Assembly: GCA_964016885.1 (NCBI GenBank)
Contig: OZ024751.1
Span: 11,842,001 to 11,906,000 of the forward strand
Length of the DNA stretch: 64,000 nt
DNA from: Eledone cirrhosa
Taxonomy: Eukaryota
Reading direction: 5' to 3'
In this document: positions 1 to 64,000 of the stretch, in pieces
How positions within the stretch are numbered: the stretch's first letter is position 1
Layout: the number at the start of each line of letters is the position of its first letter
The notes under the pieces: generated by a model
What the model was told of the DNA's origin: nothing
The model's input: the letters and a program-made list of their open reading frames with translations, nothing else
Databases searched by the model: none
Translations under genes and position numbers: made by a program

Positions 1-449
1 TATCAAACTTTGAGGTAAAACAAGCGAACATTCCGAGGAATGTAACAGGCGACAGACTTCTATCTTAAACAGTGGGAGGTGATTCCTCTAGAAACAGAAC
101 GGATTAATCTTACTTTTTATTAAAATATTGCTGAGATTTCAAATTTTTCTGATGCCAGTACGTGCGTATGTATGTATATACGAAGACACACATACATACA
201 AACACTTGTGTATGTTCGTTCATGTGTACGTATATCTGCAAGCATGTATATACATTATGAATGTGGGCGTTTGTGTATGTATGTATAAATGAATGTTTCA
301 ATCCCGGGCTATATATATTTGTTCCTAAATAATCTATTCAGAATATATTATATAATATCAATAATTTGAATATTTAACACAAAACCAATTTTCTAAATGA
401 TTTGAAAGAAGGTAGAAGCCGATGGAATCCTCCCCCCCCCCCCCCCGTA

Positions 450-540
450 CTAGTTGGTACTTTATAATGTCAATCCCAGAAAAATAAAATTGAAAATTCA
501 CTTCGTTGGGATTTGAACACAGAACGTGAAAGGACCTTAA
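450..540 (-). mobile_element. Highly diverged fragment of tRNA-derived SINE (family S1)
   Basis: tggtacttt...gggatttgaacacagaac resembles the reverse complement of the S1 core seen at 6544-6720. Confidence 0.4.
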
Positions 541-633
541 CTATTTACCGCAAAGTATGGTGTTTGTATTGCCGCTGAGATTGCAAATCGACTGCCTCTT
601 TAAAAGTAACAATCGTATCGATACAAACACAAA

Positions 634-1235
634 GCAGTCTAAGATAAGGGTTACATTCAAAATGAAAGACCAGGCAGCGTGCTATATCCTTAAACATCAC
701 ACTTTATTTCTCGTTGCTTCAGACCACTTAACTGGAAAATATTTGGTGGAAAATTGGTTACAAGCGATAGCGGCTTTTACTTTTCTCTTGGAGATTACTG
801 ATTTCGTGGGGGAACAGTGAATGGCTTGCATGGGAGATTGCTGGTCTAACATATAACACAATCTCCAGGCATTCTTTGCGTAAGAGACAAATCCCTGGTT
901 ATTCAATCGTGGGTACATAACGTATCACCTATCAGGACCAAAGAGTGCCCTTTCTTTTATCGATACATATTGAAAGCTGTCTAAGATAAGGGTAAGATTC
1001 GAAAACAAGAACCGGGCAATGTGCAGTGTACTTAATCATCACACTTTATTTCTCGTTCCTCCAATCCGCTTAACCGGAAAATATGAGACGCGCAACTTGT
1101 TAAAAGCGACAGTGTCTTTACTTTTTCTCTTGGACATACTGATTTTGTAAAGCAGAGAATGGCACAAAACACTCTGGCCAGTCATGTGTTCATAACGTAC
1201 CACCAGTTATGACCAAGGAGTCCCCTTTGTTTTAG
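634..1235 (+). repeat. Two diverged tandem ~340-bp units related to SINE family S2
   Basis: gtctaagataaggg...catcacactttatttctcgtt...cataacgta repeats at ~637 and ~979; similar to the S2 body at 9770-9860. Confidence 0.5.
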
Positions 1236-1569
1236 TGAAAATTATAATACCTAATGTAAATGAATACACAAATAAGTAAACAAATAATAATACAATAATT
1301 ATATGCTATTAATTAAAACTTTGAAATACTAAAGAGCGGTAATAACATAGATTTAAAACCCTTGGGGAGTAACAAACGGCAATTGAAGTTGGAAAATTGG
1401 GGATTTGGGGAGTTGGCGAATTCCGTCTGTCTAGTGGGATCTCGATTCACTGAAGCCTAAAGAATAAATTACTAGAACATAGAAGTATAATTTTTGAATT
1501 GCAAGGCTGGAAATATGGCAAGTCAAAGGAGGTGTTTAAAATATTTTCTTAATTCCGGGCAGTGCAACA

Positions 1570-1607
1570 GCTGCTGCTGCTGCTGGTATAGTAGTGGTCG
1601 TAGTAGT

Positions 1608-1698
<91 letters not shown>

Positions 1699-1750
1699 AT
1701 AGCAGTAGTAGTAGCAGCAGCAGTATTATTATTATTATTATTGTTGTTAT
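1570..1750. repeat. Compound trinucleotide microsatellite (CTG/TAG/TAT)n
   Basis: Direct reading. Confidence 0.95.
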
Positions 1751-2098
1751 TCCTTGAATCTCAGTCATTGATGTTGGTTAACTGGAAAGTCCGTTGGATT
1801 GAATATCAAGCCACTACCTGCAGCCTCAGATATTCAGGACGTATCGGAGGGTTCTTGCTGTTCCAAGCAAGCATGCCTTTTGAAGCGTTCCAAAAAGCGT
1901 GAAGGGGCCGATTTTCTTTAACCATCCCTGGAAACTTTTGGAGATAGTCCCCAGTGCGCCTATGACAATCGGGATCACTTTGACTTCATGGCAGTTCCAA
2001 ATCCTTTTCACCTCCCACTTTAAGTCCTGGTATCGGTTAATTTTCTCCCTCTCCTTCTCTTGCACTCTCGTGTCGAACGGGCAGGCCACATCCACAAG
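1751..2098 (-). mobile_element. 5'-truncated R4/Dong-clade non-LTR retrotransposon (C-terminal restriction-like endonuclease region + 3' UTR) inserted in a (TAA)n repeat
   Basis: ORF 1826..2095: DVACP..D....KE.EK..RY.DL..E..RIW...V..IPIVIGALG....LQKACLLGTARTLR is the typical R4/Dong RLE C-terminus; (TAT)n on both sides. Confidence 0.85.
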
Positions 2099-2099
2099 A

Positions 2100-2155
<56 letters not shown>

Positions 2156-2488
2156 GTAGTAGTAGTAGTAGTAGTAAGTAAACGTATGTCTATATATTAT
2201 TTACTTGTATCGGCTTTCTCCACGAATGTTCCTCGGAAGTCTCCCCTGTATTGGGAAATTTGTCATTGTTATTTTTTGTTACATCCTCTGTTTTTGTTTT
2301 TTACACGCAGAAATGCCCATTTGTACCGTCCTGTATTGTCCTGTACTGTTCTTAATGTCTACTTTATGTAAACCCTTGTGGTTAATAAAGAAAGCATTAT
2401 TTACTTGTATCTATCTATCTATCCTTCTCTCTCTCTCTCTCGCTCTCTCTCTCTCTTTGTATATATATATGTATATATATATATATAT

Positions 2489-2748
2489 AGGCAAAAGGGA
2501 TATTTAATCTGTTGGTAATTCAACAAATATCAATGTTTATAACTGAGTCAAAGCACTCAACAAGTTTTCTTGAGTATAATATTCAATAATATTGAATAAA
2601 TGTAAACTATATTTATGTCAATATTTATAAAACAAACTTTGTATTTTATCTGAAGAGGGCGTACCAAAGTTTTGGTACCCTTGAACTATATATAATAGAA
2701 TAAATATGGTTTTATAAATATAGTTTACATTTATTTAATATCATTGAA
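2489..2748 (+). mobile_element. Non-coding HHR-bearing repeat family A (PLE pLTR-like), flanked by (TA)n
   Basis: Homologous to 17486-17797, 33195-33445, 39925-39988 and 49825-50230; contains an HHR motif. Confidence 0.75.
2642..2702 (+). ncRNA. Type I hammerhead ribozyme motif, family A (GAAA->GAAC, probably inactive copy)
   Basis: TATTTTAT-CTGAAGA-GGGCGTACCAAAGTTTTGGTACCCTT-GAAC-TATATAT-A-ATAGAATA. Confidence 0.65.
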
Positions 2749-2891
2749 TTATATATATATATATATGTGAAGATAGACATAGAATATTCGAAAATATTCT
2801 GTATGTTTATAATAAACATTTTGAAGACCTAATCGCTATAGAATAGAATACGTCACGTATTACAATTAGATTCTCGATAAAAGCAAGGGAA

Positions 2892-2934
2892 GTAACCTAC
2901 GCGTTTCATTCTTATTAGAAATCTTCAGGATTAC
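2892..2934 (-). ncRNA. Minimal type I hammerhead ribozyme (mirror copy of 3087-3129)
   Basis: Reverse complement of 3087-3129. Confidence 0.8.
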
Positions 2935-3086
2935 ATATCCAGTGCTTTTATCGAGAATGACACAGCTAGAGACTTATAGAATACTTAGCTGTGTACAGGA
3001 ACTGGCTCTTTCAAACCAGTTCCTGTACACAGCTAAGTATTCTATAAGTCTCTAGCTGTGTCATTCTCGATAAAAGCACTGGATAT

Positions 3087-3129
3087 GTAATCCTGAAGAT
3101 TTCTAATAAGAATGAAACGCGTAGGTTAC
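3087..3129 (+). ncRNA. Minimal type I hammerhead ribozyme with palindromic stem III (ACGCGU)
   Basis: GTAATC-CTGAAGA-TTTCTAATAAGAAT-GAAAC-GC-GT-A-GGTTAC; stem I GUAAUC/GGUUAC, further enclosed by a 16-bp helix attctcgataaaagca/tgcttttatcgagaat. Confidence 0.8.
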
Positions 3130-3280
3130 TTCCCTTGCTTTTATCGAGAATCTAATTGTAATACGTGACGTATTCTATTCTATAGCGATTAGGTCTTCAA
3201 AATGTTTATTATAAACATACAGAATATTTTCGAATATTCTATGTCTATCTTCACATATATATCGCTATTTCAGAGCATTT

Positions 3281-3371
<91 letters not shown>

Positions 3372-3780
3372 TAGTAGTGCGCTCCTGTGTGGATATCCTA
3401 TAATATAGGTTATGGAATTGGGTGAAAAGACTAAGAGACGGAAAACGAGATTGCCCTCAGATTGTTAAATGGAAGTTAGAGCCAAAGTTTTAAGGTCGTT
3501 GTGTTTAGTATAAGCGAGTGTAAAGAGATGTAAAGAAATGCATTTATTATAGAAGTTATTAATTTAAGTATTAAGCAAGCTCTGTTCGTTTATTCTCATA
3601 AATTTTACATGATCTCACATTTAGCAACTCACCCTAAATTCCATTGTAACTTTCTCTCTAGTTCCTTCCTTCACTCTCTCTGTCTATCTCTCTCTTGCTC
3701 TCTCTCTCTCTCAATATATTTCTTTTTCTTTTCTATCAAAATAGTGACTTCCATTACATTTGTTCTCTCTTGATTGCTCC

Positions 3781-3854
<74 letters not shown>

Positions 3855-4209
3855 ATCACCTTCTCTCTTATTGTACCTGTCTTTCTCTCACTCTGAATTA
3901 CCGACGATTTTCCTTCACTAGTAGTGTATTTTATGTCTTTATTTCACTTACACTCTTATCCTACCTCACTAGCTTTCTCTCTCTCCAACTTTCTCTCCCA
4001 GACTCTCTCTATACCTTATTCTATTATCACCTACTGTCGCCATATCAGAAAATGTCTCTTTTCTTCTCTCTTCTCTTTTCTCTCCCTCTCTGCCACAATA
4101 CCTTTCTTAACATCATATATTTAGAGCACCAACTCTTTAGTAATATCTAACGTCTTCCCCTCTATACATATTTATCAATCTTGCTCAAACTCCCAACTTC
4201 CTCTCTCTG

Positions 4210-4240
<31 letters not shown>

Positions 4241-4279
4241 GTCTCTCTCTCTTTCTCTCTCTCTCTAAGTATATATATA

Positions 4280-4297
4280 TGATGGTATGACAGTGTT

Positions 4298-4328
<31 letters not shown>

Positions 4329-4343
4329 CAGAGAGAGAGATTG

Positions 4344-4392
<49 letters not shown>

Positions 4393-4393
4393 C

Positions 4394-4463
<70 letters not shown>

Positions 4464-4466
4464 ATA

Positions 4467-4499
<33 letters not shown>

Positions 4500-4535
4500 G
4501 TATATATATGTATATATATCAATCTCTCTCTCTCT

Positions 4536-4588
<53 letters not shown>

Positions 4589-4605
4589 ACACTGTCATAC
4601 CATCA
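4280..4605. repeat. Inverted duplication centred on a (TA)n array
   Basis: tgatggtatgacagtgttag(AG)n ... (CT)n ctaacactgtcataccatca. Confidence 0.85.
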
Positions 4606-4769
4606 CTATTTATATTCCATCTCTCTATATCTTTATATTTCTACGTCTCCAATCCATCTCTCATTCCACTCAGCCAAATCTAGCCGTTTCGTCTTATTGC
4701 TTCTTCTACTGATACTAATACTACAACCAACACCACTACTGCAGCAGCAACAACAAAAACAACAATTAT

Positions 4770-4819
<50 letters not shown>

Positions 4820-5215
4820 ACACACCATATATATCAGGCCTAGATTCAATTGAAACAGGCCAGTTATCAGCCAAAATACATTTAGTCGCTAATACTTTAG
4901 TAAAATCCAATTTGCCATGTTGTGCCTTTAGGTCAATTCTTCTTACCTGGTCCATGAAACTTTCTCTAACCTTTCTCACATTTGCTAGGGGTCAGTTGAG
5001 ATTCTGTGAGAAAACTGGATGTTTTACCCTTCCCCACTCTTTTCCATTTCATTTCCAAACGAATGCGTCTCTTTTCTTTTTCCCATTCAGAAGCTTTTAG
5101 ACACGATCTTATCACATACATTCACATACACACGCATACGTGCACACATACGTAGAGAAATGTCATGTATGAATGCATACATCCATGCACATAGATATAC
5201 ATATACACAGACATG

Positions 5216-5341
<126 letters not shown>

Positions 5342-5352
5342 ATATATATATA

Positions 5353-5409
5353 TGTAAGTATGTATGTATACGTACATACATATATGTATACAGACGTACA
5401 GTAGCATGC

Positions 5410-5499
<90 letters not shown>

Positions 5500-5556
5500 G
5501 CATGCTACTGTACGTCTGTATACATATATGTATGTACGTAAACATACATACTTACA
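5353..5556. repeat. Inverted duplication centred on a (TA)n array
   Basis: tacagacgtacagtagcatgcat ... atgcatgctactgtacgtctgta. Confidence 0.85.
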
Positions 5557-5636
5557 TTTAAGTAAGTGCCGTACTAAGAGTGAGAAATGAAATTTCGTTT
5601 TCATTTTATTTCAACCTATATATATATATATAGATT

Positions 5637-5669
<33 letters not shown>

Positions 5670-5676
5670 GTATATT

Positions 5677-5735
<59 letters not shown>

Positions 5736-5765
5736 GTATATATATATATATATGTATATATTTAG

Positions 5766-5796
<31 letters not shown>

Positions 5797-6543
5797 TGTA
5801 TATATATATGTATATATATATATGTATATATTTAGACAGATATATATTTATATTTATATATATACATATATATATATATTTATATATATATATGTATATA
5901 TATATGTATATATATATATGTATATATTTAGACAGATATATATATATATTTATATATATACATATATATATATATTTATATATATATATTTGTGTGTATA
6001 TATATATATATACATATATATATACACAGATACACACACACACACATATATATATATACATGAGAGCGAGGGAGGGGGAGAGGAACATTGAGAGAAAGAC
6101 GTAGCCAACCACCTTTGCCTACATTCTCTCTTCCATAAAACAAATGGAATCTTTAATTACATATTTAATCTATCTAATCAAGATTTTCCTTTCTATAAAT
6201 ATTTTTCCGCAAACCTTCAATCTTTCTTAATCAATATAGGTGAATTTCTTTCTCTCGTATTTCCAAATCTCTACACAAATGCAGACAATTTATGAATCTT
6301 TGGGATATTTTAATGGTTCTTTTTATAAAAGTATTTTTTAAGAGAGAATTTCTTATACGAAACCTACGTCGAGATTCGCAAAACATAGAAATAGAAGAAT
6401 TGTTAGCTGATTCAATTCCCCATACAATTTAGAAATTGTGATACCTTTAGCCAATTTATCTTTACTTGAAAACACTGACTCTCCCCTATAACATGCGTGT
6501 TATCAAAGTCTTACATTCTATCATTCCTAAATTGCTCAGATTA

Positions 6544-6720
6544 TTTGGCAGTATCAGCAGAGGGTCGGACGCCATGCTTTGCAGCACAATTACGTCCCTT
6601 TACGGACTGAGTTCAAATCCCGCCGAGGTTAACTTTGCCCTTCATCCTTACGGGGTCGATAAAATAAAGTACCACTAATACACTGGGATAATTGCTGTCA
6701 AAAGTAGAAACAATTATTGC
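6544..6720 (+). mobile_element. tRNA-derived SINE family S1 (octopus-type)
   Basis: B-box gagttcaaatcc plus core gaggttaactttgcccttcatccttacggggtcgataaaataaagtacca; more than 10 copies in the window. Confidence 0.85.
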
Positions 6721-6954
6721 ATGTTCTAAACAAACAAACCATAGCAGAACTATATTCTTATTTCCCCTAAAATGGCAATTGTTTCAAAGCTCGTTTCAAA
6801 TATTGGTATTGAGCTGTATTCATTACGGACGTATCGTAACAAATTAATAAAAATGCAGCTAACTCCTTTAAAGACTATAACGACTTGCCTGCCAATCCTT
6901 TCAAATAACGTTACTGTTAGCATACTGATTTTTTTATAGACCCAAACTGAAGCA

Positions 6955-7140
6955 AAGCCACATCATCTGGTCATCTGTTTGCTCCAACCTGAGAGCAATG
7001 GACCATTATGCTCCACCATCTTTTTCTGTCTCTGGAAACTGATGGTGCTTGGAACCAATTTATGCCAGACCTGCGCAGGTCATCGTTTATGATTAACCTG
7101 CAGGTATTCTTTGGTCTTTTCACGCCAGCTGGCAACTGTG
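6955..7140 (-). mobile_element. 3' fragment of an RTE-like LINE
   Basis: ORF 6971..7174 carries ..KRPKNT......DL...G..W..A...RDR..W, the RTE C-terminal motif. Confidence 0.6.
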
Positions 7141-7990
7141 ATATTGCAGTTCTTGTTTGTATATTGTTCCACATTCGTAGTACATCACGTTTAACATTTA
7201 TTTGGAAATTAAAAAAAATACACTTAAAATATAAACTAGAGATTCCTCCAGCCCATTTATATGTCTATTACATTATTGTTATTAATATCATAAATGTCAT
7301 ATTCTTCATCCGTATTTTGTATAAGTATCTTTAATTTAAAGTTGCTTTTATTGATAGAACTGTTATACACAGTAATGGTACTTCAAATTCATTAGTTAAT
7401 TTCAATTTCATATTTGTTTTATTTTCTTTTTCAGCAACTTAATATTAGTTATGAATTGTCTAAAATATTATTGTCCTAAATTTCTACCTAAACTTCAAAC
7501 GACCTTTCAACAAACTAATGAATTGCCTCAAATATTATTGGTACTAAACTTCTCCCTATTCAAAGATTATTTCGTAAGCGACCTTAATAATTCAATCACT
7601 AAATAATTATGTGAATACCTTAGTTATTTTTGAATCTATGCATTAACATTCATAATTAATTTACACTCAATCATTTGTAAACTGGCGACATCATTTGAGG
7701 TTCCATCATTAAGTGGATGTTTTCTATTTAACTTTTTTAATTTATGGATGAATATTACAGGAGCTTAAATTTTAAGCGACAAAATCTGTCAAATCTATTT
7801 TGTATGTACATATGTACATAAAGAATATATTACATATAACCAACCACACACGAGTTAAGGAATCCATCGGGTGAAACGCGTAGTGTCACGTATGGGTTGT
7901 TAATTTGTTGTGGAACTAACACTACTGTGTTAGTGTGCTCTACCAACTTTGGATATAGCCTCCCTGTTTTTCACTAATATATATATATAT

Positions 7991-8210
7991 ATATCACATA
8001 AGAAACTGAGAATCAGTGGTGCTACGAATAAGATTTATTAGACATATTTCAATCGTTTCTCTGGCGACCAGCTCGAGGCACGATCGATGCAATGATCAAA
8101 CCTCACTCTGAAATCGCAAAATCCTCGAGCTGGTCGCCAGAGAAACGATTGAAATATGTCTAATAAATCTTATTCGTAGCACCACTGATTCTCCGTTTCT
8201 TATGCGATAT
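7991..8210. repeat. Inverted repeat (~88-bp arms, 44-nt spacer) next to (TA)n; carries a 3' half-HHR-like GAAAC..GTC
   Basis: 7991-8078 is the reverse complement of 8123-8210. Confidence 0.9.
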
Positions 8211-8312
8211 AATACTCTGCTCTGTAAGAGTATCGAGTGCTCAAACGGCATAACGCTTAAGGGCGCTTTAATCATCCCACACCAATTATATATATACGTA
8301 TATATATATATA

Positions 8313-8477
8313 TACATATGAAAAAGTAAGTCCTTCATCAGTGACCCTCCAACCGTCCCAGGTATTTCATCGCTTTAAGGGACATATACCTCAGGCTGGT
8401 GCGAACAACGGCTAAAAAAAGTCGTTGGGACACGTAAATAGAGGGTCACTGATGAATGACTTACTTTTTCATATGTA
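8313..8477. repeat. Inverted repeat (~37-bp arms, each containing CTGATGA) between (TA)n runs
   Basis: catatgaaaaagtaagtccttcatcagtgaccctc / gagggtcactgatgaatgacttactttttcatatg. Confidence 0.85.
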
Positions 8478-8507
8478 CCCCATTTGCAACGCGCAGCTCA
8501 TCATTAT

Positions 8508-8545
<38 letters not shown>

Positions 8546-8716
8546 TAAACACCGCCAGAGGGCGATAGCGCCGGTGTTTTGTATAGCTACGGCTTTCTAA
8601 ATGTTTATCTATAAACATACCGTATTTCTTTAGAAATACGAAATTCCAGTAGATTCCTTTGCCATACACATATTTGCACATATGTATATATACATATAAA
8701 AATGCCGCCCTGATCA

Positions 8717-8778
8717 TCTTTGCCTTTCATCCTTTCGAGGTCGATAAATAAAGTACCAGTCCAGTACTAGGGTCGATT
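8717..8778 (+). mobile_element. SINE S1 3' fragment
   Basis: ctttgcctttcatcctttcgaggtcgataaataaagtaccag. Confidence 0.75.
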
Positions 8779-8910
8779 ATTCCTCTATAGAAAAAATCGG
8801 CTGTCTTCAGACCTGGAGAGGGTTGGACTCCGCCAGGAATTATGGGATCTTTATCATATCTATATATAGCCACATATTTCGTCCTCTATTTCTCGCTTTC
8901 TCTCTCTCTC

Positions 8911-8991
<81 letters not shown>

Positions 8992-9065
8992 AGGGAGAGA
9001 GGTAGAACACTGGAAGGTAATATCCGTAGAGGTAGAGCACTCAATCCATAGGACGTGTTAGGTAA

Positions 9066-9202
9066 AAGTAGTTACACAACAGTTAGTTCACCATACCGAG
9101 AACAATTGTTACACCTGAGCGGATCCTCAGCTCGTAATGGAGGATTCGCTAAGGTAAAACAATTGTTCTCGGTATGGTGAACTAACTGTTGTGTTACCAC
9201 TT
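9066..9202. repeat. Inverted repeat (~63-bp arms) containing an HHR motif
   Basis: acacaacagttagttcaccataccgagaacaattgtt / aacaattgttctcggtatggtgaactaactgttgtgt. Confidence 0.9.
9097..9134 (-). ncRNA. Minimal type I hammerhead motif (GAAAC->GUAAC), palindromic stem III ACAAUUGU
   Basis: Reverse complement: CGAG-CTGAGGA-TCCGCTCAGGT-GTAAC-AATT-GT-T-CTCG; the other arm reads AAAAC, so the consensus is GAAAC. Confidence 0.65.
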
Positions 9203-9707
9203 ATATATATTTATATATATACACACCCACACACACATATACACATCTGTGATTGTATGGTACGTTGCCTCATTGGATAGATCTAATTTCATGTATAATT
9301 GCTTCGTACAAATGTCAGATTCTCCTCGGTCAATCGTTCTTTGACACTTATACGGTAATCGCGAGATACAGCGTTCAAATCTCCGTAGCGACTACTACCA
9401 TATTTATTCCGTCACTAGCGGCATTTTAAAAGATTTTTTAAGCTATTACTTTTAGCATTCTCCAGTTACATTTAATCCCCTCATTTTCATTTATATATAT
9501 ATATGCATGACAGAGAGTGTGTGTGTGAGGCCACCTTTGTCGCCGAATCCGTAGGAGGCTCATGAAATTTGATATTCTTGTATCTAAAATGCCGTATACT
9601 AATTCGATTAAATTTACAAATCCTCGTTCCTTAATCAAGTAATCTACAAATACACTTAAGCCCTTCACTTTATTTTAAATATTTTTTGATTTTATTTAGC
9701 ACTCGGT

Positions 9708-10050
9708 GAAGGCTCATGGCTTAGTGGTTAGAGCCTTGAGCTTTGAGCTTGCAGTCGGGAGGTTGTGAGTTCGATTCTCGGACCGGGTGATGCATTGTGT
9801 CCTTGAGCAAGACACTTTATTTCATGTTTCTCCATTTTACTCAGCTGTAGAAATGAGTTGCGCCGTCACTGGTGCCGAGCTGTATCGATCATTGCCTTCT
9901 CTTGGACAACGTCGGTGACGTGGAGAGGGAAGGATGGTATACATGGATGACTGCTGGTCTTCCACAAACAACCTTGTCCGGACCTGTGCCTCGGAGGGGA
10001 ACTTTCTAGGTCCAAATCCCATGGTCATTCATGACCGAAGGAGGACCTTA
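9708..10050 (+). mobile_element. Near full-length tRNA-derived SINE family S2
   Basis: A-box tggcttagtggttagagc, B-box gagttcgattc, central tgtgtccttgagcaagacacttta domain, (TTTACC)-type tail. Confidence 0.85.
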
Positions 10051-12169
10051 TCTTTACCTTTACCACCTCTCAGCTGTAGAAAGGTATTCAAACACTGGTA
10101 ACTTAAGAACAAATGTTATGGTTGAAACATGCTAGTTATAATCTACTGTTATTTATCATTGAAAACTGATTTTGTGCTTTCTATATTTTCAAATCTACTC
10201 TATTTGCCTTTAGACTTTGTCATTATCATTTCCAATGTGACGGTTGTAGCTTAGGGTAACATTTTTTAGTTCACGGTTGTAAGGTCGTGAGTTCGTTTCC
10301 CTGCAGCTCCTTGTATAGAGGCCATTATTTCAAATTGTTTCAGTCCATACAGGTATAAAAATTAGTTATACCTTTTTCTAAATGGATACCCTGTCACACA
10401 TTTTGTCCCGCTGATTGTCTCTGCGAAATAAATTAAAGGTACACGTGTGTGTAGAATGCTCCGCCACTTGGACATTAATTTCATGAGCTGGTCCCTTTTA
10501 TTGTCCAAACAACTGGATGGCTCATCGTCGAAAACACGCACACCTTTTCCAATCTCCATCCTTTTATTTCTATTTGTATTCAGCAGTTTCTCTCACACTC
10601 TCCTTTTTATTTTATTTTCAATACATAAGCCTCATCATGAAGAGATTCTCATACTTTAACGATTTCAAACCAGGTCTCCGCACTTAAATTACACACTTTG
10701 CTAACATTTACACTGATTTTCTAAGTAATTTCTAAACCATTACCTACATAAATAGTTAATAAAACTTTGTAATCTTTTTAACCTATTGTGAAACTTGTTC
10801 AATACCCTATATAACAAGGCCGCAAATCCCTTCTAGCTCTATTTTGAACTTCGTTTTTTCTCCCTACTTATATATTTAGCTAAGTTAATAAGTTAATCTC
10901 CTTATATTGTTTTACTTCCTAAATAAATATCCACCTGCATTTCATATGTTAGTTTTAATAGTGATTCCATTTATACACGTATTTAAATATATATTATCCT
11001 TTTATCAGCATTGTCTTACACACAGTCATACAAATCCTTTTTCCAACATTCTTAATAAATTTAATATTCTCCAAACGATTAAAAAACTCTATTGTATATA
11101 GTTTAATGCATACCACTATGTGTTCATTGTTCTAACATTTCTTTCTTCTAAATCTAATTTAATGGCTTTCCTTTGTCATTGAGAATCTTCTATTCTTTGG
11201 ATTTGTTCCTTTATTTCACAATACTTATTATCCTTACTTCAGCAAATAACATTGAATAACCAATAGCCAAATAACATTGAATAGCCAATTTCCTCAACCT
11301 ATACCATGATAGAGGCGGTGAGGTGATGTAGCTGATTCGTTTGAACGTCTGATGTACTGTAATGGTTTGACGCATTCGATTCTGCTCTGCGTTCAGATTT
11401 TCAATTCCTGCGATGTGAAGGTTGCCTTCACGCTTTTAAGTTTCATAAATAAAATAACAGTCCGGTATTAGTGTGGTTTGGGGTTTCTCTTCTTCCTCCT
11501 TCTACTATTACTACTACTACTACTACTGCTGCTACTGCTGCTGTATTTCCGTTTCTATCACGTATCAACCCACCGACAATCTACACCCTACTACTTACAT
11601 TAACATTAACAATCTCCCATGCCATAAGTATTTAAAAGATAGATAAACCTTGCATATGTTGAGGTAAAATATGTGTGGTTGAGTGTAAGCGTGCGGCGTG
11701 TATGTGTGATTGTCTGTGCAAAGCAATGAGGATTTGAAGGTCTAATATTTTTCAGACCGAAACAAAGCTAGTGTTGGTGTTGGACGTGTAAAGGTGTGAA
11801 TGTGTGCATGTGTATAAGCACAGTTCACCTATGCATGTGTTCTACTGCGTACACACACACAGTCAAGTAGAAATGATCTTAAGGTGGTGCAGTAAAAGAA
11901 GAGTTTGACAAGATAAATACCGGATTTGACAAAATTATGTACTGGGATTGACGTGATATATTGATTAAAACCCTCAAAAGTAGTAGGACACCCTCGACAC
12001 AATCGAAGGGTTGAAGCCAGAAATGAAACATGTTACAGTAGTTATATATATATATATATATATATACGCAAACAAGACCGTTATTGTTTCAAACAGTCTA
12101 TTCACCATCGTCAGCTACCCTAGATATAAAAACACACTCTCATACACACACACACACACACATACACAT

Positions 12170-12205
<36 letters not shown>

Positions 12206-13013
12206 TCATATATATGTGCTAACAAGAACGTAAGCCCGTCAAACACACACACACACACGCGCACACACAGACAGACGCACACACGTGTGTGTGTGTGTGT
12301 GTGTGTGTGTGCAAACAAGAATGTAGGACCGTTAAACACACAAACCCGAACACAGAGACACCCAGAACGAACGCAAGCAAGCATTGGACAATCATCTAAC
12401 ACTCAGGTTAGTATCATTCTCAAATTAAAGACTATGACAAAAGTGTAGTATCTTTTATCTTCCAGCTATGAAGAATGGTGTACTTGAGTAAGGCTGTATG
12501 TTCAAGTAGAAGTGACCAGGTCGAATGGACGTTGCGCTGGCCGATTGAATGATGGAAGCTTAGACGAAACTTAGACGAAATCTATTGGTTATGACTGCAA
12601 ATCCATGGGCCTGTTATTCAAAGACAATCGACATTGTATTTACCGAGAACCACAAGTTAGGCTCAAGGAAAATACATAAGTTTGGGGAAGGGGTAATTGA
12701 TTACATCGATTGCAGTACGTGATTGGTATGTTATTATAGCAACCGCGGTGAAATTTGAACTCAAAACGTGAAAGGCCAGTTAGGTACAATGTAATTCAAG
12801 AGGAAAACTCATCGTCACAATTCTTAATCTATAGTTTTTACAAACATTTCTGTATTCTGCATATGAATACGTCTGCGTGGATATGATCGTGTCCATATTA
12901 ATCTTCCATAAACACACATACATATATATGTGTGTTTATGCGTTACACTAGTAAGCTTCTATTATAGTATTCATATATGCTATGGTATTTGGTAAATAAA
13001 TATAAATAAATAA

Positions 13014-13078
<65 letters not shown>

Positions 13079-13098
13079 CTTATATATATATATATATA

Positions 13099-13167
<69 letters not shown>

Positions 13168-13172
13168 TTATA

Positions 13173-13223
<51 letters not shown>

Positions 13224-13246
13224 TTATATATTTATATATACTTATA

Positions 13247-13322
<76 letters not shown>

Positions 13323-13435
13323 TACATATATACACATTTATACATGTGTGATTGCTCATATAAAAGCCTGCTAATGTTTCAAAGTGCAGATTACTATATA
13401 TGCTCGTTTTCAAGAATTCACACACAAACACATAC

Positions 13436-13471
<36 letters not shown>

Positions 13472-26350: not shown

Positions 26351-28392
26351 CATCATCATCATCATCATCGTTTAACGTCCGTGTTCCACGCTTGCATGGG
26401 TTTGGACGGGGGTTTTTCCACTTGAGGCAAGAGTGATTGTCTTGCTCGCATAGGACTGTCTGTCGGGTTTTCTACAGCTGAATGCCCTTCCTAACATCAA
26501 CCACATTTACAGTGTGGGGCTGGGAGGTTTTTACCGTGTTGCCTACACGGCCACATTACAGCGTGGCCTGTCTGGCGGGTTTTCTACAGCTGGATGCCCT
26601 TCCTAACACCAACCACATTTACAGTGTGGGGCTGGGAGGTTTTTACCGTGTTGCCTACACGGCCACATTACAGCGTGGACTGTGTGTTTTTTTGTCGTGA
26701 CACCTACACGATCTCATTTGTTTCGGCCTGGATGTTGTGGCACCAACATAACTTTACATTGAAAGGGGCGGTGTGGATGGGGTGGGGGTGGTGGGACGGG
26801 GGTGTATTTTGTTAGAGATGCCTACTGACTGTAGTAGGTTTTACTTTGAATTTAGGTAATGCGGGTCTTCTCTATTACTGAGTACCGCCAAAGGTCTCGG
26901 TCCAGTGACATTATCTTGGAGAGGTGTAAGTGTGTGAGGTCGGAATTTATCAGCTCGTCCGAGGTTTTTCTGGGTCTGCCTACTCCGTAGCTACCGTCTA
27001 TCTTTATTGCCCTGCACTTTGTTATACAGCTGTTGTCTTTTATGCGCATCACGTGACCATACCAACGTAGCCTTCTCTCGAGTAAACAACATCTGATCCC
27101 TCTTATTTCTAATTTTTTCCTTAGTTCGCTTATGCTTTGCCGTTCACGTATGTTACTATTACACATCCAGCGGAGCATGCAAGCTTCGTTCCTCTCTAGT
27201 CTGCGTATATCCTCTGCACACAATGCCCAGGTCTCACTGCCATGCAACATTGCTGTTCGTATGCAGGCATCATACAACCTGCCTTTCATTTTTAAGGAGA
27301 ACCCTTTAGCGGCTAATAGTGGTATAAGCTCTCTGAACTTTTTCCATCCAGTTCTGACTCTAGCTACTGTACTTTCAGAGCACCCCCCCCCCCCACTGCT
27401 GATTTTGTCACCCAGGTAACGGAAGCTGTCCACTATTTCTATAGAACCCTCTGCGCAATTGAAAGAGCTAGTATTTTGTGGGCACTTGCTGCTACTTATT
27501 GCACCAGAGCACCGGCCACATGTAAAATCTATGTTCTTAGTTAGCTTACCTGTGATCCCACTATATCTTTTATGCACCCATACTTTGCATTTGGGACATA
27601 AAATGGAGTTTCTACCTACGCCTTTCCTATACACTGAGCATGGCCATTTCCCGGAAGGGACCGTCGCCTTATTTTCTTTCCTACAAACTAGTACTTTAGT
27701 CTTAGCCAGTTTAATTTTAAGCCCTTTTGATTCTAGGCCATGCTTCCATGTTTGGAATTTCTTCTCTAGATTGATTCAGCTATGAGCGTTAGATTATCTG
27801 CGTATAGGAGTTCCCATGGGCAGCCGGTCTTGAACTCCACTGATATAGCCTGAAGGGCAATAATAAATAGTAGGGGGCTAAGAACAGAGCCCTGGTGTAC
27901 ACCAACTTTTACACTAAACTCTTCACTATATTCGTTGTTAATTCTAACCTTGCTGGCTGTTTCTTTATACATGGCTTGTATAGCTCTCACAAGCCATTCG
28001 TCAACACCTAGTTTTCTAAGAGCCTACCAGATAATGGAACGGGGGACTCTGTCGAAGGCTTTCTCCAAGTCAACAAAAGCTAAGTATAAGGGTTTACTTT
28101 TAGCTCGGTACTTCTCCTGTAGTTGTCGTACAATGAAAAGAGCGTCTGTGGTACTTTTGCCTGACACAAAACCGAACTGCATTTCATCTAGATCAATTCT
28201 CTCTCTGATTAGTTGCGCTATAACTTTTTCCGTGACCTTCATGACCTGGTCGATTAATTTAATGCCTCTATAGTTACTCCTATCTAGGGCATCTCCTTTA
28301 CCCTTGTAACAGTTAATGATGATGCTGCTACGCCAGTCCTTCGGAACAACCCCATTCTGTATGACTTAGTTTACTATCCGGGTGACCATGGT
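26351..28392 (-). mobile_element. 5'-truncated RTE-clade LINE (RT domain, Cys-rich insert, C-terminus, 3' UTR, (GAT)n tail), degenerate
   Basis: QFGF..GKSTTDA, LAFVDLEKAFDRVPR, GVHQGSVLSPLLF, LLYAD, F.YLG, MLHGSETW, RRLRWYGHV.R, GRPRKT; catcatcat tail at 26351; ~112-bp tandem duplication in the 3' UTR (26455-26680). Confidence 0.95.
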
Positions 28393-28518
28393 ATGTATAT
28401 ATATATATATATATATATACGTACAAAATTAAATTAAGGTTGTCTTGTCCGAGACATGCGCTATATCCACTGTAGAATTTGCTCAAAGATTCCAATGACT
28501 AGATCCGAGCATTTTATG

Positions 28519-28821
28519 TCAACTAGAAATTGATTGGCATATATATATCTAAAATAAACACATGAAGCAATCACAGGGGATAATTTGTAAAGTGTGTAAG
28601 CACACACAGCTAGGTAGGTAACTATTTAAAGTTTAACTAGAACTTCAAATATAGATACATTTTTAAATGATTAATCTTTTTAAAAGGTATCTATATTTGA
28701 AGTTCTAGTTAAACTTTAATTAGTTATCTACCTAGCTGTGTGTGCTTACACACTTTACAAATTATCTCCTGTGATTGTTTCATATGTTTATTTTATATAT
28801 ATAAGTCAATCAATTTCTAGT

Positions 28822-28824
<3 letters not shown>
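28519..28824. repeat. Imperfect inverted repeat, ~150-bp arms, almost no spacer
   Basis: aaagtttaactagaacttcaaatatagatac / gtatctatatttgaagttctagttaaacttt and flanking matches. Confidence 0.9.
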
Positions 28825-28855
<31 letters not shown>

Positions 28856-29102
28856 CGGCGATGAATTAGTTTTGCGAGGTTTTTTATATGAAATCGTGTG
28901 TCGAAACAAATATTGTTATACTTGGGGAGGGTCATATTTGTGTAATATTGCCAGAATTAATAACAGAACACACTCACTGTTTGGTTGGTTTTCGCTTCTC
29001 GCTGTCTTTTATATCGGTAATCTAACTTACTCGGTCCTCAATGTTGCCATTGACTGACCGACGGTCAGATACAATATAGACACAAACACATATATATAGT
29101 TT

Positions 29103-29144
29103 ATCAAAAATATTTCGTTGCACATCTGCAACATCGTCAGTGGT
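29103..29144 (-). ncRNA. Type I hammerhead motif in a family C-related repeat (28915-29187)
   Basis: Reverse complement: ACCA-CTGACGA-TGTTGCAGATGTGCAAC-GAAA-TATTT-T-TGAT. Confidence 0.6.
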
Positions 29145-29182
29145 GTTATATTTTCCTCCTGTTGTGTTGTATGTCTACGCCA

Positions 29183-29217
<35 letters not shown>

Positions 29218-29399
29218 TCTGTCTATCAGACAGACTGAATGAAAATGGCGTATGATATACGTACTTATACCTCTTAAAAGGGTCCTTTCCTATTCCGTCC
29301 CACCTAGTTTATTTACTTATTTCTTTATTTCCTTATTTCTTTCTTTATTTCTTTATTTCTTTATTTCTTTATTTATTTATCTAGCCTAACAGTAGTCAG

Positions 29400-29908
29400 A
29401 GACTTAGGTCGTAGAATTTTTTTCTTTACATTTATTCCCTTTTTCAGTCTCAGTATTTTTTTTTTTTTCTTTCATATATATATTTTTACCCTTCTTTGTT
29501 CTACTTACCGTTTCGACTCCCTCCCCCTCCCCCTCCCTAGTATCTTCTTTGACCTCATGCCCAGCTGTAGCCGGCACAACCAACGCATGATTGGGTCTAC
29601 TCCACCCCCTCCCCTTTTTCTCCTACTGGCAGTGGCTAAACCAGCCACCCTCTCCCCCACCAATTTGCCACCACAGAATTACTACTAACTTGTGACCAAT
29701 CCTTTGACCATATATGGAATTACCCCTTGAGCAGCTCAGCTATTTAAATACCAGGATATATTTTCATTTAGTCCAGAATTAGCCGTCGAAACGGCTTGAG
29801 CTCAGCCGTCGGGGTCTTACTGGTTCCTATTACCCACTCAACTACCCTAAGTATTGAGTACTTTGGTGCGTTATGGTCCACCTGATTCCTTACCACATTT
29901 CCTTCGTT
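29400..29908 (+). mobile_element. Family D: solo 3' UTR/pLTR of a Naiad-type PLE ending in (TA)n
   Basis: Homologous to the reverse complement of 36893-37350; terminus taccctaagtattgagtactttggtgcgttatggtcca...ccttcgtt. Confidence 0.8.
29722..29815 (+). ncRNA. Variant HHR, family D (core UUGAGCA in this copy), long stem II
   Basis: ACCCC-TTGAGCA-G..(long)..C-GAAAC-GGC-TTGAGCTCA-GCC-GT-C-GGGGT. Confidence 0.6.
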
Positions 29909-29945
29909 ATATATATATATATATATATTGGTAACTCTATTCTTT

Positions 29946-30003
<58 letters not shown>

Positions 30004-30045
30004 TATATAATTATAATATTTATAGATATATTTTTTTTTTATAGG

Positions 30046-30096
<51 letters not shown>

Positions 30097-30165
30097 GTAT
30101 AGTATATTCGGCGAAAGACGGGAGAGAAGCTGACAGTCAGTTTCATGCTGGTTGTTGTACTCCCC

Positions 30166-31100
<935 letters not shown>

Positions 31101-31564
31101 CGTGATAAAGAATATATTGGTTTCTCCGAGAATGGAATGCCGTTTGAAATGTTTAATTACATGGACTAATTAATTTGTCTTGCAGTATTTAGTTAAATGC
31201 TTTCATGATTTAAATTAAAATTCTCCTGTGGTACTAGTTCCATAGCTACAGCGACTTTACTAAATATTTACTGTTATCAAAGTGATCAATACATTTGTCC
31301 AAAACTGAACATATATCATCAACTGAGTTGATGGGTGTGTGAGATTAGCATATTGAAAGATACGTTTGGCTGGCACAGTTTTACTTCAAGAGTATCATTC
31401 CTTTTGTGGTTAAATTAAACAAAGTAATACCATTCACATATCAGTCATTTAATTTACAAATGGCGTCGAATACCCAGTTATTAACAGCATCAGCTATAAT
31501 GCCTTGCTCTTTTATCAAAACTGTCAAGATGAAATTAGACTTTTATACTTCCAAGATCGATAAA

Positions 31565-31747
31565 TAATTGTTTCTTCTTTTGGCACAAGGCCAGCAATTG
31601 TTTCAGTATATTACTGGTCCTTTATTTTATCGACCCCGTAAGGGTGAAAGGCAGAGTTAACCTCGGCGGGATTTGAACTCAGACCATAAAGGGCCGTAAC
31701 CCTTTGCTGCAAAGCATGGCGTCCGACCCCTTACCGATACTGCCAAT
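31565..31747 (-). mobile_element. SINE S1
   Basis: Full reverse-complement copy. Confidence 0.85.
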
Positions 31748-32168
31748 CAACTATGCTGGAGAAATAGCTGTCTTTTCATTTTGCTATCCTGTGTGTCTTT
31801 CCTCATATCCACATTTCTCTCGTTCTGTTTCATTTTTTATGGGAACGTTATACTGTGTAGATTGTTTGGGATGTTGACGTACGATGCACCTTCCACTAGG
31901 AATTGAGAAGGGCTGAACAAAATTGGTACATTTCAGAAACAATCCAAGATCAATGTTATGTACAGCACAGCAGGGAAAGTTAATATGATAACATAAAAAG
32001 CAAAGTAACATCAACTATATGTAGAAGTGGATCGTTAGAAGATTTTTCACTAAGGTCCTTGCAACTGAACGATCGAGTCTTTTTTTTTTCTCACTGGTGT
32101 GAAATTTTCAGTAATATGTTTATGCAAACAGATGAATATAAGCCGAAAACAATGTGTTACTGTTAGTT

Positions 32169-32248
<80 letters not shown>

Positions 32249-32431
32249 CACTTAACAAAATTAACAAAGAGAAGACAAGACAAGGAACGAAAACAAGACA
32301 AAACGAAAAACAATTTTTTGATTTGAAAATACAAATACAAACGAAAGACACATAACTCCTGTGACGAACGTTTCTTTTCGTCAGAAGATCAATTTAGTCA
32401 GAAGATCAATTTATTATTCCGTAGATCGATA

Positions 32432-32908
32432 AACTCACAAACACACATACAGACCCACAAACACACATACAGACACACAAACACACATACAGACTCACAA
32501 ACACACATACAAACTCACAAACACACATACATACTCACAAACATACATACAGACCCACAAACACACATACAGACTCACAAACACACATACACACTCACAA
32601 ACACACACACAGACTCACAAACACACATACAAATCCACAAACACACATACATACCCACAAACACACATACAGACTCACAAACACACATACAGACTCAGAA
32701 ACAGACATACATACTCACAGACATACATACAGACCCACAAACACACATACATATTCACAAACACATATACACACCACCAAACACACATACATACTCACCG
32801 ACACACATACAGACTCACAAACACGCATACAGACTCACAAACACCCACACAGGCTCACAGACACACATACAGACCCACAAACACACATACAGACTCACAA
32901 ACACCCAC
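32432..32908. repeat. 20-bp minisatellite (ACAAACACACATACAGACTC)n
   Basis: About 24 units read directly. Confidence 0.95.
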
Positions 32909-33027
32909 ATGTACAGATACACAGCACAAAGAGGAACTACAGCCAGTGCCAACACTATAATCACTCACAGCATGACCCCCAAACCACCCATAGTAATCTC
33001 ACATTTAAGGTAACCAACCGTGTGTGC

Positions 33028-33103
<76 letters not shown>

Positions 33104-33239
33104 ATAATAATAAATAATAAATAAATAATAATGCAATTCTTTGCTTAAACTTTATTCTGTTATTTTAATAAATAAATAAATATATATATATACGTCAATG
33201 ATATTAAATAAATGGAAACTTTATTTATAAAACCATATT

Positions 33240-33309
33240 TATTCTATTATATATATTTCAAGGGTACCAAAAAAAAAACAACTTTGGTACGCTTTCATCA
33301 GATAAAATA
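33240..33309 (-). ncRNA. Type I hammerhead ribozyme, family A, intact core (within repeat 33195-33445)
   Basis: Reverse complement: TATTTTAT-CTGATGA-AAGCGTACCAAAG..TTTGGTACCCTT-GAAA-TATATAT-A-ATAGAATA. Confidence 0.75.
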
Positions 33310-33437
33310 CAAAGAGTGTTTTATAAATTTTGACATAGCCAAGGAATTCCTACCCCTATCAGTTGAATTTTCGAGTGCTCTGAATCAGTTATAAACATTT
33401 ATATTTGTTGTATTTCCAACAAATTAAATATCCCTTC

Positions 33438-33506
<69 letters not shown>

Positions 33507-33801
33507 CACGCAGTCAGACACTTGTCACAGTAGAGCACTGCTACTACTACTGCTATCACCACTACTACTACTATTAATAACAATACTAATACCAAGATCA
33601 ACTACAACAGCAGCGAATCGCACATTAATGCAACATTTATACATCTATATAGGCATACATCGCCACACACATGTAAATATACAAAAACTCACACTCACAC
33701 ATCATACATATATATATATATATACAAACATATACAAACATATACACCTACATATATACAAACACACACGCGCACACACGCACGCACACACGCACGCACA
33801 C

Positions 33802-33902
<101 letters not shown>

Positions 33903-34737
33903 CATATATGTATATATATATATGTATATATACTGCATCACGAGATCACAGCAGAAAACACAGAGAAATGAGAAATACATTAATAAACCAACAAATATAA
34001 CGAACAAACATACAAACAACTATACAAACACGTATTCCAGAAGAGAGGGAAAGAGAAACGACTAACAAATATGAAGTAGATGAGAAAAGTCTACTACTTT
34101 CAGTTTGCCATATATACACACACATTAAATAGAAAGAGGAAAATAAAAGGTAAAACGATATATGCGTGGACAAATTTCACTGAAGTTTGATGAATAATCA
34201 AATTGGAAGAATATTTTGACTTCAGTTAACCTAATAAGCCTTTCAATATTAGAAGTTGGTCGGCTGTAAATTGGCCTTGAATACAGGAGCTTTCATGCAA
34301 AAGTCAAAGCTAGCCATATCGCTTTATATAAACTACGTTGGATTCAAGCCAGTGTTTGTGTAATATATTCATTCAATCACATACTTTCTTTTGCTTTGCT
34401 CCCAGGTTGCTGTCCTCGTCGTGTTTCAATGGTGAATGTTACTGAATGATGGCAAATGCTGAATGGTAAATATGTGAATATATATGTGTATAAATACGTA
34501 AATATACATATATATTTTTATGTATATATATATATATATATACATACAATTGTATATATATATATATATATATACATATGCATAAATATATGTAAATATA
34601 TATATGGGTGCATATGTATACATATGCATAAATACGTATGTAAATATATATAAATGTATATATATATATATACATATATACATACAAATGCATATTTATA
34701 TTTATGAATATATATATAAAATATATATATATGAATA

Positions 34738-34786
<49 letters not shown>

Positions 34787-34940
34787 TTGTATGTATATAT
34801 GAATGGGAGATGTATAAAAGCAATGATGCCATGTACACAGTGAACATTTGAGACATTTATTTCCACATCACTGCATATTTACGTATATATATAAATATAT
34901 ATATATTTATATATATATATATATATTATATATATATATT

Positions 34941-34972
<32 letters not shown>

Positions 34973-34976
34973 TATA

Positions 34977-35067
<91 letters not shown>

Positions 35068-35089
35068 GTGCGCGTGTGTGTGTGTGTGT

Positions 35090-35134
<45 letters not shown>

Positions 35135-35623
35135 AGCGCGAGGGGGGGGGGGATATTATGCAATTGTGCAGGTTTATGCGTATATGTAGATGTTAGACTG
35201 ATCACGGGTATACTGGGCGATTTTAAGTGTGCATCGTCATGAAGATGTATTCCATACGTATACACAAACACACACATATATGCTGTCATCATATCGATAG
35301 CTCTAATATTCTCCACATTCTCGCTCTTTCTCTATGTGTCTATCTATTTATCTATGTATCTATCTATCTACCTAGTTATAAATATCACTCTTGCACACAG
35401 TTGAAGCAGTTATAGTGTTTTATCCCTGGTACAATTACCTTCAGGAGAAAATTAGTTGCCCCAATACTTTGCCTATCCGTACAATCTTTGCCTCCGCCAT
35501 ATATATATATATAAAGTTTCATTAACAAATATATCAATGTGCGCAGACACGCAGATATATTGCCCTTGGTATGACAGTGTGGTTTTAGCTCAAAGTAGGA
35601 TAAGTGGTATACTACAGAGCCGT

Positions 35624-35928
35624 TATAGGTTTAGGAATAACCAAAGAATGCTTAGAAATATATTGTTTTATTAGCTAACAGTGTTTCATCCGTAACATAA
35701 GGCAGGAATCATCAGATCCTATAAACAAGAGTATATCAATAGTTGCATGCCCTATCAAGCTGCGTCACCAGAACAAGGTTAAGGGGCCAGCAGGGGGGTC
35801 CCGAGGCCAGCGCTCTATAGAAACAAACTCAATTTTTGAATGATTCCTGCCTTAGGGTACGGATGAAATACTGTTAGCTAATAAAACAATGTATTTCTAA
35901 GCACTGTTTGGTTATTCCTGAACCCATA
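35624..35928. repeat. Diverged inverted repeat (~88-bp arms, ~130-nt spacer) with an HHR in the left arm
   Basis: attgttttattagctaacagtgtttcatccgta / tacggatgaaatactgttagctaataaaacaat. Confidence 0.85.
35670..35722 (-). ncRNA. Type I hammerhead motif, intact core, weak stem I
   Basis: Reverse complement: CTGATGA-TTCC..GGAT-GAAAC-ACT-GT-T-AGCTAAT. Confidence 0.55.
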
Positions 35929-36892
35929 TATATATATATAGTTATTTTTTAATAATGTCCATCCACTAAGCATGTATGTGCGACCTTAAGTAGCCATAAC
36001 TTGTCCCCGGAACCTAAGATCGCCCATACATATTAAGTGTAGGAACATTAATAAAAACTAAATAAACTTTCTTGTATTTCATTGAGCATCCTTTTCTTTG
36101 CCTTATATCTACAGATATCGTACATCCACAAAGATCTGCGTGTATGAGTGTGTGGAATGGCGTCGGATAGTGCAACGTACATGTGAATTATCTTTCTTTA
36201 TCAGATGCCGGAAAAATTATCTAATTCAATTGAATACAAACGTCTTCCTCTTGACTCTTCTGCCTAATTGTTTTATTTTGTGAATAACAGATGAATTTAA
36301 TTCTAATGACAAATAATGTGGTCGTGCTTCAAGGAGGTTGTTGTAAAAGTGGCCATTAAAAATGTCATTTCAATTGATACACAATATAATAATATCGCAA
36401 TAGAATTTTAATTTAGAAGATCACATTTTAAGTCGTGATTAACTCTTTAGGATTTAAACCAGCCATATCCGGCCAGAATTCTCTCACCTCTTTCTGTTCA
36501 AACCAGCCGTAACTAGCCACTCATACTGATGTTAAGGTCTTGTTTTCAAAGTAAATAATATCATTAATATCTCAAAGATTCGATGTGAAAAATTATGTGA
36601 GATAAAGCCTTTACTGTGAAAATACAATAGTAAATATAGAGTAATGTGAATGCTAAAGAGTTAAATGAATTAGTATTTAAGTCAACCTGTTCTTTTGATA
36701 TTTGTTTAATTCATAAGACTACGACCACGCAAGGACACAGCTCTGAATGGATCTAGTCCATCATATCGGTCCCAGTAATTACTTTTTCAAGTTTGTTACA
36801 TAATCTATTAATGTCACTTTGCCAAACCGCTATGGGTCTATTCACAGAAACCCACTCGGCTGTGTCTATTCACAGAAACCCTGCCTGCCCAA

Positions 36893-38543
36893 AACAAAGG
36901 AATTGTGGTGAGGAACCAGATGGACCATAACGCACCAGAGTACTCAATACTTAGGGTAGTAGAGTGGGAAATAGGAAAAAGTAAGACCCCCGACGGCAGA
37001 GCTCAAGCGGTTTTGACGCCTATTTCTGGACTAGAATTTTTAGCCTGGTGAATAACTAGCCGAACTTGTCAAGGGGGTACTTCCTTATATGGGAAGATTG
37101 TAGTTGTCAAGAGGATTGGTTAAAATTTGTTGTAAACAGAAATAAGTCTATCATGGCATTTGGTGGTAGGTAGGGGTGGCTGAACTTGCCTGTAGAACAA
37201 TAGGGTGTGAGTGGAGCGGTCAAGCGTTGAAAGTGATATGTATACAGTAGATTCTAAGGATAGTGTATGAAGTGGGGGAGGGAGGTTATAGAAAAGGGAA
37301 ATCGAATGAGAGTAGGAGACAATAAAAGATGATAGGAAAAAAAAATATATATATAGTGAGAAATGAATAAAAAATCACAATGCTATCTTACAATTACAGG
37401 TTAATAAGTTGAGAATAGAAAAAACTTGTAGAAATTGAGTAGTACCAGAACTGATACAAAAATTAAAGGGGTTTAACAAGTCTGCTATAAGTAGTTAGTA
37501 AAACGTATTCGGCCAATTCAATATTAAAATTACAGGGGTGGGGGAATTGATGCTACAGAGGCCCGATGGGCTGCATCGGGGTAGGCGAAAGGGGAAAAGC
37601 AGACGAGGAAGAAAATAGGGGGTGGAAGGAAGTGATAGGATGAGACAGGGGGGAAGAAGACAAAGAGGAAAAGAAAAGAAAAGAGATACATCTACCTAAG
37701 TAAGCTGGGGTTTCGGCAAGTGGGGGGGGGGGGGGGTATCATCCCTTGTCTACCCACCCGGGTCGTTATGGGGTTTGAGGGCGAGGTAAGTTCTACGCAA
37801 TCTGTGTTTGCATGCGGTTACCAGTTCGTCTTTCTTGTTTAGGAGTTGGTCCTCCGAAAACAGTATTTTTAATGTTTCCTCCAACCATAAGTTACACGGA
37901 CGGCGCCCTCCCGTGTAAGAGTTAGCTCTGGACAGTAAGCTCCAAGTGAAATTGTAGGTTATATTATTATCTTGGAGGTCCCAGATGTGGCCCGAAAGTG
38001 TAGTGGCATGTCGCCGGACAGGGTTTCGGAAAGTATGTCGGTGTTGGTAGAGCCGGGTCTTGAAATCACAAGCGGTTAATCCTATATAAGCTTTGTTGGA
38101 GGTGTCCGTCCTCACGTTGCACTGGTAGATCACGTTACGTTCTCGGCATTTGTTGTTGAGGGGGCACGTAGATCTATCAGGACAATTACACCTCCTGGTC
38201 GACTCTCCACTGATGTCTAGGTTATTTCTTCCATACCGGTTGAGTTTTTTGTTGTTTGAGGAGACGATGTTTTGTGCGAAGTTAGGTGTGGTGCTGTAGG
38301 AGAGTTTGATGGTGTTTTTGTTGATTATGTTGTGGTAGCGTGTTGTAGTGGGAAGTGTTTTTAGAGGAGTCTAAAGAAGATTTTCCCGATAGGTGTTGCC
38401 ACCTCGGCATTATGGGGAGGATTGAAACACGTAACGTTGCGTGAGCGGTGGTGTCGCCTGCTGGTTCAGCGGTTCAGCTAAGGGAAGCTGGATAAAAGGA
38501 TATTTCCTCCCGGAAGCCACTCCGTGTGTGTGTGTGTGTGTGT

Positions 38544-38636
<93 letters not shown>

Positions 38637-39122
38637 TGAGAGAGAGAGCGAAGGGGCCTGGTTGTAATGAGGCGCGTGTTCATCGAATATCTGCTCTCTA
38701 GCGGATACACGAGATATGCGGAGGGAGATGTTTTAAACCAGGTTATTGGTGATGTTTCTAGGATGGTTAGAGCGGCGGTGGATGTAGGGCAGATTGTCGT
38801 TTGGTTTCCTGTATGGGTAGTACAGATCATTTTCGAGGTTAAGAGTAACGTCCAGGAAATTGACTCGGGTTAGGGACGTTTGTAGGGTGATTTTAAATCG
38901 CCAGTCCCGGAAGAAGTTGATTAGTTGTTTAGGGATCCGGTCTGTACTACTAGGGTTGTACCCTTTGAGGGTGAGGAGCCCATCATCCCGGTACAATCCA
39001 CCACTGAATGCAGGAAACATTTCGGTGAGTTTAAATAGTAGGAATAATCCTATAAGATCTGTGACCACGGCCGAATCCGTCGCGCCCATACTGACAGTAG
39101 TACAGACCGGGTCCGTAAACAA
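36893..39122 (-). mobile_element. 5'-truncated Penelope-like element (Naiad-type): RT + CxC-x4-C-x5-C linker + GIY-YIG + long 3' UTR; interrupted by a (CA)n run at 38525-38648
   Basis: MGATDSAVVTDLIGL, GGLYRDDGL, VNFLDVTLNL, YPYRKPN...YIH..SNHP; CNCPDRSTCPLNNKC; IYQC..AYIGLT..FKTR..QH...F...CNL.LEE..LLNKKDEL..CKH. Confidence 0.92.
36986..37078 (-). ncRNA. Variant HHR, family D (core UUGACAA; GAAAC->AAAAC), at the Naiad 3' end
   Basis: Reverse complement: ACCCCC-TTGACAA-G..C-AAAAC-CGC..GCC-GT-C-GGGGGT. Confidence 0.6.
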
Positions 39123-39534
39123 CTAGATAGAAATATAATTTTTTCTTCATAAGTTACATACTCTAATCACACTCAGGTGGACCTTTGCACATCTACTCTA
39201 TAATAATCAGTTCCTTATCTTCTTTAGGTTAACCAGGAATATTTTCACTCTTGTTAAATAGAAGCCGCCGAACACATAGCCATGTTTTTTTGGTGTATCA
39301 TTATGAAAGAAAATACTAGTAAATTACTGTATTGAGGAACCCTTCCCGTGCATTAGTGTAACTGATAACGAAATTTCTTTATTACGAATTTAATTAGTAT
39401 TAATATCTATATGCTTTGCTCTTTAGGTAAGTGTTAGACTGGCATACTTTATTACACTCTAATAACCTTCCTTGATTCTCATATGCTGAAATTATTTTCT
39501 TTTCCCTATTAAATATAGTTGTAAAGATTTCTCT

Positions 39535-39890
39535 CTTAACGCCTGACCGGCTTGGTACCCACTGGTCAGACAGTCACCTTACTCCCTCAACTTTGTTCTA
39601 CAGGACAGTTCACCCCCACACCACCCCGCTATGAAGTAATTTAACCATGTACTTGGCATCCCAAAATCATTGACCACTCTCCCCTGACAGACAAGAAAAA
39701 CAACAGATTTTTAGGATTGTTTGATTTGGTATTTCTGATTTTGTTTTGTTTTGACTGCATAACCATATTTGGACTGTACCCCTTCAAAAATTGAGCTAGT
39801 TTCCCGCCGTCCTAATACTGTTGACTTTGTTCGGATCTAGCTGTCGAAACGGCCAGAGCTCAGCTGTCGGGGTCATGGCACATTTCCTAT
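39535..39890 (+). mobile_element. Inverted, diverged family D 3' region upstream of the truncated Naiad; HHR variant at 39778-39873
   Basis: ACCCC-TTCAAAA-..GCTAG..CTAGC..C-GAAAC-GGC..GCT-GT-C-GGGGT; ttgttctacagg..agttca shared with the reverse complement of ~37180-37200. Confidence 0.6.
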
Positions 39891-39988
39891 ATAGATATAT
39901 AAGTAGAAGTTGTATTTAATTAATGAAATATATATAATAAAATAAATATGGTTTTATAAATATAGTTTCCATTTATTTAATATCATTG

Positions 39989-40104
<116 letters not shown>

Positions 40105-40144
40105 GTTACAACAGTGGCATGCGCAGAGACCCATTCAGTCTTCC

Positions 40145-40226
<82 letters not shown>

Positions 40227-40714
40227 GTGTGTGTGTGTGTATGTGTATGCATGTATGTGAATATGTGTGGAATTCATTTTTATCATCATTATCCTAAATT
40301 CTTTTTTTCTTTTTGTGTTTATTTATAACATGAATTAGATGTTGATCCCTGAATGTGGTGAAATATACAAATAAACTCGCATTGGCAACATTCTTGTCAT
40401 GGTGACACAAACAGAGCAGAGAACAATTTTCCTAATTTAGCACTATACTTGAATCCTGGGGTATTCTTGGGAGAAGTTTTATATTTGTTTGAAAAAAAAC
40501 CCTTTCTTTCTTCCAGTCATCCATTTGACAACCACCCGAAGTTTGTAACCTGACTCTGGAGTCTATCTAGTATGGTTCAGGGGTTTCTTTTTCGGGTTGT
40601 GAATGCAACAACATATTTGCATAAAGAAATCTCTCCTATATATAAGGAAAAAAGAAAGATGAAATCGAAAATGCAACTGGAGACTTTTTTTTTTAAATAT
40701 ATATATTTATTTCG

Positions 40715-40758
40715 TTCCTTTACCGGTTTCGTAGTTCTTCTGCTTTTCAAAAGTAGAA
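40715..40758 (-). ncRNA. Minimal HHR with U3-A8 variant core and palindromic stem III ACCGGU
   Basis: Reverse complement: CTT-TTGAAAA-GCAGAAGAACTAC-GAAAC-CG-GT-A-AAG, followed by AATAAA and (TA)n. Confidence 0.55.
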
Positions 40759-40780
40759 TTGTGATGGAGGGTCTCTGGTT

Positions 40781-40906
<126 letters not shown>

Positions 40907-40965
40907 TATGTTGATTTAAAACTGCACTATCCACAAGTGTTTTTAACCTTCATATCATGTCCTCC

Positions 40966-41036
40966 TATTTTATCTGATGAAAACACAAATGTTATTGCAT
41001 GATGATATTTGTTTTTGAAATGCGCATTATAAAATA
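40966..41036 (+). ncRNA. Type I hammerhead ribozyme, intact core, long stem II, palindromic stem III AUGCGCAU
   Basis: TATTTTAT-CTGATGA-AAACACAAATGTTATT..GATGATATTTGTTTTT-GAAA-TGCGCAT-T-ATAAAATA. Confidence 0.8.
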
Positions 41037-41066
41037 CATGGAACTCATTTAACCATCTTTTGATCT

Positions 41067-41097
<31 letters not shown>

Positions 41098-42268
41098 GTT
41101 AAAACTTGGACGGGAACAAAAACAGAGAGGCAGTACAAATGAGAGTTTATTAGGTTCACTCTTTTGAAAGTGGGGGGTGGGGATGACGTTTCGAGCATAA
41201 GCACTTCATCAGGAGAAAAGTAGGTAGGAAGAGTGACCTGTTGGTAAAACTCACCCGAGAAGGAGAAGCAGTTGAGGGCGAGGACCAGCTCGGCGAGACG
41301 AAGTTGGGTGGGGTGGATGGGCGAAGGTTGAGATATTGCCGGAGGGCACATAGGTTGTCAGCGTGGGGGATGACAGTATAGAGGGACTTGATATCTAGGG
41401 TGAAGAGGAGGAGTGTGGGCCGGGTGAGAAAGTGAGGGAGTCGAACAGGCAAACGGCGTGGTTGGTGTCGGAGATGTGAGAGGGGAGGGTGGGGACGAGG
41501 GGGGAGAGGATGGAGTCAAGACAGGCGGAGATGAGTTCGGTGGGGCAGTTGCAATCGTAAACGATGGGGCGGTCGGGGTTGTCGGGTTTGGGGGGTTTGG
41601 GGAGGAAGTAGATAGGGGTGTGCGGGGGCTGCGGGGGCTGCGGGGGCTGCGGACGATGAGGTAGGAAGCGTTGGAAGAGAGGAGGGAGGAGGAGACAAGG
41701 TGTTAGATGGGGGAGGAAACTTGTTGTTGGTAGAGGGGTGTGGGCTTGGAGGGTAGAGGGCGATAGAAGAGGGGTTACGGAACTGCCTGAGGTCTTCGGC
41801 CGTGTAGAGGTCAGCGCGCCACACCACCACGGCGCCTCCTTTGTCCGCCGGTTTGATGACGATGTCATCTCGGTTACGGAGGGAGTGGAGAGCGAGGAGT
41901 TCGCCCCGTGAGATGTTATTCCGTTTGGAACGATGGCGGAAGTCGAAGTGATTTACTGCGCTACGGCAAGCGTCGACGAACGCATCCAGGGTGCTAAGTT
42001 GCCCTTGTGCCGGCGTCCAAGACGATAGTCGGCGGCCCAGGGCAAGAAACGGTTCTGGCGCGTTTGGAGCCGGTGGGGTTTGATGAAAATATGCCTGTAG
42101 CTTCGTGCGTCGCACGAATCGCTCGACTTCCGTTCGGGTGCGGAACTCGTCGCTGTGCGGAATGTGGGGTATGAAGCGAAAGTCTCTACTGAGGAGAGAG
42201 CGCTCAGGTGGGGAGAGAGAGTGGTCAGGGGTGATGGTGACAACAAGAGCGGCGTGGGTGTGGGTGTG
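41098..42268 (-). mobile_element. Internally deleted Neptune-type PLE: N-terminal region and RT start fused directly to the 3' pLTR, in (TA)n
   Basis: IVIKPADKGGAVVVW, YFLPK..KPDNP.RPIV..C.CPTELIS, FTLDIKSLYTVIPH, LRLAELVL..N.FSF.GEFYQQV; 3' end matches 16415-16465. Confidence 0.92.
41180..41217 (-). ncRNA. Minimal HHR core in the Neptune pLTR (stem I not evident)
   Basis: Reverse complement: CTGATGA-AGTGCTTATGCTC-GAAAC-GT-C. Confidence 0.6.
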
Positions 42269-42393
42269 TGTATATATTTATATATATATATGTAGATATA
42301 GATATATATACATACATAAATATATATATACATACATAAATATATATATACATATATATATACATATATATATACGTATACATATATATATAC

Positions 42394-42471
<78 letters not shown>

Positions 42472-42486
42472 GTAGCAGCGATAATG

Positions 42487-42782
42487 AGGGACAGAGACCG
42501 CTGGAGAGAACTCGTCCATGGATCTCGGGAATTTTACCCGCCTTAGATAGATAGATATACATATATATATACACACACACACATATATACACACACACAT
42601 GCACACACACAGACACACATATATATATATTTATATATATGTATATATGTATATATATATATGTGTGCATGTGTGTGTGTACATATGTGTGTGTGTGTAT
42701 ATATATATGTATATCTATCTATCTAAGGCGGGTAAAATTCCCGAGATCCATGGACGAGTTCTCTCCAGCGGTCTCTGTCCCT
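42487..42782. repeat. Perfect inverted duplication around a TA/CA microsatellite
   Basis: agggacagagaccgctggagagaactcgtccatggatctcgggaattttacccgccttagat and its reverse complement. Confidence 0.92.
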
Positions 42783-42902
42783 TATATATATATATATATA
42801 TAATGTGTGTGTGCGCGTGTGTGTATATATATGTGTGTGTGTGTATATATTTATATATATATGTAGGTATATATATGTGTATATTTATATATATATATAT
42901 GT

Positions 42903-42957
<55 letters not shown>

Positions 42958-43073
42958 GTGTGTGTGCGCTTGTGTGTATATATGTGTGTGTATATATTTA
43001 TATATATATGTAGGTATATATATATGTGTATATTTATATATATATATATGTAGGTATATATATATATATATGC

Positions 43074-43114
<41 letters not shown>

Positions 43115-43115
43115 C

Positions 43116-43173
<58 letters not shown>

Positions 43174-43184
43174 GTATATACTCG

Positions 43185-43281
<97 letters not shown>

Positions 43282-43385
43282 GTATATATATATATATATA
43301 TATAGATAGATATTATATTTCCATATCTATATGCATATAGACATATGTATATTTACGGACAAACCCACATGCATTATATACATGT

Positions 43386-43754
43386 AATTGTTTCTACTTT
43401 TGGCACAAGGCCAGCAATTAACCAGTGTATTACTGGTACTTTATTTTATCGACCCCGTAAGGATGAAAGGCAAATTAACCTCGGCGGGATTTGAACTCAG
43501 AATGGCAAAGGGGTGTAAGTCTATGTGTCAAATATGGCGTCCGACTCTCTACAGATATGCCAATCCACCGCCATTGGCAGTATCGGTAGAGGGTCGGACG
43601 CCATGCTTTGACGCATAGAGTTACGGCCCTTGCCACTCTGAGTTCAAATCCCACCGAAGTTAACTTTGCCTTTCATCCTTACGGGGTCGATAAAATAAAG
43701 TACCAGTAATACACTGGGTAATTGCTGGCCTTGTACCAAAAGTAGAAACAATTA
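43386..43754. mobile_element. Head-to-head inverted pair of SINE S1 copies
   Basis: Minus copy 43386-43566, plus copy 43573-43754. Confidence 0.9.
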
Positions 43755-44798
43755 TATATAATAGATTTCGCAACCTGAAGTGAGAACAATTCCTTTCCAT
43801 TTTGGACATGTTATCTCACCTTTTCTCACACCTTTGACAGAAATTTTTTTTGTTATATACACTCGTCTCTCGGATTGAGTGCACTGCCAAATTTGCATAT
43901 ACCAGATCTGCCAACGTCTAAAACCCCAAACGGAGATAACCATGAAAAAAAGGGCCCCAAAACATGGAGAAATGAGTAAAAATGGGGAGATTTTACATAA
44001 TAAAAGCTATAACCTCTTTCACGAGAGAAGATATCTCCCACACAGCCCAAAGTGGGTGGGAGATCTTTCCGTCCGACGGGGATAGTTGACCCGAATTCGA
44101 CAGAAAAAATATTATGAATATAACCGTATTTCGTATATATACTCCTCCCTCAAATTGAGTGCTCTGCCAACTTTAGATATACAGATTTTACGCAATTCTC
44201 TACACTATATATTTATCACACAAAAGTTCCATGAAAATTGTAGCAGAAAAATTGCAAACTAGGGATAAATACCGCTACGACCACCACATATTCACTACCA
44301 CATTACCACACCACCAACATTCCTACTGCCGTAGTAATAACAACATAGCATGCAGATTACTCCTCTGAAAATAAAGTAAACTAACTCTATTATCGAATTC
44401 TATCAATCTATCACAAGATAAACGATGCTCTCCGCCAATACCACAGCTCTAACGCGGACACCACCAGCACTTGTTTAATAGAGATCGATAGATTTCCACA
44501 ATCTTGCTAATTAGCCTTAATTGATTAGATTTAGTTAGCTAATGAGGCGTCAATTAGAAAGCAATAACAGGCAAATACATAGCCATAAACAATGAAATGT
44601 TAAGTTTATAGAATTCAGAGCGTTTAACAGACTAATTACTATAGTTGAATGGATATAGCGGCGTTTAATAAATGATATTACACTTTCAGGTGGTAAATAT
44701 GATCACGGTGCATCAATGCTCTGTCAGTCAATCTATCTTTCTACAGACTTATTAATCTATCCATTTGCGTTTGTATGTGCCTGTCTATACTACCTCAA

Positions 44799-44828
<30 letters not shown>

Positions 44829-44833
<5 letters not shown>

Positions 44834-45020
44834 AACCAGTAAGACCCCGACGGCTGAGCTCAAGCCGTTTCGACGGCTAATTCTGCAGAATTAGCCGTCG
44901 AAACGGCTTGAGCTCAGCCGTCGGGGTCTTACTGGTTCCTATTACCCACTCTACTACCCTAAGTATTGAGTACTTTGGTGCGTTATGGTCCACCTGGTTC
45001 CTTACCACATTTCCTTCGTT
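44829..45020 (+). mobile_element. Family D terminus with a spacer-less perfect palindrome (44829-44942), in (TA)n
   Basis: Centre ...ggctaattctg|cagaattagcc...; right arm continues to ccttcgtt. Confidence 0.9.
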
Positions 45021-45021
45021 A

Positions 45022-45067
<46 letters not shown>

Positions 45068-45070
<3 letters not shown>

Positions 45071-45296
45071 ATAATAATAAATTTGAAGACTAAAATCCAA
45101 AGAGGGCTCGATAAGGATAAATATATATCAAATATATAAGAACCGTAGAGCAAATATTTATTAAAATAACAGATTAAAGTTTAAGCAAAGAATCGCTGCT
45201 TTCACCCCTAACGGGATCTTGTGAAACTCCCGTTAAAAAGATCCCGTTAAGGGTGAAAGCAGCGATTCTTTGCTTATACTTTAATCTGTTATTTTA

Positions 45297-45303
<7 letters not shown>
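45068..45303. repeat. Family E repeat with an inverted repeat at 45155-45303
   Basis: tatttattaaaataacagattaaag...ctttaatctgttattttaataaata; pieces also at 18805-18866 and 33100-33175. Confidence 0.8.
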
Positions 45304-45347
<44 letters not shown>

Positions 45348-45392
45348 CATAAATAAATAATATAATATATATATATATATATATGTGTGTGT

Positions 45393-45436
<44 letters not shown>

Positions 45437-45729
45437 CTATATTATTGACGGACGTGAGAAAGAGTACTCAATACTGAGGAATAGTTAAAATATTCATTTA
45501 ACATGGCTAAGTGAAGAACCTTGCTCCTCTGGAGTTTCAACACAGCCAACTTAAATGACCATATATCTGTCGATTTATCCAGTCCAAAGAAATTCATCTC
45601 ATCATCCTTCTCTACCTTTTCCCGGCCACACATTCGATACTGTTGTTCACGGGAGGCAAAATATTATCAGTGAGGATGTCACAGGTGTGTGATGAAAGAA
45701 GTGAGAGACTCTCTCTCTCTGTCTCTCTC

Positions 45730-45789
<60 letters not shown>

Positions 45790-45830
45790 CGGAACATAAG
45801 TCAATTGCATGAATTCATAATCCTTTATTT

Positions 45831-45886
45831 ACTGCTATATATATTTCGATGATAGCCATTGAATGGCTATGACCTCATCAAGCAGT
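45831..45886 (-). ncRNA. Type I hammerhead motif (core UUGAUGA), palindromic stem III AUAUAUAU
   Basis: Reverse complement: ACTGC-TTGATGA-GGTCATAGCCAT-TCA-ATGGCTATCATC-GAAA-TATATAT-A-GCAGT, then AATAAA. Confidence 0.7.
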
Positions 45887-46254
45887 TAGTCAGCTCTTAG
45901 ATATGCCAGCTCTGTGTTTATAGTGTTGATGGTATCAGAGCCTTGGGACATATGATCTTGTTAGGAATAATTTAATGTTGTCAGCAGGAATAGTCTTGAT
46001 TCTCATTGGTCAGTTTGTAGATGGTAGTAGGGTTGGTATTGACCTGAAAGAGGCAGGTGGTGTTGTAAAGTTCAAACCGTCAGGCAAGATGACAATAGTT
46101 GCATATGACTGATTTTCACAAAAAGCATTCGTGGTCAGATATATATTCTATATATATATATATAGTGTACACTCTAAATAGAGAGCAACATTGTCATACA
46201 CTGTCACTCTAAATCTCTATGTCTTTGGAAAGTTTAGTCATTACACATAACATT

Positions 46255-46745
46255 CACGTGCAGGCTGGTTCTTTGATAGAACTTACCACGAACAGGCTAT
46301 TCCGTTGATAGATTACACCACGAGCAGGCTGTTCCGTTGATAGAGTACACCACGACCAATCTGTTCCGTTGACAGAACACAACACGAGCAGGGTGTTCCG
46401 TTGATAGAACATACCACGAGCAAGCTGTTCCGTTGATAGAATACACCACGAGCAGGCTGTTCCGTTGATAGAACACGCCAGGAGCAGGTTATTTCCGTTG
46501 ATAGAACATACCACGAACAGGCTATTCTGTTGATAGAACACACCGCAAGCAGGCTGTTCCTTTGATAGAACACCCCACCAACAGGCTATTCCGTTGATAG
46601 AACACACCACCAACAGGTTATTCCATTAACAGACCACATCACAAGTAAGCTGTAACTTTAACAGACCACATCACAAGTAACCTGCTCCGTTAATAGACCA
46701 CATCAAGACCAGGTAGTTCCGTCGATAGTTCATACCACGAGCAGA
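46255..46745. repeat. ~32-bp minisatellite (ACGAGCAGGCTGTTCCGTTGATAGAACACACC)n
   Basis: About 15 units. Confidence 0.92.
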
Positions 46746-47574
46746 CAGTGATGTTTGATCACGCGTCGTCGAAACCGACGGAGGTCCATTACCATTGTAC
46801 ACAATCTACAGCATCTTTTATTTCGTGTCAGTATGTGAATATGTGACCAGCAAACCTCGTTAAAGGACACTTCTAAGGTAAAAGCAAAACTGACGAACTG
46901 ACCACTAATTGATGTGTATGTGAGTGTGTGTGAAAGTGAAGGGCATTAGATATCTATAGAGCTGGTCAACATAGAAAACTATTTATAAATAAGACAGGTG
47001 ATTCTCTATATAGATGATAAACACAACCACATGAATATGGTACGAACAATGAAGAGCCGAACTCCCACTGGAATCCCCCCATCTCTCTCGCCCTCCCCGT
47101 CTCTCTGTATGGTGAGCAAATGGGGTCACACGTGCTGGCCTTGCCACAGCCCCGGCGGACAGAATAGAGATGGTAAGGGAGATGCGGTGGAAGAGCCATT
47201 CCAGCTTGCGAAGCTCACACCTACGGCTGGCCAGCTCAGTGCTTATGGTGGTGAGTATCGTTAACAAATTAACCCTTCACAAGTTGAGTGCCATTTTAAT
47301 ATTTTGTTGCAAGAAGCAGCTAACTGCATTTAATAAAACTAATTAATAACCATGCAAACCAAGTAATCATATAAGCATGAAATGCACTCCATTTTCTTTT
47401 AAGTTAAAAATACATAATTTAGTTGATAACTTAATTAGATATTTAAATTAAACTAATTAGGTAATTCCTAAAATATGATTCCATATATTAATAAAAAGAA
47501 ATATGCATATGTTCATAAACAATTCAATTAAATAATTAACTATGCTTATAATAGAGTATGATTTAGGTAGAAGG

Positions 47575-48595
47575 GCGTCACTGGTACATTATTTTATCGA
47601 CCGGAGGAATTTGCGTTTAGAAGGGAGAGGTTGTAAACTATAAGGCATAAAACATGTTGTCTGACGACGTAGCGATTATTGTCAATCCATAGCTCTAAAT
47701 CTCGTGATAATTTAATGGTTTTAGACGGCCAAATATTCTGGAGAGAGGGGAAGATAAGGTCGACACCAGTGCGTTACTGGTATTTTATTTTATTGAACCT
47801 GTAGGCATAAAAGGCAAAGCAAAAGCAGGATTGGAACTCAGAAATAAATGGACGTAACTATATGCCACAAAACATGCGCGACACTCTACCAATTCACTGC
47901 CATAAACATCGTAATAATATAATAGGTTCTGATATAGACGCAAGGCTAAATAGTTTTTCGTAGTGTGGGGGTGTCGATTAAACCCACCCCCAGCGGGTTC
48001 CTAGTATTTATTTTATCGTCTCCGTTAAGAATTAAAAGTAATGCAAAGCTCGGCGGGATTTGTACTCCGAAGATAAAAGGCCATAACTATATGTTGCAAA
48101 GCATGTTGTTTGACGCTCTCCCGATTATTGCCAATCCATAGCCCTAAATCTCGTGATAATATGTTTTCAGAAGGATAAAATTTGGGCGGGAGGGGAAATA
48201 TAATTAGGTCGACTCCAGTGCGTTACTGGTATTTTATTTTATCGCACCTGTAGGCATAAAAGGTAAAGCCATCGAAACCAGGATTGGAATTCAGAAAATA
48301 ATGGGGCGTACCTATACGCCACAAAATATCGGGTCCGACGCTCTACCGATTATTGCCAATATCTAAGGTTCGTGATAACCTAATGGGTATTTAGGCACAA
48401 TGCTAAACATTTTTTTTTCAGGAGAGAATATCAATTAAACCCACCCCCAGCGCGTTCCTAGTATTTATTTTATCGACTCCGATAAAAGTTAAAAAGTAAA
48501 GCTAACCTCGGCGGGATTTGAACTCCGAACGTAAAGCGCTGTAACTATATGATGCAAAGCCAGTTGTTTGACGCTCTTCCGACAGTGTCAATCAA
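47575..48595 (-). repeat. Tandem array of diverged S1 SINEs (dimeric unit ~455 bp)
   Basis: aaacccacccccagcg at ~47980 and ~48437; ggtcgac.ccagtgcgttactggtattttatttt at ~47758 and ~48207. Confidence 0.75.
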
Positions 48596-48628
48596 CCGTT
48601 AATATTATGCTAATACAAAACTGGTGGA

Positions 48629-48780
48629 TTGGTCGTATCGGTAGAGGGTCGGACGCCATGCTTTATAGCAAAGAGTTCCGGCCCTTTATGATCTGAGTCC
48701 AAATCCCGCCGAGGTTAACTTTGCCTTTCATCCTTACGGGGTCGATAAAATAAAGTACCAGTCACACACTGGGTCGATTT
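48629..48780 (+). mobile_element. SINE S1
   Basis: Head and core. Confidence 0.85.
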
Positions 48781-48979
48781 AAGAAACCAATATTATGCCA
48801 ATAGAATCACTTCAGCGGTCGAATGGCAGAATGGTTAGAACGTCAAATCAACGAATTCCGATAATAAGCGCCGCTATTTGGTTTCATATCTCATTAGGAA
48901 AAAATTTGAATTCCCTTCCTCCGTAGTTGACAAACATACTAATAGTCGCGCTCTCTTCTCGTCTGTACATATGGAAATA

Positions 48980-49138
48980 TAATTGTTTCTACTTATTTGG
49001 CACAAGGTTAGCAATTACCCAGTGCATTACTGGTACTTTATTTTATCGGTTCCGTAAGAATGAAAGGCAAGGGTAACCTCTGCGGGATTTGAACACAGAT
49101 TTGAACTCTATGCTGCAAAGCATGGCGTCCGACCTTTC
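48980..49138 (-). mobile_element. SINE S1
   Basis: Reverse-complement copy. Confidence 0.8.
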
Positions 49139-49396
49139 GATTGCATAGGGCATGCGCACTCATTGCAAACTAGTATTTCTGTATTATAATTCTACTATAC
49201 ACGACAGGGATAGAGGTCCCTTGGTTAGCTATTTCCTTAGATAATATACATACATTCTGAGAAGGAAATTTACTAGGAGCGAAACTCAATTCAAGGTATT
49301 TATCATTTTTTTAATATACTGGAAAAATCTCATATCTACCATATTTACTAAAAATGTATACATCCTTACGTTGGGCAGTCTTGGCGACCTCGATAT

Positions 49397-49438
<42 letters not shown>

Positions 49439-49441
<3 letters not shown>

Positions 49442-49515
49442 GGTGTCCCAAAAAATGTATATGCATTTCAATAACATTCTAATAAATAGGAGCATGTATT
49501 TTTGTGGGGACACCC
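49439..49515. mobile_element. ~80-bp Tc1/mariner-type MITE (further copies at ~50449-50525 and ~51111-51191)
   Basis: TA-CAGGGTGTCCCAAAAAATG ... atttttgtggggacaccc terminal inverted repeats. Confidence 0.65.
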
Positions 49516-49824
49516 ATATATGTATTTATAAAGGTTGGCCCAAATATATATTGTAAGGCGCTCAATATATTAGACGAATAGAAGCACATGGAATTTATAT
49601 CGAATTTATTTCTACAGGAATATGACTGTTTTATTCGTCTGAAATTCTCTCTCTCTTACATAAACAGAGGAAGCCTTAAGCGATACTCTGACCAACTCCA
49701 TCTCACTCAACAAACATTAGGGTATACCTAAGTATATTCCCAATTTAGTGTTTGGGGTGCTAACTAATCAGTATTTCGTGGATAGCTGGTTGCATTATTT
49801 TATGAGACATAATTAAATAAATAT

Positions 49825-50144
49825 ATACGATATTAACAAATGGAAACTATATTTATAAAACCATATTTATTTCATTATACATATTTCAAGTTAAATTATG
49901 GTGTGCTTTCATCAGATAAAATATAATATAGAGCAGTTTTATAAATAAATATTGACATACCCTTAAAGATTGCAACCATTACTGTTGCATTCTTTAAGGG
50001 TATGTCAATATTTATTTATAAAACTGCTCTATATTATATTTTATCTGATGAAAGCACACCATAATTTAACTTGGTGTCCTTGAAATATGTATAATGAAAT
50101 AAATATGGTGTTATAAATATAGTTTCCATTTGTTAATATCGTAT
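49825..50144. repeat. Family A fold-back palindrome (~150-bp arms)
   Basis: Centre ttgcaac-cattact-gttgcat; the left arm has a 9-nt deletion in HHR stem II. Confidence 0.92.
50037..50101 (+). ncRNA. Type I hammerhead ribozyme, family A subfamily, intact core
   Basis: TATTTTAT-CTGATGA-AAGCACACCA..TGGTGTCCTT-GAAA-TATGTAT-A-ATGAAATA. Confidence 0.75.
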
Positions 50145-50683
50145 TTTTACTCCAATTATTTGTTGAGTGCTTTATATCAGATATAAAAATATTTGCTTGT
50201 TGTATCCCAACAATTTAAATAGAACTTTTACATATATATATATTCTCGACAGTCGATCGACTTTCGTCAAATCGGACAGAGGAAACAATGTTTCCATTGG
50301 TCTTTCTAATTGCTAATACTTTCTATCTGTCGCAACTCCAGGTAGAGGGAGCAATGTAAAATAAAGTATCTTGCTCAAGGACATACTAATTCACCCGGTC
50401 GGGGAATCAAGCTCACGATTGTGAATCCAATTCTCTAACCACTATATACAGGGTGTCCTCCAAAAATGTAAACACACTTCAACAGCATTCTAATCAAAGT
50501 GTATATAGATTTTTTTAAAACCTGTATATAGAATTAAGTATGGTTTTCAAAAGGTCGGTCAAAAAAATAAGGTGCTTAATGTATTAGTGGAATAAGGGCC
50601 CATGTTGTTTATAGAATTTATTTTTACAGGAATATGGTTGCTTTAGTCCTCTCACTTTCTCTCTTTCTCTATGAAAAAGTTTA

Positions 50684-50779
50684 ACCCCGACGGCAGAGAT
50701 CAAGCCGTTTCGACGGCTATTTCTGAACTAAATTAGAATTTTTAGCGTGGTAAATAAATAGCTGAACTTTTCAAGGGGT
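50684..50779 (-). ncRNA. Variant HHR, family D, complete U3-A8 core and long stem II
   Basis: Reverse complement: ACCCC-TTGAAAA-GTTCAGCTATTT..AAATAGCCGTC-GAAAC-GGC-TTGATCTCT-GCC-GT-C-GGGGT. Confidence 0.7.
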
Positions 50780-51034
50780 AATTCCCACTCTGTTACCCAC
50801 TCCACTACCCTAAGTATTGAGTACTCTGGTGCGTTATGGTCTATCTGGTTCTTTACCACACCTGCTTTGCTATATATATATATATATCGACTTTCGTCAA
50901 ATCGGCCCGAGGAAACAATGTCGCAACTCCAGGTAGAAGTAACAACGTGAAATAAAGTATCTAGCTCAAATCGAACTCACAACCTCACCATTGCGAATCC
51001 AGTTCTCTAACCACTCGGCCACGCAAATATACTC

Positions 51035-51083
<49 letters not shown>

Positions 51084-51674
51084 GACATAGACATAGATAT
51101 ATATATATATTGGGTGTCCCCCCTCAAAATTTATACACACTTCAACAGCATCCTAATCAAAGTATGTATAAATTTTGGGGGGACAAACTGTACAGTATAT
51201 ACGACAATGAAGTTTAAAACATACATAATACAATACTTAACACCGTTGAACAAAGCATTGCTATGTCTTAGCAATCCTTTCGTGTCTGCATTTTATATCT
51301 TGGCATAAAACCCCCGTGAACTTATGTCGTATTTTGCAACAAATAATTACTAATTAATTACCTATTATATATGTAACTAGGTTCATATATATTACTTAAA
51401 TGTGAAACTCAGGATATATTATGAATACACTGCCTATGTAATTATATATGACAAACGACCTTCCTACATTTGTTTTGACATTTCCCTTGTTTTTTCTCAG
51501 TGATTTTCTGATGAATGTTTTAAACGTTTCTTTTTTAGTGAACATAACATGTGCGCTTAGTTGGTAGAGTATACGTAAAGTATATATTTATATATATAGT
51601 ACGTATAGACTTACCCACATATGCATATTTGTATACACACATTATATTCCTATATAAATATATATATATATATT

Positions 51675-51722
<48 letters not shown>

Positions 51723-51726
<4 letters not shown>

Positions 51727-51806
51727 AAGGAAAAGCGAAGTAGTTTCAGATGTTCAAGTCTTTTAATAATATTGAACATCTGAAACTACTTCGCTTTTCC
51801 TTATTC
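51723..51806. repeat. Inverted repeat (~35-bp arms) adjoining (TA)n
   Basis: gaataaggaaaagcgaagtagtttcagatgttcaa / ttgaacatctgaaactacttcgcttttccttattc. Confidence 0.9.
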
Positions 51807-51879
51807 GATATTTACTCCGTCACTCCTATGTGGAAAAAGTACGTTGAGTGCTTGAATTAACTTGCATCAATGTTTACCC

Positions 51880-51916
<37 letters not shown>

Positions 51917-52333
51917 TGTATAATACATGCATATTCGGGCAAACAATGCCGAGTACAGTTTGTTTATAGAGAAATCAATTAACTGTTTATCAACATGTGC
52001 ACATATGCACGTGTGTGTGTGTATATATATATACATACATAACTAAAAGTGTACAAGACTGCTTATATTAAAGATACATATACCTCATACACAAATCCAT
52101 CCTAACATACACAAATACTTATATATGGTCAATATAAGGGCGCTCCCTATTACACACACACACACACACACACACTATGTACGTACGTCGACACACAGCC
52201 AAACAAAAAGTATTCTAAATAAATAATACATAGTGGTACAAAGAGTGGAAGAAAATACGAAATCCTGAGAATTTCTACTCAGACAATCGCAAGACGATGG
52301 TAATTCCTCACGATTATTCCTATTATTTTTCAG

Positions 52334-52364
<31 letters not shown>

Positions 52365-52744
52365 AGCTTTCTATTTTGTGTGTTTAGTTTATTTTATTTA
52401 TATATTTATTTGTTTATTATTTTCATCTTGAAGCACGTATATTCTTTATTATCTGATGTCCTGATGTGAATTTGATATTGCATATTTTATACTGAACTTT
52501 GACTTATTCTTCTCCCGTTTGCGATTGAGCAGCATACCAAATTTACTTCAACAGAAATGATAGATGTCTTAGTGAGCAGACGACGACGCTACAACCGCGT
52601 CTACTGCCTCTTCTATTAATACAGTAGAGGGAAATGGCGGTAAGGGAGTCGGTGGCCATCTTAGAACGAACGAGCTGAAGAGTTTGAGTTGATTCTGAAC
52701 GAGTCAGGGGCAGTTTTTAATATTTCTAGGCTGATGGGGTTGGG

Positions 52745-54285
52745 GGGGGGGGGAGTTAGTGATGGTTGCGATAGGGGTGTTGTTCTTAGTGGGGGTGTTG
52801 ATGGTGAGGGTTTTGGTGGTGGTCGTGATTGTGGTGTTGTTGTTAGTCGGGGTGGTGGAGGGGATAGTGTTGGTCGTGATGGAGGGGGTGGTTGTTGTTA
52901 GTGAGGGTGGTGGTGATGATGGTGATGGTTTTTGGTGGTGGTCGTGATAGTGGTCGTGTTGTTAGTGGGGGTGGTGGAGGGGATAGTGATGGTCGTGATG
53001 AGGGGTGTTGTTGTTTGTGAGGGTGGTGGTCGTGATTGTGGTGTTGTTGTTAGTCGGGGTGGTGGAGGGGGTCGTGATGGAGGTGTGTTGTTAGTGAGGG
53101 TGGTGGTGGTGGTCGTGATTGTGGTGTTGTTGTTAGTGGAGGTATAGTGATGGTCGTGATGGGGGAGGGGGGTGTTGTTTTTAGTGAGGGTGGTGGTGGT
53201 GGTGTTGATGGTGAGAGTTTCGGTGGTGGTCGTGATTGTGGTGTTGTTGTTAGTGGGATGGTGGGGGGTATAGTGATGGTCGTGATGGGGGGGGGTTGTT
53301 AGTGAGGGTGTTGATGGTGAGGGTTTTGGTGGTGGTCGTGATTGTGTTGTTGTTAGTGGGGGTGGTGGAGGGGGATAGTGATAGTCGTGATGGGGGGGTG
53401 GTAAGTGGTGGTGGTGGAGTTGATAGTGAGGGTTTTGGTGGTGGTCGTGATTGTGTTGTTGTTAGTGGGGGGTGGTGGAGGGGATAGTGATAGTCGTGAT
53501 GGGAGGGGGGTAGTGGTGGTGTTGATAGTGAGGGTTTTGGTGGTGGTCGTGATTGTGTTGTTAGTAGGGGTGGTGGAGGGGATAGTGATAGTCGTGATGG
53601 GAGGGGGGGTAGTGGTGGTGTTGATAGTGAGGGTTTTGGTGGTGGTCGTGATTGTGGTGTTGTTGTTAGTGGGGGTGGTGGAGTGGATATTGACGGTCGT
53701 GATGGAGGGGTGTTGTTGTTAGTGAGGGTGGTGGTGGTGGTGTTGATGGTGAGGGTTTCGGCGGCGGTCGTGATTGTGGTGTTGTTAGTGGGGGTGGTGG
53801 AGGGGATAGTGATGGTCGTGATGGGGGGAGGGGGGTTAGTGGGAGCGGTGGTGATGGGGGAGGGATAATAGTGATGGCAGTGGTGATGGTGATAGTGATG
53901 CTCGTGGTGGGGGTTGTTATTAGTGGGGGCGGTGTTGATGGTGGGGCATTGGTGATGGCAGTAGTGATGGTGATAGTGATGGTGTTGATAGGGTGTTAGC
54001 AGTGAGACTGGTGGTTGTGAAGTAGTGGCGATAGTCGTGGTGGTGTTAGTAGTAATGGTGGCGGTGTAGTTCATGGTGATAGTGGTGACACTCGTGATGT
54101 TAGTGTTGTTGGTTGTAAGAGTGTAGGTGGGAGTACATGTCTTTGTTATGCTGATAGTGATGATGGTGGAGGTTAGTAGTAAGGGTGGGGGTGTTTGGAG
54201 TTGTCAAATTCATGGAGTTGTTGGTCATGATTATGATGGGTGTGCTGTTAATAGTGGGGGCGGGCATGGCGACGGAGTAGTTCAT
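52745..54285. repeat. G/T-rich degenerate minisatellite (~75-90-bp unit)
   Basis: Recurring ggtggtggtcgtgattgtggtgttgttgttagtgggggtggtggaggggatagtga. Confidence 0.9.
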
Positions 54286-54288
54286 TCT

Positions 54289-64000
<9,712 letters not shown>

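Follow-up and report, generated by a model that had tools for sequence, protein, structure and literature searches.

The window, by which we mean the whole 64,000-nucleotide stretch of Eledone cirrhosa DNA analyzed here, carries several copies of a hammerhead-type motif together with the remains of the Penelope-like element (PLE) to whose 3′ end the motif belongs (Table 1). A sequence-only reading had placed four copies (29722+, 36986−, 39778+ and 50684−), and we recovered all of them at those places and on those strands, with the first core boxes listed for them, with GUC ahead of the stem I 3′ strand in all four, with GAAAC kept in three of the four, and with stem II closed by a G-C pair in three of the four. 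The estimate of about 55 nt for stem II was also borne out (56 nt in the 50684 copy). Stem III had been given as GGC/GCC, which we found in two of the four copies but not in those at 39778 (GGC/GCU) and 36986 (CGC/GCC), and the proposed single family stood insofar as the copies share a hammerhead-type motif but not beyond that, as they fall in four different subfamilies.

Table 1. Hammerhead copies, their parts and associated features in the window
Feature	Position	Strand	Basis
Type I hammerhead motif, subfamily A1, core UUGAAAA	50684..50779	-	Sequence, descriptor match
Stem I 5′ strand ACCCC	50775..50779	-	Sequence; unchanged in 10 subfamilies
First core box U3-U4-G5-A6-A7-A8-A9 (U3 = 50774, A8 = 50769)	50768..50774	-	Sequence
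Stem II domain, 56 nt (G10.1-C11.1, mismatch and bulge, 9-bp helix, internal loop, apical hairpin)	50712..50767	-	Fold prediction and covariation
Second core box GAAA (G12-A13-A14-A15.1)	50708..50711	-	Sequence
Stem III CGGC/GCCG with 9-nt loop	50691..50707	-	Fold prediction, subfamily alignment
U16.1-C17, then stem I 3′ strand	50684..50690	-	Inferred from hammerhead consensus
Tail of the element (~80 nt; +17 to +103 from the predicted cut) in inverted orientation, with (TA)n at its end	50790..50876	+	
Hammerhead copy, subfamily A2, UUGACAA, G12 mutated	36987..37078	-	Sequence, subfamily tree
Broken 5′-truncated Hydra-clade PLE ORF	37750..39095	-	RT C-terminal part, CxCX5C linker, C-terminal GIY-YIG
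Hammerhead copy near youngest subfamily B, box mutated to UUGAGCA	29722..29815	+	
Hammerhead copy, old subfamily C (majority UUGAUAA), decayed to UUCAAAA	39778..39873	+	
Fold-back pair of half hammerheads (halves within 44828-44942)	44828..45021	.	
3′ half of motif, 5′-truncated in stem II	18700..18755	-	
Tail of element	22837-22935		

The 50684 copy has the complete core attributed to it, with a predicted cut between 50689 and 50688, but its sequence marks it as a decayed, dead stub. It differs from the A1 subfamily majority at three positions (50763, 50726 and 50699), of which the first creates an A·C mismatch in stem II and the last breaks the loop-3 palindrome, GAGCUC in the family. The motif in this stub begins a few bases ahead of stem I and is fused to the inverted tail, which identifies the insertion as a ~210-bp 5′-truncated inverted stub without an ORF. 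It is a poor candidate for an assay, for which intact B and A1 copies are better suited. A relaxed descriptor (YUGANRA box) gave two matches in the window, one of them the 50684 copy; the other, at 50040-50117 (+), is an AT-rich CUGAUGA...GAAA arrangement with weak stems and is probably a chance match.

Among the other copies, the one at 36986 lies 672 nt downstream of the ORF stop, with its tail reaching 36893, and the one at 29722 is preceded by a 3′ UTR from 29249 and followed by a tail to 29913. The broken ORF is interrupted by frameshifts and a CA microsatellite, and its three longer segments are 86–90% identical to an intact genomic ORF. In the fold-back pair the junction falls inside stem II at about 44885/44886, and the tail is on the + arm.

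The window also holds a separate broken PLE reverse transcriptase (RT) fragment at 41260-42240 (−), upstream of but unrelated to the Hydra copy, whose DKG motif makes it neither Hydra nor Naiad by that motif; an RT remnant, likely from a PLE, at 15114-16350 (+), with a weak RVT_1 match (E 0.0014) and a YIDD motif; long inverted repeats at 42490-42790 and 28591-28754, one with a microsatellite center, which are possibly MITE-like or fold-back insertions; and, at 54000-64000, a microsatellite-like array that extends over ten kb and is strongly skewed (GC 7–16%, GC skew >0.8).

The host element

Translated, the frames that precede the 36986 copy give the last part of an RT and then a GIY-YIG endonuclease. 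A genome search with that protein returned 150 scored matches, many of which share a score and have open frames of 784 codons; we read two such frames intact at locus L091. There the predicted cut falls after L091:1765 and the ATG is at 1956, so that 190 nt separate the cut from the next unit's start codon. At G000:C1:437.2 Mb five motifs of the youngest subfamily are spaced 3,531 nt apart, with one motif per unit and intact 784-codon frames, and a second head-to-tail array of five units, also of the youngest subfamily, lies at G000:C1:91473243-91487433 with a period of about 3,542 nt. Of the subfamily-assigned copies with enough flank, 84 showed the ORF end upstream on the same strand, at a median distance of 0.6–1.1 kb by subfamily.

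The element protein (717 aa, single ORF) contains RWR at 37, DKT at 117, YRDD at 348, CxCX5C at 572, VIY at 591, YIG at 606, CxxC at 670 and CxH at 698, so that the GIY-YIG domain is C-terminal; one Cys lies between VIY and YIG, and CCHH is absent. The element also inserts at (TA)n and carries a 3′ hammerhead. By these protein motifs, which are those that Craig et al. (2021) give for Hydra elements, and by its insertion features it is a Hydra-clade PLE. An ORF end upstream of the motif on the same strand upholds the tie to the 3′ end of a PLE that the sequence-only reading had drawn, but the Naiad label that went with it was wrong: the N-terminal endonuclease, DKA and CCHH that mark Naiads are all missing from this element. 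A six-frame scan of the window found no DKA-type RT motif, and Pfam gave no match for the element proteins. We found 2,049 protein homologs, mostly unnamed, the top matches being about 40% identical.

Abundance and predicted fold of the motif

A whole-motif pattern that left the first core box free gave at least 5,169 exact matches in the 3.0 Gb genome, compared with none for the reversed control; the motif is thus not a product of chance. Fold predictions arranged three helices round the core with stem I open, as in a type I hammerhead. Stem III has four further pairs beyond A15.1-U16.1 and a 9-nt loop, stem II spans 54–56 nt, and the younger subfamilies have a predicted distal stem I (GGAA/UUCC) that includes an internal loop. 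The stable stem III and long stem II rule out a minimal PLE hammerhead (min-HHR). When folded without constraints, the youngest subfamily has the hammerhead as its minimum-energy structure, but in subfamily D a competing hairpin (AGCCG/CGGCU around GAAA) is favored by 3.5 kcal/mol, and in subfamily F the hammerhead fold costs 3.5 kcal/mol. Folding z-scores were unremarkable for the four sequences tried (−1.53, −0.13, −0.90 and −1.66).

As had been anticipated, standard models miss the motif: Rfam returned no match at E ≤ 10 for an intact copy (L091:1600-1900), and for the window no hammerhead was among the 150 of 534 matches listed, which microsatellite matches dominated. Two further short elements accompany the motif, namely CCAUAUA(U/A)GG just 5′ of stem I (e.g., 29708-29717 (+)), which is common to all ten subfamilies, and UUAGU in the 3′ side of stem II, which is invariant.

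The core pair 3-8 across ten subfamilies

Among the first 100 genomic copies by position, scored by eye, positions 3 and 8 were U3-A8 in 81, C3·A8 in 14, U3·G8 in one, C3-G8 in none and something else in four. A narrow genome-wide pattern gave 3,466 U3-A8, 492 C3·A8, 49 U3·G8 and 9 C3-G8 copies, and a wider one 5,729 U3-A8, 1,780 C3·A8 and 17 C3-G8. The proposed consensus UUGANAA is therefore the majority core genome-wide, but other core states exist alongside it.

Decay does not account for these states, which are the majorities of their subfamilies. When the first box was allowed to vary, so that subfamily membership was fixed by sites outside it, the first 100 of 755 subfamily D copies comprised (by eye) 93 C3·A8, 6 U3-A8, 1 G3·A8 and no C3-G8, which rules out C3·A8 as the result of post-insertion decay, and 17 of 22 subfamily F copies (by eye) had U3·G8, which rules out an artefact of how they were fetched. 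In the oldest background, again box-free and by eye, the 11 copies comprised 4 C3-G8, 5 U3·G8, 1 U3-A8 and 1 C3·A8; 22 old copies fetched by their UTR comprised 16 U3·G8, 2 C3-G8, 2 U3-A8 and 2 others. Because the samples came from several biased queries, these group sizes are not abundances. A Watson-Crick 3-8 pair is present in the 50684 copy and in the 5,729 U3-A8 matches, and absent from the 1,780 C3·A8 matches and from most copies of the U3·G8 subfamilies.

The ten subfamilies line up in a chain that leads from C′ (C-G) through G (U·G), C (U-A), F (U·G), A1 and A2 (U-A), and E and D (C·A) to B (U-A). We ordered it with trees of upstream UTR plus motif from which the box was removed (70 of 179 eligible rows, after six misplaced rows were dropped and the rest subsampled, and a second tree of 47 rows) and with a tree of ORF ends (33 of 84 rows). 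In the UTR tree, B falls within the C·A copies, a placement that has starred support; the ORF-end tree gives the same order from F onward, with one older row and the order of A2 and E undecided. End branches lengthen from B (near 0) to C′/G (about 0.06–0.17), and these lengths, together with the C-G state of other Hydra elements, are why C′ is taken to be the oldest; the polarity was set without an outgroup sequence and is not a formal rooting. From oldest to youngest, we infer that the pair passed through C-G, U·G, U-A, U·G, U-A, C·A and U-A. The clean compensatory swap from C3-G8 to U3-A8 envisaged in the sequence-only reading does not fit this series, as positions 3 and 8 changed singly and unpaired and wobble states were amplified.

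Along the chain, with the order set from the trees and 298 of 323 copies classified (25 were left out), the ten subfamily majorities showed no change at the ten fixed core sites (U4, G5, A6, A9, G12, A13, A14, A15.1-U16.1 and H17), none at ten stem I sites and one at eight stem III sites, compared with 43 changes over 33 sites of the apical stem II and 18 over 11 sites of the flank, so that the apical stem II and the 3′ flank took 1.3–1.6 changes per site. Position 7 changed four times, as expected for N7, and positions 3 and 8 changed three times each, always staying pyrimidine-purine. Stem II covaried, with double-sided swaps at three pairs (G-C/A-U, U-A/G-C and U-A/A-U); stems I and III were conserved, without double-sided changes. 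In this count subfamily E is represented by a rare C3-G8 copy (L143), so that the score of the 3-8 pair comes out too high, and the rows are related, so that the shuffle counts are not probabilities. Together, the pattern of constraint and the predicted folds point to a real type I hammerhead fold under apparent purifying selection, and cleavage by the motif is likely.

Insertion ends, cleavage and meaning

In 240 copies the (TA)n began +10 to +26 past the predicted cut in 122, +85 to +107 in 86, and +0 to +9 in one; in a set of 227, copies ended at +17 in 69 and at +97 in 56. The C3·A8 copies share these two end classes (17 and 17 of 37). At each of the two sites the element continues with TAT, which provides microhomology with the (TA)n target. 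Ends beyond the predicted cut imply a template that runs across the site, either a religated circle or uncut RNA. Fold-back junctions recur inside stem II, at 44828-45021 in the window and at L013, L023, L055, L063, L071 and L100, and partial matches start mostly apical or 3′ in stem II, which suggests that the structure stalls or redirects reverse transcription. In all eight inverted pairs that were read (L178-L184 and L186) the tail is on one arm only and the other arm stops near +17; this constant asymmetry may stem from the priming of first and second strands.

On balance we favor, with some reserve, a reading in which the motif marks the unit boundary of a recently amplified Hydra-clade PLE and likely cuts read-through RNA after GUC, probably slowly. 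Cuts at two successive motifs would release unit-length RNA; either this RNA would be closed into a circle by religation, or some of the RNA would escape cutting. The element endonuclease would nick (TA)n, and the RT, after priming at +17 or +97, would copy back over the cut site, yielding more-than-unit and tandem copies. A religated circle would also explain the five-unit arrays. The 3-8 pair would meanwhile drift one base at a time among C-G, U·G, U-A and C·A with the rest of the core fixed, a drift that, we propose, would be tolerated because modest cleavage activity would suffice. The cut-and-circularize model is that of Cervera and De la Pena (2014, PMC4209133), who also report poor in vitro cleavage by metazoan PLE hammerheads.

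An uncut template accounts equally well for insertion ends past the cut. In the main alternative, the fold might be kept mainly as a structure recognized by the element's own RT and endonuclease, or as a 3′-end or promoter signal, with cleavage weak or dispensable and the template uncut. We regard this as unlikely, although several observations fit it: mismatch and wobble cores spread with unchanged insertion anatomy, a single copy of 240 ends near the predicted cut while the priming sites flank the motif, and Naiads, as described by Craig et al. (2021, PMC8557442), spread without hammerheads. The C3·A8 state in particular, at 1,780 copies with unchanged ends, counts against cleavage, because a 3-8 mismatch should cripple a hammerhead; in published mutagenesis of another hammerhead, activity of single mutants in the 3-8 region was low and the G3-C8 swap alone rescued it. 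The competing hairpin in subfamily D, the cost of the hammerhead fold in F, the ordinary folding energies and the poor in vitro cleavage of metazoan PLE hammerheads also weigh against the favored reading. At the least, a C·A mismatch that reached so many copies indicates that strict 3-8 pairing is not needed for spread. What speaks for slow but real cleavage is where the constraint falls: the catalytic U4, G5, A6, A9, G12-A14 and C17 are invariant, N7 is free, and positions 3 and 8 stay pyrimidine and purine, a pattern of catalysis that a protein-binding site need not copy.

A further possibility, which we consider improbable, is that cleavage occurs only in a dimer in which two motifs pair through the palindromic loop 3 (GAGCUC), which would limit processing to tandem transcripts. 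None of the ten subfamily majorities departs from GAGCUC, and a palindromic loop 3 is a PLE hallmark thought to pair minimal PLE hammerheads (Cervera and De la Pena, 2014). The stem III duplex is also predicted at −26 to −28 kcal/mol compared with −10 to −13 for two hairpins, in a model without concentration terms, but stem III with its four further pairs forms in the monomer prediction, and adjacent motifs are 3.5 kb apart. Least probable by far is A-to-I editing of A8 that restores a C3-I8 pair in the C3·A8 subfamilies: inosine pairs with C, and inverted insertions would produce long double-stranded RNA, but edited templates would copy as G8, which occurs in none of the first 100 subfamily D copies, the 17 C3-G8 copies against 1,780 C3·A8 are in line with ordinary mutation, and U3·G8 would be left unexplained.

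The U3-A8 core, on which the sequence-only reading centered, had already been published, PLEs included. It occurs in about 1,300 PLE hammerheads of Schistosoma (Cervera and De la Pena, 2014), and natural covariation from C3-G8 to U3-A8 was described by Perreault et al. (2011, PMC3088659). Like our element, the Cercyon element of Schistosoma mansoni has U3-A8 in the terminal repeat of a PLE, dispersed copies in the thousands, G10.1-C11.1 and a palindromic loop 3, but its motifs have no real helix III and a helix II of 7–8 bp, and the text consulted describes no C3·A8 or U3·G8 families (Cervera and De la Pena, 2014). The variants of Perreault et al. (2011) share the covariation but are rare and unrelated sequences, mismatched repeats having been filtered as cryptic mutants, and the parts of that paper drawn on here contain no single lineage with amplified intermediate states.

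Our element resembles the Hydra-clade elements of Craig et al. (2021) in element class, type I topology and 3′ position of the hammerhead, in (TA)n targets, in inverted and tandem insertions, and in a tail at one end. In their File S2 all 26 Hydra rows combine CUGANGA with a short stem II and with a loop 3 no longer than 3 nt, whereas our element has a stem II of 54–56 nt, a 9-nt stem III loop and mostly U3-A8; its unit of 3.5 kb and 3′ UTR of 0.6–1.1 kb are also unlike those of the Hydra elements described there. Two spike-moss PLE-X rows of File S2 do have a long stem II (Craig et al., 2021). Six of eight metagenome relatives carried a hammerhead in the corresponding position, in three distinct motifs with CUGANGA, short stems and a loop 3 that likewise does not exceed 3 nt. 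Naiads, which share with our element the PLE class, (TA)n targeting and inverted 5′-truncated copies, differ in their N-terminal endonuclease, DKA, CCHH and, as described, lack of canonical hammerheads (Craig et al., 2021).

A literature search, mostly of papers open without subscription, returned no report of hammerheads with mismatch or wobble cores, none of a covarying 54–56-nt stem II with a stable stem III in a Hydra element, and none of the history of a 3-8 pair in such an element. What is new here is a structural variant of the motif in a known kind of element; the amplified wobble and mismatch cores within one lineage are the part most worth pursuing.

Tentatively, and with more doubt than we attach to the slow-cleavage reading, the catalytic pair may have walked stepwise through wobble and mismatch within one retrotransposon lineage, each state serving as a transposing master. 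If so, there are two options: U·G and C·A cores may be able to cleave thanks to the long stem II, an outcome not foreseen from laboratory mutagenesis of other hammerheads, or the element may be selected for slow cleavage. The natural series would then reveal the amount of self-cleavage that a Penelope-like element requires. Craig et al. (2021) describe it as an open question whether hammerheads are of use to the PLEs that carry them or are simply passengers. The family offers natural, divergence-dated variants of one putative ribozyme at its catalytic pair, with copy number as the record of their success and with young intact tandem arrays that suit a reporter assay, and it would be a rare natural record of compensatory change passing through unpaired intermediates.
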